Positions 1 to 64,000 are shown, counted from the first letter of the stretch. The stretch is DNA of 64,000 bases from Cyanobacteria bacterium P01_A01_bin.123 (GCA_039815185.1 JBCBZT010000008.1:1-64000); one strand, 5' to 3'. Program-made: numbers and translations. Notes: generated by a model not told the origin, from the letters alone.

Positions 1-539
1 ACTCATCACTTCAGACCACCCAACGCTCTGCTCAATCTCAGGAATTACTACCCACGCCAGCCTGTGGGGACGACGAGCCGACACCATCCCAAACTGCGGG
101 GCCGTTTTACACCCCCAATTCACCAGAACGTAAGTCTCTACTAGAGCCAAACACCATTGGCACACGCATCGTTGTTGCCGGCCAGGTACTGTCATCAAGC
201 TGTCAGCCAGTCGCCAATGCCCTGGTCGATTTTTGGCATACCAACGATCAAGGCGAATATGACAATCGCGGCTACACCCTGCGGGGACATCAGTTTACTA
301 ATGCAGAGGGATTCTATCAGTTAGAAACGATCGTGCCGGGCATTTATCCCGGTCGCACCCGCCATTTTCACGTCAAAGTACAGGCTGCCAATCAACCCGT
401 CCTAACCACCCAGCTCTATTTTCCAGAAGAACCTTTGAATCAAGGGGATCAGCTCTTTCAGCCAGAACTTCTAATGACAGTTGAAGACAGGGATGAAGGG
501 AAACAAGCCGTATTTACTTTCGTTCTGGCAATGGGATAA
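1..539 (+). CDS. Intradiol ring-cleavage dioxygenase family protein (5' end outside window)
   Basis: Frame is open from base 3 and reads ...TAGPFY...VDFWHTNDQGEYD...LRGHQFT...TIVPGIYPGRTRHFHVKV, with Tyr/His iron-ligand motifs of intradiol dioxygenases. Confidence 0.85.
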   Translation, partial: SSLQTTQRSAQSQELLPTPACGDDEPTPSQTAGPFYTPNSPERKSLLEPNTIGTRIVVAGQVLSSSCQPVANALVDFWHTNDQGEYDNRGYTLRGHQFTNAEGFYQLETIVPGIYPGRTRHFHVKVQAANQPVLTTQLYFPEEPLNQGDQLFQPELLMTVEDRDEGKQAVFTFVLAMG

Positions 540-551
540 ACCCAGGCAAGT

Positions 552-755
552 TTATTGACGTTGCTGTTTTTTCCACTCGTCAGTCAGCAATCCAGAGAAT
601 CCCCAATCTTCCTCATTGATTTCTTGGATGACGATGTGAATGTACTCCGGCTTTTTCCCGAGTACACGTACCAGGGAATCAGTCACATCTTTGACTAACT
701 CCGCCTTTTGCTCTCGTGTTGCCCCTTTTGTAATCTGAATATTGACGTACGGCAT
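552..755 (-). CDS. 4-oxalocrotonate tautomerase family protein
   Basis: About 67 aa, N-terminal catalytic Pro (M-PYVNIQI), EQKAELV...WGFSG pattern. Confidence 0.9.
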   Translation of the reverse strand: MPYVNIQITKGATREQKAELVKDVTDSLVRVLGKKPEYIHIVIQEINEEDWGFSGLLTDEWKKQQRQ

Positions 756-771
756 CATCAGTTCCTAAAAG

Positions 772-1194
772 TTATTGAGTCTGCTCAGCCAGTTTTTTGG
801 TGTGCTCAACGGCACCCTGAATCGTTTGCTGCCAGTCTGGGCCCCCCTCTGGTTCTTGCCCCGATTTAGCCGTCCAGTGCAGCGTAAAATCTAGCCAGAT
901 TTTGCCGTCTTCCTCAAAAACTGTATTGAGGACAAAGCCTGTATAGATTGGATCATCCGTAAGTTTGAACAACACCGAGCGCGTTTGCTCGTTAGCCACA
1001 ATGATTTCATGCACTGCCTTACCTGAGCTGGTATGCATGAGGCGCTCGATATTGTGACCTGCAAAGCGCTGCACGATTTCAACCTTCTCAACACCAGGAA
1101 CATAGCGATCGGGATGGTCAATTTTGTCAATTAGCAGCTTCCATAGAGTCTCAATGGGGGCATTGACTTCAACCTTATGCGAGGCAAGGGGCAT
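772..1194 (-). CDS. SRPBCC/AtaL-like (DUF1857-type) ligand-binding protein
   Basis: LWKLLIDKIDHPDRYVPGV motif, 140 aa, SRPBCC-like pattern. Confidence 0.7.
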   Translation of the reverse strand: MPLASHKVEVNAPIETLWKLLIDKIDHPDRYVPGVEKVEIVQRFAGHNIERLMHTSSGKAVHEIIVANEQTRSVLFKLTDDPIYTGFVLNTVFEEDGKIWLDFTLHWTAKSGQEPEGGPDWQQTIQGAVEHTKKLAEQTQ

Positions 1195-1412
1195 TTCAAG
1201 TTAACTCCGGACACGTTGGAGGACTACCAAAAGTTTAACGCCCGCTAAGCAGCACTCAGTGACGGAGTTTCAAGAGCCCAAACACAGAGACAAGAAACCC
1301 GACCATCACACCCAATTCTCAATTCAATGGATCAATGAACGCAAAATGAAGTCATAACGATTATGATTTAGATAATGGTAAGAAACTCAATAGCATCCAT
1401 CGAGATACCGCT

Positions 1413-1603
1413 ATGAAAAGACTACAAGGTAAAAACATTCTAATTACCGGCGCTTCCCAAGGACTCGGGCGTCAGCTCGCGCTTTCCTTTGCGCAACAAG
1501 GGGCTGCCGGAATAGCCATTGTCGCTCGCGATCAGCAAACGCTTGACGCTGTAAAGCAAGAAGTCGAGCAAGTTGTGCCCACGGGTGGTGTCGTTGCGAT
1601 CGC
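1413..1603 (+). pseudogene. N-terminal fragment of a short-chain dehydrogenase
   Basis: Rossmann motif ILITGASQGLG; SDR similarity stops at the HIP1 site 1596-1603. Confidence 0.8.
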
Positions 1604-1921
1604 GGCGGTCGAGTGATTGCAGTGGGCACAACGGTTGTACGAGCATTAGAGTCTGCTATCGATGCCAACAAGCGGATTAGGGCTGGGCATAGATATACTC
1701 AATTGCTGATCACAGCACAGCACTCCCTTAAAGCTGTGGATGGCTTGTTGACCGATATGCATGAACCAGAAGCCAGCCATCTGGACTTACTCACGGCGTT
1801 TTTGCCAGCCCATCAGCTCCAGTCTGCCTATGTAGACACCATTCAAAAGGGCTATCTTTGGCATGAGTTTGGAGATTTGAACTTGATCCTTAGAAGCTAT
1901 AGTGCTGGCCAGATTACGTAA
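1598..1921 (+). pseudogene. queA: C-terminal fragment of a QueA-family SAM:tRNA ribosyltransferase-isomerase
   Basis: DRGGRVIAVGTTVVRALES...MHEPEASHL...YLWHEFGDLNLI; N-terminal two-thirds missing. Confidence 0.85.
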
Positions 1922-2086
1922 TGCACCGAGTATCGCGAGGATGACCAACACAAAAGCACTCTGGCTCGCTGTAGCGCCCAAAGCCTTAGGCGCTACGGCG
2001 ATAGATGTGGGACAGAATGCCAGTCTCCAGCACAGACCCCTTGCAGTTGTTAGGTCTACGATCATGGCATTGAATACCCTAAGCCT

Positions 2087-2686
2087 ATGCAATTCATTGC
2101 TTGGTCAATCTGCTCAAAACCAGCAAGACTAGCCGCGATCGCACTATTGTCTGTAACGAGCCTGCCTGCATTCACGAGAGGTGTTCAAGCAGAACAAATC
2201 CCTCAAGTTCCCCCTGAACTCGATCAACTCGCTTATTTTGAGGGAACTTGGCGTTGCGAGCAGCCAGCAGATTCACTTGCCTTTGAGTCAGTTGCGCTGA
2301 CTTGGCTGGTTGAACGCGACCTCAACAACTTCTGGTATGTGGGATACGCAGAAGAAATGACATCAATATCCAATCCAAATCCTGTAAACTCACGAGAATT
2401 CCTGGGATATGATGCGGCTGCCAGGCATTTTGTCCGAATGGCGGCAGTGGGTAATGGTAACCTACTGAATTTGACTTCATCAGGCTGGCAGGGTGAGCAG
2501 TTGACTTGGGAAGGCACTGTCACAGTAGAAGATCAAGCCATTTTTCTGCGCCAGATCATCACCCAGGAAAGTGAAAACCAGTTTTCGGCAACTTACTTCA
2601 TTCTTGATGATGTGAGTCATGAGTGGCAACCTGTTGTGAATGAAACTTGTGAACGCCAAGCTCAGGCTCCCTCTACTGCTGAGTAG
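2087..2686 (+). CDS. Secreted DUF1579-like beta-barrel protein
   Basis: Signal-peptide-like N-terminus; ELDQLAYFEGTW and LGYD motifs. Confidence 0.6.
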   Translation: MQFIAWSICSKPARLAAIALLSVTSLPAFTRGVQAEQIPQVPPELDQLAYFEGTWRCEQPADSLAFESVALTWLVERDLNNFWYVGYAEEMTSISNPNPVNSREFLGYDAAARHFVRMAAVGNGNLLNLTSSGWQGEQLTWEGTVTVEDQAIFLRQIITQESENQFSATYFILDDVSHEWQPVVNETCERQAQAPSTAE

Positions 2687-2713
2687 CCTTTTGCTGTTGT
2701 TCGACTTTAGCTG

Positions 2714-3457
2714 TTAAGCCATTAGAGCCTTAAGGTAAGCCTGCACCGCATCGTATAGACCAAGCTTGAGTGCATCTGCAGTCAGTGCATGGCCGATGGA
2801 AACCTCCAAAATATTTGGAATGGATAGAAATTGGGGCAAATTCTCAAGATTTAGATCATGACCTGCATTGACGCCCAACCCTTCCGCCTGGGCAACTTTG
2901 GCAGCTTCGGCATATTGGCTCAAAAGGTCATCCGCCTGGTTTTCGCGAAATGCCGTGGCGTAGGGCTCGGTGTAAAGTTCAATCCGTGCCGTTTCGTTCG
3001 TGACCCCGAGGGATTTAATTTGCCGAATCTGCTCCGGGTCTGGATCCATAAACAGGCTGACCCGCGCCCCGATCGCCTGCAAGTCTTCAATAATTGGTGT
3101 CAGCGTGTCGCCGTCTTTTTGAATATTCCAACCGTGATCTGATGTGAACTGGTTCGGATCATCCGGCACCAGCGTCGCCTGGGTGGGTTTCACCTCCCGC
3201 ACAATCTGCATAAATGGGGGTTCTAGGGGATTGCCCTCAATGTTGAATTCAATCGCGGGATGGGCCTTGAGCAACGCTGCTAGCTCATACACATCGCTAC
3301 GGCGAATATGGCGTTCATCAGGACGCGGATGCACGGTTAACCCCTGGGCACCTGCCTCAATGCAAGTTTCCGCTGCCCACAACACACTGGGAATACCAAT
3401 GGTGCGCGAATTGCGGATCAAGGCAATTTTGTTGAGGTTAACGCTCAAGTGGGTCAT
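2714..3457 (-). CDS. pdxJ: Pyridoxine 5'-phosphate synthase
   Basis: LSVNLNKIALIRN, TVHPRPDERHIR, NAGHDL, EVSIGHAL motifs. Confidence 0.97.
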   Translation of the reverse strand: MTHLSVNLNKIALIRNSRTIGIPSVLWAAETCIEAGAQGLTVHPRPDERHIRRSDVYELAALLKAHPAIEFNIEGNPLEPPFMQIVREVKPTQATLVPDDPNQFTSDHGWNIQKDGDTLTPIIEDLQAIGARVSLFMDPDPEQIRQIKSLGVTNETARIELYTEPYATAFRENQADDLLSQYAEAAKVAQAEGLGVNAGHDLNLENLPQFLSIPNILEVSIGHALTADALKLGLYDAVQAYLKALMA

Positions 3458-3561
3458 GGCGGTCGATATGAAAGACTAGAAATCAATCTAGCGTATCAGC
3501 AATAGCTGAGCGCTTTAGTTTGCTTTGTATGGCCATGGCAAACCAGATATGAATGAATGCG

Positions 3562-3613
3562 TTGACATTGTACCGAACGATCGGTATATTAGATATGTGC
3601 CGAACGATCGGTA
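3562..3613 (+). promoter_or_regulatory. Sigma70-type promoter with two TetR-like operator copies
   Basis: TTGACA(3562)-17 bp-TATATT(3585); imperfect palindrome TRCCGAACGATCGGTA at 3571-3586 and 3598-3613. Confidence 0.75.
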
Positions 3614-3662
3614 TAACTCTTCCAACAGCATCCCTCTCACTTGCGCACTCATGGAGGTGCCT

Positions 3663-4658
3663 ATGAAACTCACCAAACAAAGCCTTGCTCAGCGCTCAGA
3701 CCATATCTACGATGTCTTGGTTGTCGGCGGTGGCGCCGCTGGACTCTCAGCGGGGATCTATCTGCAACGCTATCTGTTGTCCACGCTGATCATCGACAAA
3801 GGCAAAGCCCGTTCGTTTTGGATGCAAGAATTGCACAACTACCTAGGATTGCCTCCAGATACTCCGGGTCGGGATGTCTTGAAACAGGGCAAAGATCATT
3901 ACCTATCCCTAGAGGGCGACTACCTAAACGGTTACGTAGAAGACGTGACTGACGAAGGTGAAACCTTTGCGGTGCGGGTGCGGATCGGACGCAACAATCC
4001 GACCTACACCGTGTTTCGCAGCCGCTATCTGATCGCGGGTAGTGGCGTCATCGATCACCTGCCACAGCTCGCCGATATGCAGAACGTGTTTGACTATGCC
4101 GGGCACAATCTACATGTATGTCTGATCTGTGACGGTTACGAGATGCGCGATCAACGGGCAGGTGTGTTTGGACGCAGTGAGTCCAGTCTGGAAGTTGCCT
4201 TCCCCTTGGGCTGGTTCACGCCCAACATCACGCTATTCACCAATGGCGCATTTGAGGTGAGTGCAGACTTTCGCGATCGCCTCCGTAGCCAAGGCTATCA
4301 ATTAGTCGAGCAGCCGATTAAACGTTTTCTGGGTGAAAACCATCAGATGAGCGGCGTTGAACTCGCTGATGGATCTGTGGTGGAACTGGATACAGGACTG
4401 GTTTCGATGGGATCGAAATATCACGCGGACTATCTGCAAAACATTGATCTGGAATACCAGGGTGGCAACCTGATCACAGACAACATGAACCGCACATCCC
4501 ACCCCCGTATCTTTGCCATTGGGGATTTGAAAGTGGGGATGAATCAAGTGGTAACTGCTGCTGCGGATGGGGCCCTTGCGGCTACCCAAATCTGGCGCGA
4601 TACCCGTCGGCGTGAAGGCACTCGGCGTCCATCACCAACCATGAATAATGCTGCTTAG
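3663..4658 (+). CDS. NAD(P)/FAD-dependent oxidoreductase, thioredoxin-reductase-like
   Basis: GGGAAG FAD motif, CLIC redox motif, IFAIGD; GGAGG RBS before ATG 3663. Confidence 0.88.
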   Translation: MKLTKQSLAQRSDHIYDVLVVGGGAAGLSAGIYLQRYLLSTLIIDKGKARSFWMQELHNYLGLPPDTPGRDVLKQGKDHYLSLEGDYLNGYVEDVTDEGETFAVRVRIGRNNPTYTVFRSRYLIAGSGVIDHLPQLADMQNVFDYAGHNLHVCLICDGYEMRDQRAGVFGRSESSLEVAFPLGWFTPNITLFTNGAFEVSADFRDRLRSQGYQLVEQPIKRFLGENHQMSGVELADGSVVELDTGLVSMGSKYHADYLQNIDLEYQGGNLITDNMNRTSHPRIFAIGDLKVGMNQVVTAAADGALAATQIWRDTRRREGTRRPSPTMNNAA

Positions 4659-4780
4659 GCGTTTTCTGGCAAAGAACTTACCCGTATCGAGGCCCTCTTT
4701 TTAGGTCTATCCTCAGAGCTTTAAGACTCTTCCTCTGTATGCCCGAAGGCTATATCTTGAGGGACTTTGAGAGGTTTATT

Positions 4781-4809
4781 CCCCCCAGAATTGGGGGGCT
4801 AGGGGGGCT
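4781..4809. repeat. Cyanobacterial palindromic G/C-run repeat
   Basis: CCCCCCAGAATTGGGGGGCTAGGGGGGC; related copy at 58825-58855. Confidence 0.6.
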
Positions 4810-4898
4810 AAATCATACCGCTATTCAGCAACGCCCTTTTTCGAGAAATTTCCTGAGCCAACTTGATGTGAATAATCCAGCCATTGGAGGTATCTATT

Positions 4899-5174
4899 AT
4901 GGCAAACGTTGAAATTTACACTTGGAGTACCTGCCCATTTTGTCGTCGGGCTAAACAACTGCTTGACCAAAAGGGCCTCCACTACACCGAGTACACCCTT
5001 GATGGCGACGAAGCTGCCAGAGATGCAATGGTGGCCAGGGGTACAAATGGCCGACGATCTGTGCCGCAGATATTCATCAACGACCAACACATTGGCGGCA
5101 GCGACGATTTATACCACCTAGACGCCGTAGGGGAACTGGATAAGTTATTAAGTCCAACGGGGGCACCATGCTAA
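4899..5174 (+). CDS. grxC: Glutaredoxin 3
   Basis: CPFC active site, SVPQIFI and IGGSDD motifs. Confidence 0.93.
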   Translation: MANVEIYTWSTCPFCRRAKQLLDQKGLHYTEYTLDGDEAARDAMVARGTNGRRSVPQIFINDQHIGGSDDLYHLDAVGELDKLLSPTGAPC

Positions 5175-5758
5175 CCGTCGACACATTTCCCTCGGTGCTT
5201 CAGAGTGCCGTCACTCACCATCGGGTTGCAAAAGATCAAATCCTGTTTCAGCAGGGAGAGCCCACTCAATCCATTTTTTGGGTAAAGTCTGGTCGGTTAA
5301 AGCTGGTGAGTTTTACCGAACAACACATGATTACCCACTACTCGGTAGGTGCAGGTGAAAGTTTTGCAGAAACGGCTTTGTATTTCGAGACTTATGCCTG
5401 TACAGCGATCGCAGAACAACCCTCGCAAGTCATAGCCATTCCCAAACAAGTCTTTCGGGAGGCCTTGCACCAATCTCCTGAGCTGTCTAACCAGTACTTG
5501 ATGCATCTAACCCATCGGTTTTCTGCCGTCAAACAGTTATTAGAGCTGCGGAGTATTCGGTTAGCTCGCGATCGCCTGCTGCATTACCTCTCCCATCAAC
5601 GGCAGCCGAATCAATTAACGGTGCCACTTAGACAATCGCTAAAAAGCCTAGCACTTGAACTGGGATTAGCCCCCGAAGTACTATCCCGAACCTTTGCGCA
5701 ATTGGAAGCAGATGATGTCTTAAGCCGTAAAAAAGGCAGCGTCACCTTCAACGAGTAG
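5168..5758 (+). CDS. Crp/Fnr family transcriptional regulator
   Basis: cNMP-binding domain (LFQQGE...GESFAE) and C-terminal HTH (LGLAPEVLSR). Confidence 0.9.
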   Translation: MLTVDTFPSVLQSAVTHHRVAKDQILFQQGEPTQSIFWVKSGRLKLVSFTEQHMITHYSVGAGESFAETALYFETYACTAIAEQPSQVIAIPKQVFREALHQSPELSNQYLMHLTHRFSAVKQLLELRSIRLARDRLLHYLSHQRQPNQLTVPLRQSLKSLALELGLAPEVLSRTFAQLEADDVLSRKKGSVTFNE

Positions 5759-5847
5759 TGGCTGAATCTTTGAAGCTTCCCTGGCATCAAAAGTTGCGGA
5801 GTGTCACCCTTTGCAACGCTCCATCAAGAATCTCAACCAAAGGCTGC

Positions 5848-5872
5848 AAACTTGATGGGCGTCATCAAGTTT
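5848..5872. promoter_or_regulatory. Inverted repeat, candidate Crp/Fnr-type operator
   Basis: AAACTTGATG-N5-CATCAAGTTT perfect arms upstream of the YHS gene. Confidence 0.5.
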
Positions 5873-5922
5873 AGAAAACACAGCCCCTTACGATTGGGCA
5901 GTTTCGCTTAGGAGATCAAACC

Positions 5923-6318
5923 ATGGCTAATCCAATTAATGTGACGGAAACAGGGGTTGCTCTCCAAGGCTATGACCCCGTTTCCTATTTCACGAGCAAT
6001 CCAACTGCTGGCAATCCCCAAATCACTTCGGTGTATGCCGGGACAACTTATTACTTCATCAGCGAAGAGAACAAGACTCAATTTGAAGCTGATCCGGAAC
6101 GCTACCTTCCCGAATATGGCGGATTCTGTGCCATTGCAGTTTCTGAGGGCAAACTTGTCCCGGTTGATCCAGAGACCTACAAAATCACGGACGGCAAGTT
6201 GTACCTGTTCTACAACGGCGAATTTGGCAACACCAAACCTCAGTGGGAAGCCGATGAAGCTAACCGTCGCGCCGATGCCGATGCCCATTGGGAAAAAGGC
6301 GATTTAGTTAAACCCTAA
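5923..6318 (+). CDS. YHS domain-containing protein (Cys form)
   Basis: GYDPVSYF, YYFISEEN...FEADPERYLPEYGGFCA, DGKLYL. Confidence 0.88.
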   Translation: MANPINVTETGVALQGYDPVSYFTSNPTAGNPQITSVYAGTTYYFISEENKTQFEADPERYLPEYGGFCAIAVSEGKLVPVDPETYKITDGKLYLFYNGEFGNTKPQWEADEANRRADADAHWEKGDLVKP

Positions 6319-6377
6319 GTCCCATATCCGCAAGGCGCTCAAATTAATCTACCCATCTTGAACGGAGAGAAAGAACC

Positions 6378-7340
6378 ATGGCATCCCCAGGCTGGACACG
6401 CCCTGAATCGCCCTTTCATGCAGGTGAACTGGCCATTCAGTCCCGACTCGGCACACAGGAGCGGATGGATAAACAGGGGCGACGGTTCATCCGGGAATAT
6501 CTCCCAGAACAGCATCGCCAGTTCTTTGCCCAACTGCCCTATGTGATTGTGGGTACAGTGGATGCGTCAGGTTGTCTTTGGGCCTCTATTCTGGTCGGAG
6601 ATCCAGGTTTTCTCTCCGCACCTAATGAGCAGACCTTACAAGTTGCCGCCAAGCCCCTGTTTGGTGATCCCTTAGCCCAAACACTCGCGGATGGTATCGA
6701 CATTGGCTTGCTTGGCATTGAACTCCACACCCGCCGCCGCAACCGAATGAATGGGGTGGTCACAGCAACTCAGGCCGACGGCTTTACGGTGCAGGTCTGG
6801 CAAAGCTTCGGCAATTGCCCTAAATATATTCAAGCCCGTAGGTTTGATCTGCTCAACTTCGACCCAGCAACGCCTAAACCAATTCATGAGATCACCGCAT
6901 TAACAGCACCGGAACGCGCCATGATCGCAGCAGCTGACACTTTCTTTATTGCAACCGCCTATCAAGCTGAATCAGCGGGGCATGCCAGCGGCGTTGACGT
7001 CTCCCATCGAGGCGGTAAATCCGGCTTTGTGCGGATAGATGGCGACAGCACGCTAACGATTCCTGACTTTGCTGGCAATTGCCACTTTAATACCTTCGGC
7101 AACATAGAGCTGAATCCCCATTCAGGGCTCTTGTTTGTAGACTTCGACCGAGGCGACCTGCTATATCTCACCGGCACTGCCGAAGTCATTTGGGAAGGCC
7201 CAGAAATCAGCACCTATGCTGAGGCGGAACGGTTATTTCGCTTCCACCCAGAAAAAGGCTATCGAGTAGAAGGTAGCCTTCCCCTACGCTGGTCCGCCCC
7301 ACAGTTTTCGCCCTTCCTTGAGCCGACGGGATCGTGGTAA
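6378..7340 (+). CDS. Pyridoxamine 5'-phosphate oxidase family FMN-binding protein
   Basis: SPFHAGE, RRRNRMNG, FGNCPKYIQ, DVSHRGGKSGF, PDFAGN. Confidence 0.88.
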   Translation: MASPGWTRPESPFHAGELAIQSRLGTQERMDKQGRRFIREYLPEQHRQFFAQLPYVIVGTVDASGCLWASILVGDPGFLSAPNEQTLQVAAKPLFGDPLAQTLADGIDIGLLGIELHTRRRNRMNGVVTATQADGFTVQVWQSFGNCPKYIQARRFDLLNFDPATPKPIHEITALTAPERAMIAAADTFFIATAYQAESAGHASGVDVSHRGGKSGFVRIDGDSTLTIPDFAGNCHFNTFGNIELNPHSGLLFVDFDRGDLLYLTGTAEVIWEGPEISTYAEAERLFRFHPEKGYRVEGSLPLRWSAPQFSPFLEPTGSW

Positions 7341-7482
7341 ATCTAACAATTTTGAATTTTGGAGGTTAACAGTCGCTGGTTAATGGAGCGATCGCCAACA
7401 CCTCCCCATCTCCCTTACCTTCCCCACGCCCCTTTTACACACTCGAACCTTTATCCCTTATCACTAACCGGAGACCAACCCC

Positions 7483-7887
7483 ATGGCAATCACACAAGGC
7501 GCTCACCATATTGGACTCACCGTTCCAGACTTAACAGCAGCTCGTAATTTTTTCGTAGAGATCTTGGGTTTTAAGCAGGTGGGTGAAGTGCCCGATTATC
7601 CAGCCATCTTTATTGCTGACGGGACAATCATGCTAACGCTCTGGCAGGCCGTTGATCCAGACAGTGCCACACCGTTCGATCGGAAGCACATTATCGGGCT
7701 GCATCACTTTGCACTCAAGGTTGACAGCTTAGAAACCCTTAAGTCTCTCCATCAAACCTTATTGAATACCGCCGGCGTTGAAATTGAGTTTGCCCCTGAA
7801 CCATTGGGCGGTGGGCCTATCCATCACATGATGTTCTACATTCCGGGTGGTATTCGGATGGAATTAATTGCCCCAGCTGCTGCATAA
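7483..7887 (+). CDS. VOC/glyoxalase family protein
   Basis: HHIGLTV...GLHHFAL...PGGIRME metal-ligand pattern. Confidence 0.88.
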   Translation: MAITQGAHHIGLTVPDLTAARNFFVEILGFKQVGEVPDYPAIFIADGTIMLTLWQAVDPDSATPFDRKHIIGLHHFALKVDSLETLKSLHQTLLNTAGVEIEFAPEPLGGGPIHHMMFYIPGGIRMELIAPAAA

Positions 7888-8400
7888 CTACATCAGCTCT
7901 CCGGTATATCCAAGCTCCAACTCAAACCGTTGTTCATTCACAGGGTTCCCCCACTGCGTTCCCCGGAATTGCTCTACCAGCACAAAGCCCATCTTTTCAT
8001 ACAGATGGCGGGCTGCATCGAGTCCTTCAAACGTCCAGAGATAAACGCGTCGATATCTTTGATCGCGGCAGAAATCAATTGCTGTCCTAATTAACTGACG
8101 CCCAACCCCTTTTCCGCGTAACCTGTCTGCCACAATAAAGTATCGAAGATGAGCACCTTTGCCATCAGCATCGACACCATCAATGGCAATAGAACCTCCA
8201 ATACTGCCTGCTGCCGATGCCGTCCAAAGACCATCTCGACGTTTATCATATCTATTCAGAAATGTTGATAGCCCAGTTGCAACCTTGGCTTCAAAGAACA
8301 AACCTAATCCCCAATGCTGATGATAATAGGCTCCATGTAACTCAGCGATACGACCAATTGAACCTGGAATATATCCTTCTATAATTTTGATATCTGACAT
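7888..8400 (-). CDS. GNAT N-acetyltransferase
   Basis: RGKGVGRQL acetyl-CoA motif, ARHLYEKMGF. Confidence 0.88.
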   Translation of the reverse strand: MSDIKIIEGYIPGSIGRIAELHGAYYHQHWGLGLFFEAKVATGLSTFLNRYDKRRDGLWTASAAGSIGGSIAIDGVDADGKGAHLRYFIVADRLRGKGVGRQLIRTAIDFCRDQRYRRVYLWTFEGLDAARHLYEKMGFVLVEQFRGTQWGNPVNEQRFELELGYTGELM

Positions 8401-8464
8401 GCCTCAACTCCAGATTATGAGATTGCCTTTCGTCTTGATAAATGTGATTAGATATATTTGAAAA

Positions 8465-9424
8465 TTAGGTTGACTTATCAACGAGCTTCAGTTCCATCTG
8501 GATATTACAACGCTGATAAGGAGAAGTTTGCCCAGTTACTTTCCGGAATCCTAATTTTTGATACAGCCTGATTGCAGGTTCTAGCACAGTATTGCTTTCG
8601 ATATAAATCGTTTTTGCGCCGAGTTCTCGGGCTTTAGCGATCGCGGCTTTTCCCAACAACTCACCAATGCCTTTACCTTTGGCATGCTCTGTCACTGCCA
8701 TCTTCGCCAATTCATAGGTGTCGTCAGTCATTTTGACTAACGCACAAGTGCCCACAACTTCACCCTCATAGCGTGCCATATAAATATGGCCACCCGGTTT
8801 TAGAATTTTCTCATTAGGATGATCAAGATATTTGCGATCAGCATCTTCTATTATGAAGTATTGCTCAATCCATGCATAATTGAGACGCTTAAAGTCATCT
8901 AGAAATTCTGGTGCATAGTTAATGATTTCAACTCGCTCACATTCACGTACCTTTCGAATGCCTTGAACACGACCGAAGAAATTTCTCTCGGCCAGCAAGA
9001 ACTCAACTTCTTCAACGGCTTTCCATAAATCATGTTGCGTTTCTGACAATAAATCTTCTACAGCCTGAGTCGCATCAAGATACAGCTTCTCGATTGTAGG
9101 AATCAGTTGTTTGCCAGCACTAGAGAGCTTAATAACACTCACCCTGCCATCCACAGTACTTTTGTCACTAACAACCAGCTTTTTTGTCTTCATTTCTTTG
9201 ACAATTTGACTGACGGATGGATGGGAGTGGCCAATAATTTGAGCAATTTCAGTGATGGATGCTTCCGCTTGATGGGAGAGGACATAAAAGACAGGAAACC
9301 ATTTTGGGTCTAACGCAACCTCATAGAGCGCAAAGATTCTGACCGCATCTTCTAGCAGGCGATCGCTGAGGCGACGCAGGCGGCTACCTAACGCCATTTT
9401 GCCAGTTTGACGATAGAAATCCAT
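8465..9424 (-). CDS. MarR HTH-GNAT acetyltransferase fusion
   Basis: ALGSRLRRLS...SHPSVSQ...DGR winged HTH followed by ELAKMAV...KGKGIG GNAT; start at MDFY. Confidence 0.88.
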   Translation of the reverse strand: MDFYRQTGKMALGSRLRRLSDRLLEDAVRIFALYEVALDPKWFPVFYVLSHQAEASITEIAQIIGHSHPSVSQIVKEMKTKKLVVSDKSTVDGRVSVIKLSSAGKQLIPTIEKLYLDATQAVEDLLSETQHDLWKAVEEVEFLLAERNFFGRVQGIRKVRECERVEIINYAPEFLDDFKRLNYAWIEQYFIIEDADRKYLDHPNEKILKPGGHIYMARYEGEVVGTCALVKMTDDTYELAKMAVTEHAKGKGIGELLGKAAIAKARELGAKTIYIESNTVLEPAIRLYQKLGFRKVTGQTSPYQRCNIQMELKLVDKST

Positions 9425-9435
9425 ACATACAAAGT

Positions 9436-9449
9436 TAGTTACGTAACTA
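9436..9449. promoter_or_regulatory. Candidate autoregulatory MarR operator
   Basis: Perfect palindrome TAGTTACGTAACTA just upstream of the MarR-GNAT start. Confidence 0.55.
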
Positions 9450-9691
9450 GTTACATATCTACCACGATCACACAGTTGATGCCAATTGATCGTCAGGCCT
9501 CTATAAAAAACTTCATTGAGGCTTGTATCCAGTGGTCTAAAGTAGGCGATCGCAGTCAAAGTTGCCCTATTGGTGGCAGTGAAACCGATACAGCCTTTGA
9601 CAACAGCCTTTGACAGTTGAACGGCATGTGAAACATCTTCTCCAGCACTAACAATTGGGCACTCTAGATCAGCTGACTGGCGCTAGCCCTA

Positions 9692-10753
9692 TTGAATGCC
9701 ATGACTCAACTGCCTAAGCCAAAAACTGTGCTGCGATCGTCTCGTTATTTTTTGCCGTCGTTTGCCCTACTGGTCATCATCTGGGGACTTGAGGATCGGC
9801 AGGCCCAGACTTATACCCCCCAATCCCAGTCGAATTCCCCTGCTGAACTAGACCATCACCATGCCTTTGGCGATCAGGGCCGTTTCCATACCCATGACCC
9901 TGGAGCGTTGCATCCTCTGGATGGACTTCTCCTCGTTCAAAATGACAGTAACCAGGTCTCCATCCAGGTTCAAGGCGACCGGCGCGTGATTACCGCCAAT
10001 GGCATTCCCCAACATGCGACTGGCTCATTCCCCAACAACAACAACCCCAATCGCATTTCGGGTCAGTCCTATACCTTTTCGATGCCAGCGAATCCGACAG
10101 TGGCCAACCAAATCACGCCGCTGACTTTGGGTAAGTTTGGCATTGCCCTCAACGGTGTCCCTTTTGATCCGGGTGTCGCGGAATTTTGGCATAACGACCA
10201 GAATTGGCAATATGAAGCACTGGCCCAGACCGCAAGCGCCCATAACCTGGGTTTGGATCAGAACAATGCCCATGTGCAACCCAACGGCGCTTACCACTAC
10301 CATGGGTCACCCGTTGGCTTACTGAATCGCCTGGGCAACAACGCAATGGTTTTACTGGGCTACGCCGCCGATGGATTCCCAATCTATGCTAACCAGACCG
10401 TTCGTTCCAGCTATCGGTTGAAGTCGGGGCAGCGCCCAAGTAACGGCCCCAATGGTCAGTATGACGGCACGTTTGTCCAAGACTATGAGTATGTGGCGGG
10501 TTTAGGCGACTTGGACCAATGCAATGGCCGAGGAGGGGCAACACCAGAATATCCAGAGGGCATTTACCACTACTACATCACAGCCGATTTTCCCTCAATT
10601 CCGCGTTGTTTTCGGGGCACCCCGGATGCGAGCTTCCAGCAGCAAGGTGGGGGCAACGGTCAAGGTCGTCCACCGGGCGACGGCCAAGGTCGTCCAGAGG
10701 GGCCACCCCCAGGTGGCCGCCCGCCTAATGGCCCCCCGCCGCCTCGGTTTTAG
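9692..10753 (+). CDS. YHYH domain protein with Gly/Pro-rich tail
   Basis: HVQPNGAYHYHG, GYAADGFPIY, DLDQCNG, YHYYIT. Confidence 0.88.
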   Translation: MNAMTQLPKPKTVLRSSRYFLPSFALLVIIWGLEDRQAQTYTPQSQSNSPAELDHHHAFGDQGRFHTHDPGALHPLDGLLLVQNDSNQVSIQVQGDRRVITANGIPQHATGSFPNNNNPNRISGQSYTFSMPANPTVANQITPLTLGKFGIALNGVPFDPGVAEFWHNDQNWQYEALAQTASAHNLGLDQNNAHVQPNGAYHYHGSPVGLLNRLGNNAMVLLGYAADGFPIYANQTVRSSYRLKSGQRPSNGPNGQYDGTFVQDYEYVAGLGDLDQCNGRGGATPEYPEGIYHYYITADFPSIPRCFRGTPDASFQQQGGGNGQGRPPGDGQGRPEGPPPGGRPPNGPPPPRF

Positions 10754-10991
10754 AACGTAACGTGGCGGTCGTTTGTCGCAACCCTTTGTCAATACCGATA
10801 GCGATGACGATCCCGTTGAAATGAGGCGAAAGTTGGCCCAAAAATCTGCTCAGCAATCTGAATCGAATAAAAGCTGATGTTACTTCAGCTGTGAAATGTT
10901 CGAAATTCGTTAAAAAAGGGCAGAATGGTTAACTAAGCATTTACATGCTTGCCCTTAAGCGTGATACTTTCCCAAAATCCTCCGAGCTTAC

Positions 10992-13826
10992 ATGCCTCGA
11001 CCGGATCGACCAGCCCCCAACGCCAATTGGTTTAAGCGGGTACCCCTGCGGCTGGTACTGATAGTACCTTTTGTGCTGCAAACCTTTGGCGCAGTAGGAC
11101 TTACAGGCTATTTTTCACTACGTAATGGGCAAAAGGCCGTCAACCAAGTGACCGGTCAACTGCGCAGTGAAGTCACGGCTCGCATCCAGCAACATCTCGA
11201 TAGCTATTTGGCGAAGGCTGAGACCGTTAACCAAGCAGCATTAGATGTTATTCGGTTAGACCTTGCTGATCTGCAAGATTTTGTGTCAGTACAACGGGTA
11301 TTCTGGCAGCAAATCCAGTCCTATGACTCGGCCAACACGATCCAATTTGGTAGTCAGCAAGGGGAGTATATCGGGGCAGGGCGGCTTCAGGACGGAACAT
11401 TGACAATTAAAGTGGCCGATCGCGCCACACAAAATGCTTTCCAGACCTATGATGCAGACTCCCAGGGTAGACGCGCAGCACTGCTGAGTGCCAAACCTGA
11501 CTATGATCCACGGGTACGCCCCTGGTACCGAGTCGCAGCGGAGACGGGGGAAACAGCCTGGAGCCCGACTTATTTAATGTTTAGCCACCGTCAGCTGGGC
11601 TTGACGCTATCTGAGCCAGTCTATGATCAAGCGGGGCAATTGCTCGGCGTATTGGGCACTGATATCCTGCTTTCAGAGGTGAGCGAATTTCTTGCAGGGG
11701 TGAAAATTGGGCAGTCGGGTCAAGTCTTTATCCTCGAACGGTCTGGTGAGATAGTGGCCTCTTCAACGACGCCAGAACCGTTTCTGATTAATCCGACAAC
11801 CCAAGAACTGGAGAGGATTCAGGCCGTTAACAGTGATGAGACCAGAGTACAACTGGCCGCTCAAGAATTACTGGATGAATTTGGTGATCTGAATCAGATT
11901 GACCAGGCACAGCAGTTGGAGTTCAACATTACGGGCGATCGCCAGTTTCTTCAAGTCACGCCTTTTCAAGACGGTCGGGGTATTGACTGGTTGATTGTGG
12001 TGCTGGTGCCCGAAGCCGACTTCATGGCTCAAATTAATGCCAACACCCGCACGACGATTTGGCTCTGTTGTGGGGCACTGGGGGTAGCCATTGGGTTGGG
12101 TATCTTGACCGCCCGCTGGATTGCCCGCCCGATTTTGCAGTTGAACCGAGCGAGTCAAGCGATTTCACAATCGGCCACCAGCCACAGCGCCTTAACCGAA
12201 TCAGTTGATGCTCACGGTATCCGCGAACTTGAAAATCTAGCCCAGGCCTTTACTCAGATGACGCAGCAGGTCAATCACTCATTGACTGCCTTAGAAAAAA
12301 CCAACGAAGCTTTGGAAATGCGCGTGACAGAACGCACAGCTGAGCTGCAAACTGCCAAAGAAGTTGCTGACAGTGCTAACCAAGCAAAAAGCGAATTTTT
12401 AGCAAACGTCAGTCATGAACTGCGGACTCCCCTGAACGGCATTCTCGGCTATGCCCAAATTCTGCAGCGCGACTCAACAATCATGCCTCAACAGCAAGAT
12501 GGTATTAGCGTGATTCGCAAGTGCGGCGCCCATCTGTTGAACCTGATCAACGATATTCTGGATATCTCTAAAATTGAGGCCCGGAAACTGGAGCTCTCTC
12601 CCACTGCGGTTTATTTGCCGTCCTTGTTGCTTGGGGTCAACGAACTATGCCGGATTAAGGCCGAACAAAAGGAAATCGACTTTACCTACGAAGCCCTCAA
12701 TACCCTACCGGAGGCCATCTATGTCGATGAAAAACGTCTGCGTCAGGTGCTGATTAACCTACTAGGGAATGCGATCAAATTTACTGACCAAGGGGGCGTG
12801 ACCTTGAAGGTGGGAGTGCTGCCACAATTGACAGCGCAGAACGAGCCAGCACCTGAGACCCGGACAACTGTCAGGCTGCGTTTCCAGATAGAAGATACGG
12901 GCATTGGCATAACCCCAACGCAACTTCAGACTATCTTTTTGCCCTTTGAACAGGTGGGCGATCGCGATCGCAAGCTTGAAGGCACGGGTTTAGGCTTAGC
13001 CATCAGCCAACAAATTGTCCAAATGATGGGCAGTCAAATCCAGGTGGAAAGCGAGCCAGGCCAAGGGAGCCGCTTCTGGTTTGAACTCACCGTCCCCGAA
13101 GATCCAAATTGGACTCAACTCGAACCAGAACCAGCCATTCGTCACATTCAGGGGTATCAGGGTCGGCGGCAGAAAATTCTGGTGGTAGATGATCGCTGGG
13201 AAAATCGAGCGGTGATTACCCAACTGCTTGCGCCCCTCGGCTTTGAGCTGATCGAAGCCGAACATGGCGCTGAAGGTATTGAAAAAGCAATCTATACCAC
13301 TCCCGACTTGATTATCACCGATCTGCTAATGCCGATCATGGATGGTTTTGAAATGACCCGCCAGCTCAGGGCTTTACCTGCTTTTCAACACACGCTAATT
13401 ATTGCGTCTTCTGCCAGTGTCTTTCAATTTAATCAACAAAAGAGTCGCGCCGCAGGCTGTAACGATTTTCTCCCCAAGCCCATTGAAGTAGACGCCTTAT
13501 TAGAAAAACTCCAACAGTATCTAACCTTAGAATGGGTGTATCGGCCATCTCACCCGCACCCCCATCAAACCAGGAGGGTTCCGGCTATTCTGAATATCAT
13601 GCCGACGCCTAAAGAACTAGACCCGCTACAGGCAGCGACTGAGATCGGCCATATTGAAGGGATTAAACAAGCCGCTATCCGGCTTAGACAAGGGAATCCG
13701 CAATATGAATCCTTTGTAAATCGGGTGCTGAAGTTGGCCGAAGATTTTGAATATGAGGCAGTTTTAGAATTGATTACATCTAGCTTATCCGAATCGCGAT
13801 CGCAGGATAATGAGTCAGAAATCTAA
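10992..13826 (+). CDS. Membrane hybrid sensor histidine kinase (Cache-HAMP-HisKA-HATPase-REC)
   Basis: YDPRVRPWY Cache motif, [25 protein letters not shown], receiver domain. Confidence 0.93.
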
Positions 13827-13929
13827 CATCAGACCCGATATCAGATATGAAAGGATGCATCCCCAACAAAAGACTGTATTAGAGAATGCAATATAACAAT
13901 CGGCTGTATTAAAGCATGGTTACACAATT

Positions 13930-16929
13930 ATGTTTGCGAAGAAAAAAGAGCAGATTTTTATTGTTGAGGATCAACCAGCCAATATTAAAGTCTTATCCAA
14001 TCTTTTAACTACTGCTGGGTTTGAGGTTCTGATTGCTAAAACTGGCGAGAAAGCGCTTCAACAGCTGAAAAAAACCGCTCCCGCACTGATCTTGTTAGAT
14101 GTGATGCTGCCAGGCATGGATGGTTTTGAAACCTGCCGCCACCTCAAGGCCAACATCGCCACCCAAGACATCCCCGTTATTTTTATGACTGCCCGGTCGG
14201 ATACTGTCGATAAGGTGCAAGGGTTGACCCTGGGTGGCGTAGACTATATCACCAAACCCTTTCAGCAAGAAGAAGTCTTAGCCCGCATCCAAAGTCAACT
14301 CTCACTGGTACGGCTTAGGGCACAACTTCAAGCCCAGAATGAAAAACTCCAGCAAGAAATTCGCGATCGCGAACGGATGCTGCAAGAGCAACAGCACATC
14401 GAAGATGCGCTGCGGCAGAGTGAGGAACGGATGCGTAGCTTCTTTGAGGCCACTTCCGAAGCTGTTTTAATTCATGAGCAGGGGATTATTCTAGATGCCA
14501 ACCAGGCGGCAGAAATGCTCTTGGGCTACACCAACTCAGAACTGATCGGCATGCACCTCGAAACACTGACAGCCCCAGCAAGCCGACCAGTACTCTACCA
14601 GAGATTGAAAACTATCAGCGACGATTGGCCCCTTGAAGTGCTCGGCCTCAAAAAAGACGGCAGTTCTTTTTGGGTCGAGGTCAGCGCCAAAAGTATTCAC
14701 TATCGAGGCAGACATGCTCGGGTCGTTGGCATTCGCGACCTGACTCAAACGAAGCAAGCCGACGACGCCCGCCACCATAGCGAAATCGGCTTTACCCTGG
14801 CAGCTGAGGGGGCCAGTGACGGTATTTGGGACTGGGATATGCAAACCGATAATGTTTATCTATCTCCCCGATGGAAACAACTGCTCGGATATGCAGACGA
14901 TGAAATGTCAAATTGCTTAGAGTCCTGGCAACAAAGTCTCCATCCGGAGGATTCTGAGCGTGTGCAAACCTTCCTCAAAGATTATTTAGACCACAAGAGT
15001 CCAACCTATCAAGTTGAATTTCGAGCCCGCCATCAAGATGGCACCTACCGTTGGATTCGAGCCCGGGGAGCAGCCCTCTGGGACGAGCAAGGCAAACCCT
15101 ATCGGATGGCCGGCTCCCATACCGATATCACCACACAAAAACAGCAAGAAAAAGCCCTACAGCTGATTGCCCAGGGCACAGGAACTAAAGTTAATCAAGC
15201 CTTCTTCCAATCTTGTGTCCGCTATTTGGCTCAAGCACTCCAGGTTCGCTATGCCATGGTGAGTGAATTTAGCGACTCAACCAAAACCAAAATTCGCACC
15301 CTAGCAGTTTGGGCCAGTAACAACTGGGCCGACCCTCTTGAGTTTGAGGTAACCGGCACACCCTGTGCAACTCTTCTGCAAGGAGAAATACGCTACTACC
15401 CTGAACATTTACAAGAGCGCTTTCCTGAAGCGCAAGTAATCGCCGACTTAAACGCTGAGAGTTTTTGGGGTCTACCGCTGATTAATTCAACCCATGAAAT
15501 TATCGGTCATTTAGTGGTGCTAGATGACCAGCCAATGAAAAGTAGTCCTGAACAAGAACAGATTCTGAAGATTTTTGCGGCTCGAACTGGCGCTGAACTA
15601 GAGCGTAAGCTAGCAGAAGATAATTTACGACAGGCCAAAGAAACCGCAGAGCGTGCCAACCAGGCTAAAAGTGAATTTCTTTCCAAAATGAGTCACGAGT
15701 TACGTACCCCACTGAATGCAATCTTGGGGTACGCACAAGAATTTAGCAATGCCTCAGATTTAAACGCTGAGCATCAAGAGTATATCAACATCATCAACCG
15801 CAGCGGTGAACATTTACTGGCTTTGATTAATGATGTTTTGGAGATGTCCAAAATTGAATCTGGTCAGGTGACCCTAAATGAAACCAGTTTTGACCTCCAT
15901 CGGCTGCTTCAAAGCCTACAGGAGATGCTCCTGCTCAAAGCCAAATCCAAAGGATTACAGCTCATATTTGAGCGGGTATCGCAACTCCCTCAATGGGTAA
16001 AAACTGACGAAGGCAAATTACGTCAGGTGTTGATTAACCTGTTAGGCAATGCGATCAAGTTTACGAAACAAGGGCAGGTAATGCTGCGGGTCGAGGTAGC
16101 AGAAGGGGAGAGGGGAGAGGGAGAGAGCAGCAGTAAGGAAAATCTAAACTTGCTTTTCGCGATTACCGATACTGGGCCAGGCATCTCTCCAGATGACATG
16201 GGTACGCTATTCAATGCGTTTTCTCAAGGTAAACGAGGATTGCAAGCACAAGAAGGTACGGGATTGGGTCTGCCCATTAGCCAACAATTCGTCAAGCTTA
16301 TGGGGGGGGCTATCACGGTAAACAGCTTGGTTGGTCAAGGCTCAACATTCCAATTCAATATTCAGATTCAAGAAGATCAAACTGCGAGTCAGCAAAACAT
16401 CCATAGCCCCAAAAAGGTTATCGGATTGGCCTCTGAACAACCCACCTACCGTATTCTGATCGCAGAAGATAATAATGTGAGCCGTCTGCTGCTGGTCAAG
16501 CTATTTACCCCGCTAGGTTTCGCAGTTCAAGCTGCAGTCAATGGCCAGCAAGCTGTTGACCTCTATCAACATTGGCACCCCCACCTAATCTGGATGGATG
16601 TGCAAATGCCTGTGATGGATGGCTGTGAAGCGACCCAGTCGATTCGGGCGATAGCGGTTAAGGAGGCAGGGGAAGAGGGGGAAAGGGGGAGAGGGGAAGA
16701 TGAGTCGGGGTACGGGATCAACGATCCATTAACTCATCAACCATCAACCCTTAATCTCCAAAATCCAAAACCTCCCATCATCATTGCCCTGACCGCCAGC
16801 GCCTTTGCAGAAGATCAATCTAGGATGTTGGCCGTGGGTTGTAATGATTTTGTCAGCAAACCCTTTCGCCGAGAAGTTCTCCTTGAGAAGATGGCCCAAC
16901 ATTTGGGCGTGCGTTACGTTTATCAGTAG
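13930..16929 (+). CDS. Hybrid histidine kinase (REC-PAS-PAS-GAF-HisKA-HATPase-REC)
   Basis: N-terminal receiver, PAS (DGIWDWD, HPED), GAF (GTPC), [10 protein letters not shown]-terminal receiver. Confidence 0.93.
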   Translation: MFAKKKEQIFIVEDQPANIKVLSNLLTTAGFEVLIAKTGEKALQQLKKTAPALILLDVMLPGMDGFETCRHLKANIATQDIPVIFMTARSDTVDKVQGLTLGGVDYITKPFQQEEVLARIQSQLSLVRLRAQLQAQNEKLQQEIRDRERMLQEQQHIEDALRQSEERMRSFFEATSEAVLIHEQGIILDANQAAEMLLGYTNSELIGMHLETLTAPASRPVLYQRLKTISDDWPLEVLGLKKDGSSFWVEVSAKSIHYRGRHARVVGIRDLTQTKQADDARHHSEIGFTLAAEGASDGIWDWDMQTDNVYLSPRWKQLLGYADDEMSNCLESWQQSLHPEDSERVQTFLKDYLDHKSPTYQVEFRARHQDGTYRWIRARGAALWDEQGKPYRMAGSHTDITTQKQQEKALQLIAQGTGTKVNQAFFQSCVRYLAQALQVRYAMVSEFSDSTKTKIRTLAVWASNNWADPLEFEVTGTPCATLLQGEIRYYPEHLQERFPEAQVIADLNAESFWGLPLINSTHEIIGHLVVLDDQPMKSSPEQEQILKIFAARTGAELERKLAEDNLRQAKETAERANQAKSEFLSKMSHELRTPLNAILGYAQEFSNASDLNAEHQEYINIINRSGEHLLALINDVLEMSKIESGQVTLNETSFDLHRLLQSLQEMLLLKAKSKGLQLIFERVSQLPQWVKTDEGKLRQVLINLLGNAIKFTKQGQVMLRVEVAEGERGEGESSSKENLNLLFAITDTGPGISPDDMGTLFNAFSQGKRGLQAQEGTGLGLPISQQFVKLMGGAITVNSLVGQGSTFQFNIQIQEDQTASQQNIHSPKKVIGLASEQPTYRILIAEDNNVSRLLLVKLFTPLGFAVQAAVNGQQAVDLYQHWHPHLIWMDVQMPVMDGCEATQSIRAIAVKEAGEEGERGRGEDESGYGINDPLTHQPSTLNLQNPKPPIIIALTASAFAEDQSRMLAVGCNDFVSKPFRREVLLEKMAQHLGVRYVYQ

Positions 16930-17020
16930 TAAAGGTGCAGTCCGTGCAACGCTCTGGCGTCGCTCTGATCAACCGAGGAGCATGAAACTCCACTCAGCAC
17001 AACGGCCCCCGCAATAAATT

Positions 17021-17062
17021 CAGGGTGGGTCAATGCAAAACTCAAGCTCATTGCCCCACCCC
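17021..17062. repeat. REP-like hairpin between convergent genes
   Basis: GGGTGGGTCAATG...CATTGCCCCACCC imperfect stem. Confidence 0.45.
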
Positions 17063-17073
17063 AATCGTAGTTA

Positions 17074-17583
17074 TCAAGCCGCTTTCAACTGAGACTTGCG
17101 TTGAGCTTCTAACTTGCGCGGATGGGGAACACCTTCTTCAGCAAAGTACTTGAGTTCTTCCACTGCATTTTTCAGAATGCCACCCATTTGCAGCCGCATC
17201 ATAGGCCCCATTACCAGATTAAACACGGGCAGAATGGAGATTTCTGCGCACATCTCTACCTTGGCGCTATTGTTAGTCAGGGGAGTGACCTTCCAAGCGT
17301 TGCTCAATTGTTTGACAAAGAAGGGCATTTTGTCGCCCTGAGCGCTGTAGGCAAGGCTCCGGTTGCGCTCGTCATAGCGGATAATGGTCTCTTTGAACGG
17401 GCCAAGATCGGTTTCACAAACCCGACCTGAGCAAGGGGCATTTTGAGGAACTGTACCGCGATCGCGGCTTTGAGAAACGTGCACAGCACTGACCCAGTCA
17501 GATACGTGTGCATACTGCGGCCCCAGAATTTCCCAAACTTTATCAGCGGACGTATTGATGGTGATTTGTTGCTTAATTTGCAT
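17074..17583 (-). CDS. SRPBCC (polyketide cyclase-like) family protein
   Basis: ITINTSADKVWEIL...GRVC...LKYFAE pattern. Confidence 0.8.
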   Translation of the reverse strand: MQIKQQITINTSADKVWEILGPQYAHVSDWVSAVHVSQSRDRGTVPQNAPCSGRVCETDLGPFKETIIRYDERNRSLAYSAQGDKMPFFVKQLSNAWKVTPLTNNSAKVEMCAEISILPVFNLVMGPMMRLQMGGILKNAVEELKYFAEEGVPHPRKLEAQRKSQLKAA

Positions 17584-17707
17584 GGGGTTTACCTCTGTAT
17601 AGTTGATAGGGTGAAATTGGTCAACACGCTCTGTGACAGATGGATAACCATCAGCCGAGGCATGATTGGATTCGTTGGAGTAGAAATTTGAGACAGGGCC
17701 TAACGGC

Positions 17708-18547
17708 TTAGGCCTTTAGGGTTTCCACCGGAAACTGTATTTCCACAACCATTTCTGATTCATGACCAGGTTTAGGCGGCACAATAAATACCTCCCGACC
17801 TGGGCCAATGAATTGGTATTGGTTCAGTTCTACCCAAGCACCAATTGCGCCGTAGGCATGGAGCCCTTTTTCGGGGCCACCAAAGCGGACGGCAGTGACA
17901 GCGGTTTTGACTGCGGGAAGTTCTCGAACGGTCAGGGATAATCCCTTCGATAGGGGCACTGTGATATCTAGGGAATGGTTGAGATAAAAGCCAAACTCTA
18001 GATCCCAAGCCTGGTCTTCATACAGTTCACTATGGATCACGCAGACAAAACGTCCCAGAGATTTTGGCTTCACGTGTTTAGGCACGACTTGACCAATTTC
18101 TGAGATAGTTGCGAGACCTTCTGCTAAACCGTTGCACGTATGCCGCATTGCTAGGAAGGGTTGAGCCGATAGACTTTTCAAAACGACGTCTTCGTCTTGA
18201 AATTGTCCGTTACGCTCCAGCAATTGCAGGCGTGATTCCACAGCCCGGAGGCGGACTGCTTCTGACTGGATAGTTTGCTCAATCTGCGCCTTTTTGAGTG
18301 ACAGCATCCCCCGAATTTCGTCAGGGGAAACCCGATCTTCAATCAGATGCTTGACCTGTTCTAATGAGAATCCCAAGTCTTTGAGGGCAAGAATACGGTT
18401 GAGTTGGGCTAACTGCTGCACGCTGTAGTAACGATAGCCCGTCTCGCGATCGCTATGGATAGGCGTAAACAGGCCAATATCGTCGTAATAGCGCAGCAGG
18501 CTAGCGGGCACCTGGGCAACCTTAGAAAACTCACCGATCCGAAACAT
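17708..18547 (-). CDS. MerR family regulator with GyrI-like effector domain
   Basis: FRIGEFSK...LRYYDDIGL...TGYRYYS; C-terminal GPGREVF...EIQFPV. Confidence 0.92.
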   Translation of the reverse strand: MFRIGEFSKVAQVPASLLRYYDDIGLFTPIHSDRETGYRYYSVQQLAQLNRILALKDLGFSLEQVKHLIEDRVSPDEIRGMLSLKKAQIEQTIQSEAVRLRAVESRLQLLERNGQFQDEDVVLKSLSAQPFLAMRHTCNGLAEGLATISEIGQVVPKHVKPKSLGRFVCVIHSELYEDQAWDLEFGFYLNHSLDITVPLSKGLSLTVRELPAVKTAVTAVRFGGPEKGLHAYGAIGAWVELNQYQFIGPGREVFIVPPKPGHESEMVVEIQFPVETLKA

Positions 18548-18575
18548 TCTTGTTTCCTCTGAGCTGATATTTCGC

Positions 18576-18606
18576 AGTCTAGAGTTTCAAGCTACTTGAA
18601 GGTCAA
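18576..18606 (-). promoter_or_regulatory. MerR-type promoter with 19-bp spacer
   Basis: On the minus strand: TTGACC-19 bp-TAGACT, with palindrome TTCAAG-N3-CTTGAA in the spacer. Confidence 0.85.
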
Positions 18607-18664
18607 GGGCTAGGTGCAAATTATTTTGAAATGTGGGTTCTACTCAGCGCGATCGCCATTGCTC

Positions 18665-18991
18665 TTAAAGCTGATGTCCCCATCGGGTCAGGGCATCAAC
18701 CACATCGCGAGCCTGATATCCAAGGTCAGTCAACTCATATTGAACGACCTTGGGCGGTTCAATAACGAGGACACTTTTGATGAGAATATTGTCTTCTTCC
18801 ATTTCTCGAAGCTGCTGGGTCAACATTTTATCTGTAATGTCAGCCAGCTCCCGCTTCAGTTCGCCATAGCGATGGGGGCGATTAAGCAACAATCGCAAAA
18901 TCAAAATTTTCCAGCGCCCACTCAATCGCTTTAATGCAAGCGTTGCTGCCACATTTGGACAGTCATTAACCCTGCGACTAATCCGAGTCAT
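18665..18991 (-). CDS. HxlR family winged-helix regulator
   Basis: CPNVAATL...GRWKILIL...ITDKMLTQQLREME...PPKVVQYELT. Confidence 0.9.
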   Translation of the reverse strand: MTRISRRVNDCPNVAATLALKRLSGRWKILILRLLLNRPHRYGELKRELADITDKMLTQQLREMEEDNILIKSVLVIEPPKVVQYELTDLGYQARDVVDALTRWGHQL

Positions 18992-19078
18992 GGCGTTACT
19001 TACTTAAAAGTGCGTTCTTTTCAGCAATTTTTAGCGGTGCTAGCATGCTTCCAGCTTACCAACCGCGAGTTGAGCGAG

Positions 19079-19999
19079 ATGAATATTTTAATTTTTGGAG
19101 CTACAGGATATCTCGGGTCACGGGTTGCCCAAGCCTGTGTCAGGCACGGATATGATGTGTCAGGACTCGTGAGAAATCATGCTCGAACACCGGCTTTGCC
19201 CGCACAAGTCAAACCACTCGTTGGCGATTTGAGTCAACCGGAAAAGATCGCAGCACTTTGCACTGACTTTGACACCATTATCAACACTGGTTTTCCATCC
19301 CACGGCAAGGCATGGTTTGAATCAGTTGCTTTAGAAAAAGACTTACACCGTCGACTTGTCGAGACTTTAAGTAACACCAATAAAACCCTAATTGTGACGA
19401 ATGGCACCATATTTCTAGGGGATTCAGGTGAGGGACGACTGACAGAAAATGCTCCGATACAACCGGAGCACCCTGCTGCCATCAGGGCTGATTCAACCCG
19501 GATTGCGCTTAACGGTGCCCAGCAGGGCATTCGAGTCATGGAATTGAGGTTGGCCTCATTTGTCTATGGAGAAGGGGGGAGCATTTTTCTACCACGTTTG
19601 ATGGCAACGGCTCGGCGTACTCGGCGTTCAATCTATGTTGGTGATGGTCAAATTGGTGCTTCAACTGTGCATGTCAACGCCGCAGCCAAGGCTTTTGTTC
19701 AGGCCCTCAAATATGGGAAAGCGGGAGAGATTTATCACATCGCTGGCGATGAGGAACCCTTGGTTTATCAAATGGCAAACGCGATCGCGATTGGGGCAGG
19801 CAACGATTGCCAAGCGGTTAGCGTCAGCCAAGCTGAAGCAGTTGAAAGCACAGACTTTTTCACCACGTTATTTTTAACGACCAATAATCGACTCAACAGC
19901 ACTAAGGCAAGAACTGAACTGGGGTGGTCTGGCGCAACCGATATCTCGTTACTCTGGGATGTGGCCCATGGCTCTTATGCAAACCAATCTATGTTTTAG
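19079..19999 (+). CDS. NAD-dependent epimerase/dehydratase family protein
   Basis: ILIFGATGYLG, VYG, KARTELGW; divergent from hxlR. Confidence 0.85.
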   Translation: MNILIFGATGYLGSRVAQACVRHGYDVSGLVRNHARTPALPAQVKPLVGDLSQPEKIAALCTDFDTIINTGFPSHGKAWFESVALEKDLHRRLVETLSNTNKTLIVTNGTIFLGDSGEGRLTENAPIQPEHPAAIRADSTRIALNGAQQGIRVMELRLASFVYGEGGSIFLPRLMATARRTRRSIYVGDGQIGASTVHVNAAAKAFVQALKYGKAGEIYHIAGDEEPLVYQMANAIAIGAGNDCQAVSVSQAEAVESTDFFTTLFLTTNNRLNSTKARTELGWSGATDISLLWDVAHGSYANQSMF

Positions 20000-20816
20000 C
20001 CCCAATAAAGAAATCAACTAGCTTTTGTGCAATGGTTGTAGGGGCTTCTTCTAAAACTAAATGGCCTGCTTTTTCAATCGCGTGAAATTCTGAGTGGGGT
20101 ATTTTTGCGTGGAGTTGTTGTCCCCGCTCGATGGGAATCCAGGTATCTTCTGCGCCCCAGAGAATCAAAACGGGCGGTTTAATATCGCCGTAGCAGGGTT
20201 CTATCTCGTCAGTAAAATGCTGATGACTCTGAGCAATCTGACGGTAGAAAGCCTGTTGACCTGCTTCGCCTAACCAAGGGGCGACCGTATTTGCCATGAC
20301 GGTTGCATCGGGCTGTTGGTACATGGCGGTGCGAATGTAGGCGGTGACCATGGCTTCATGGATGTTGCCGGGAATCTTTTGAAAAACGGCTTCGTTGGCC
20401 GCTACCAACCGGAAAAAGGGTGAGCCCCAAGGCGCGATCGCGACCGGATCAATTACCGCTAGCTTTCTGAAATTACGGTTGCTCAATAAATGAGTCCGCA
20501 ACACCGTTGTCCCCCCAAAATCGTGGCCCACAATATCAGGCGTTTGTAATCCCCAATGGTCTAATAATTCGGCTAGCAACGGGTTCTGAATGCCAAGGGA
20601 CACTGCTTCAGCCTTCTCTGATTGCCCATAACCCAACAAATCGTAGAAATATACCGTTCTATGTTCTGCTAACACCGGGATAATGTTGCGCCAGTTATAA
20701 GACGACCAAGGCGTGCCATGCACCACAACTAGCGGCGGCCCTTCACCGCAGGCGTCAAATTTCACCGTGCCAAAGCTTGATTGATAGGTTTGAGATAGAG
20801 ACCAGTCACTCACCAT
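19989..20816 (-). CDS. Alpha/beta fold hydrolase
   Basis: VVHGTPW, GHDFGG nucleophile elbow, catalytic His in AGHL. Confidence 0.9.
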   Translation of the reverse strand: MVSDWSLSQTYQSSFGTVKFDACGEGPPLVVVHGTPWSSYNWRNIIPVLAEHRTVYFYDLLGYGQSEKAEAVSLGIQNPLLAELLDHWGLQTPDIVGHDFGGTTVLRTHLLSNRNFRKLAVIDPVAIAPWGSPFFRLVAANEAVFQKIPGNIHEAMVTAYIRTAMYQQPDATVMANTVAPWLGEAGQQAFYRQIAQSHQHFTDEIEPCYGDIKPPVLILWGAEDTWIPIERGQQLHAKIPHSEFHAIEKAGHLVLEEAPTTIAQKLVDFFIGAKT

Positions 20817-20829
20817 ACTGCCCTATTTG

Positions 20830-20905
20830 TAACCACTTATATAAGTTTGGATAGTTACAAATCTATCCTAAAGATATTAACCAATCAAGCTTGCTAAGCT
20901 GGTTA
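20830..20905. promoter_or_regulatory. Two TAACCA-N16-T(A/G)GTTA sites, candidate CGNR-regulator operators
   Basis: 20830-20857 and 20878-20905 have identical spacing and lie between divergent genes. Confidence 0.6.
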
Positions 20906-20943
20906 CACTTTGAATTCATTAATCCAGTGATTAAGCTTCTGGC

Positions 20944-21549
20944 ATGATTGAACATCCCAGCCGTTGGGGACTGGTTAGTTTTATTGGCGGCGTGCTATGC
21001 CTAGATTTTGTAAATACGGTGTTAGACCGCACTCAGTCTCCAACCCCTGACTGCCTAAACACTTACGATGACTTATTGGCATGGGGGAAAGACGCCGGGA
21101 TACTAACCATCGCTCAAGTACAACAGTTAGCGCAACTCGCTCAGGCGTATCCTGCTCAGACAGAAGAAATATTCTCAATCGCTTACGAACTGCGCGAAAG
21201 TCTTTACGCACTCTTCGTTGCAGAAGTGACCCAAGGCAAACCTGATGCCGTCCACCTTGATCGATTTAAGACTGCACTCAACCAGGCGCTGGTTCAACGC
21301 ATCCTCATACCCGCTGACAAGGGCTATCAATGGCGCTGGCAGACGGATAATGATTTATCTCGGCTGATCTGGCCGATCGCCCTTTCGGCTTCGGAGTTGC
21401 TGACCTCGACTGACGTGGCACATGTGCGCCAATGTCCTGGTTGCGGTTGGTTATTCTTGGATACCAGCAAAAATAAACGTCGTCGATGGTGTGACATGCG
21501 GGCCTGCGGCAACCGTGAAAAGGTTAAGCGCCATCGTAAAAAGGCTTAA
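20944..21549 (+). CDS. CGNR zinc finger / ABATE domain protein
   Basis: CLDFVNT; CPGCGWLFLDTSKNKRRRWCDMRACGNR. Confidence 0.93.
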   Translation: MIEHPSRWGLVSFIGGVLCLDFVNTVLDRTQSPTPDCLNTYDDLLAWGKDAGILTIAQVQQLAQLAQAYPAQTEEIFSIAYELRESLYALFVAEVTQGKPDAVHLDRFKTALNQALVQRILIPADKGYQWRWQTDNDLSRLIWPIALSASELLTSTDVAHVRQCPGCGWLFLDTSKNKRRRWCDMRACGNREKVKRHRKKA

Positions 21550-21605
21550 GCTGAGGGATATCAAAATAGCTTTAGCATTAACTCTCAATTTCGTGTAGGC
21601 CTCCT

Positions 21606-21953
21606 ATGAAAATTCAGGCGATCAAATACATGCTCATGGCTCAGAAGATGGATCGAGCCGTGGCTTTTTACCGAGATGTTATGGGGCTAACCGCAGGTTT
21701 TACGAGTGAGGAGTGGTCAGAATTAGCCTTTGGAGATGCGATTGTTGCGCTGCATGGTGGCGGAGATGGCTCGATCAACCCGACGGGATTAAGTATCCAA
21801 GTGGAAGATATTGATCAAGCTTGTGCCGATATCAAAGCTGCTGGTGGAACCATCATTACTCAGCCCAGTAACCGTCCTGGGGAACCGATTATTTTGGGTG
21901 AATTTCAAGACCTGGAGGGAAATCAGGTGATGATTACCCAGTATGTGGGCTAG
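21606..21953 (+). CDS. VOC family protein
   Basis: MDRAVAFYRDVMGL...DLEGN. Confidence 0.85.
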   Translation: MKIQAIKYMLMAQKMDRAVAFYRDVMGLTAGFTSEEWSELAFGDAIVALHGGGDGSINPTGLSIQVEDIDQACADIKAAGGTIITQPSNRPGEPIILGEFQDLEGNQVMITQYVG

Positions 21954-22046
21954 GTGGGTAATCATCATAAGATGATGCCAGACTGTTCAGAAACTAGCTC
22001 GTATGGTTGTGAAGAGTCTATCGTTAGAAGATCTACCAGTCTAGAT

Positions 22047-23408
22047 ATGCAAACGTTACCAGAGCCCCCTCCTCTCAGGTCTGTCAAAGAGATGCCCGGA
22101 CGTATGGGGCTTCCTTTTCTGGGTGAAACGCTAGAGATTTTTAATACCGAAGAGCGTTACTACTGGCGACAGTTTGAGCAATATGGCCCGATCTTTAAGA
22201 CGCATATTTTGGGTCAGAATTTTGCCTTTTTGGTGGGACCTGAGGCAAATCGGCTGGTATTACAAGATCAGGCAGATCATGTTTCAACAACGTTGGGTTG
22301 GAAGTTTGTCCAACAGCTCTTTAAGGATGGGTTGCTTTTTCTAGAAGGCGAAGAACATCGCCGCATCCGTCGGCTGATGTATCCCGCTTTCCATCGGCGG
22401 GCTTTGGTAGATTATTTCACCACGATGCAGCGGGTGGTCGAAGGGTTTATTGCCGATTGGGGCAATAGGGAACAGGTTCCGTTTAAGGCAGACTTCCGAG
22501 AGCTGACGCTGATCATCGCCAGCCGGTTGTTCCTCGGTGCCCAAACCAATCAGCAGGTGGTGCAAACCAGCCAGTGGTTCGAAGAATTGTGGGCGGCTCG
22601 GCTGGCAATCTTACGTTTGGATGTGCCGTTTACGCTGTACGGTCGCAGTCAAATCGCTCGACGCAATCTGGCTGAGTTTTTGCGGCCCATCATTGCCGAA
22701 CGCAAGCGCCAATCGAACCCAGCAGAATCTGCGGAGGGCATTGATGTTTTGGGCTTGCTGCTGACGGCAACGGACGAAGACGGTAATCACCTCAGCGATC
22801 AAGAAGTGATCAATCAAGCGATCTTTTTTCTGTTTGCAGGTCACGAAACGACGGCTTCTGTTTTAAGCTGGTTGCTTTATGAGCTGGGTAGTCACCCCCA
22901 GTGGCAGGCGACACTACGATCAGAACTGATGGCTGTGGCTGGGAGTGAACCGTTGCAAATCAGTCATCTTAATCAACTGCCCCAAATGGGAAACGTCCTC
23001 AAGGAAATTGAACGCCTATATCCGCCTGTATATGGCATTCCGCGTGGGGTCGTGAAAGATATTGAATATGCGGGCTATCACATTCCGGCAGGGTGGTATA
23101 TCAATTTGTCGCCGATGTTGACCCATTATTTGCCTGAGCTCTTTCCCAATCCGACCCAGTTTGCCCCGGAGCGCTTTGCCCCACCCCGGGAGGAAGATAA
23201 GCGTCATCCCTTTGCGCTGGTGGGGTTTGGCAATGGCCCCCATGCGTGTTTAGGGATGGAATTTGCCCAGTTAGAGATCAAGGTGGTGTTGGCGACCCTG
23301 CTACGTCGCTATACCTGGCAGGTTAGTCCCGACCGCGCCGCGATCGCGCCTGTCCGTCAGCCCTCTCGACTCCAAAACAATTTACAGGGAGTGTTTACTG
23401 GGGTTTGA
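22047..23408 (+). CDS. Cytochrome P450 (CYP120-like)
   Basis: AGHETT I-helix, EIER, PERF, heme motif FGNGPHACLG. Confidence 0.93.
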   Translation: MQTLPEPPPLRSVKEMPGRMGLPFLGETLEIFNTEERYYWRQFEQYGPIFKTHILGQNFAFLVGPEANRLVLQDQADHVSTTLGWKFVQQLFKDGLLFLEGEEHRRIRRLMYPAFHRRALVDYFTTMQRVVEGFIADWGNREQVPFKADFRELTLIIASRLFLGAQTNQQVVQTSQWFEELWAARLAILRLDVPFTLYGRSQIARRNLAEFLRPIIAERKRQSNPAESAEGIDVLGLLLTATDEDGNHLSDQEVINQAIFFLFAGHETTASVLSWLLYELGSHPQWQATLRSELMAVAGSEPLQISHLNQLPQMGNVLKEIERLYPPVYGIPRGVVKDIEYAGYHIPAGWYINLSPMLTHYLPELFPNPTQFAPERFAPPREEDKRHPFALVGFGNGPHACLGMEFAQLEIKVVLATLLRRYTWQVSPDRAAIAPVRQPSRLQNNLQGVFTGV

Positions 23409-23424
23409 GTCCAGCAGCAGTTCC

Positions 23425-24351
23425 CTATTCCAACGGTTGAGCGTAGATGCCAATATGATTAGCTACGGGACGTTCTCGCATCAGTACTTTGGTATGGATG
23501 GGGGCGTTGAGCACTTTAGGGCCATGGGGAGTTGCCTGCACCAGGGTTGTAGAACCGCCGCCATCTAAGTTCAGCGCATGGGTTGCCCCTAAGCTTTGAA
23601 GCAGGTCTATGACTTCAGGCAAAGTCATGCCTTCGCTGTAAAAAGGTTGTTTGCCGTCAACCGCAATTAGCCAAAGTTCGGTTCCGGTGGCGTTGGTGGC
23701 TGCAACTAAGCGGGCATAGGGGGTAGTCGCATTTTCCCCGAAGTCGTCGGACAGGGCCACTTGTCCATCGATCAGCAATAGCGGTACACCGGATAGGGCA
23801 AATTCGCTGTTGTCAGGGCAGACAGTTTGGCCTGAAATCAGCACACGTTGCGTATTGAGGATGCAAACGGGAAACCAACTCTCTAGGGGACTGGCATAGG
23901 CAACGCCCGACGCGATCGCTTGGCCAGCGACATAGGTGCGATCGCCGCTGTGGGGGTAATAATGCCAAGGAGATTTTTCTTCAAAAGGATAAAAAAAGCT
24001 GCCGTTGGTGGCGATTTGAACCTGAGCTTTTGATAAGAACTCGGTGGTGGTTTGGGCAACGGTTTCTCGGGGGGGGCCTGTAGGGTTAGCTGGGCGATCA
24101 TCAACACTGGGCGAAACGATCACGCGAATGCCTGGGGTCGTGAGATCCACATGAATGATGTGGATGACCATAGCGCGGGGGGTGTTGCGGATCTGACGGT
24201 GGTAGGTAATGCCTGTAAACAGCGTTTGGGTCAGTTCTACACGGGCAGGTCGCTGGAAAGCTAGCATCGCATATAGGATCAGCGGTAGCAGGGTTGCAGT
24301 TAAGATGGCAAGGCTGAGTTTTCGGTACCGCTTCTGTGGCTGCTGTTTCAT
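23425..24351 (-). CDS. Phosphodiester glycosidase (NAGPA-like) family protein
   Basis: NGSFF, VDGKQ...SEGMTL, ALNLDGGGST, ERPVAN. Confidence 0.88.
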   Translation of the reverse strand: MKQQPQKRYRKLSLAILTATLLPLILYAMLAFQRPARVELTQTLFTGITYHRQIRNTPRAMVIHIIHVDLTTPGIRVIVSPSVDDRPANPTGPPRETVAQTTTEFLSKAQVQIATNGSFFYPFEEKSPWHYYPHSGDRTYVAGQAIASGVAYASPLESWFPVCILNTQRVLISGQTVCPDNSEFALSGVPLLLIDGQVALSDDFGENATTPYARLVAATNATGTELWLIAVDGKQPFYSEGMTLPEVIDLLQSLGATHALNLDGGGSTTLVQATPHGPKVLNAPIHTKVLMRERPVANHIGIYAQPLE

Positions 24352-24362
24352 CCATTGACCCC

Positions 24363-25151
24363 ATGAATCGCTCTCCTAATCTACAAAATCGATCTTTTCG
24401 CGGCCAAGATTTGACCGGGGCAGATTTTAGCGGTGCCAATCTGCGGGGATGTGATTTTCAAGGGGCGATTTTGCGGGGGGCAAATTTTCAAGGGGTGGCG
24501 CTGGGGCGATCGCGGCGGCAGTGGCTAGGGCTAATTTTGGCGATCGCGATCGCGGTGTTGCTGACGGGGCATGCGGTGACTCGCCTGATTTTTGCCGTCT
24601 TGGGGCAGTCGATTCTGGGCCGGTTTGGGGTTTTGGTGATTGTGCTGTACGGGGTGCTGATGGCGACGGGATTAGGGATTTTGGCGAGGCCACGATCGCC
24701 TCGGCTGGCAATGGGCTTGAGCAGCAGCTTATCGGGGGCGCTGCTTGGGTTTTTCTATGTGGGTAACAGTTTTGACGAGGCGTTGATGCCAGCTGGGCTG
24801 GGGGCAATTGTCGGTGCGGCTGTTGCCTATGGGTTGAATCGGCTGTGGCCCAGGAGTGGGTGGTCGGTTGGGCTGATCACGGCGAGTGTGGTGATGTGTA
24901 GTGGGGCAGTGTTTTTGCTGGGGACGACCGCGATCGCGGGGATTGCTGGGCACCACTGGGTTGGGGTGTTGTTTAGTGGGTTGACGCTGGGGTATTTAAT
25001 GCTGACTTGGCGTTGGAGTCTTTGCTTGGGTGAAGGGATCGATACGTTTGGTGGAACGTCGTTTCGTAATGCGGATTTGACGGGGATGATGTTTGAGCCG
25101 AGTCAGGCAGGGCGGGTTTGTTTTTTGGGTGCGATTGAGCCGCCTACATAA
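24363..25151 (+). CDS. Pentapeptide-repeat membrane protein
   Basis: SFRGQDLTGADFSGANLRGCDF repeats, several TM helices, GTSFRNADLT. Confidence 0.85.
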   Translation: MNRSPNLQNRSFRGQDLTGADFSGANLRGCDFQGAILRGANFQGVALGRSRRQWLGLILAIAIAVLLTGHAVTRLIFAVLGQSILGRFGVLVIVLYGVLMATGLGILARPRSPRLAMGLSSSLSGALLGFFYVGNSFDEALMPAGLGAIVGAAVAYGLNRLWPRSGWSVGLITASVVMCSGAVFLLGTTAIAGIAGHHWVGVLFSGLTLGYLMLTWRWSLCLGEGIDTFGGTSFRNADLTGMMFEPSQAGRVCFLGAIEPPT

Positions 25152-25669
25152 ATCCAAATGAGAGATTGTAGTGTTACTGACTTTAAGTAGAGGCATTGCT
25201 ATCCTGGGCATATCAGCCTCATACCTTTGAGGACTATGGGACAGTCTCATCCCTTTAGGATTCAAAGGTGTTTAGCTCTTTCAAACATACCTGCACAACA
25301 TGAATCTGGGAATGTTTCTGCCAACTATGCCGTCTCGAAAATCAGAGGCAAAACAGGCGGGCACCCCCATTGATATCGAAAAGCTTGAAAATTCTTCATC
25401 AAAATCTTCATAAATCTGTCACTAGGTCGATAAGCTTTCCGGTTTCAAATGCAGAGCCCTCCTCAATATGGCTGCGTTTTAGGTTCTAAGCCTCCTTAAT
25501 CGTCAATAACTCACATTGACATTGACACAACATATCTCCAGCTGCGCTGGAAAAGGGTGGACAGGGTTTAAAACTCGTATGGAATACTGTTATAGTACAT
25601 TTGAACCATAAATCAGGGTGATAAATAAACTAGACCTTGACTCCCTTGTAGTAATTTCGAGTTAAACCC

Positions 25670-25843
25670 ATGATTTTTTCAAGCACATCAAGAGCAAATT
25701 CTTCCTGGACTACAGATAATTACGATGTAGAAGTGCCTACCCCTCAAGAAAGTCTGGAAATTCTTTCCAAGGATCTTGAAAAAGATGTGAATACAACTGA
25801 AAATCCTTCTGCTGGAGATACTCCTAAGGTCAATTGCCGTTGA
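25670..25843 (+). CDS. 57-aa small ORF missed by the ORF track; paralogue of the next ORF
   Basis: MIFSS...DVEVPTPQESLEILSKDLEKD...; shares a motif with 25971-26186. Confidence 0.5.
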   Translation: MIFSSTSRANSSWTTDNYDVEVPTPQESLEILSKDLEKDVNTTENPSAGDTPKVNCR

Positions 25844-25970
25844 ATCTAGTTTTAGTGATTGAGCATGATCACTATTGAATGCTGAGAACAATTTACCTTT
25901 CTTCGGAGGATTTATCCTGATTTCATCTCAGAGGCTCGTACAAGTTAACGAAATAACTCTGGCCTCTGAG

Positions 25971-26186
25971 ATGTTTAATCAAGATGATCCTAATGTAGAA
26001 GTACCAACCCCTGCGGAGGAACTCGAATTGCTCTTACAAGATATAGAGAAAGACATAAGTATGGGTAACTTACCTGCTGCTTGTAGAGCTCTTGAAGAGA
26101 TCCAAGACAATCAGACTCAGTGCAACTTGCTCAACAGGTTACCAGATCTGAAAGATTATTATGATTATCTCAACCAGAATTGCTGA
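25971..26186 (+). CDS. Small acidic hypothetical protein (71 aa)
   Basis: MFNQDDPNVEVPTPAEELELLLQDIEKD... Confidence 0.55.
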   Translation: MFNQDDPNVEVPTPAEELELLLQDIEKDISMGNLPAACRALEEIQDNQTQCNLLNRLPDLKDYYDYLNQNC

Positions 26187-26204
26187 TTTTTCCGCATATT
26201 CAAC

Positions 26205-26822
26205 TCATTCATAAGCTGTTGCATCTAACTCAAGATCCCGCTTTATCAGAAAGCGATTTATAAAACTTCTCAACATTACGACAGCTCTTCCTGAAAGACC
26301 GACGGTTGTAGAAATCTTTTCGTTTCTGATAAATTTGAAGGCTTCGATATATATCTGCGAAGGCATCACTAGAGCTATCACCCCCTTAGGCATATCCTTA
26401 GGGGGTGATGCCAGCCTTAGATAGTGTCCTGCCCATCGAAGATAGAAATCTAAGTCCTGGCAGAAGAGCTGAACTGTATGTTTACTAATTTTTCTTGCTT
26501 TATACTTATCATCAAGAATTTCCAGTTTAGCGTAATTAACTAACTGCTTCCTATTTCTATCTAGCCAATTAGATGCCTCTTCCGAAGCCTGAACATTAGC
26601 ATCGATTCCTTTCAATCGATCCTTATACTTCAACAAACGATTATACTCTTCGAGAAGAGCTGCTCGGCTCGTGAGTTCTTGCGGTTTTAATTGCTCAACA
26701 GTATGTCTTAGAGTTGTCTCGAGATCATCAATTAAATTTGAAATAAACTCAAATTTTTCCTTGAAATCTTCTTCGAGCTTAATAACTCTTTCTTCTAGGA
26801 AATGACTTTGAAAAATGACCAT
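26205..26822 (-). CDS. Hypothetical helical protein
   Basis: About 205-aa ORF in AT-rich DNA, directly downstream of 26830-27275; no recognised motif. Confidence 0.6.
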   Translation of the reverse strand: MVIFQSHFLEERVIKLEEDFKEKFEFISNLIDDLETTLRHTVEQLKPQELTSRAALLEEYNRLLKYKDRLKGIDANVQASEEASNWLDRNRKQLVNYAKLEILDDKYKARKISKHTVQLFCQDLDFYLRWAGHYLRLASPPKDMPKGVIALVMPSQIYIEAFKFIRNEKISTTVGLSGRAVVMLRSFINRFLIKRDLELDATAYE

Positions 26823-26829
26823 TTGAGCA

Positions 26830-27275
26830 TTAACGAAACGTACCTCCCCGCTGGTCACCCCCTATATAGTTTTGCCCGCCATTGATCTGATTTTTAGATA
26901 TAACATCTTTGCCTGCAACACTACTATTAGATGCAGAACCAATATCGATATTTGCTACAGAGTCAACGTTCGTATATGATGAACCGTCTTGATGAGAGCC
27001 ATGAACAAGATTCTGTAATGTTGTAACTAGTTTCTCAAGCTCTATCTTGAAATCAGAATCTTTTGAAGCTTCCTGTGCAACCAAAGATGCAAGTTTATCA
27101 GGATGATTTTGAATTTGATTAAGTTCTGGTTTACCGGCAAATTTATAGCTAAAAAACCCTTTTAACTTCTCAATAGCTGTCTTGTAAGCCTCACTTCCAA
27201 AAGTCTGGGCAGCACCTTCTGCAGCTTTGGTTGCAAGAAAACCTACAGCTGCTCGTGCAAGTACGGATTCAATCA
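26830..27275 (-). CDS. Hypothetical protein, Bell-domain-like with G/N/Q/I/V-rich C-terminal tail
   Basis: Helical N-terminus (AAVGFLATKAAEGAA...LKGFFSYKFAG...DFKIELEKLV); tail NIDIGSASNSSVAGKDVISKNQINGGQNYIGGD; start position approximate. Confidence 0.55.
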
Positions 27276-27365
27276 TAAATTTTTGGGATAAATACACTAG
27301 CAAATTGATAACATATGTTTTCCTGAATGTCATGAGTGAGGCAATTGCATAGGTTTGAATGTGGC

Positions 27366-27521
27366 TTACGACCTCGGATCAACGAGCTCACTCTCCAAAG
27401 CCAACACCCCAAACATACACTCATACACCTCCTGCAACGGTGCCCCGGCGCACAAATCGCTCCAACGCCTCACCCCCCAAAGCAAATTCTCGCAACGCCA
27501 GCGATCGCTGGTGAATACTCC
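27366..27521 (-). pseudogene. Degenerate duplicate of the pnkp 3' end
   Basis: APLQEVYECMFGVLALESELVDPRS* versus Pnkp APLREVHECVFGVLALESEPVDPRL*; frameshifted further upstream. Confidence 0.9.
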
Positions 27522-27591
27522 AGTACCTCTGTGGAGTATTGGCTCAAGAGCCAAGTGCCTGATATACAAATGGTATAAAATATGCACAAAT

Positions 27592-27861
27592 ATGGAATTT
27601 GAGTTTGACGATCAAAAAAGTCAATCTAACAAGGTCAAGCACGGTATCGACTTCATAGGAGCTCAAGCCCTTTGGGAAAACGAAGATCGGCTAGAGGTTC
27701 CCGCTCGTACTTCAGATGAGCCTCGTTCCGTCATTCTGGGTCAGATCACATCCAAAATATGGGCAGCGGTTGTTACGTATCGCGGAGAAAACATCAGAAT
27801 CATTTCAGTACGGCGGGCTCGTAAACGTGAGGTCGAATTCTATGAAAGCAGCAGATTTTGA
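27592..27861 (+). CDS. brnT: BrnT family toxin
   Basis: MEFEFDDQKSQSNKVKHGIDF...IRIISVRRA. Confidence 0.9.
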   Translation: MEFEFDDQKSQSNKVKHGIDFIGAQALWENEDRLEVPARTSDEPRSVILGQITSKIWAAVVTYRGENIRIISVRRARKREVEFYESSRF

Positions 27862-28075
27862 CAAAAAGTTTGATGATGGGGATGCAGACATCATTGACGA
27901 TCTAGATCTATCCCAAATGAAGCGCCCTGGTCATCAGCAAAAGCGAGTCAATGTCGATTTTCCGCTTTGGATGGTAGAGGCCCTCGACCGCGAAGCCAGC
28001 CGTTTGGGCGTTACCCGCCAATCCATTATCAAAGTTTGGATTGCAGAACGCCTTGAGTATGTCCCCAGGCAGTAG
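27842..28075 (+). CDS. BrnA-like/CopG ribbon-helix-helix antitoxin
   Basis: MKAADFDKKFD...KRVNVDFPLWMVEALDREA...QSIIKVWI; overlaps the brnT 3' end. Confidence 0.85.
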   Translation: MKAADFDKKFDDGDADIIDDLDLSQMKRPGHQQKRVNVDFPLWMVEALDREASRLGVTRQSIIKVWIAERLEYVPRQ

Positions 28076-28079
28076 CGAA

Positions 28080-28132
28080 ACCAATTGACTAGAAAAGGGG
28101 TGCGGCGCACATTCATCTAGCAAGATTCGCAT
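28080..28132 (-). pseudogene. Truncated DUF5615 PIN-like toxin (N-terminal stub)
   Basis: MRILLDECAP start overlaps the DUF433 gene end; similarity is lost after about 10-18 codons. Confidence 0.65.
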
Positions 28133-28340
28133 GGGCTGTCAGCATTTCTCTAGCTAATTCAAGGGTTGCGATAGCCTGTTCACGACTCACACTCGGAAAA
28201 TGCTCTAAAAACACATCCAAAGAATCGTTCGCTTCAAGATAATCCAGCAGAGTTTTCATTGGCACGCGAGTTCCAACAAAAACAGGGGTTCCGCCTAGGA
28301 TTTCAGGGTCGCTATGAACAACTTGAGATGTTGATGACAC
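28113..28340 (-). CDS. DUF433 domain antitoxin
   Basis: DPEILGGTPVFVGTRVP...FPSVSREQ. Confidence 0.92.
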   Translation of the reverse strand: MSSTSQVVHSDPEILGGTPVFVGTRVPMKTLLDYLEANDSLDVFLEHFPSVSREQAIATLELAREMLTAHANLAR

Positions 28341-28443
28341 AATAGATTCAACCTACCGCTGGCTAAGCAATACGCTGATCCTAACCCATACATCAATAAG
28401 CTTGGTCAGGCTATCCAAACCCCATCCGATTTGAAACTTGGCT

Positions 28444-28471
28444 TACAGGCACAGAGCCTTGCGCCCCTACA
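28444..28471 (-). repeat. GTAG-family REP-like element
   Basis: Minus strand TGTAGGGGCGCAAGGCTCTGTGCCTGTA. Confidence 0.6.
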
Positions 28472-28502
28472 GGAAAAACTGTGGCGCTAGATGGGGAAGA
28501 AT

Positions 28503-31103
28503 CTATAGTCTCGGATCAACCGGCTCACTCTCCAACGCCAAAACCCCAAACACACACTCATGCACCTCCCGCAGTGGTGCCCGCCTGGCAAACCGCTCCA
28601 ACGCCTCAATCCCCAAAGCAAATTCTCGCAGGGCCAGCGATCGCTTGCGAGATAAGCCCCGATAACGCAACCGCTGCAAATGTTCGGGCAACGAATACTC
28701 CGGCCCGTAGATAATCCGCAAATACTCAGCCCCCCGACATTTCACCGCAGGCTGCACCAATCCCTTTTGGGTCTGGCGAATAAAATCCATCGACTTCACC
28801 ACCATCCCTTCGCCCCCCGCAGCCGTCAGCGCTTCCCACCAACTAATCCCCGCTGCACAACTCGCCTCATTATTGACATCAATGACTTTGTACTGAGTCG
28901 CCAACAGCAATTCAGCATCTGCACGGGCAACCCGCGCAATCTGCTGCATGTGCCAATCATGGGTTTTATCCGTATGCACCTGACCCTCCGTTGCCAAAAT
29001 GTGGAACGGCGCTAACTTCAAGTCTGACAGCGCCGCCACGGGCCAACAGTAGCGACGATAGGCCGCCACATACTGCTGCGCTAAATCCGATCGCTGCTGG
29101 TATTGATCTAGCAGTACGCTGACATCCACCCCGCGATCGCTGGCCTGCTGCAAACATCCCACCGCTGCCCCTAGCCCCTGCCGAGCCGCTGCTCCCACAG
29201 GCGCATATTGCTGCTTTAACAACCCCTGGGCCTTAGCCGACCAGGGCATCAGTTCACAATCCAGACAAACCCAATCGGTGGAAAACGTCTCCCAAAACCC
29301 AGTTTGAGTCAACGCCTGATTGAGCCGGGTGAGCAATGCCGCTTCCAGCTCTGGGTTATCAAAAAAGCGTCGCCCGGTGCGGGTGTAGCAGATCCCCAGG
29401 CTATCGTCTGGAATGCCAAATCGACTTTGGGGCACCGTTTGATCGCGACAGACAATCACCACGACCCGTGAGCCCATGTGTTTTTCTTCGCAGACGACCG
29501 TCTCAATCCCCAGCTTCCGATAATAGGCAAACGCCTCCGCCGGATGTTCCAACAGCCCCGGCAAGCTTGAAGTAGCCACGGGCGACATGGTCGGCGGCAG
29601 ATAAATCAGCCATTTGGAATTGGCTGCAAACCGACTCATGACTTCTAAGGCTGCGATCGCGTTTTCCTCGCGAATCGTGATGTTGTGCTGGAGCCGAGTT
29701 GAAATCAGTCGCTTGCCCAACACATCGGCAATATCGAGCACATCATCATGCTGCTGCTGGGCCGTCAGGCCATTGGCGTCATCAACTGGGGGCGCTTCTA
29801 AAGGTTTAGCGGGTTCGCAGTAAACCTGGGCGGCTTCAACGCCAACCAACGCCCGTTCGGGATAGCGCAACGCCGTCAGCTTGCCGCCAAACACGCAACC
29901 CGTATCAATATCAATCGTGTTGTTCAACCACTCCGCTTCCACCACAGGTGTATGGCCATAGACCACCATCGCCTTACCCCGATATTCCGCCGCCCACTCA
30001 TACCTTACGGGCAAGCCAAATTCGTCGATTTCACCTGTTGTTTCGCCATAGAGCGCAAAGCTTCGCACATAGGACGATCCACGCCCCTGCAACTCTTCGC
30101 GCAACCCGGCATGGGCCACCACAAGCCGTCCGTCATCCAGCACATAGTGGCTAATCAACGATTTCAAAAAGGTATGGATTTCATCGGTATGGTGCGATCG
30201 CACATCCTCCGGCATGGTCTCAATCTCAGCCACCGTTTGCTCTAGACCATGGTTAATCTTCACCTTCTTGCCGTTGAGCTGACGCATCAACTTGTTTTCG
30301 TGGTTACCCAAAATGCACAGCGCTGACCCCACCGCCATCATGTTATGAACCAGCTTCAGCGTGTCTAAAATGCGAGGCCCGCGATCGACCAAATCTCCCA
30401 AAAACAGAGCCCTGCGACCTTCAGGATGGGTGTAGGTGGGAAAGTGCCAAAAGGGGTCAGCCCCATGGGTCTCTCCCTGGGTCGTAGCCTGGTAACCCAA
30501 TTGCTGGAGGAGTTGCTCTAGCTCATCACAGCAGCCATGCACATCCCCGATAATGTCGAAGGGGCCATGATCCTGCTTGCGGTTATTCCACAGCGGTTGC
30601 CGCTCAATCTCAACCGCAGCGATTTCTTCTAGGGAGGAAAGCCTGTAGATAAAGCGAAACCCTTCACGTTTCAGGCCTTTCAGCGATCGCTTGAGATTGC
30701 GCACATGGCGGCGCACTACGTGGGGACCAAACTGTCGATCGGGGCGTTGCTGGTTGCGGTCATGGCAGACGGCTTCGGGTAAATCCAGTGCGATCGCGAC
30801 GGCAAAGCAATGGTACTGTCGCGCCAGATTTAACAACGGTTTACGATCTTCGGGCCGAATGTTGGTGGCATCGACCACCGTCAATCGCCCTGCCGCTAAG
30901 CGCTTCGCCGCAATATAGTGCAGTACGTCAAAGGCATCCCCAGTCGCCGCCTGGCTATTTTCATCGTCAGACACCAGTCCCCGGCAGTAGTCTGACGACA
31001 AGATCTCCGTGGGTTTGAAGTGGGTGCGGGCAAAGGTGGATTTACCCGAGCCTGATGCCCCGATGAGGACGACTAGCGATAATTCAGGAAAGGTCAGTTT
31101 CAT
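28503..31103 (-). CDS. pnkp: Polynucleotide kinase-phosphatase-ligase (bacterial Pnkp)
   Basis: Kinase GASGSGKS; metallophosphoesterase GDVHG/GDLVDRG/GNHE; ligase CEEKHMGSR, EGMVVK, VKCRG. Confidence 0.96.
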   Translation of the reverse strand: MKLTFPELSLVVLIGASGSGKSTFARTHFKPTEILSSDYCRGLVSDDENSQAATGDAFDVLHYIAAKRLAAGRLTVVDATNIRPEDRKPLLNLARQYHCFAVAIALDLPEAVCHDRNQQRPDRQFGPHVVRRHVRNLKRSLKGLKREGFRFIYRLSSLEEIAAVEIERQPLWNNRKQDHGPFDIIGDVHGCCDELEQLLQQLGYQATTQGETHGADPFWHFPTYTHPEGRRALFLGDLVDRGPRILDTLKLVHNMMAVGSALCILGNHENKLMRQLNGKKVKINHGLEQTVAEIETMPEDVRSHHTDEIHTFLKSLISHYVLDDGRLVVAHAGLREELQGRGSSYVRSFALYGETTGEIDEFGLPVRYEWAAEYRGKAMVVYGHTPVVEAEWLNNTIDIDTGCVFGGKLTALRYPERALVGVEAAQVYCEPAKPLEAPPVDDANGLTAQQQHDDVLDIADVLGKRLISTRLQHNITIREENAIAALEVMSRFAANSKWLIYLPPTMSPVATSSLPGLLEHPAEAFAYYRKLGIETVVCEEKHMGSRVVVIVCRDQTVPQSRFGIPDDSLGICYTRTGRRFFDNPELEAALLTRLNQALTQTGFWETFSTDWVCLDCELMPWSAKAQGLLKQQYAPVGAAARQGLGAAVGCLQQASDRGVDVSVLLDQYQQRSDLAQQYVAAYRRYCWPVAALSDLKLAPFHILATEGQVHTDKTHDWHMQQIARVARADAELLLATQYKVIDVNNEASCAAGISWWEALTAAGGEGMVVKSMDFIRQTQKGLVQPAVKCRGAEYLRIIYGPEYSLPEHLQRLRYRGLSRKRSLALREFALGIEALERFARRAPLREVHECVFGVLALESEPVDPRL

Positions 31104-31385
31104 GGTTGGTGGGGGATGGCTCGATTAATACGACTCGGAATATCTAGGCTGTAGTGTTCTTCAGTGCGGATATGCTGGAGTTCGGTACAAACGACGCAAT
31201 TCGTGTGTTTACCACTCTAGTCATTAGCCATGCCAACCCACCACCGATTAACCTATGTATAGCGGTAGCCACATAGCTTTGTGTGCTGCTCCAAGCTAGA
31301 TTGCTTGTGGACTAAGCATCTTGGCAATACTCGGTGCATTAAGCAATCTGGCCAGCGCCATAACATGGGGGATTCTGAGGAAGCC

Positions 31386-31664
31386 ATGAATACTCAACTC
31401 GTCAACTCCATCATCCAGGTTGTCCGCGCCCTGCCTAATGAGGAACAAACCTTCCTAATCGAAACTCTCAATCGACTCTTCCAACAAAAGCTGGATAGTG
31501 AGGCCGCGATCGCAACCGCTCCAGCTAAAACACGGCCAACTCATTCCACTGAGACTCTCACAACCGATGATGTGTGGGACATTTGGCAATCTCTGGGAGA
31601 CGAAGCCGTACAGGGCAAGCTAGAAAATACCTCTACTCAACATGACCGCTACTTATTCTGCTAA
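31386..31664 (+). CDS. Hypothetical, antitoxin-like protein
   Basis: GAGG RBS; MNTQLVNSIIQVVRALP...STQHDRYL; convergent overlap with thg1. Confidence 0.6.
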   Translation: MNTQLVNSIIQVVRALPNEEQTFLIETLNRLFQQKLDSEAAIATAPAKTRPTHSTETLTTDDVWDIWQSLGDEAVQGKLENTSTQHDRYLFC

Positions 31665-32414
31665 TGAGAGATCCGCAATCTGAGCGATGAGCTCCCGATA
31701 GTCTGACTTCATGGGGAGTTCTTCATCAATTTTGACCCGACGGCGCTGGGTCGTCACCGCTTCCTGCTGCATGGGATTATAGCCTTGCTTGGTGTACTGT
31801 TCCCAATACAAGCCTGTTCCCCGGCGTTGCCACAGCGGCAGATCGTTAAAGTTGATGCCGTTTTGAAACAGCAATTCGTTCTTAAAGGTCGTTGATTGAT
31901 GCTCAAGTTCTGTTGTAGCTTGGCTGGCGCTTTTACCCAATTTTCGTAATGTCCAGTAGCACCAGCCATTTAATGCACAGCGGGTTGCATCTGCTTGCCG
32001 CCAGCTAAAGTAGTCCACCACTTGCGGCTGGTGTGCGCTTAGCCAAACACGGCTGTCAAACTGGGCAATTGTGCCAGCGACGTGCGTAAACGTGGCACTG
32101 GCAATGCTGGCTGAGATGGAGACAATTTTCTCTAAGCTGCGATCGAAGAAATCCCAATTTAAGGGAAACAGCACCGAGATTTCATCGCTTTCGGTGTAGG
32201 CGTAGATGCCTTGCATTTCAGTCAATAGGGACTGGGCAGTCTGCACCATGAAGTCATGAAATTTTAGATCAAATGGCTTTTCAAAGCGAGATTCGGTGAA
32301 GCGAGAAAAGCTGCGTCCATCTACCCGGATAACAACCCAAGTGCCCGGTAGCAGGCGCTGATTGTGGAAGTATTCTAACTCCCGCATGCGATTTTCAAAG
32401 CTTTGGCTATCCAT
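31653..32414 (-). CDS. thg1: Thg1-like protein (tRNA(His) guanylyltransferase / 3'-5' polymerase)
   Basis: IRVDGRSFSRF, YTESDEIS, FDSR, YFSWRQAD, GINFNDLPLWQRRG. Confidence 0.93.
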   Translation of the reverse strand: MDSQSFENRMRELEYFHNQRLLPGTWVVIRVDGRSFSRFTESRFEKPFDLKFHDFMVQTAQSLLTEMQGIYAYTESDEISVLFPLNWDFFDRSLEKIVSISASIASATFTHVAGTIAQFDSRVWLSAHQPQVVDYFSWRQADATRCALNGWCYWTLRKLGKSASQATTELEHQSTTFKNELLFQNGINFNDLPLWQRRGTGLYWEQYTKQGYNPMQQEAVTTQRRRVKIDEELPMKSDYRELIAQIADLSLAE

Positions 32415-32877
32415 CGTTTATATCCTCTTGCCATGCCTGAACTCTGAATGTGTTACCAGCCGCGATCGCGACATGAAATAATCGGTCAAATCCCTCTGCA
32501 TAGGTCGGCTTTACGAGTTTTTTGATCGTGGCGTATAAGCCAACTTCAGGTATTTTGGCTTTTCCCGCCCGCTGTTGATTTCGATCCAGGCACTTGCTCA
32601 GCGTAGATTCAAAGTAATACCCAATGATCTCCGCCCCATATTGTTGACCCTGCTGAATCAAATCGGCCCGTTCTGCAACCGTAGGGTTGGTGTTATCAAC
32701 AACAACAGATTGTCCCGCTGCGAGTGCTTCGACTAAGAGCTGTGATTGACGGCGTCTGCGATTTTTGTTGTTTCGCATCAAGTCTTTACTGATATGGACG
32801 TGGGTATTAGCAAAACGGGTCTGAAAAAATGTGCTTTTTCCAGAAGCCTGTAAGCCAATTAAAATAACCAGTTCCAT
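32407..32877 (-). CDS. Stand-alone P-loop kinase (AAA_33, polynucleotide-kinase-like)
   Basis: ILIGLQASGKST, VVVDNTN, RNQQR, EGFD; stop codon overlaps the thg1 start region. Confidence 0.85.
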   Translation of the reverse strand: MELVILIGLQASGKSTFFQTRFANTHVHISKDLMRNNKNRRRRQSQLLVEALAAGQSVVVDNTNPTVAERADLIQQGQQYGAEIIGYYFESTLSKCLDRNQQRAGKAKIPEVGLYATIKKLVKPTYAEGFDRLFHVAIAAGNTFRVQAWQEDINDG

Positions 32878-32881
32878 TAAG

Positions 32882-34288
32882 TTACTGTTCCCGTGTGAAC
32901 AGACCCATTTGTGTTGGAGTCCCGACCTCTGGGTCATCATCACCAATGCCTTCAAACGCGACAGTGTACCCAAATCGCTCAGCTACCTGATTTGCCCAAA
33001 CCTGAAATTCGCCCCTTGTCCATTCAAAGCGATGGTCGCGGTGGCGTAGTTTACCCGTGGGCAAGCCCTCAAACCGGACGTTGTACTCAACATTTGGCGT
33101 GGTGACGATCACCGTTTGCGGTTGGGCAAATTCAAAGATCACCCGTTCCAAAGCGGCTAGCCGATCGAGATCTAGGTGCTCAATCACTTCCACGAGGGTA
33201 GCGGCGTCATAGCCCCGTAGACGCTCGTCTCGGTAAATCAAAGACCCTTGCATGAGCTGTACCCGCCCCTGCTGATGGGTCGGCAGTTCGTCAAGCCGCA
33301 ATCGCTCTTTAGCAATTTCCAAAGACCGATAAGACACATCGACCCCGGTTAATTGCTGAAACGATTTGTCTTTGAGCAGCGATCGCAGCAGTTTGCCCTC
33401 TCCACACCCCAAATCAATCACCCGCTGGGCCTGATGAGTTTTCAATGCTTGGGTGACCGCCGCTAAGCGCTGCTGGTTGAGGCTCAGGGGTTGTTCGATC
33501 GCTGTTTCTTCTTCAGCATGGGCTGTTTCTGCGCCATCTGGATCGGGTTCATCCCCTTCGGCTAACTGGGCCAAAGCAATGCGGGTGAGTCGTCGTCTGC
33601 GTTTGAGCGATCGCTGCGTGATTTTATCTCTCAGGGGATGGGTGCTGAGCCAACCTTCCCCGTGACGCAGCAGCTTTTCAATTTCTTCTTCACCCACCCA
33701 ATAGTGTTTGTCATCATCTAACACCGGAATCAACACATAGAGATGGCTGAGTAAGTCAGCAAGGCGAACCGTATGGTACAGCGTGGCAGACATGTAGACA
33801 CTGTCCTGCCAATCCGGGAAGGTTTCATCTAGCGGCAGCGATCGCCCCTCAACTTGATAGCCCAACGGTTCAAAGAGCTGACGCAAAAACGCTTCACCCC
33901 CCCGACAAGGCAAAACTGGGAGGGTCACCGTCAGGGGAATGGGGGTTTCTACCAGCGCTGGACGATCCTTACATCGTCCCCCCAGCGCAGTTCCAAAGAT
34001 TCTGGAGATGGCCACACTGAGAAAAGAAGACGCCACATAGGGGCGATCGTTGACGTAGTGATCTAGGGTTTGGTCTTGACGTATCGATGCAGACTTACCC
34101 CGAACCAAGCCAATCGGATCAACCTCCAACATCAATGCTGCCGTGCACCGATCGGTGTGGGCTTCTGGATAAAACACATGGGCCTGTCCAAACGCCATCG
34201 GAAAAGACTGACAGCGATCAGGATGCTTATGGAGCAAATAGCCCAGGTCAGTGGCGGGCTGATGGGTTGTTGTAATGGTCAATAGCAT
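32882..34288 (-). CDS. hen1: 3'-terminal RNA ribose 2'-O-methyltransferase Hen1
   Basis: PATDLGYLLHKHP, YVNDRPY, DLGCGEG, EVIEH, TTPN.EYN, RHRDHRFEWTR. Confidence 0.96.
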   Translation of the reverse strand: MLLTITTTHQPATDLGYLLHKHPDRCQSFPMAFGQAHVFYPEAHTDRCTAALMLEVDPIGLVRGKSASIRQDQTLDHYVNDRPYVASSFLSVAISRIFGTALGGRCKDRPALVETPIPLTVTLPVLPCRGGEAFLRQLFEPLGYQVEGRSLPLDETFPDWQDSVYMSATLYHTVRLADLLSHLYVLIPVLDDDKHYWVGEEEIEKLLRHGEGWLSTHPLRDKITQRSLKRRRRLTRIALAQLAEGDEPDPDGAETAHAEEETAIEQPLSLNQQRLAAVTQALKTHQAQRVIDLGCGEGKLLRSLLKDKSFQQLTGVDVSYRSLEIAKERLRLDELPTHQQGRVQLMQGSLIYRDERLRGYDAATLVEVIEHLDLDRLAALERVIFEFAQPQTVIVTTPNVEYNVRFEGLPTGKLRHRDHRFEWTRGEFQVWANQVAERFGYTVAFEGIGDDDPEVGTPTQMGLFTREQ

Positions 34289-34390
34289 TGGGGGCAGCCA
34301 CTAAGCTAACGAGTCATTAACTACACGGCACCGAACCATTTCTCCTGACGAGCCTCCGCAATGACAAGCAAAAACGCGATCAAAAAAACA

Positions 34391-34406
34391 TTGACCGATT
34401 GGTTTA
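34391..34406. promoter_or_regulatory. NemR-like TetR operator; second copy at 35061-35076
   Basis: TTGACCGATTGGTTTA before tetR and TAGACCAATCGTTCAA before the SDR. Confidence 0.6.
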
Positions 34407-34451
34407 GGTTGTGTTAGTCTTCAATCATGGTTAAACACCAGGAAGGTTCAA

Positions 34452-35042
34452 ATGACTCGCGGTCCTGAAAAGCAATTCGATACCGAAGTCGCCCTGACTA
34501 AGGCAATGGAAGTATTTTGGGCCCACGGCTACGAAGCCGCCAGCCTATCTGAACTGCTCAAAAACATGGGGATTGGTAAAAAAAGCTTGTATGACACCTT
34601 TGGCAACAAGCAATCGCTTTTCCTCAAAGCGTTAGAGCACTATGGTCACACCACCCTCCGGGATATTCGCGATCGCCTCCTGGCAGACGGCTCACCCTTG
34701 GCCAATCTGAAGCAAGTGCTTCTGGACTGGCAAGAGATGCACAGCCAACTGGGGAGTTCTGGCTGTATGCTCGGCACCAATATTGCCGATTTCAATACAG
34801 ATGACGAGGCGATCGCCAAAGTCATGCGGGGCTATCTGCAACAGGTCGAAGACCTCTTCTGCAAGGTCCTGATCCAGGCCCAAGCTGCAGGAGAAGTCAA
34901 CTCAACCCCCGATCCGCGAAGTCTGGCTCAGTTATTACTCTGTACCACACAGGGTATGGCCCTGCTAGGCCGCGTGATGGATGACGACACCACCTTAAAG
35001 GGAACCGTTCAGGCAGCCTTATCTCTTTTAGAACGCGCTTAA
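34452..35042 (+). CDS. TetR/AcrR family regulator (NemR-like)
   Basis: FWAHGYEAAS...SLYDTFGNK; GCMLG. Confidence 0.92.
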   Translation: MTRGPEKQFDTEVALTKAMEVFWAHGYEAASLSELLKNMGIGKKSLYDTFGNKQSLFLKALEHYGHTTLRDIRDRLLADGSPLANLKQVLLDWQEMHSQLGSSGCMLGTNIADFNTDDEAIAKVMRGYLQQVEDLFCKVLIQAQAAGEVNSTPDPRSLAQLLLCTTQGMALLGRVMDDDTTLKGTVQAALSLLERA

Positions 35043-35117
35043 ATTTTTTTTGCGCAAACCTAGACCAATCGTTCAAAGTTTTAACCACATCTGATTTACA
35101 ACCTTGGAGGTATTCCC

Positions 35118-35855
35118 ATGGCCCGTCTACAAAACAAAACCGCTGTCGTCACCGGTGGCACCACAGGTATCGGTTTTGAATCTGCAAAACTATTCATTGC
35201 CGAAGGCGCACGGGTGATCATCACAGGCCGCAACGAGGCCCGTCTGGCTGAAGCCGTTGAGTCACTGGGTGCTAACGCTATCGGGGTTAAAGCCGATGTG
35301 CAATCTTTGGCGGATATCGACCAGCTTGTCACGAGAGTCCAAGCAGAGTTTGGTGAACTCGATATTCTGTTTGCCAATGCTGGGGTCGCCAAACGAGCCT
35401 TACTGCGGGACGTGACGGAAGCTGACTTTGATCAGGAAATCACGATTAATCTCAAGGGCGTGTTCTTTACGGTGCAAAAGCTAGAGCCACTGATGAAAAA
35501 CGGTAGCAGCGTGATCTTGAACACGACCACCCTAGCTCAGACGGCATTACCCGGTGAAGGTGTCTACTCAGCCTCGAAAGCAGCCGTGCGATCGCTGGCC
35601 CGTTCCTTCAGTCTGGAACTGCTGGATCGTCAAATTCGAGTCAATGCCGTTGCTCCAGGCGCGATCGAAACCCCCATTTGGTCAAAAATGGAGCTGCCCC
35701 CAGAGGTGGCAGAGCATGTGCTATCTCGGGCTCCGATTGGGCGTTTTGGCAAACCCGAGGAAATTGCCAAAGTGGTGCTGTTTCTGGCCAGTGATGACTC
35801 GTCTTACATGCTGGGTGAAGAAATTTTGATTGATGGGGGTTGGGCAACGCTGTAA
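35118..35855 (+). CDS. SDR family oxidoreductase
   Basis: TGGTTGIG, FANAG, YSASK. Confidence 0.92.
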   Translation: MARLQNKTAVVTGGTTGIGFESAKLFIAEGARVIITGRNEARLAEAVESLGANAIGVKADVQSLADIDQLVTRVQAEFGELDILFANAGVAKRALLRDVTEADFDQEITINLKGVFFTVQKLEPLMKNGSSVILNTTTLAQTALPGEGVYSASKAAVRSLARSFSLELLDRQIRVNAVAPGAIETPIWSKMELPPEVAEHVLSRAPIGRFGKPEEIAKVVLFLASDDSSYMLGEEILIDGGWATL

Positions 35856-36028
35856 TGCCTTTTCCCGTAGTTTTAGTTCAAATCAGCAAATCTAGAGCAT
35901 TTCAAAGTTCCAAATTAGCAGAGAAGGATTAGCCCACCTCCCTTTCTCTGCCAACGTATAGCTCGCAGGTCGCTCTTAGTGATTTATCAGTTTCCGTCAG
36001 AAAATCTGAAAACTTGAGGATATTTATC

Positions 36029-36466
36029 ATGACAAGCACTCGCAAAATGGAAATTGGCCTAGCAACAATTCGGCTCACCACAGCCGCTTTCTTCTTAGTC
36101 TGGTCAATTGAAAAAATTGTCGCACCCGAAATCGCCCAAAAAGTCTTCGCTCGTTTCTATGCTTCGACGATATCCCATAGCGTTTCAATCAGCATCGGCA
36201 TTCTTCAAACTGCGATTGTGTTGCTATTTGCAGTCGGCTTATTCAAACTGTGGACCTATGGCGCTCTGCTTGGGATGCACGCGATTTCTACCCTGGCTTC
36301 TTATGAACCGTTGCTCAACCCGTACACACCCCCTAATCACCTATTCTGGGCTGCAGTTCCGACACTTGGTGCGCTAATTGCTTTGTTTCTCATGCGAAAA
36401 GAAGACCAGCTTTTGACTTTTTCAAGAGCCGCAAGATCTACCCCTAATAAAGTCAACACGATCTAA
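36029..36466 (+). CDS. DoxX-like membrane protein
   Basis: Four hydrophobic segments; FFLVWSIEK, LGMHAISTL, LFWAAVP. Confidence 0.65.
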   Translation: MTSTRKMEIGLATIRLTTAAFFLVWSIEKIVAPEIAQKVFARFYASTISHSVSISIGILQTAIVLLFAVGLFKLWTYGALLGMHAISTLASYEPLLNPYTPPNHLFWAAVPTLGALIALFLMRKEDQLLTFSRAARSTPNKVNTI

Positions 36467-36501
36467 AGGTCTCAACCTAAAGCAAAGAGTTATCCCTCAA
36501 A

Positions 36502-36549
36502 TAGGAGCTAAGCGTTTGAATCGATTCTGATCTTGACGCTTAGCTTCTA
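36502..36549 (+). terminator. Stem-loop after the DoxX-like gene
   Basis: TAGGAGCTAAGCGT...ACGCTTAGCTTCTA. Confidence 0.5.
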
Positions 36550-36559
36550 TAGCGTGAAG

Positions 36560-36683
36560 CAACACTTCGGACAGTTTTTAATAGTCAACGAGAGAATGAG
36601 GGTTTCAGCCCTATCCTGAGGTAACCGAGCCAATGAGAAATCAGCGGTTTCAGCGCTTTCTCAGAAAATTGTCCGGACTATTG
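36560..36683. mobile_element. Putative 124-bp MITE / IS remnant
   Basis: Imperfect 19-bp terminal inverted repeats (CAACACTTCGGACAGTTTT vs CAATAGTCCGGACAATTTT, 15/19); flanks GTGAAG/GTGCAG. Confidence 0.5.
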
Positions 36684-36838
36684 GTGCAGATAATGGCTGA
36701 CAGCCACATCCAAACAAGGCCGTATCAGCACTTTCTTATCTCAGATTCATCGCTCACCCTGAGTCTTTGCTTTATAACGAAATGGTTATCAAAGCCTGAT
36801 TTTGGTTAGAGTGATCATTCGTCCAGGAGCTGACTGCA

Positions 36839-37051
36839 GTGTCTTTTCTGAAAAAATCTCTAATTACTGTAACGGTTCTCTATCTGCTCTACGTCCTGAA
36901 GTGGGCAGTGGGTATCGACATCTTTGCCGATTACCACGCGCCCAGGCTGGTTAAACTCCCTGCTGAAATCACCGTCTATGGGTTTCAGAGGCTAGGCTTT
37001 GATGTCGCTTTGCCGGGTCAAACTATGCTCGATCAGCCCCATAAAACCTAA
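36839..37051 (+). CDS. Small hypothetical membrane protein
   Basis: AGGAG RBS; one TM helix; KWAVGIDIF. Confidence 0.55.
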   Translation: MSFLKKSLITVTVLYLLYVLKWAVGIDIFADYHAPRLVKLPAEITVYGFQRLGFDVALPGQTMLDQPHKT

Positions 37052-37077
37052 TAAGCAAGCTGGCCAGCGCTATAGTT

Positions 37078-37677
37078 TCAGGATGATTTTTCAGGCCAGG
37101 CTGCGATCGCGAACTTCACCATCTGCCGCACCGCATCCGGGTTCTTTTGTGCCCGTGCCAGCACCGCCATTCCCTGGATGACGCCGTTATAAAACTGGGC
37201 CAACCCTCGAATATCCATTTCAGCGGGCAGGTCTCCATCGGTTAAGGCCCGCTGTAGTCGCTGGTAAATCATCGCTTCATTTTGATCATGGAGTTGGCGG
37301 ATGCGATCGCCGATCTTCCCTTGACGGGGCTGACAATCGACTGAGCTATTCACAATCAAGCAGCCCAGGCCATCCGACGTAATGTGATACTCAGCGATCT
37401 GCGTCAAGAAACCCGCGATCGCCTTTTTACCATCGGCCTCTTCTTCTAGGGCAGCTTGAGAACTCTGCACAGACTGGGTCCGATATCGTTCAAGCACTTT
37501 CAGAAAAAGCGTCTCTTTGTTCCCAAAAGCAGCATATAGGCTAGGCCGCTGAATACCCATCGCCTGAGTCAGCTCCTCTAGCGTTGTAGCCTCATACCCT
37601 TTGGCGTAAAACACCTGCACGGCTTGATCCAAGGCAGCATCAACATCAAATTCTCGCGGGCGACCCGTCTTTTTCAC
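37078..37677 (-). CDS. TetR/AcrR family regulator
   Basis: GRPREFD...PSLYAAFGNKE; GCLIV. Confidence 0.92.
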   Translation of the reverse strand: MKKTGRPREFDVDAALDQAVQVFYAKGYEATTLEELTQAMGIQRPSLYAAFGNKETLFLKVLERYRTQSVQSSQAALEEEADGKKAIAGFLTQIAEYHITSDGLGCLIVNSSVDCQPRQGKIGDRIRQLHDQNEAMIYQRLQRALTDGDLPAEMDIRGLAQFYNGVIQGMAVLARAQKNPDAVRQMVKFAIAAWPEKSS

Positions 37678-37698
37678 GGCTTAGTGCAAATCCAATGC

Positions 37699-37750
37699 TT
37701 GACTTTTATACTGTATGGTACATAATAATTTTATATCAAGCAGTACAGAA
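37699..37750 (+). promoter_or_regulatory. Promoter with two TetR-like operators
   Basis: TTGACT...CATAAT; TTATACTGTATGGTACATAA and TTATATCAAGCAGTACAGAA. Confidence 0.5.
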
Positions 37751-37798
37751 GTCTAATTGAGAACTTTGCACCCATTCATTTCAAAGGAGACCGCCATC

Positions 37799-38539
37799 AT
37801 GGCAGACCTAACTGGCAAAAAAGCTTTAGTGACTGGGGGTAGTCGCGGCATTGGAGCCGCGATCGCGACCCACCTCGCCGCTGCCGGGGCAGATGTGGCC
37901 ATTACCTATCGTCAGTCGCAGTCACCCGCAGAAGAGACCGTTCAACAGATTCAGCAGCAGGGTACCCAAGGGCTTGCCATTCAAGCCGATGGGACCACCG
38001 CCGAGAGCGTGATCGCAGCCGTTAATCAAGCGGCAGAGACATTCGGCGGGCTCGATATCCTGGTCAACAACGCTGGTATTTTTGAAATGAAACCCGTTGG
38101 CGAAACTACATTAGAAGATTTTGATCGGATGATGGCGGTCAATGTGCGGGCCGTGTTTGCAGCGGTCAATGAAGCCGTCAAACATATGCCAGCGGGCGGA
38201 CGCATTATCACTATCGGCAGCGTCAATGGCGATGTTATGCCCTTTCCGGGTGGGTCACTCTATGCCATGAGTAAGGCAGCCGTGGCGGCCATGTCCCAAG
38301 GTTGGGCCAGGGATTTGGGCAGCAAGGGGATTACGGTGAATACGATTCAGCCAGGGCCGATCAATACGGATATGAACCCAGCCGATGGTGCTTTTGGCGA
38401 AACCCTCAGCGCTATGACTGCCTTAGGGCACTACGGTAAACCCCAAGACATTGCCGAGCTAGTCACCTTTTTAGCCAGCCCTCGCGCAGCTTATATGACC
38501 GGGGCAGCTATCAATATTGACGGTGGCTTGACAGCCTAA
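37799..38539 (+). CDS. SDR family oxidoreductase (BdcA/FabG-like)
   Basis: TGGSRGIG, NNAG, YAMSK, PGPINTDMNP. Confidence 0.92.
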   Translation: MADLTGKKALVTGGSRGIGAAIATHLAAAGADVAITYRQSQSPAEETVQQIQQQGTQGLAIQADGTTAESVIAAVNQAAETFGGLDILVNNAGIFEMKPVGETTLEDFDRMMAVNVRAVFAAVNEAVKHMPAGGRIITIGSVNGDVMPFPGGSLYAMSKAAVAAMSQGWARDLGSKGITVNTIQPGPINTDMNPADGAFGETLSAMTALGHYGKPQDIAELVTFLASPRAAYMTGAAINIDGGLTA

Positions 38540-38599
38540 GGTCGATGCCAGCTTACAGTAGGAAATTGTCTCGTAGCTAAAATTCAGAATCTTAAAACC

Positions 38600-39298
38600 A
38601 TGCCTATTCCATACAAAACGGCCCTAATTGTCGGTGCTGGCGATGGCCTCAGTGCCTCGATCGCGCGTACATTTCACGCAGCTGGGCTGTCGATCGCCTT
38701 GGCGGCTCGCAATCCTGACAAACTCAGCGATTTATGTGCTGAAATCGACGCCCAACCCTTTAGTTGTGATGCAGCTCAGCCTGACGCTGTTGCCGCCTTG
38801 TTCCAATCGGTTGAGACGCATATGGGCATTCCCGATGTCGTGGTTTACAACCCCAGTGCTCGCACGCGAGGTCCTCTGGTCGCTCTGGATCCTGCTGATG
38901 TTGAACAAGCGATCGCCGTCACGGCTTACGGGGGATTTCTCGTGGCTCAGCAAGCTGTTAAAAGGATGTTGAGCTTAGGCCAAGGAGCCATTCTGTTTAC
39001 CGGCGCGTCGGCCAGTGTAAAGGGCTATCCGCGATCGGCTGTTTTTGCCATGGGCAAGTTTGCCCTGCGTGGCTTAGCGCAGAGTATGGCCCGAGAACTC
39101 GCGCCACAGAATATCCACGTGGGTCATTTCATTATCGATGGGGCCATCCGCAACCCTGGTGTGACGGAATCCCTCAATCAACCTGATAGCATGCTGGATC
39201 CAGACGCGATCGCGCAGAATTACCTGCACATGCTCCAGCAACATCGCAGCACTTGGACCTGGGAAATCGAATTACGCCCCTGGGTGGAACGGTTCTGA
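38600..39298 (+). CDS. SDR family oxidoreductase (atypical)
   Basis: VGAGDGLS, TGASASVKG, GKFALRGLAQSMARE, WTWEIELRP. Confidence 0.9.
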   Translation: MPIPYKTALIVGAGDGLSASIARTFHAAGLSIALAARNPDKLSDLCAEIDAQPFSCDAAQPDAVAALFQSVETHMGIPDVVVYNPSARTRGPLVALDPADVEQAIAVTAYGGFLVAQQAVKRMLSLGQGAILFTGASASVKGYPRSAVFAMGKFALRGLAQSMARELAPQNIHVGHFIIDGAIRNPGVTESLNQPDSMLDPDAIAQNYLHMLQQHRSTWTWEIELRPWVERF

Positions 39299-39416
39299 GC
39301 AGAGGAGTCTTTCTTGTTGATCTAGAATTTGATCGGTAATTGATGCCTTGTCATTCAAGGTTTGGGTATGGCGGAAAGCCGCGTCCATTTAACAGCGAAA
39401 AGCATACAGGAGTGCC

Positions 39417-40061
39417 ATGGCAACGCTAGATCTGGATAATCAGCTAGTGACTGTTATTGTTCTGTTCAAAGTCAAAGTGGGTCAGCAAGCAGCAGTGGTA
39501 GAGCAGGTTAAACGGCTGTTCGCGATCGCAAAGCAACAACCCGGATTTGTCTCAGCCAATTTGCATCGCAGTTTGGACGATAGCAAAGTTGCAAACTATG
39601 CCCAGTGGGAAAGCGAAGCTGCACTCCAACAGTTTAGGCAGCTCCCAGAAGCGGAAGCCTTAGTCGCGCAGCTACAAACATTGGTGGATGAGATGGATTC
39701 TCATCACTACGAGATTGTCGCCTCAGAATCTAAAGTTGGTATCCCTCAGATCAACGCAGGGGAATACTTTGTTCATTTTGCTGAGTTTCGCATGCCCGCC
39801 GAAAATCAACCCCGTATGGTCGAGCTAGCAAAAGAGCATGTCGGCCCAGCGATGTCCTTAGAAGGCCTGGTATCGGCGAATTTTCACCGTTCTCTAGATG
39901 GGGAGCGCGTCATCAACTACGGTCAATGGGACGATGAAGAAGCCATTACCAAACTCACGCAGCGATCAGGCTTTGGCAAAGAAGACGGTTACTGGACCAG
40001 TTTGGCCGAAAATGAATTCCACCTCTATGAAGTGATTCTGACTGAGCCCAGCGAGGCTTGA
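39417..40061 (+). CDS. Tandem antibiotic-biosynthesis-monooxygenase (ABM) domain protein
   Basis: Two copies of GxVSANxHRSLD...NYxQW. Confidence 0.85.
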   Translation: MATLDLDNQLVTVIVLFKVKVGQQAAVVEQVKRLFAIAKQQPGFVSANLHRSLDDSKVANYAQWESEAALQQFRQLPEAEALVAQLQTLVDEMDSHHYEIVASESKVGIPQINAGEYFVHFAEFRMPAENQPRMVELAKEHVGPAMSLEGLVSANFHRSLDGERVINYGQWDDEEAITKLTQRSGFGKEDGYWTSLAENEFHLYEVILTEPSEA

Positions 40062-40221
40062 GTGCCAGCTGACGCACCCATTTAGGTCAAAATCCATATC
40101 ATTCATAGTATTCCCCTTAGCTTTATTTCCTCATAATTCAGCCATATTTTTTATTGCCGAAATATAAATAAGCTTGAATTATGTGCGTTATTTATTAGTA
40201 GCAAGAGAAATTGAACTCCCC

Positions 40222-40265
40222 TAAAATCGTTCATTTATTCTGCACAGAATAAATGAACGATTTTA
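40222..40265. repeat. 44-bp inverted repeat with perfect arms
   Basis: TAAAATCGTTCATTTATTCTG-CA-CAGAATAAATGAACGATTTTA. Confidence 0.95.
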
Positions 40266-40703
40266 TTTTAGTCAGAGTTATTAACTTGTGAAACGCTTAC
40301 CTACTAAAGATGGTGATAATTCTGTAGTTTGATACTTAATTCACCTTCAAAACCAAGACATCAGACCATTCAGTTTTGATATCAAAAGATATTAAAAGGG
40401 CCAGATGAAAACTTGGATTGACTTAGAAGGGATGACAACATAGCAGCCGCCAAAATCCTTTGCGTGGTTGTACGCTTCCTTGTTGATCTAGCAAAGCATG
40501 TCAGCGATGTTAGATCTGCCAACCAGTGTAGTTAAAGGTATTTTTTGAGGAATCGCCTTCCCATGGAGGTGAATCTTGCGAGTGAATTTTGACTAGCAAG
40601 AATATCTTATTTAAGCTTTCTATAGACTTAATTGATGTCTATCTATAGTCAAAGGAAGCACCTTTTTCGCTCTGTGTTTTTGAGTAGTAGAGAGGAGAGT
40701 CCC

Positions 40704-42998
40704 ATGACAATAAGTCCCCCTGAACCGGGACAAAAAGTCAGGGCGGTGGTTGACAATGATCCGGTAGAAACCTCGTTTGAGCGATGGGGTAAACCGGGTC
40801 ATTTCGATCGAACGTTGGCACGGGGTCCCAAAACCACCACCTGGATTTGGAACCTTCATGCTGATGCCCATGACTTTGACAGTCACACCAGTGATTTTGA
40901 AGATGTTACGCGCAAAATTTTTAGTGCCCATTTTGGCCACCTTGCCGTCATCTTCATTTGGCTGAGTGGCATGTATTTCCACGGAGCCAAGTTTTCTAAC
41001 TATGAGGCTTGGCTGACTAACCCCACCGGAATTAAGCCCAGTGCCCAGGTTGTTTGGCCGATTGTGGGCCAAGACATTCTCAATGCCGATGTTGGCGGTG
41101 GCTTCCACGGTATTCAAATTACTTCTGGGTTATTCCAGATGTGGCGGGCTAACGGCATTACTAATAGCTTCCAGCTTTACTGCACGGCCATTGGTGCCTT
41201 GGTTATGGCGGGTCTGATGCTGTTTGCTGGCTGGTTCCACTATCACAAAAAAGCACCCAAGCTAGAGTGGTTCCAAAACGTAGAGTCGATGATGAACCAC
41301 CACCTGGCTGGGCTGTTGGGGTTGGGCTGTTTGGGGTATGCCGGACAGCAAATCCATGTATCCTTGCCAATCAATGCTTGTTTAGATGCGATTGATGCAG
41401 GCAAGCCCCTCACCATCGGCGGTCGCCTAATCGACTCCGCAGCAGCCATTCCACTGCCCCACGAGTGGATTCTAAACCCCAGCCTCATGACGGATATCTA
41501 CCCCAGCTTTGCACAGGGGTTGACGCCATTCTTCACACTAAACTGGGGTGCCTATGCTGACTTCCTGACCTTCAATGGCGGGTTAAACCCTGTCACAGGC
41601 GGATTATGGCTGTCAGATACAGCACACCATCACTTGGCACTAGCAGTGCTGTTTATCTTTGCGGGTCACTTTTACCGCACCAACTGGGGCATTGGTCATA
41701 GCTTTAAAGAAGTGCTAGAGGCCCACAAAGGCCCCTTCACTGGCGAAGGCCACAAGGGCATGTATGAAATTTTCACCACCTCCTGGCACTGTCAGTTGGC
41801 GTGGAATCTGGCTTGGATGGGCTCGTTATCCATCTTGGTAGCCCATCATATGTACTCGATGCCGCCCTACCCGTACATCGCGATCGATTACCCAACTCAA
41901 TTGTCGCTATTCACTCACCATATGTGGATTGGCGGCTTCTTGATCTGCGGTGCCGGGGCTCACGCAGCTATCTTTATGGTGCGCGATTACAACCCGGATA
42001 CCCATGTCAACAACAACCTCGATCGGGTATTGCGTCAACGGGATGCGATTATTTCTCACCTGAACTGGGTGTGTATCTTCCTCGGCTTCCATAGCTTTGG
42101 GCTATATATCCACAACGACACCATGCGAGCGTGGGGACGGCCTCAGGATATGTTCTCTGATACCGGAATTCAGCTGCAGCCGATCTTTGCCCAGTGGGTA
42201 CAGGGGATCCACGCAGCAGCGGCAGGGAATACGGCACCTCAGGCACTCGCTGGGGTCAGCCAAGTGTTTAACGGTGATGTTGTCGCTGTCGGCGGCAAGG
42301 TTGCAGCAGCAGCCATCCCCTTGGGTACGGCTGACTTTATGGTGCACCATATCCACGCTTTCACAATCCACGTGACGGTGTTGATCTTGCTCAAGGGTGT
42401 GCTATTTGCTCGCAGTTCCCGCTTGATTCCCGATAAGGGTGAGTTGGGCTTCCGCTTCCCCTGTGACGGGCCGGGTCGGGGCGGTACCTGCCAGGTATCT
42501 GGTTGGGATCACGTCTTTTTAGGCCTGTTCTGGATGTACAACTCCCTGTCGATTGTAATTTTCCACTTCAGTTGGAAGATGCAGTCTGATGTGTGGGGCA
42601 CTGTATCGCCAGATGGGGCTGTTTCTCACATTACCGGCGGTAATTTTGCCGCCAGTGCCATCACCATTAATGGCTGGCTTAGGGACTTTCTGTGGGCGCA
42701 GGCTTCACAGGTGATTGGCTCCTATGGTTCGGCATTATCAGCCTATGGCTTGATGTTCCTTGGTGCTCATTTTGTTTGGGCCTTTAGCTTAATGTTCTTG
42801 TTCAGTGGCCGGGGCTACTGGCAGGAATTGATTGAATCGATTGTTTGGGCGCACAACAAGCTGAAGGTGGCTCCCGCCATCCAGCCTCGTGCTCTAAGCA
42901 TTACCCAGGGTCGGGCTGTGGGTCTGGCTCACTATCTGCTAGGCGGAATTGCCACCACTTGGGCCTTCTTCTTGGCACGAATTATCTCGGTGGGATGA
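40704..42998 (+). CDS. psaA: Photosystem I P700 apoprotein A1 (divergent variant)
   Basis: MTISPPE start, [17 protein letters not shown] motif, [12 protein letters not shown]. Confidence 0.99.
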
Positions 42999-43073
42999 GC
43001 CGGAGCTGATTACCAACTCCTTTTTCCCATTCCGATCCTCAAATCGAAATTCGTACTCAATTCTTGTTGATTC

Positions 43074-45302
43074 ATGGCAACTAAATTTCCAAAATTTAGC
43101 CAGGATCTGGCAGCTGATCCGACCACAAGGCGGATCTGGTATGGGATTGCCACGGCCCACGATTTTGAAAGTCACGATGGCATGACGGAGGAAAATCTTT
43201 ATCAAAAGATTTTTGCCTCTCATTTTGGCCATCTGGCGATTATCTTTTTGTGGACCTCAGGCAACCTGTTCCATGTCGCCTGGCAAGGTAACTTTGAGCA
43301 GTGGGTCAAAGACCCACTTGGTGTGAATCCCATCGCCCATGCGATTTGGGATCCACAATTTGGCCAACCTGCTGTGGATGCCTTCACCCAGGCAGGAGCC
43401 AACTATCCCGTAGATATTGCCTACTCAGGTGTCTACCACTGGTGGTACACCATCGGCATGCGCACCAATATGGATTTGTACAGTGGTGCAATCTTCCTGC
43501 TGTTGATAGCAGCGGTGTTCCTGTTTGCCGGTTGGTTACATCTCCAGCCCAAGTTTCGACCGGGTCTAGCTTGGTTCAAAAATGCGGAATCCCGTATGAA
43601 CCATCACTTGGCCGGTTTATTTGGCGTCAGTTCTTTAGCTTGGACCGGCCACCTGATTCACGTTGCCATCCCTGAAGCTCGGGGACAGCATGTGGGTTGG
43701 GATAACTTTCTGCAGGTCAAGCCACACCCGGATGGGTTGCTGCCGTTTTTCACGGGCCATTGGGGTGTTTATGCCCAGAATCCTGACACGGCAAGCCATC
43801 TATTTGGCACGAGTGACGGGGCCGGAACCGCGATTTTGACCTTCCTCGGTGGGTTTCACCCGCAAACTGAGGCCCTCTGGTTGACGGATATTGCCCACCA
43901 CCATTTGGCGATCGCAGTCCTGTTTATTGTTGCGGGCCACATGTACCGCACCAACTTCGGCATTGGCCACAACATGAAGGAAATCATGGAGGCCCATAAC
44001 CCACCGGCGGGGACTCCCTTTGGCGGCATGATCGGCGCAGGCCACAAGGGCATGTACGACACGTACAACAACTCCCTGCATTTCCAGTTGGGTTGGCACC
44101 TCGCCTGTTTAGGGGTGGTGACCTCTTTGGTAGCTCAGCACATGTACTCGCTGCCATCCTATGCGTTTATCGCCAAGGATTACACCACTCAGGCGGCGCT
44201 CTATACCCATCACCAGTACATTGCTGGCTTCTTAATGGTGGGGGCATTTGCCCATGGGGCCATTTTCCTAATTCGGGATTACGATCCCAAGGCGAATGAG
44301 AACAATGTGTTAGCCAGAATGCTGGAACACAAAGAAGCGCTGATTTCTCACCTCAGCTGGGTATCGCTCTTCCTGGGTTTCCACACTTTGGGGTTATACG
44401 TCCACAATGATGTGGTTGTCGCCTTTGGCACGCCCGAGAAGCAAATTCTGGTGGAACCCGTGTTTGCCCAGTGGATTCAAGCAGCCCATGGCAAACTACT
44501 GTATGGTTTCGACACCTTATTGTCTAATCCTGACAGTATCGCGACGACGGCTTGGCCCAATTACGGTGACGTCTGGTTGCCAGGTTGGCTAGATGCAATC
44601 AACAGCGGCACTAATTCGTTGTTCTTGACCATTGGCCCGGGTGATTTTCTTGTCCACCATGCGATCGCGCTAGGGTTGCACACCACCACCTTGATTTTGG
44701 TCAAAGGTGCGTTGGATGCCCGTGGGTCTAAGCTAATGCCGGATAAAAAAGATTTCGGCTACAGCTTCCCTTGCGACGGCCCTGGTCGTGGCGGGACTTG
44801 TGACATCTCTGCTTGGGATGCCTTCTATCTCGCCATGTTCTGGATGCTGAACACCATTGGTTGGCTAACTTTCTACTGGCACTGGAAGCACCTCAGCATC
44901 TGGTCTGGGAACGTAGCCCAATTCAATGAAAGTTCGACCCATTTGATGGGCTGGTTCCGAGATTATCTCTGGCTGAATTCTTCTCAGCTGATTAATGGGT
45001 ACAACCCTTACGGCATGAACAATCTGGCAGTTTGGTCCTGGATGTTCCTTTTAGGGCACTTGGTCTGGGCAACGGGCTTCATGTTCTTGATTAGCTGGCG
45101 AGGGTATTGGCAAGAGCTCATCGAAACGCTGGTTTGGGCCCATGAGCGCACACCACTAGCGAACTTGGTGAGCTGGAAAGATAAACCCGTCGCGTTGTCG
45201 ATTGTTCAGGCGCGCGTGGTCGGCTTAGCACACTTTACCGTGGGTTATATCGTTACTTACGCGGCCTTCTTGATCGCGTCTACGTCTAGTCGCTTTGGTT
45301 AG
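43074..45302 (+). CDS. psaB: Photosystem I P700 apoprotein A2
   Basis: [28 protein letters not shown]. Confidence 0.99.
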
Positions 45303-45328
45303 CTAGCCAAGCATTAGACATTAACAGA

Positions 45329-45354
45329 TTGGGGGCATGAGTCTATGCCCCCAA
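45329..45354 (+). terminator. Stem-loop after psaB (no U-tract)
   Basis: TTGGGGGCAT-GAGTCT-ATGCCCCCAA. Confidence 0.55.
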
Positions 45355-45686
45355 CGCATTCCTTAGCGCCAAACGTGTCGGGGGAGCATCAACCCGAGCC
45401 CCAAGGGCACTGCCCACCGACCTAACAGAATTTTGTGTTTAATACTAGTCGCTCAGATCTTCGCATCGACTTGATCTGAGTGCTTCGACAGGCTTGAGAC
45501 GCGCATGGAGACTCTCCGCGCCTCAGGGAGTCCTGGTTCTCCGGGGTAGTTGAATCAGGACTTTTACTCTTTCGTTGAGCGATTACAATCCTTTCCAAAC
45601 TTGCAATTGCCCAACTGACTCGTTACTTTTCTCTGACTAATCAGAGAGGAGGTTCATTCACCAACAACCTGGAGGCAAGTCAAAAT

Positions 45687-46166
45687 ATGACAAATCAAGT
45701 CGTTCAGCCCTACAGAGGTAATCCTGAACTGGGTCACCTATCTACACCAATCAGCGATTCTGCCTTTGTGCGGTCGTTTATAGGGGCCCTCCCTGCCTAT
45801 CGCAAGGGCATGGCTCCGATTAGCAGAGGGTTAGAAATCGGGTTAGCCCATGGCTATTTTTTGGTCGGGCCAGAAATCGTTGTCGGTGCTCTGCGGGACT
45901 TTGATACTGCACCTTATTTAGGGGGACTGCTGACGGCGATCGCTTTGGTTCTACTCGGTACAGCGGGTATGGGAGCCCATGGAATCGTATCTCTCAAACC
46001 AGCTGCTGAACTAGAATCTGGCACCGATCCGCTGAAAACCTCAGAAGGTTGGAGCGAAATGACGACTGGCTTCTTCTTGGGCGGGATGGGCGGTGCCTAC
46101 ATGGCCTACTTCTTACTCTCTCACTTTGAGGAGATTAATTCGGTTTTCCGAGGATTCGTAAATTAA
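45687..46166 (+). CDS. psaL: Photosystem I subunit XI
   Basis: GHLSTPISDS, LPAYR, RGLEIGLAHGYFL, EGWSEMTTGF. Confidence 0.96.
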   Translation: MTNQVVQPYRGNPELGHLSTPISDSAFVRSFIGALPAYRKGMAPISRGLEIGLAHGYFLVGPEIVVGALRDFDTAPYLGGLLTAIALVLLGTAGMGAHGIVSLKPAAELESGTDPLKTSEGWSEMTTGFFLGGMGGAYMAYFLLSHFEEINSVFRGFVN

Positions 46167-46301
46167 ACCGTATCCACAGCTAGAGCCGTAATTTTACCTG
46201 GGCTCAAGCTCAAGATTTCAACTCGGATGTGATTTAGCACCCATCAAGGTTCAAGCCGTTTCATTAATTGTCCACGATCAAACTGCAAGGAGATTTTCAA
46301 G

Positions 46302-46418
46302 ATGGATGGAACTTATGCTGCGTCCTGGTTACCCTGGATTCTTATCCCTGTGATTACTTGGTTGATGCCAGCAGCAGTAATGGGAATGTTGTTCTTCTAT
46401 ATCGAGAGCGATGCTTAA
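46302..46418 (+). CDS. psaI: Photosystem I subunit VIII (38 aa; below the ORF-track cutoff)
   Basis: [38 protein letters not shown], with AAGGAG RBS. Confidence 0.95.
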
Positions 46419-46488
46419 GACGCTTTTCCAGTCGCCATCATTGCCATGAGCGAGTGTTGAGATATAGGTTTAACTCCAGTTGAAGACC

Positions 46489-46517
46489 AGAGACGTGTTC
46501 ATCACGTCTCTTTTTTC
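46489..46517 (+). terminator. Rho-independent terminator after psaI
   Basis: AGAGACGTG-TTCAT-CACGTCTCT followed by a T-run. Confidence 0.7.
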
Positions 46518-46587
46518 ATCGCCATTACCTCCAACACAACGCGGCCCATCATTCACCAAATTCTGGCGATGCCTGGGAATGCTAGCC

Positions 46588-47964
46588 TCAACATTCAATC
46601 ACATTTACCGCCAAACCACCCCGAGAAGTCTCCTTGTATTTCTCGTGCATATCCGCCCCCGTATCGCGCATGGTTTTGATCACCTTGTCCAGATGAACAC
46701 AGTGCTGTCCATCCCCCTTCAGCGCCATTCGCGCCGCGTTGATCGCCTTCATTGCCCCCATGGCATTGCGTTCAATGCAGGGTACCTGCACCAAACCGCC
46801 AACCGGATCGCAGGTGAGTCCTAGATTATGCTCCATGCCAATTTCGGCAGCATTTTCGACTTGCTCAGGGGTGCCGCCCAGGACTTCGGCTAGGGCACCC
46901 GCAGCCATAGAGCAAGCCACCCCCACTTCCCCCTGACAACCCACATCCGCCCCAGAAATCGACGCATTTTCCTTGTAGAGAATGGCGATCGCGCCTGCTA
47001 CCAATAAAAACCGAACAACGCTGTCCTCATTGGCACCGGGGCAAAACCGGCTGTAATAGTGCAGCACTGCCGGGACAATCCCTGCGGCCCCATTGGTCGG
47101 GGCGGTTACCATCCGCCCTCCGGCAGCGTTTTCTTCATTCACCGCGATCGCATACAGGTTGACCCAATCCAAGACAGTCAGCGGATCGCTCAGGGACGAT
47201 TCGGGACGACTTTTGAGGAACTGATAGAGGGACGGGGCACGGCGTTTGACTTGCAACCCACCGGGCAGAATACCCTCGGTGCGACATCCTCGCGCCACAC
47301 AGGCTTGCATGACATCCCACAGCTTCAGCAGTTCTAGCCGGATCTCTGCCTCCGATCGCCACACTTTCTCGTTCTCCAGCATGAGTTGGCTGATCGAGAA
47401 ACGTTCTTGCTGACACAACACCAACAAATCAATGCAATTTTTGAACGGATAGGGAATGGGGGACCTGTGCAGCCGCAGTCGATTGATGCTGACTGCGTTT
47501 TCATCGACGACAAACCCACCACCCACAGAATAGTAGGTACGCTGCTTGAGAATTCCCTCAGCTTGATCGAAGGCAGTAAACACCATGCCGTTGGGGTGAA
47601 AGGACAAGGGCTTCCAGTGAAAGCACAAATCAGTTTTAGGATTAAACGCTATTGCATGCCGCTTTAACACCCATAGCGATCGCGTCACCTGAATCCGCTG
47701 CAGGTAAGCCTCTACTAAATCAGGATTTACCGATTCGGGGGAATCTCCTTCCAACCCAAGTAGCACAGCGCGATCGCTGCCATGCCCCCGCCCCGTTGCC
47801 CCCAGCGAACCGTGCAGGTCAATTTGAATCCGGTTGACTAGGGATAAAAGCCCGTCAGTTGCCAACCCTTGGGCAAATTGCAATGCGGCTTTCATCGGCC
47901 CCACGGTGTGGGAACTAGAGGGGCCAATGCCGATTTTGAAGATGTCGAAAACGCTGGTAGACAT
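46588..47964 (-). CDS. sdaA: L-serine ammonia-lyase (Fe-S, single chain)
   Basis: [44 protein letters not shown]. Confidence 0.97.
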
Positions 47965-47969
47965 AATTC

Positions 47970-48905
47970 CTAGGGCATCATGCCGCGTAAATTATTAGTC
48001 GGATTGTCAAACATAGGCGGGGTGTCAATTGTTTCACCCCGGTACACCAGCCCAACCCCAATGGCAGTAACGCCTAAACCCAAGGCATCTCCTAACGTCA
48101 GCACATCACCAAACAACAGGAAGCCAAGTCCTAAAGTGACAGGGGGCGACAGGTAGGCCAGACTCGACACCCGCGCCGCTGTGCGATATTCCAACAGCTT
48201 GAACATCAGGCCATAGGCCCCAATCGATAGCACCACCACTAACCAGGCCAGCGCAAAGGTAAACTGCCCCGTCCATTGCACCTGCAAATCTTCAAAGAAA
48301 ACGGCCAGGGGATATAGAGCGATCGCAGAAATCACGGCCTGCACAAACAGGCTAGGAATAATCGGCAATGCCTTACCGAATTGACCGCGATTGATATGAC
48401 GTTGATACAGCGTAGCTAAGGTCAAGCTAATGGTGGAGATAAACGGCAGTCCGTAGCCCACCCATGGCACGTTAGTTTGCATACTCACCTTAGTGCCGAC
48501 TACCAGCACAACACCGACTAAACCAATCACCATGCCTACCCACTGCATTGGCGATACCCGCTCTCCCAAAAGTGGCCCAGACAACACGCTTGTGGCCATG
48601 GGTTGCAGAGCGGTAATCAGCGCCACAATCCAGGGAGAAACGCCAAGCGCGATCGCCCCAAACACTGCACTTAGCCAAATCGCATGGGCAAGCAACCCGA
48701 TCAGGGCAGACCGCGCGATCGCCGCCCGGTTATTCAAGCGCAATTCCCGCCGATAGAGCAGCCAGACAAACAACAGCACGGCGACCAGCACATAGCGAAT
48801 AAACAGCAGCGAGAATGGCCCCGCATAGGGCAACCCATACTTTGCGCCAATGAAGCCAGAACTCCAGAGCACCACAAACAACATTTCGAGTGCCACAATG
48901 CCCAC
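47970..48905 (-). CDS. DMT/EamA family transporter
   Basis: [15 protein letters not shown], about 10 TM helices; AAGGAGG RBS before GTG 48905. Confidence 0.9.
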
Positions 48906-48976
48906 GAATAGAGCCTCCTTAAAATTGAATCGCCTACTGTAGAAGCACAGCGCTTTAGCCAACGACGGATCTGAGC

Positions 48977-51436
48977 CTACAGTAGTTTTTCAACCACTGT
49001 TGCAGCAAGGGACTGCCCGAAGTATTCCACGCTAACCTGAGTGCCCGATGTGGTGTAGCCCAAGGGCAGATAGGCATAAACCACACAGCGCCCTAGGCTG
49101 TAGCCATATCCTGCACTGGTGGCATACCCCAACACCTTGCCGTCCTGGGCCAAGACAGGTTCCTTGCCCATGACCACAGCGGTTGGATCATCCAAAGTCA
49201 AAAAGCAGAGCTTGCGACTGGCGTATTCCTGCCGACGCAGCAGCGCGTCTTTGCCAATGAAATCTCCTTGATTCGGCCTGACGGCAAAGCCTAAGCCTGC
49301 TTCATAAGGGTCATACTCGGTGTGAATATCGCTACCCCAAAGCAAAAAGCCTTTCTCTAACCGCAGGGTTTCAAACGCGCCTAACCCAGCGGCGATTATG
49401 CCGTGTTCCTGACCTGCTGCCCATAGCAAATCCCAAAGCTTCAGGCCAGATTCAGTTGGGGCATAGATTTCCCAGCCTGCTTCACCCACGTAAGACACGC
49501 GGGAGGCCACGACCGGAATATTGCCGATGTAGAACTGCTGGTTAGTAAAGAATTTGAACGCGGGTTTCGAGACATCGATTTGCACCAGGGACTGCAACAC
49601 CGCCGGAGCCTGTGGCCCCCATAACCCGACACAGCAATAGCTGGAAGACACATCAGCAATCTGCACCGATCCATCGGTCGGTAAATGAGTTCGCATCCAG
49701 GCCAGATCGTGGCCATGAACTGAACCGCCCGTGATCACCCAATATTTTTCAGGCCCCAATCGGCTTACTGTGAGGTCACACATGATGCCCCCATTGGCAT
49801 CTAGCATGGCGGTGTAGATCACTTTGCCCACTGGCTTATCCACGTTGTTGGCGCAGAGATTTTGCAAATAGGCGACTACACCAGGGCCGGTCACCTCAAA
49901 TTTGGCAAAGGGGGTGAGGTCGTAGAGCGCCACGCGATCGCGAGTGGCCAAATGCTCCGCCCCTTGAATCGGTGACCAGTTTCTAGCTTCCCAACCCTGA
50001 CGCTCAGGAATGGCATATTCCTCCAAAAGCTGGGCATTGGCTTCAAACCATTGGGGTCGCTCCCAGCCAGCACTAAAGACAAACTGTGCCCCCAGTGCTT
50101 GCAGGCGGGGATAAAACGGACTGACCCGCAACCCCCGTGAATGGGTTTGCTGATCAAGCGGGTGAATGATGTCGTATACCTCGTCATACTGTTGCGCCCC
50201 GGCTTTGAGGATGTAATCCGCACTTCTGCAAACCTCCGAAAAGCGGTGAATATCCATTTCATGGAGGTCAAAGCTGGGCACCCCCGTCGTCATCAGTTCT
50301 GCAACGACTTTGCCCACACCGCCCCCGTGGGTCACCCAAACGGCTTCTGCCACCCAAAATCCTTTAGCCCTAGGCGATTCCCCAATCACTGACCCACTGT
50401 CAGGTGTGAAGGAAAACATGCCGTTGATTTTGTAGGGCAGTTCTGCATCGGCCAGAGTGGGAAACAAGGCTTTGGTTGATTCCCAGGCAGCGGTGAAATG
50501 TTCTTCGGTAAAAGGCTTCACCGAGGGCATCACGGGGGCTTCTGCAAACGGCAAAATGTTGTCCGGGTCCACGAGTAAAGGCTCATGCTGATAAGACCCA
50601 ATCCCCCAACAGTCTCCATGCTGCCGGAAGTACATGGCGTGATCTTGATGGCGCACAATGGGCTGCACGACCTCATCCGTCGCGCCCGCTAATTCTGCAA
50701 TCGGGCCAGTTTTCACATACTGATGCTGCACAGGCGTCAGGGGAATAATCTCCCCAACCATGCGACCCACACGCGGCCCCCAGATACCAGCACACACCAA
50801 TACCTTTTCGGTTTCGATGCGGCCTTGATCAGTGACAACCGCGTTTACCTGACCGTTAACCACCTCAATGTCCATCACGGTGGTATGGCCGTAAAATTCA
50901 GCAGCCCCAGCTTCTTTGGCCTCCGTTGCCATTGCCTCCGCCGCTCGTAAAGCTTTAGCAATTCCATCCGTTGGCACATAGTAGGCCCCGAGAATCTGAG
51001 TCTGATCAATCAGCGGCACTTTTGCTTTGACTTCCGAGGGTGTCAGCAAACAAGCGCCTTCAATCCCCCAAGACTTAGCCCAACCCAACTTGCGCTTGAG
51101 TTCTTGCATGCGGGCTTCGGTGTAAGCGACTTCAATGCCGCCCACCGGATAAAACGCTGGGCCTGCTTCGGTGCTCAGTTGGCTGTACAGCTCAACGGTG
51201 TACTTTGCCAATTGGGTCATGGTCTTAGAAGGATTGGTCTGGAAGATCAAGCCCGGTGCGTGGGAAGTTGAACCACCCGTCGCAAACAATGGCCCTTGCT
51301 CAACCACCACGATATTCTTCCAGCCCAGTTTTGCCAGGTGATACGCCGTGCTACAGCCGACAATGCCCGCACCAATCACAACAACAGCCGCGTCGGTCTT
51401 CATGGATAGTTTCTCCGCTTGGGTAAGTGTGGACAA
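48977..51436 (-). CDS. Dimethylglycine oxidase/dehydrogenase (FAD domain plus GcvT folate-binding domain)
   Basis: GAGIVG, GGSTSHAPGLIFQTNPSKTM (flavinylated-His motif as recalled for Arthrobacter DMGO), AVWVTH, SYVGEAGWE, LRLEKG; start may be ATG 51403. Confidence 0.85.
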   Translation of the reverse strand: MSTLTQAEKLSMKTDAAVVVIGAGIVGCSTAYHLAKLGWKNIVVVEQGPLFATGGSTSHAPGLIFQTNPSKTMTQLAKYTVELYSQLSTEAGPAFYPVGGIEVAYTEARMQELKRKLGWAKSWGIEGACLLTPSEVKAKVPLIDQTQILGAYYVPTDGIAKALRAAEAMATEAKEAGAAEFYGHTTVMDIEVVNGQVNAVVTDQGRIETEKVLVCAGIWGPRVGRMVGEIIPLTPVQHQYVKTGPIAELAGATDEVVQPIVRHQDHAMYFRQHGDCWGIGSYQHEPLLVDPDNILPFAEAPVMPSVKPFTEEHFTAAWESTKALFPTLADAELPYKINGMFSFTPDSGSVIGESPRAKGFWVAEAVWVTHGGGVGKVVAELMTTGVPSFDLHEMDIHRFSEVCRSADYILKAGAQQYDEVYDIIHPLDQQTHSRGLRVSPFYPRLQALGAQFVFSAGWERPQWFEANAQLLEEYAIPERQGWEARNWSPIQGAEHLATRDRVALYDLTPFAKFEVTGPGVVAYLQNLCANNVDKPVGKVIYTAMLDANGGIMCDLTVSRLGPEKYWVITGGSVHGHDLAWMRTHLPTDGSVQIADVSSSYCCVGLWGPQAPAVLQSLVQIDVSKPAFKFFTNQQFYIGNIPVVASRVSYVGEAGWEIYAPTESGLKLWDLLWAAGQEHGIIAAGLGAFETLRLEKGFLLWGSDIHTEYDPYEAGLGFAVRPNQGDFIGKDALLRRQEYASRKLCFLTLDDPTAVVMGKEPVLAQDGKVLGYATSAGYGYSLGRCVVYAYLPLGYTTSGTQVSVEYFGQSLAATVVEKLL

Positions 51437-51465
51437 CGAATCAGGATGAGGTTGGGATAGCGAAA

Positions 51466-51590
51466 GGGGCAGGGGAAGCAGGGGAGGTAAGGGAAGCGAA
51501 AGAAAAAGAAGTAAATGAGCGGTTGGTTAAACACCTTAGCTAAGACCCAATCCTGCTTTTCTCCCCCTGCTCCCCTGGCTTCCCCCGCAC
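51466..51590. repeat. Inverted purine/pyrimidine short tandem repeats (STRR-like)
   Basis: GGGGCAGGGGAAGCAGGGGAGG ... CTCCCCCTGCTCCCCTGGCTTCCCC. Confidence 0.55.
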
Positions 51591-51591
51591 T

Positions 51592-51626
51592 CAGATCCCA
51601 GGGTTCTTCGAGAACCCTGGGATCTG
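51592..51626. repeat. Perfect hairpin, cyanobacterial dispersed palindrome
   Basis: CAGATCCCAGGGTTCT-TCG-AGAACCCTGGGATCTG. Confidence 0.8.
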
Positions 51627-51630
51627 GGCC

Positions 51631-52890
51631 TCACGAATCAACTGCCTGGGCAATCTTTTGCTGGAAGCGATAAACGGTTTGCTCCAACGCTGGTGAAAAG
51701 CAGCCGCCGTCGAAGCCATAGGACTTACGTCCCACCTGCATGCGTTCGATCATGTCGATGTCTTCGTCATTGGTGACTTTCCACAAATCGATGGGGAGGT
51801 GACGTAGGGCTTCATTCTCCGGCGTCATCGCATCATCACCCACGAAATAGAACACCATGCGTTCTGCCGCTTGCTCGGGCTTGAGGGGATTGACCATAAA
51901 CACCAGAAAATAATCGGGGTGAACACCCAACATCAAGTTGGGAAAAACCGTGATGTATTCGGCGACGGTCTGCTTGCCTATGGCCTCCAAATTAGGAAAG
52001 GTGGGTAGGGAACGTCCGTCTACCACACCACTTTTGTAAAGCAAACTGCCCTGACCCACATGGATATCGCCGACGTCAAACCCAAAGTGGTCTTCCATGC
52101 GAGAGCAGCCATTTAGAGCCGGATGCACCCAGCTCAGGTGATAGCTTTCAGAAAAGTTTTCGACTGCCAGTTTCCAGTTGGCGTTGCATTGCAGATTAAC
52201 TTCTCTAGATTCACGCCGCAGCAGACTAAAGTCGTAGCCTGACCAGCGCTCAATCGCAGGCTTTAGGTATTCCGCCAGGGGTGGGGCGTCGCCAGATAGA
52301 TTAACAAAGACTAAATCTAGCCATTGTTCACAGCGAATGGAAATGAGCCCTTTGCTGGCCCGATCAAAGCCGGGATAAGCGTCTTTGTAATAGCCGCCGA
52401 AGTGGGGCGTACTTTTCAGCGTACCGTCTAGCTTGTACGTCCAGGAATGATAGGGGCAGCGGAGGTTGCCTTGCACATTGCACGGCTGATCAACCAACTG
52501 TAAGCCTCGGTGGCGACAAACATTGTGGAACGCTCGCAGCTGATGCTGATCGCGATCGCCTGTTTGAGCTGATCGACGACCCTCGCGTACCAGCACAATC
52601 GGCATACCTGCCACTTCGGTGGGATAAACATCGCCGGGATTAGGCACATCCGATGCCAAGCCGACACAGACCCAATAGTTGCTAAAAACCGTTTGGCGTT
52701 CTCGTTCGAGATACCTGGAACTGGTGTAAGCATCTGCTGATAAACCACGCTGTTGATAAGGCGCGAGGTCAATGATTGAAGCCCCTAAACGTGACTCCGG
52801 CGTCTGGAGCCCCAGAGGAGTACTTACGAGAGGACTACTCACTAGAGATGCTGCACTGGATTGGGAGGTAACTGCATTTTCCTGGGTCAT
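51631..52890 (-). CDS. Rieske non-heme iron oxygenase alpha subunit (quaternary-amine type)
   Basis: Rieske CRH...CPYH, NWKLAVENFSESYH...VH mononuclear site, EDIDMIERMQ. Confidence 0.9.
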   Translation of the reverse strand: MTQENAVTSQSSAASLVSSPLVSTPLGLQTPESRLGASIIDLAPYQQRGLSADAYTSSRYLERERQTVFSNYWVCVGLASDVPNPGDVYPTEVAGMPIVLVREGRRSAQTGDRDQHQLRAFHNVCRHRGLQLVDQPCNVQGNLRCPYHSWTYKLDGTLKSTPHFGGYYKDAYPGFDRASKGLISIRCEQWLDLVFVNLSGDAPPLAEYLKPAIERWSGYDFSLLRRESREVNLQCNANWKLAVENFSESYHLSWVHPALNGCSRMEDHFGFDVGDIHVGQGSLLYKSGVVDGRSLPTFPNLEAIGKQTVAEYITVFPNLMLGVHPDYFLVFMVNPLKPEQAAERMVFYFVGDDAMTPENEALRHLPIDLWKVTNDEDIDMIERMQVGRKSYGFDGGCFSPALEQTVYRFQQKIAQAVDS

Positions 52891-53002
52891 ACGCCGCCTC
52901 ATGGGTCGTGAACCTAATGACTGGGATAGATTAATTTGATGGGTAATCGGTCTGAACTTTGGCTCCGACAGGCGAAAGTTCAGAAGAAATAGAACACTTA
53001 TA

Positions 53003-53020
53003 AACTTGTAATTACAAGTT
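53003..53020. promoter_or_regulatory. HutC/GntR-type operator
   Basis: Perfect palindrome AACTTGTAATTACAAGTT (TGTA-N2-TACA core); partial copy near 53317. Confidence 0.7.
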
Positions 53021-53668
53021 CTGAATCTAGACAATAAAATCTGTCTCTACTTAAAAATTGTTTCCTGTTTGACAATTTTTAGATCTTTTCCAGAATTTTT
53101 CTGACATTTGGCATACATCCGGAGTGTCGCCCTGGATCGACCCGTCAGCAAGCATTTCAAGGCATCAAAGCAGGATAATCTACTGGCTTATTGCCAGATA
53201 ACCAGATCCTTTGAAGAGTCCATGGAGTCAGGTTTCTAAATATTTCTGGGTGGTATAGAAAAGTTCAAGATTTACTTGACCGCCAGCCCTTATTATCAGG
53301 GAATGCTGAAATTTAAAACTTGTAGTAACAGCTGTATATCTGAAGACAGAAGTCCCTTTCCGTTCAATTTATCTTTGTGTTCTAAAGTTGCATTTGAAGT
53401 TCTCGATGTGCTGTGCTAACGAGGTTTCAAAACAACGGCAGTTATAGCGAAGTAAATTCAGTTATTCATGCTTTTGTTAGCTCAAGTGCCTATAAACCTT
53501 GTCCAGGTTCGGACTTGTTAGATATGAAGCGTTTTGGTAGTTGTCGCTACTTGAGTAAGGGTTGATGATCCCGAGTCTGCACGTTATTGAAGCGAACAGT
53601 ATTGAAGCAAAAAGTTGTTTTGTCGGAGCGTACGATTATGTGCGCTGTTTTTGGAGTAAACGTTACCT

Positions 53669-55339
53669 ATGACTCATGAAGACCCTAGTGTTAAGGGGCA
53701 GGAACCTTTTCTGCCGCCCGTAGGCCGTCCTCGAAGCCAACGCCAACCCGGCGATCGCAATATGGCGGGTTATGGCTTTGATTTCCATCCGGAAGTCTTT
53801 TTGGTCTCCGCCGGACTGATTTTTCTGTTTGTCGTAATGACGCTGATTTTTCGAGAACCCGCTGAGACCGCATTTGGTAATATCCAAAGCTTCATTGCCA
53901 ATGCCATGGGTTGGTTTTTCATTCTGGCAGTCAGCATTTATCTCGGGGTTGCCGTTATTTTGGCCTTTAGTAAGTTTGGTAAAATCCGCCTGGGTGGGCA
54001 AAATGCCAAGCCTGAGTTTCCAACTTTTGCCTGGGTTGCCATGCTGATCAGCGCGGGCATGGGGATTGGGCTAATGTTCTGGAGTGTTGCCGAACCGATC
54101 TACCACTTTCAGGATCCTCCAGCTCTGATTGGCACGATTGAACCCCTGTCTCGGGAGGCAGCTCAGCAAGCTTTAGGCATTACTTATTTCCACTGGGGCT
54201 TACATGCGTGGGGAATTTATGCGCTAGTCGGCCTCGCGCTGGGCTTTTTTGCCTACAACTGGGGATTACCGCTGACGATTCGCTCGGTGTTTTATCCCAT
54301 CCTGGGCGATCGCATTTATGGCTGGCCCGGCAACATGATTGATATTTTGGCCGTTGCCTCTACGCTGTTTGGGTTGGCGACCTCCCTAGGATTTGGGGTA
54401 CAGCAGGTCAATGCTGGGTTTAACTTTTTAATGGGGTTACCAGTGAGTGTCCCCATTCAGGTCGGGCTAATTGCCATCATTACTGGGTTTGCAACAGCTT
54501 CTGTCGTGTCTGGGTTAGATGCGGGTGTGCGCCGTCTCAGCGAACTCAACATGATTTTGGCGGCTGTCTTTATGGGGTTTGTGTTGCTGGTGGGGCCGAC
54601 CCTGTTTGTTTTGGGGTCTTTTGTTGAAACGGTGGGCTACTATACTGCTTCTCTACCTACCCTCAGCTTTTGGACTGAAACCTTTGACGGCACAACCTGG
54701 CAGAACGGCTGGACTGTATTTTATTGGGGCTGGTGGATTTCCTGGTCTCCTTTTGTGGGTATCTTTATTGCCCGTGTTTCTAAAGGTCGCACCGTTCGGG
54801 AATTCATTTTGGGTGTGCTGCTGTTGCCGACCCTGCTAACGTTTCTGTGGATGTCGGTGTTTGGCGGGACTGCCCTGTCTATGGAACTCGGTGAGTCCCA
54901 GGGGTTGATCAGTGGAGCTGTGGGCGAGAATGTGGCGACAGCCCTGTTTGTCATGTTGCAGCAGCTACCCCTGACTGGGATTACTTCTTTTGTCGGCATT
55001 GTGTTGGTTGTCGTGTTCTTTGTGACGTCCTCTGACTCAGGCTCTTTGGTGGTTGACAGTCTGACCTCTGGCGGCAAGCTCGAATCTCCAGTGACTCAGC
55101 GCGTCTTTTGGGCGGTGATGGAGGGGGTTATCGCGGCAGTGCTGTTGTTAGGAGGTGGCTTACAGGCGCTCCAAACAGCCTCTATCGCCACCGGACTGCC
55201 CTTCGCAATTGTGTTGTTGGTGATGTGTTACAGCCTATATCGGGGGCTAAGTCAAGAGCTAGCTATGCTTGAGGCTCAAGCTTTACAGCGTACTGAAACG
55301 CTTCCTGACGCGATACCTGAAGAAGCGATCGCCCGATAA
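53669..55339 (+). CDS. BCCT family transporter (BetP/OpuD-like)
   Basis: AGMGIG, FHWGLHAW, WTVFYWGWWISWSPFVG, SKGRTVREF, TSSDSG. Confidence 0.95.
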   Translation: MTHEDPSVKGQEPFLPPVGRPRSQRQPGDRNMAGYGFDFHPEVFLVSAGLIFLFVVMTLIFREPAETAFGNIQSFIANAMGWFFILAVSIYLGVAVILAFSKFGKIRLGGQNAKPEFPTFAWVAMLISAGMGIGLMFWSVAEPIYHFQDPPALIGTIEPLSREAAQQALGITYFHWGLHAWGIYALVGLALGFFAYNWGLPLTIRSVFYPILGDRIYGWPGNMIDILAVASTLFGLATSLGFGVQQVNAGFNFLMGLPVSVPIQVGLIAIITGFATASVVSGLDAGVRRLSELNMILAAVFMGFVLLVGPTLFVLGSFVETVGYYTASLPTLSFWTETFDGTTWQNGWTVFYWGWWISWSPFVGIFIARVSKGRTVREFILGVLLLPTLLTFLWMSVFGGTALSMELGESQGLISGAVGENVATALFVMLQQLPLTGITSFVGIVLVVVFFVTSSDSGSLVVDSLTSGGKLESPVTQRVFWAVMEGVIAAVLLLGGGLQALQTASIATGLPFAIVLLVMCYSLYRGLSQELAMLEAQALQRTETLPDAIPEEAIAR

Positions 55340-55358
55340 CCTAAAAGCCCGATAGCCT

Positions 55359-55391
55359 AGAAACCGGGTTTCTTGAAGAAACCCGGTTTCT
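55359..55391. repeat. Perfect hairpin, cyanobacterial dispersed palindrome
   Basis: AGAAACCGGGTTTCTT-G-AAGAAACCCGGTTTCT. Confidence 0.8.
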
Positions 55392-55423
55392 GAGACAGTT
55401 TTCACAAGAAACATAACGGAACT

Positions 55424-56581
55424 ATGGTGCAACATTTTGATGCCATCGTGATTGGTGCGGGGGGCGTCGGCAGTGCGGCTGCTTACTACCTTGCCAAAGC
55501 GGGTCAGCGCGTCCTGCTGCTAGAGCAGTTTGAACTCAACCACCAAAATGGCAGTTCCTACGGCTACTCCCGTGTCATCCGCTATACCTACGACAATCCT
55601 ATCTATATCAACTTGATGCGGGATGCCTATCCCCTCTGGTTTGCGCTACAAGCAGAAGCGGGAGAACAGCTCTATGTCAAAACGGGTGGGTTAGACTTTG
55701 GGTTCCCTGATGTGGATACCTTCCAGGCGCTTAAGGCCAGTATGGATGAAGCTAGGTTGGACTACGAATATCTAACCCAACATGAAATTCACCAGCGCTA
55801 CCCTCAGTTTGCCTTGAAAGACGGGATGGCAGGCTTGTTTCAAGCGGATGCGGGGTTACTGCGAACGTCGCGCTGCGTCTTAGCCCATGTGCGCTTAGCC
55901 CAAGAACGGGGCGCAACGGTGCTCGATCAAACGCCAGTGGTGAAGGTGACGCCAGTGGTAAACGGGGTTGAAGTGCAGACGGCTAAAGAGACCTTCACTG
56001 GCGATCGCATTGTGTTGACCGCAGGCAGTTGGGCCAAGGGACTCTTAGCAGAGCAGGGCATCGACTTACCGCTAAAAGTTATGCCCTGCCAGCTAGGCTT
56101 CTACCAGCCCGATCAGCCTGCGAATTTTGAACCGGGCACGATGCCAGTCTTCTTCGCCCACATGAACGACGACTACGGCGAAATGCCCTACGGCATCCCC
56201 CACGAAGATCCCAGCATCGGCTTTAAAATCACCACCTTCTATGGTTGGGACACGGTGAATGCCCCCAGCGAGGTAGACTATACCCCCAGCCAAGACTGGA
56301 CAGAGCGGATTCGTAATTTTGCCCGCGAGTATATTCCAGGGGCGGCTGGGCCGCTGATTAGCACCCGCCGCTGCCTCTACACTCTGACGCCCGACAAACA
56401 TTTCATTGTCGATCAACACCCCAGCTATCCCCATGTGGTGATTGGGGCTGGCTTTTCTGGCCATGGGTTCAAGTTCACGACGCTGACGGGCAAAATGCTG
56501 GCCGATCTAGCAATGAATGGCAGCACCCCCCACGACACTAGCTTGTTTAAAGTCGCCCGGTTTCAGCCTGTTGAGGTGTAA
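55424..56581 (+). CDS. Monomeric sarcosine oxidase / N-methyl-amino-acid oxidase (SolA-like)
   Basis: GAGGVG, GSSYGYSRVIR, CLYT (FAD-linked Cys position), GFSGHGFKF. Confidence 0.88.
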   Translation: MVQHFDAIVIGAGGVGSAAAYYLAKAGQRVLLLEQFELNHQNGSSYGYSRVIRYTYDNPIYINLMRDAYPLWFALQAEAGEQLYVKTGGLDFGFPDVDTFQALKASMDEARLDYEYLTQHEIHQRYPQFALKDGMAGLFQADAGLLRTSRCVLAHVRLAQERGATVLDQTPVVKVTPVVNGVEVQTAKETFTGDRIVLTAGSWAKGLLAEQGIDLPLKVMPCQLGFYQPDQPANFEPGTMPVFFAHMNDDYGEMPYGIPHEDPSIGFKITTFYGWDTVNAPSEVDYTPSQDWTERIRNFAREYIPGAAGPLISTRRCLYTLTPDKHFIVDQHPSYPHVVIGAGFSGHGFKFTTLTGKMLADLAMNGSTPHDTSLFKVARFQPVEV

Positions 56582-56659
56582 CCCTTATCCACTTTGTACA
56601 GTCGATTTCCGGAGGGAATGCTCTGTTTGCCGATAGGATAAACATGAGTAATAGCAAGC

Positions 56660-57421
56660 ATGACGTCATCTTTTATGGTTCCGAGTGAGCCAAGCACCAC
56701 CGCTAAGCAACCCCTGCATATCGTTATCTCAGAGAAGCTCAAGGCCCAAATCGAGGCAGGCCAGTATAAGCCAGGGCAGCGTTTACCCAGTGAATATGAT
56801 TTGGGAGAAAAATTTGGCGTGAGTCGCACCACCATTCGACGAGCAGTTGCCAACCTGATTCAGCAAGGGCTAGTGACCACCCAACAAGGGAAGGGGATCT
56901 TTGTCAGCGATCGCCGCAAGATCAGCTTCCCTATGTCTAACCCACTGATGCAGTTTGATGTGGTTCTGAGGGAGCAGGGGTATGCGGGGCGAATTCATTC
57001 GTTGCGGTTTCAGCTGACCAGCGCCCCCGCTGATGTGGCGTGCAAACTCAAGTTGCCGAGCCAAACAGCCCAAGTCTACTGGCAAGAAAAAATCATCTAC
57101 GCTGACGATGCTCCCATTGGTCTAGAAGTGGATTATTTCCCTGAGGCATTGGGGCATTCTTTAACCGATCAACTGCAACAGGGATTTACTTACAGCACTT
57201 TGGCGATGAATGGAATGACGCTCAATGCGGCCAAGGTGAGTTTGGAAAGTGTGCCTGCAAACTATGAACTGAGTGAGTATTTAGCGGTCCCGCTGGGCAT
57301 GCCGCTGCTGGTGTTTAACTATGTGATGTATTGGGGTAAACATGCCCCCGCATTTTGTGGCAAGACGTTATTCCGTTCTGACTGGACCTGCTATACGTCT
57401 GAAATCGAGATCAGTACTTAA
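56660..57421 (+). CDS. GntR family regulator, HutC/UTRA subfamily
   Basis: PGQRLPSE...FGVSRTTIRRA...QGKGIFV plus UTRA-length C-terminal domain. Confidence 0.92.
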   Translation: MTSSFMVPSEPSTTAKQPLHIVISEKLKAQIEAGQYKPGQRLPSEYDLGEKFGVSRTTIRRAVANLIQQGLVTTQQGKGIFVSDRRKISFPMSNPLMQFDVVLREQGYAGRIHSLRFQLTSAPADVACKLKLPSQTAQVYWQEKIIYADDAPIGLEVDYFPEALGHSLTDQLQQGFTYSTLAMNGMTLNAAKVSLESVPANYELSEYLAVPLGMPLLVFNYVMYWGKHAPAFCGKTLFRSDWTCYTSEIEIST

Positions 57422-57459
57422 AATGGGGCATAGCCAGGTTTATGGGAGTGTAACCCTTG

Positions 57460-58803
57460 ATGGTCGGTTCATCATCAGTGCGGGCGACGACGCTGAAGCA
57501 AGCCTTTCGGGTATGCAACTTGGGGGCGCTGACCGGGGCTGAAATCAAGCGCTACTATGTAGAACTTTCTGCCGCCCGCAGTCAAGCCGCGATCGACAAC
57601 GTCAGTACACAACTCGATTTTTTAGAACCGGGGGAACCCGCAGCGATTCTGTTCACAGGGCATCGGGGCTGTGGCAAGAGTACGGAGCTTAAGCGGATTC
57701 AGCGCCATTGGGAACTGCACTATGAAGTGATCTACATCAAGGCGACGGACGAACTCGACATCAACGACACAGACTACAAAGACATCTATCTGGTAGTGAT
57801 CCAATATGTGACGGCGGCGATTCAGGATTGGGGGCTAAAGCTAGACCCAAAGCTAGTGAAAGAATTTGAGGATTGGTTTAAGCAGATCACGGGCGAAACT
57901 GAGGAAAAAGTTGAAAGTTCTGTCAGCGTCAGCGGTGAGGTGGAGGCTGGGCAGCAGTTTCCGTTTGTGTTTAAGCTGATGGTGAAGCTGCTATCGCAAA
58001 TCAAGGGGTCGGATACGTACAAGCGCACGATTCGCGAAGACTTGCAGCAAGGTTTTTCTCGCTTGCAAGAGAATACCAATAATCTGCTCAAGGATGCCTA
58101 TGCCAAGCTGCGGGAAAAGAAACCCAACTGCAAAGGCTTTTTGATCATTTTGGATAATTTGGATCGGGTGCCACCGCAGGTGGGGGAGCATCTGTTTTTG
58201 AAATACGCCAATCAACTGCGGGAGCTGCACTGTGTGGCAATCTACACCGTGCCGATTTCGGTGATTTATTCGGGCCAGAATTACAGCAATGCTTTTGGTG
58301 AGCTAAAGATGATGCCGATGGTCAATATCTATCGCTATCAGCCTGACCAAGTGGATTTGGCATACGACTTGGCAGGGGTAAAACTGATGGCGACGTTGAT
58401 TGAGCAGCGGGTGCAGGTGGATGCATTGTTTGAAACGCCAGATTTGGTAGAAGAACTGGTGAAATTTAGCGGCGGGCATATGCGGCAACTCATGCAGCTG
58501 ATGCGCAATGCCTGCTTGACCGCCGGCACCCGAGGCCACAACAAAATCACCGCCGCCGACATTCAAGAGACGGCGAATCAAGAACGCTTTAACTTTGAAC
58601 GCAATATTCCCAGCGATCACTACCCGATTTTGGGGCAGATTTGTCGCACTAAGGAATCACCCCGCGAGCTGGAAGCACAGCAGAAGATGCAGTCTATGCT
58701 ATTTAATATCACCGTGCTGGAATACGTCACTGGCCCGAAGCGGTGGATCTATGTGAATCCCCTCGTGAGGCAAATCGATGCCCTCCAAGCCGTCCTGGAT
58801 TAA
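57460..58803 (+). CDS. P-loop ATPase (STAND/KAP-like)
   Basis: Walker A GHRGCGKST, Walker B LIILDNLDR, SGGHMRQL, VNPLV. Confidence 0.8.
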   Translation: MVGSSSVRATTLKQAFRVCNLGALTGAEIKRYYVELSAARSQAAIDNVSTQLDFLEPGEPAAILFTGHRGCGKSTELKRIQRHWELHYEVIYIKATDELDINDTDYKDIYLVVIQYVTAAIQDWGLKLDPKLVKEFEDWFKQITGETEEKVESSVSVSGEVEAGQQFPFVFKLMVKLLSQIKGSDTYKRTIREDLQQGFSRLQENTNNLLKDAYAKLREKKPNCKGFLIILDNLDRVPPQVGEHLFLKYANQLRELHCVAIYTVPISVIYSGQNYSNAFGELKMMPMVNIYRYQPDQVDLAYDLAGVKLMATLIEQRVQVDALFETPDLVEELVKFSGGHMRQLMQLMRNACLTAGTRGHNKITAADIQETANQERFNFERNIPSDHYPILGQICRTKESPRELEAQQKMQSMLFNITVLEYVTGPKRWIYVNPLVRQIDALQAVLD

Positions 58804-60448
58804 GAAAACTTTGAGCCGCTTTATTCCCCCTTTTTTAAGGGGGGCAGGGGGGATCGCGACAAGTGCCCACACCCCACAGACAACACCCGACCCAACCGAG
58901 GAATTTATCAGCCTCAACGAAGAAGCCATTGAAAAGCTGGCAACCTTCATCGACTTTGCCGAAGGCTTCACCATTGGCTTTGTGGAGATCAACTTTCTTG
59001 CCGATCTCGACATCCTGATTCAGCATTTGGCAACCCATCCCGACTGTGCCGACGCTCAGTTTATAACGCTGACCCTAGACGACCCGAATCTGAGGTTTCT
59101 AAAAGATGAACTCGTCAAGCGGTTGGCAAACGAAACCTTAGTACCCGACAAAAAGCCGATTATTTGGATTCAAGGGTTAGAACAGTCTATTCACATGTCG
59201 GGAGATTATCCCCCGATGCTGAACGACTTGAACTTTGTGCGCGATGCCTTTGTGGACTCCGTGCCCCACCCGGTGCTGTTTTGCCTACCCGATTACGCCA
59301 TTAACCGGGTTATTCAATACGCCCCGGACTTTTGGAGTTGGAAGTCGGGTCTGTTTCGGTTCAAAACCCGTCCTTCAACCCAGAAATTTGCAGCGGATAG
59401 CACCATCTTTTCTGACCGGATTCGTGAAAGTCTGTTGCTAGAAGACTGGCAGGAACGCATTGACCAACTGGAACGGCTGGTCATGGAGTATCGGCCTTCT
59501 GGCAGTCCAACGCCACCAGAGCTAGAGAATTATTGTTGGGTTTTATCAGAGTTAGGGATTGCCTATCGTGGGCAAGGCAATGTTACACAAGCTGCTTTCT
59601 ACCTCCGGCAAGCCATTGATATCACTGAGAATCAGACGAGCGCACAATCGCAGCGGGCATTAGCTTTACATGAGCTAGGCATTCTCAAAGCCAACCAGGG
59701 CGAGATTGAAGATGCGATCGCCCTCTACCAACAATCCCTCGACATCAAAGAACAAATCGGCAACATCCATGACAAAGCCGCCACCCTGCATCAACTTGCC
59801 ATCCTCAAAGCCAACCAGGGCGAGATTGAAGATGCGATCGCCCTCTACCAACAATCCCTCGACATCAAAGAATAAATCGGCGACATCAAGACTAAAGCTG
59901 CTACCCTGCATCAACTCGCCATCCTCAAAGCCAACCAGGGCAAGATTGAGGATGCGATCGCGCTCTACCAACAATCCCTCGACATCACAGAACAAATCGG
60001 TGACATCCAGACCAAAGCCGCCACCCTGCATCAACTCGGCATTCTCAAAGCCGACCAGGGCGAGATCGAAGACGCGATCGCCCTCTACCAAGAAGTTCTA
60101 GCTATCGATGAACAAACTGGCAACATCCAGGGCAAAGCCGCCACCCTTCATCAACTCGGCATGCTCAAAGCTAACCAGGGCGAGATTGAGGACGCGATCG
60201 CCCTCTTTCAAGAATCCCTCAACATCACAGAAAAAATCGGCGACATCCAAACCAAATCTATGACGCTTCAGTGGATTGGGGGATTAGCCGCAGATGTTCA
60301 AAAGGACTATGAGACTGGGATTCAATGCTTCCGAGAATCCCTAGAAATTTTGCAGCGCATTGGCTCCCCGAAGGCCGAAAATGCTGAGCGTCAGTTAGCA
60401 CAGATTCAAGCACTGGCGGCTGAGCAGGCAACAACTTCTGAACCATAA
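58778..60448 (+). pseudogene. TPR protein with degenerate ATPase-like N-domain, interrupted by one in-frame stop
   Basis: ORFs 58778-59875 and 60161-60448 share a frame; TAA at 59873 replaces CAA seen in neighbouring repeats. Confidence 0.85.
59665..60262 (+). repeat. About five tandem 120-bp TPR-coding repeats
   Basis: Unit ...CTCAAAGCCAACCAGGGCGAGATTGAAGATGCGATCGCCCTCTACCAACAATCCCTCGACATC... recurs every 120 bp. Confidence 0.95.
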
Positions 60449-60519
60449 AGCAGATTTGGATTTTGGCTTTCAAGGGGCTGAATTTGAATGCAACTGAACA
60501 AATCGTGCGTGGTCTCTAA

Positions 60520-61239
60520 ATGTGGCGATTACACTCCTTTGAACTGAAACCGGCGAGTTTAGATTTTTCTGATCGAGGCATTTGCTCAGTACAGCAACTT
60601 TGGGCCAATGGCCAACGCTTGAGCAATGCAATCAACCTGGTAGATTGGGCGACAAACTCAGCTCAACTCGAAATCTGTGAAGTCTGTGGCATCGTCGGTT
60701 GCGCTGATGGCGGCTGGGTTAGTCTACGTCGCAGTGGTGACTGGGTGCTGATGGTACCTGCTTGGGAAGCGATCGCATCCCGTCCAGACCTCCCCGGCTA
60801 CTACGATCCGCCGTCTTATTTGGTGAAGAACCAGCAGGGCGTCCCCTATTGGCATCAAGCCGACTACCAGCGCTGGCAAGACGAGTTACCTGTAACCCTG
60901 CCAGATCTAGAGACCATTGCACCCCTAACCGCCCACGAAGTCCTGAAAGCATTTCAAATTGAAGCCCCAGCGCGCGTGCTAGGCCGGCTATCTGACCCGC
61001 CTCGACTCAACCCCGAGAGCATCGTGGCAGCATCCGAGGGCAGCCACCTAGAATTGTTACCCCAACTGCAAACCACGATTAAGAAATGGCTCAACTGCGA
61101 TCGCCCTGTCCACATGTCCCCCATCGGCCCAACAGACACCGTGGTTCAGCTTTATATCGATGTTGCAGGTTTTCCTGAATGGTCAGTCTTGGTAGACCCC
61201 GAACGGCTGTATTTACAACCTGGCTTCGCGATCGCTTGA
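60520..61239 (+). CDS. Hypothetical protein with CxxC-x4-C motif
   Basis: CEVCGIVGCADGGWV; 239-aa ORF. Confidence 0.6.
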   Translation: MWRLHSFELKPASLDFSDRGICSVQQLWANGQRLSNAINLVDWATNSAQLEICEVCGIVGCADGGWVSLRRSGDWVLMVPAWEAIASRPDLPGYYDPPSYLVKNQQGVPYWHQADYQRWQDELPVTLPDLETIAPLTAHEVLKAFQIEAPARVLGRLSDPPRLNPESIVAASEGSHLELLPQLQTTIKKWLNCDRPVHMSPIGPTDTVVQLYIDVAGFPEWSVLVDPERLYLQPGFAIA

Positions 61240-61294
61240 GGGTCAGCTTGGAATTACATCCTTACCAAATCATCCCAAGCTTCTCTAGCTAACC

Positions 61295-62092
61295 TCAAAG
61301 ACTCAATGCAAGTTGAATCGTCCGCTTAGGAGGCTTCAGATTTTCTGGCAAGGGCTCTGGCTCGGGACGCACCGCTGGGCAATGGCGGGCAAACGAACAG
61401 CGATCGCACTGTTTCCCCGTCTTCGGTTGCCAGGTTTGATCGGTCAAAAGCTGCACTGCCAAATCGCTGATCAACCCTTGAACCCTTGTTTTTTGCTCAG
61501 CGCTGGCCTCAAAGCTAATCTTTTCTCCCGTGCGCAAATAGAGCAGAGTCATCCGTTTGAGGGCAGTATTGTAGCGCTGTTCTAGGGCCAGATAATAGAG
61601 CCCCATTTGGATATCGATCGCTTGGGCATCAGGGCGTTGGGGATCTTTGGCAGACTTGTAATCGATCAGCTCCAATCCATCATCAAGCGCATCGAGGCGG
61701 TCGTAACGTCCGCTCAACTTAAACTCGATACCCGACACTTGGAGCTGACCCTGGATGCGACTTTCTACGGCTAACGGACGCCGTAACGCGGGCAATGGCA
61801 AAATATGCTGCTCATAATACTGCTTGAGAATCTGCCAGCCCTCACTCGCCTGGGCTGCACTCAACCCAGCGGACTGGTGTTGCCAGCAGTCGGTGATCCA
61901 ATGGAGCAGCGGTAGCGGATCGAGATAGTGCCACTCACTATAGATTTGAGCCAGGGTGCGGTGGAGGGCTTGCCCCAGGGCAGCTGCCCCAAATACAGCT
62001 GCATCGCCCAAGCCATACTCATAGTGGAAGTAGTAGGCACGGGGGCAGCGGTGATAGGTTTTAAGCTTGGTCGCAGAAAGGTGATAAGCCAT
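61295..62092 (-). CDS. PD-(D/E)XK nuclease, RecB/AddB-like with Fe-S cysteines
   Basis: CPRAYYF, GRYDRLD, LIDYKS, QMGLY, CDRCSFARHCP. Confidence 0.88.
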   Translation of the reverse strand: MAYHLSATKLKTYHRCPRAYYFHYEYGLGDAAVFGAAALGQALHRTLAQIYSEWHYLDPLPLLHWITDCWQHQSAGLSAAQASEGWQILKQYYEQHILPLPALRRPLAVESRIQGQLQVSGIEFKLSGRYDRLDALDDGLELIDYKSAKDPQRPDAQAIDIQMGLYYLALEQRYNTALKRMTLLYLRTGEKISFEASAEQKTRVQGLISDLAVQLLTDQTWQPKTGKQCDRCSFARHCPAVRPEPEPLPENLKPPKRTIQLALSL

Positions 62093-62234
62093 AATGCCGA
62101 GAGGTTAGCAGATCTCAGCTAGAGTGGCGGCATTTTGCTCAAATCTGTTGCTAAACGAATAACGCCGCAAACTTTTGCCAGCGCGAACAAGATTCCGCCT
62201 AAGATCGGAGGTGAGCTTCTTCTAACCCAATGCA

Positions 62235-63680
62235 ATGGTCTCCTCCAATCCTCTGCTTAGCCTCGATTTTGAACCTGCGCTGCAATCGTTGGGCGATGAC
62301 TATTACGATCAAGTCGCGGCAGCAGAATTTCCCCAGCACACCCTCCGGTTTCGCAATGATGCCGTTCTGGGCCAGATGGGGCTGGATCCAGCCACAGTCG
62401 CCGACGCGCAGGTGGTCGAAGCCTACGGCAAGTTTCAAGGGCGTGAACCCCTGCTGGCTTTGCGCTATCACGGCTACCAGTTTGGTGAATATAACCCCGC
62501 CCTGGGAGACGGTCGCGGTTTTCTTTACGGTCAGGTGCGAGGGCTCGATGGTGAACTCTACGATTTGGGCACCAAAGGCTCTGGCCCTACTCCATATTCT
62601 CGTGGCGGGGATGGGCGCTTAACCCTGAAGGGTGGCGTACGAGAAGTGTTGGCCGCAGAAGCACTGCATGCCTTGGGGGTCAATACCTCTCGTTGCTTGA
62701 GCATAATTGAAACGGGGGAAGGGCTGTGGCGAGGCGATGAACCGTCGCCGACGCGATCGTCAGTGATGGTGCGCTTTAGTCGATCCCATATCCGCTTCGG
62801 CACCTTTGAACGGTTTGAATTTTTCAAGCGTCCTGATTTAATTCGCAAGTTGCTCGATCACGTGATCGAGGTTTACTATCCCCATCTGCAAGCAATCGCC
62901 GATCGTCAAGAACGAGACGCCAAATTCTATGCTGAACTGGTACAGCGAACAGCGGTTTTAGCCGCCCAGTGGATGTCTGTGGGCTTTTGCCACGCCGTCC
63001 TCAACACCGACAACATGTCGATTACCGGAGAAAGTTTTGACTACGGCCCCTATGCCTTTATGGATCAATATGATCCAAGCTTTACAGCCGCCTATTTTGA
63101 CTATTCGCGACGCTATTGCTACAGGAATCAGCCGATTATTTGCAAGCTCAATCTAGAAATGCTGCAAAAGCCGCTCAAATTGGTGATGGCCGAAGCAGAC
63201 TTGGCGGCAGGACTGGAGCAATTTGCTGCTCACTATCAAAACCACTATCACACTCGCATGCTCAAGAAGCTGGGATTTGATTCATTAGAGTCCGATTTGG
63301 CCGATGAGTTATTAGCCCAAACCCTGCGCTTACTGGAACAGACCCAGGTGGGTTACCACGATTTTTTCACAGGCATCACCCAGCAGTTTGCACCCGGTTG
63401 GCGCGAAGACTCAGACACGATCTTGAGTCCGACGATGCAGGCTTCTGACGCCGATGCCCAAACCCTGCTGGATAACTGGCGACAAATCTATCATCGCTGC
63501 TTGAATCAAGTCCCCAAGACTGCGCTTGCTTCCATGGCCCAAACCCTGAAGCAAACCAATCCCGCAATTGTGTTGCTGCGCCCTGAAATTGAAGCCATTT
63601 GGGAACCGATTACCATAGAAAATAACTGGCAGCCCTTTTACGAACTAATCAAGAAGATTCAGTCACCCTTTGATACTTGA
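62235..63680 (+). CDS. selO: Protein adenylyltransferase SelO/YdiU
   Basis: [43 protein letters not shown]. Confidence 0.95.
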
Positions 63681-63727
63681 GTTGATACTTGAGGCGGATC
63701 TGACTTTGATACTTGAGGCGGATCTGA
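63670..63727 (+). repeat. Short direct repeats at the selO 3' end
   Basis: TTGATACTTGAG x3; TTGATACTTGAGGCGGATCTGA x2. Confidence 0.9.
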
Positions 63728-63756
63728 ACTAGCGCAAAAGGGTAAGTATTCATGCA

Positions 63757-64000
63757 CTACTGCGACTTTTTTATATCTGAAAAAAGGATAATAAATCCCT
63801 CCTGAGTAAAGTGTTTATCATGGGTCAACACTTCAACAATATTCATTTTCTGCATCACGACCATGGAAATACAGTCTGTCAAACTATAAGCCTTATCTGA
63901 ACGCTGACCATAGAGTGACATGCCTAACTCTCGTACTTCCGATGTGTAAGATACGATGCTTATTCGAGGTTCGCGTACCATTTGAGTGCACAATGCCAGA
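63757..64000 (-). CDS. vapC: PIN/VapC toxin (5' end outside window)
   Basis: DKAYSLTDCISMVVM...VLTHDKHFTQEGF. Confidence 0.85.
   Translation of the reverse strand, partial: LALCTQMVREPRISIVSYTSEVRELGMSLYGQRSDKAYSLTDCISMVVMQKMNIVEVLTHDKHFTQEGFIILFSDIKKSQ

Follow-up and report, generated by a model that had tools for sequence, protein, structure and literature searches.

The locus described here raises the question of whether a cyanobacterium may take up glycine betaine and consume it as a nutrient. The window, by which is meant the whole 64-kb stretch of DNA that was analysed, belongs to a marine filamentous cyanobacterium, and the presence of psaB and psaL just upstream of the cluster (Pfam, NCBIfam) indicates that the contig is cyanobacterial. 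Positions 46588–57421 of the window hold a divergent two-arm cluster of seven genes, the left arm made up of sdaA, an EamA transporter, DMGO and a Rieske oxygenase and the right arm of a BCCT carrier, an MSOX-like flavoenzyme and a GntR/HutC regulator. Families were assigned by Pfam and NCBIfam profile searches, and all seven of those named in a preliminary description of this DNA were recovered, each at its position and on its strand:

46588–47964, minus strand: sdaA, Fe-S L-serine ammonia-lyase (TIGR00720, 716 bits against a cut-off of 345)
47970–48962, minus strand: EamA/DMT-family membrane transporter (Pfam EamA, 95 bits)
48977–51436, minus strand: DMGO (dimethylglycine oxidase), a fusion of an FAD oxidase domain with a folate-binding GcvT domain (DAO, FAO_M, GCV_T and GCV_T_C)
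51631–52890, minus strand: alpha-only Rieske non-haem-iron oxygenase (Pfam Rieske and Ring_hydroxyl_A)
53004–53019, no strand: operator-like perfect palindrome ACTTGTAATTACAAGT, a conserved block in the divergent regions of 22 loci
53319–53334, no strand: second, imperfect operator-like palindrome CTTGTAGTAACAGCTG, within the conserved block 53313–53341
53669–55339, plus strand: BCCT-family carrier of the Na+-coupled type (Pfam BCCT, 640 bits)
55424–56581, plus strand: MSOX-like flavoprotein of the MSOX/MTOX family, DAO family (MSOX 1zov/1el5, 240 bits)
56660–57421, plus strand: GntR/HutC-type regulator, winged helix (GntR, 74 bits) and UTRA effector domain (60 bits)

Each of the seven genes is present as a single copy in the 8.09-Mb genome, the carrier being its sole BCCT gene. 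The most economical reading of this gene content is a route from betaine through dimethylglycine, sarcosine, glycine and serine to pyruvate and NH3. On balance the cluster probably serves the import of glycine betaine and its breakdown to pyruvate and ammonia, the Rieske enzyme being the likely catalyst of the first step.

The distribution of these genes was determined in 173 genomes of the order, all of one family, and in a phylum sample of 401 genomes. Within the order the Rieske gene was present in 50 genomes, DMGO in 53, an MSOX orthologue (at least 73% identity) in 58 and sdaA in 38, while the Rieske gene and the DMGO orthologue were each found in 2/401 genomes across the phylum. Co-occurrence was counted by hand on per-gene genome tables. 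DMGO accompanied the Rieske gene in 49 of the 50 Rieske-positive genomes and the MSOX-like gene did so in 48, with Rieske and DMGO on the same contig and at most ~2 kb apart in 43, the remaining seven being split assemblies. The sdaA gene was found in 32/50 Rieske-positive genomes versus 6/123 Rieske-negative genomes of the order. Gene order was compared between the window and 21 other loci, 20 of which come from the 49 other positive genomes and were selected because their contigs are long, the last being L001. DMGO and MSOX were present in 22/22 of these loci, BCCT in 21, GntR in 20, sdaA in 12 and EamA in 8; Rieske adjoins DMGO in all 22 (split in L108), and the flanking genes vary from locus to locus. 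The synteny search across cyanobacteria that had been proposed in the preliminary description thus gave a recurrent cluster, and its recurrence in 21 other cyanobacterial loci, together with the co-occurrence across 173 genomes, places the arrangement far from chance. The cluster is a conserved unit, kept in about three of every ten genomes of its cyanobacterial family. The EamA gene, for which no NCBIfam model reached its cut-off, is an accessory member. It should also be noted that several genomes with neither Rieske nor DMGO carry a solitary MSOX gene, sometimes together with BCCT and GntR. Some of these genes contain internal stops and one, in L121, lies beside sdaA fragments, so that the solitary form resembles decay, at least in L121.

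Alignment of the divergent regions of the 22 loci showed the two palindromes to be the only conserved blocks within the 780-bp divergent region. The first precedes the Rieske start by ~115 bp; its pattern was matched in 22/22 regions at no more than two mismatches, eleven of them exactly, and the exact 14-mer CTTGTANNTACAAG occurs once in the whole genome. The second precedes the BCCT start by ~335 bp. A second, downstream match to the pattern was likewise found in 22/22 loci at no more than two mismatches, mostly in the form ACTTGTAGTGACAACTG, and the genome has one other site only, at up to one mismatch. The palindromes are predicted to be the binding sites of the cluster's own GntR/HutC protein, which is in turn predicted to act as a repressor of both arms.

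The family assignment of DMGO is strong, as judged from its end-to-end alignment and the retention of catalytic residues. It aligned with the DMGO of Arthrobacter globiformis (1pj5) at 806 bits, query residues 16–817 on chain residues 5–818, and the two share the four-domain architecture. The residues aligned to His48, His225, Tyr259 and Asp552 of 1pj5 are all identical; we take these to serve in flavinylation (His48), catalysis (His225 and Tyr259) and the folate site (Asp552). The predicted reaction is dimethylglycine to sarcosine, 5,10-methylene-THF and H2O2. For the next enzyme, which had been described as a monomeric sarcosine oxidase, membership of the MSOX/MTOX family held and the narrower name became less secure. 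The protein scored 240 bits against the Bacillus MSOX structures 1zov/1el5 versus 178 against MTOX (2uzz), yet it passed the N-methyltryptophan-oxidase model NF008425 (364 bits, cut-off 257) and fell below the sarcosine-oxidase model TIGR01377 (327 bits, cut-off 480). Six residues of Bacillus MSOX (Cys315, Tyr317, Lys348, Arg49, Arg52 and Lys265) are kept, whereas His269 falls in an alignment gap and His45 is replaced by Tyr. Of these, Cys315 is presumably the flavin link and Arg52 and Lys348 the carboxylate binders, with Lys265, Tyr317 and His269 also taken as marker residues. We infer that the enzyme converts sarcosine to glycine, formaldehyde and H2O2. The sdaA product is of the single-chain Fe-S L-serine ammonia-lyase type by TIGR00720; its family membership points to the conversion of serine to pyruvate and NH3.

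The same enzymes could do another job, namely the recycling of the organism's own betaine when salinity drops or during starvation, as opposed to the scavenging of betaine from outside. Betaine degradation after salt downshock and starvation has been associated with Aphanothece halophytica, where another enzyme is concerned (Incharoensakdi and Waditee, 2000, as cited in PMC8777070). The present genome encodes a separate ABC system of the ProV/OpuC type for osmolyte uptake and a betaine-binding domain (PF04069 match) on a channel gene, from which it follows that the cell handles betaine as an osmolyte, and 3/22 loci have an MscS-type channel gene next to the cluster. Against recycling, however, no glycine/sarcosine methyltransferase genes for betaine synthesis were found beside the ABC transporter, and a dedicated importer lies within the regulon in 21/22 loci, which points to an outside supply of betaine. 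Recycling is accordingly the strongest of the alternatives and still an unlikely one, and the import and breakdown of external betaine is preferred.

The first step of that route depends on the Rieske protein. Its ORF spans 51631–53034 on the minus strand and the gene was taken as 51631–52890 on the basis of a database gene call of 419 amino acids. Residues C125, H127, C145, H148, H251, H256 and D377 do not vary among 17 homologues, and we read them as the probable ligands of the cluster (CxH/CxxH) and of the mononuclear iron (His-His-Asp). By its sequence the protein belongs to an uncurated, uncharacterised family. The preliminary description had it as a betaine oxygenase, a view which the gene context favours and the GbcA model (NF058607) does not. 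The protein scored 131 bits where 670 are required, only its N-terminal half being matched, and identity as a GbcA-type betaine monooxygenase was rejected on this score. None of 72 Rieske relatives reached this cut-off and the NF058607 search of the whole genome found no GbcA equivalog. The model also gave no match in four proteobacterial genomes, so it may be narrow. Other candidates for the first step were ruled out by genome searches and scores: besides the GbcA equivalog, the MttB family was not found in the genome, and its lone stand-alone homocysteine-methyltransferase-like gene reached 69 bits where the BHMT model requires 338, is missing from 29/50 Rieske-positive genomes and is never linked to the cluster. 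From gene context only, we infer that the Rieske enzyme is a betaine N-demethylase, converting betaine to dimethylglycine and formaldehyde.

The nearest non-cyanobacterial Rieske proteins are those of Salinisphaera (49–51% identity), encoded in the order sdaA-soxB-soxA-soxG-AraC/DJ-1 regulator-Rieske-reductase-TRAP, and canonical GbcA was not found in those two Salinisphaera genomes. A quick tree placed the cyanobacterial clade in a polytomy with two others, the Salinisphaera clade and one linked to aldehyde dehydrogenases. Homologues of two partner reductases (PDR/VanB type and Pyr_redox_2/Rbx type) were absent from the window and the 21 other cyanobacterial loci, and elsewhere in the genome the same queries gave weak matches only. 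The best solved matches were 3n0q, CntA (carnitine, 6y8j) and Stc2 (stachydrine, 3vca). With CntA, Stc2 and plant choline monooxygenase the protein has in common a Rieske 2Fe-2S and a mononuclear-iron domain and the absence of a beta subunit. The similarity is distant (92–112 bits to the solved matches), and the context here is DMGO and MSOX in contrast to the reductase and aldehyde dehydrogenase found there. Plant choline monooxygenase receives its electrons from chloroplast ferredoxin, and a ferredoxin supply is likewise proposed for the cyanobacterial enzyme.

These relatives bring in the possibility that the Rieske protein is a choline-monooxygenase-like or other quaternary-amine oxygenase, in which case the imported substrate would be choline or another betaine and enzymes encoded elsewhere would lead it to dimethylglycine. 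Many homologues carry the automatic JGI name 'choline monooxygenase', and the failure to reach the GbcA cut-off and the carnitine and stachydrine substrates of the best solved relatives would agree with it. Relatives at 39–42% identity adjoin aldehyde dehydrogenases, as a choline to betaine aldehyde step requires, so that aldehydes are the probable products of some members of the wider family, whether the chemistry resembles that of choline monooxygenase or cleaves a C-N bond. However, no BADH equivalog was found in the genome (best match 337 bits versus 669), and aldehyde dehydrogenase is absent from the 21 loci and the window, 462 kb in total. A betaine demethylase would still be required, and none was found in the genome. 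The constant pairing of Rieske with DMGO also speaks against it, as does a carrier with neither the Phe choline marker nor the Asp H+ marker (PMC11708041). Such an oxygenase is therefore considered improbable, and betaine remains the preferred substrate of the Rieske enzyme.

The carrier shows the motifs AGMGIG (GMGIG), HWGLHAWGIY and WWISW. It scored 581 bits against the betaine_BCCT model NF047988 (cut-off 650) and 503 against the BetT model (cut-off 695). Among solved carriers the best match was TmaT of Myroides profundi (8zw8) at 565 bits, followed by the choline carrier (404) and BetP of Corynebacterium glutamicum (315); the BCCT fold and the GXGXG Na+-type motif are common to it, TmaT and BetP (PMC11708041). 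In the markers outlined for the family, GXGXG denotes the Na+ type and Asp the H+ type, Phe at position 154 denotes choline, and Trp versus Phe at 329 is a further marker (PMC11708041). The present carrier has Tyr (GIYA) at TmaT position 154, Trp at 329 and Gly at the H+-marker site, and the choline, H+ and DMSP types were excluded by GMGIG, Tyr at 154 and Trp at 329. The aromatic-box residues Trp146, Trp151, Tyr154, Trp325, Trp326 and Trp329, and Met105 (TmaT numbering), are all kept. The preliminary description had noted AGMGIG and WWISW, both of which are present, and had read the motifs as BetP-type and not choline-type. The case against a choline or H+ type was sustained, while betaine and trimethylamine are not separable from this sequence, since the markers fit both and TmaT is closer than BetP. 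TmaT is described as specific for trimethylamine and as not binding betaine, and it is linked to a trimethylamine monooxygenase, whereas the cyanobacterial carrier is linked to DMGO and MSOX (PMC11708041). The carrier is taken to be a putative betaine importer. Entry lower in the pathway, by import of dimethylglycine, sarcosine or, as in TmaT, trimethylamine with the Rieske activity as a side reaction, would suit the trimethylamine-specific closest carrier and the persistence of MSOX where Rieske and DMGO are missing, but it is the least probable alternative because Rieske and DMGO occur together in 49/50 genomes and always adjacent, the solitary MSOX genes, some with internal stops and one beside sdaA fragments, suggest decay rather than function, dimethylglycine does not derive from trimethylamine, and no Tmm/Tdm-type genes were found in the cluster (Pfam, NCBIfam).

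For the preferred route from betaine, uptake would take place with Na+ through the BCCT carrier, in which the Na+-type motif is present and betaine is the presumed substrate. The Rieske oxygenase would then hydroxylate one N-methyl group, as its context suggests, giving dimethylglycine and formaldehyde, with electrons from a general, probably photosynthetic, ferredoxin, which is proposed as the source since no reductase gene is encoded nearby. DMGO would convert dimethylglycine to sarcosine, handing the methyl carbon to tetrahydrofolate, and the MSOX-like flavoenzyme, assigned to its family with sarcosine as the likely substrate, would yield glycine. Glycine and methylene-THF would be joined to serine by SHMT (GlyA), which the preliminary description had placed outside the window and which was located away from the cluster on contig C82 of the same genome. 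SdaA, of established family, would finally release pyruvate and NH3. Free formaldehyde could be cleared by the glutathione-dependent dehydrogenase and hydrolase of the genome (634 bits against a cut-off of 544 and 445 against 282). By binding the two palindromes the GntR/HutC protein would probably keep both arms silent, and a pathway intermediate bound to the UTRA domain would lift this repression. The earlier suggestion that this phototroph consumes betaine is strengthened in its gist by conservation, co-occurrence and what appears to be a private regulator-operator pair, although the three assignments of Rieske enzyme, sarcosine oxidase and carrier have become looser.

A search of the literature found no description of an oxygen-dependent route of betaine breakdown in cyanobacteria. 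The claim that cyanobacterial betaine degradation is uncharacterised can be kept for the oxygenase/oxidase route only, as a betaine-homocysteine methyltransferase route of A. halophytica is in print (Incharoensakdi and Waditee, 2000, listed in PMC8777070). There too a cyanobacterium takes off the first methyl group of betaine, by methyl transfer in place of an oxygenase and oxidases, and, to judge from its title, that work describes neither a gene cluster nor a transporter or later enzymes of the route. Closer in chemistry is the aerobic betaine catabolism outlined for Pseudomonas aeruginosa and Chromohalobacter salexigens, with GbcAB/BmoAB, DgcAB, SoxBDAG, GlyA and SdaB (Wargo, 2008; Shao, 2018; via PMC9321204 and PMC12478193). 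As far as those accounts go, the proposed steps correspond one for one, three oxidative N-demethylations being followed by glycine to serine and then to pyruvate and NH3, and both systems have a Rieske oxygenase as first enzyme, here a proposed one, and a cluster-linked serine dehydratase. They differ in that the cyanobacterial Rieske protein is no GbcA equivalog and is without a GbcB-type reductase, in that its DMGO and MSOX are single-chain enzymes of the Arthrobacter/Bacillus type as opposed to DgcAB and the heterotetrameric SoxBDAG, and in having a GntR/HutC regulator instead of the AraC-type GbdR. The host here is an oxygenic phototroph. If the proposed reading is true, such an organism would use a route of betaine breakdown known from heterotrophic bacteria.

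The cluster at 46588-57421 of the window consists of seven genes in two divergent arms, and all of the gene families named for it in the preliminary description were recovered with both Pfam and NCBIfam.

Genes of the cluster (window coordinates, strand, product)
46588-47964, minus strand, left arm: sdaA
47970-48962, minus strand, left arm: EamA/DMT transporter
48977-51436, minus strand, left arm: four-domain dimethylglycine oxidase (DMGO)
51631-52890, minus strand, left arm: Rieske oxygenase (open reading frame extending to 53034)
53669-55339, plus strand, right arm: BCCT carrier
55424-56581, plus strand, right arm: monomeric sarcosine-oxidase-like (MSOX-like) flavoprotein
56660-57421, plus strand, right arm: GntR+UTRA regulator

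The Rieske gene is given as shorter than its ORF because the recorded gene call is of 419 aa. The short intergenic gaps of the left arm (5, 14 and 194 bp) and of the right arm (84 and 78 bp) are consistent with two operons. Genes for psaB and psaL (Pfam, NCBIfam) lie immediately upstream of the cluster, marking the contig as cyanobacterial, and the similar G+C ranges of cluster (47-54%) and window (42-54%) give no compositional anomaly. Each of the seven genes is present as a single copy in the 8.09-Mb genome. It should also be noted that an AAA/NACHT-like ATPase ORF (57457-58803) and a TPR ORF (58778-59875) share 26 bases, read in different frames; the region 57457-59875 may represent one frameshifted STAND-type gene or two overlapping genes.

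Of 401 genomes sampled evenly across the phylum, two had the Rieske gene, the same two that carry a DMGO orthologue, with two more distant DMGO matches at 33-34% identity. Within the window's own order (one family, 173 genomes) the Rieske gene was present in 50 genomes, spread over 12 of the 19 genera, DMGO in 53, an MSOX orthologue in 58 (two others having a 37-38% paralogue only) and sdaA in 38. By hand count, DMGO accompanied the Rieske gene in 49 of these 50 genomes, the exception having its Rieske gene on a 2-kb contig, and MSOX did so in 48. The Rieske and DMGO genes were on the same contig, about 2 kb or less apart, in 43 of the 50, the remaining seven being fragmented assemblies, while sdaA was found in 32/50 Rieske-positive and 6/123 Rieske-negative genomes. 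These co-occurrence counts are descriptive and carry no tests, since related genomes are not independent. Gene content was then compared among 22 loci: the window, 20 loci of 20 kb each drawn from the 49 other positive genomes by long contigs, and locus L001; L002 duplicates L101 and was excluded.

Occurrence of cluster genes among the 22 cyanobacterial loci
DMGO: 22/22
MSOX: 22/22
Rieske adjoining DMGO: 22/22 (insertion-split in L108)
BCCT: 21/22
GntR: 20/22
sdaA: 12/22
EamA: 8/22

Neighbouring genes (psaB/psaL, AAA-ATPase) differ between loci, so the unit occupies different places. The synteny and phylogeny survey proposed earlier revealed a conserved unit which is much commoner in the order than in the phylum sample. 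At L108 (G430:C5:477468-479985) the Rieske gene is split into two segments with about 1.3 kb between them, one segment containing a TGA, and was probably interrupted by an insertion. Some genomes retain MSOX alone, two such copies (in genomes G544 and G555) containing an internal TAG. At L121:9529-11743, from a genome without Rieske and DMGO genes, a solitary MSOX has two short pieces of sdaA next to it (residues 189-247 and 394-456). Given these internal stops and fragments, the copies concerned look like remnants of a once-complete cluster in decay. A conserved ORF of ~260 aa without a Pfam match lies between EamA and sdaA in 6 of the 22 loci (L115:15024-15803, L099, L104, L105, L113 and L114) and is absent from the window. 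In three (L105:16263-17720, L115 and L117) the cluster is bordered by an MscS-type mechanosensitive channel that carries a cyclic-nucleotide-binding domain, a hint of an osmotic setting.

The divergent region between the arms is 778 bp long in the window and 407-1082 bp at the other loci. Alignment of the 22 regions showed only two conserved blocks.

Conserved blocks of the divergent region (window coordinates)
53004-53019: block 1, the perfect palindrome ACTTGTAATTACAAGT
53313-53341: block 2, TTAAAACTTGTAGTAACAGCTGTATATCT, containing the imperfect palindrome CTTGTAGTAACAGCTG

A pattern match with at most two mismatches was present at each of the two positions in all 22 regions, and the exact 14-mer CTTGTANNTACAAG occurs once genome-wide, in the divergent region. 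Palindromes of the form GT...AC are the usual operators of the GntR family, and the two conserved palindromes and the GntR+UTRA protein are predicted to be a private regulator-operator pair. As the palindrome at 53004-53019 falls inside the over-long ORF, it also supports the shorter Rieske start. An Rfam scan of the whole window gave no match, and hence no riboswitch between the arms; a consensus scan for promoters and terminators over 52850-53700 was uninformative, with two promoter-like sites where 1.6 would be expected. The cluster is real, conserved and, going by its predicted operators, regulated as a unit.

The DMGO matches the Arthrobacter globiformis enzyme end to end with 806 bits and has identical residues at the positions aligned to His48, His225, Tyr259 and Asp552, which we take to be positions with functional roles in that enzyme; its predicted family assignment is solid. 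SdaA, the sole copy of the genome, is an equivalog (716 bits, cut-off 345). The designation of the flavoprotein as a monomeric sarcosine oxidase stood in part. It is closer to Bacillus MSOX (240 bits) than to Escherichia coli N-methyltryptophan oxidase (178 bits) and retains the residues aligned to Cys315, Tyr317, Lys348, Arg49, Arg52 and Lys265, but it falls under the NCBI sarcosine-oxidase cut-off (327 bits vs 480), passes the NCBI N-methyltryptophan-oxidase model (364 bits vs 257), and has a gap at the His269 position and a Tyr at that of His45.

In the proposed pathway, DMGO would transfer methyl carbon to tetrahydrofolate, glycine and methylene-THF would be converted to serine via serine hydroxymethyltransferase (encoded on contig C82), and SdaA would release pyruvate and ammonia. 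The formaldehyde produced by the Rieske and MSOX reactions would be cleared by the glutathione-dependent formaldehyde dehydrogenase (634 bits vs 544) and S-formylglutathione hydrolase (445 vs 282) of the genome, both of which are also present in the Synechococcus control and common in cyanobacteria. The EamA transporter is accessory to the cluster. Elsewhere the genome encodes a ProV/OpuC-type ABC osmolyte importer (G000:C19:104896-108820, in the window's genome; L120:8882-12820) with an OsmF-like binding protein, two permeases and an ATPase, about 20 kb from a betaine-binding-domain channel gene in which a 718-aa ORF matches PF04069. From this importer and the PF04069 ORF it is clear that the cell deals with betaine. 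The cluster may feed on betaine from outside or, less probably, recycle the cell's own; no GSMT or SDMT betaine-synthesis genes were found beside the ABC transporter, the one locus inspected.

Uptake of outside betaine would fall to the BCCT carrier, in which the reported AGMGIG and WWISW motifs were both found. Among solved carriers, TmaT of Myroides profundi is by far the nearest to it (565 bits), ahead of a choline carrier (404) and BetP of Corynebacterium glutamicum (315); TmaT is specific for trimethylamine and did not bind betaine (PMC11708041). The same paper gives Phe at position 154 as a marker of choline carriers, Asp at 108 of H+-coupled carriers and Phe at 329 of DMSP carriers. The window protein has Tyr, Gly and Trp at these positions, which supports the earlier argument against a choline carrier of the BetT type. 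Its aromatic-box residues are all common to TmaT and BetP, so sequence does not separate betaine from trimethylamine. Family, motifs and non-choline markers were thus upheld and betaine specificity was not, the nearest solved carrier being TmaT; gene context makes betaine the best reading of its substrate. Choline as the substrate of the cluster is unlikely given these markers, the absence of the BADH equivalog from the genome (best match 337 bits vs 669) and the lack of an aldehyde dehydrogenase in the window or the 21 other loci. Three parallel demethylations from trimethylamine through dimethylamine to methylamine were rejected, as DMGO and MSOX retain amino-acid-type active-site residues and sdaA would be left without a role.

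For the betaine pathway, the first step is assigned to the Rieske protein. Its placement in the Rieske family held, but it is no equivalog of GbcA, the betaine monooxygenase oxygenase subunit, scoring 131 bits against a cut-off of 670 on the NCBI model (NF058607) with the match confined to the N-terminal half. The best solved relatives were an uncharacterised Ruegeria protein, CntA (carnitine monooxygenase) and Stc2 (stachydrine demethylase) at 92-112 bits; homologues are named 'choline monooxygenase' by JGI, and an ESM Atlas look-up gave generic Rieske clusters only. Cultured strains with a Rieske homologue in their genomes include Leptolyngbya sp. Heron Island J, cf. Phormidesmis sp. LEGE 11477, Oscillatoria sp. 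CS-180, Hyella patelloides LEGE 07179, Myxosarcina sp. GI1 and Pleurocapsa sp. FMAR1. The GbcA model was passed by 0 of 72 relatives from other phyla, and no canonical GbcA above the cut-off was found in the window's genome, two Salinisphaera, four other proteobacterial or 14 control genomes. As the four proteobacterial genomes gave no match either, the model may be too narrow.

In a quick tree search supported by SH-aLRT only, and without a characterised member because no canonical GbcA was obtained as reference, the cyanobacterial proteins (including Hyella, Pleurocapsa, Myxosarcina and Xenococcaceae names) formed one clade (SH-aLRT 100), which joins a Salinisphaera clade and a proteobacterial one with linked aldehyde dehydrogenases at an unresolved polytomy. 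The nearest non-cyanobacterial relatives are from two Salinisphaera species (49-51% identity), with the gene order sdaA-soxB-soxA-soxG-AraC/DJ-1 regulator-Rieske-Pyr_redox_2/Rbx-type reductase-TRAP transporter. This context is a second, independent tie of the Rieske clade to the sarcosine-to-serine part of betaine catabolism. Relatives at 39-42% lie on Phaeobacter inhibens plasmid pPGA1_262 (138495-157598, L118) and a Pseudomonas sp. MPC6 plasmid (L119) in the order LysR-Rieske-aldehyde dehydrogenase with BCCT carriers at each locus; L118 also encodes a DMGDH-like flavoprotein of 806 aa together with a PDR/VanB reductase. Phaeobacter gbcAB is described as riboswitch-controlled in a preprint (bioRxiv 10.64898/2025.12.19.695462), and a test for this type found no cobalamin riboswitch in seven loci of 38-41% relatives. 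Those at 30-37% (SAR11, roseobacters and others) adjoin glutamine-synthetase-like and glutamate-synthase-like genes. The varied contexts indicate that the wider family acts on several methylated amines, and a betaine assignment would extend at most to the cyanobacterial clade and perhaps that of Salinisphaera. Among relatives at 33-35%, loci of Pelagibacteraceae (L044, L046, L048, L052) and Rhodobacterales (L037, L039, L040, L053) have glutamine-synthetase-like, EutQ, alpha/beta-hydrolase, second-Rieske and glutamate-synthase-like neighbours, which suggests a part in the use of methylated amines by abundant marine bacteria. No NCBIfam model was matched at E <= 1e-45 by any of the relatives scanned, these eight loci included.

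Since the downstream enzymes require dimethylglycine and the Rieske oxygenase is the sole candidate in the cluster, this gene context makes it probably the source. No MttB-family methyltransferase was found in the window's genome. One stand-alone homocysteine-methyltransferase-like gene (69 bits vs a BHMT cut-off of 338) was; such a gene is missing in 29/50 Rieske-positive genomes, present in 31/123 Rieske-negative genomes and in no case close to the cluster. A reductase gene accompanies the Rieske gene in both proteobacterial contexts (Salinisphaera and the Phaeobacter/Pseudomonas plasmid type) and at none of the 22 cyanobacterial loci, the window's genome having weak matches only elsewhere. 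One of these, a PDR/VanB-like match (G000:C94:91070-92068; 23% identity, E 6e-13) on the same contig about 35 kb from the cluster, is a possible, unsupported electron donor. Because the reductase is missing from all 22 loci, electrons would rather come from a general ferredoxin, as in plant Rieske oxygenases, which take electrons from ferredoxin.

Window DNA, whole or in part, was detected in nine public sequencing runs from four studies, with at least half of the sampled words in four runs labelled 'marine metagenome', all from a single study and one of them a possible source of this DNA, 0.31 of the window's words in a coral-metagenome run and small shares in four more; no RNA run was among the nine. 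In full-text literature searches that covered few subscription journals, no paper was found on the cluster or on an oxidative betaine route in cyanobacteria, in agreement with the first reading. In three papers cyanobacteria are treated as betaine producers or importers (PMC9321204, PMC12478193, PMC12324868), and in the last CMO is placed among betaine-synthesis genes; methyltransferase-based betaine degradation is already reported in print for Aphanothece halophytica. Betaine uptake and oxidative breakdown is the best reading of the cluster's predicted function: a conserved, regulated cluster with solid DMGO and SdaA assignments backs in part the pathway originally put forward, whose first step and carrier substrate are predicted from gene context. 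The cluster departs from known betaine catabolism in its first enzyme, which comes without a reductase, and in its single-chain oxidases, its GntR switch and its phototrophic host.

Tentatively, and with the balance leaning somewhat against it, a broader proposal may be made. The Rieske protein would found a new betaine N-demethylase family distinct from GbcA, whose reductase was shed in cyanobacteria in favor of photosynthetic ferredoxin. Light-derived electrons would in that case let benthic marine cyanobacteria feed on the most common nitrogen osmolyte of the ocean, and the wider bacterial family, labeled 'choline monooxygenase' in pipelines and counted as betaine synthesis in marine 'omics, would be catabolic. 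Marine ecology views cyanobacteria as making and hoarding betaine and heterotrophs as consuming it. If the betaine reading is true, the pathway would yield H2O2 and formaldehyde within an oxygenic cell, which raises further questions, and metatranscriptome 'CMO' matches need not indicate betaine synthesis. It would also provide a function for an uncurated Rieske family spread over many bacterial phyla, with distant relatives in SAR11 and roseobacter genomes, and a phototrophic sink for an abundant nitrogen and one-carbon compound in a mat- and reef-dwelling cyanobacterial family.
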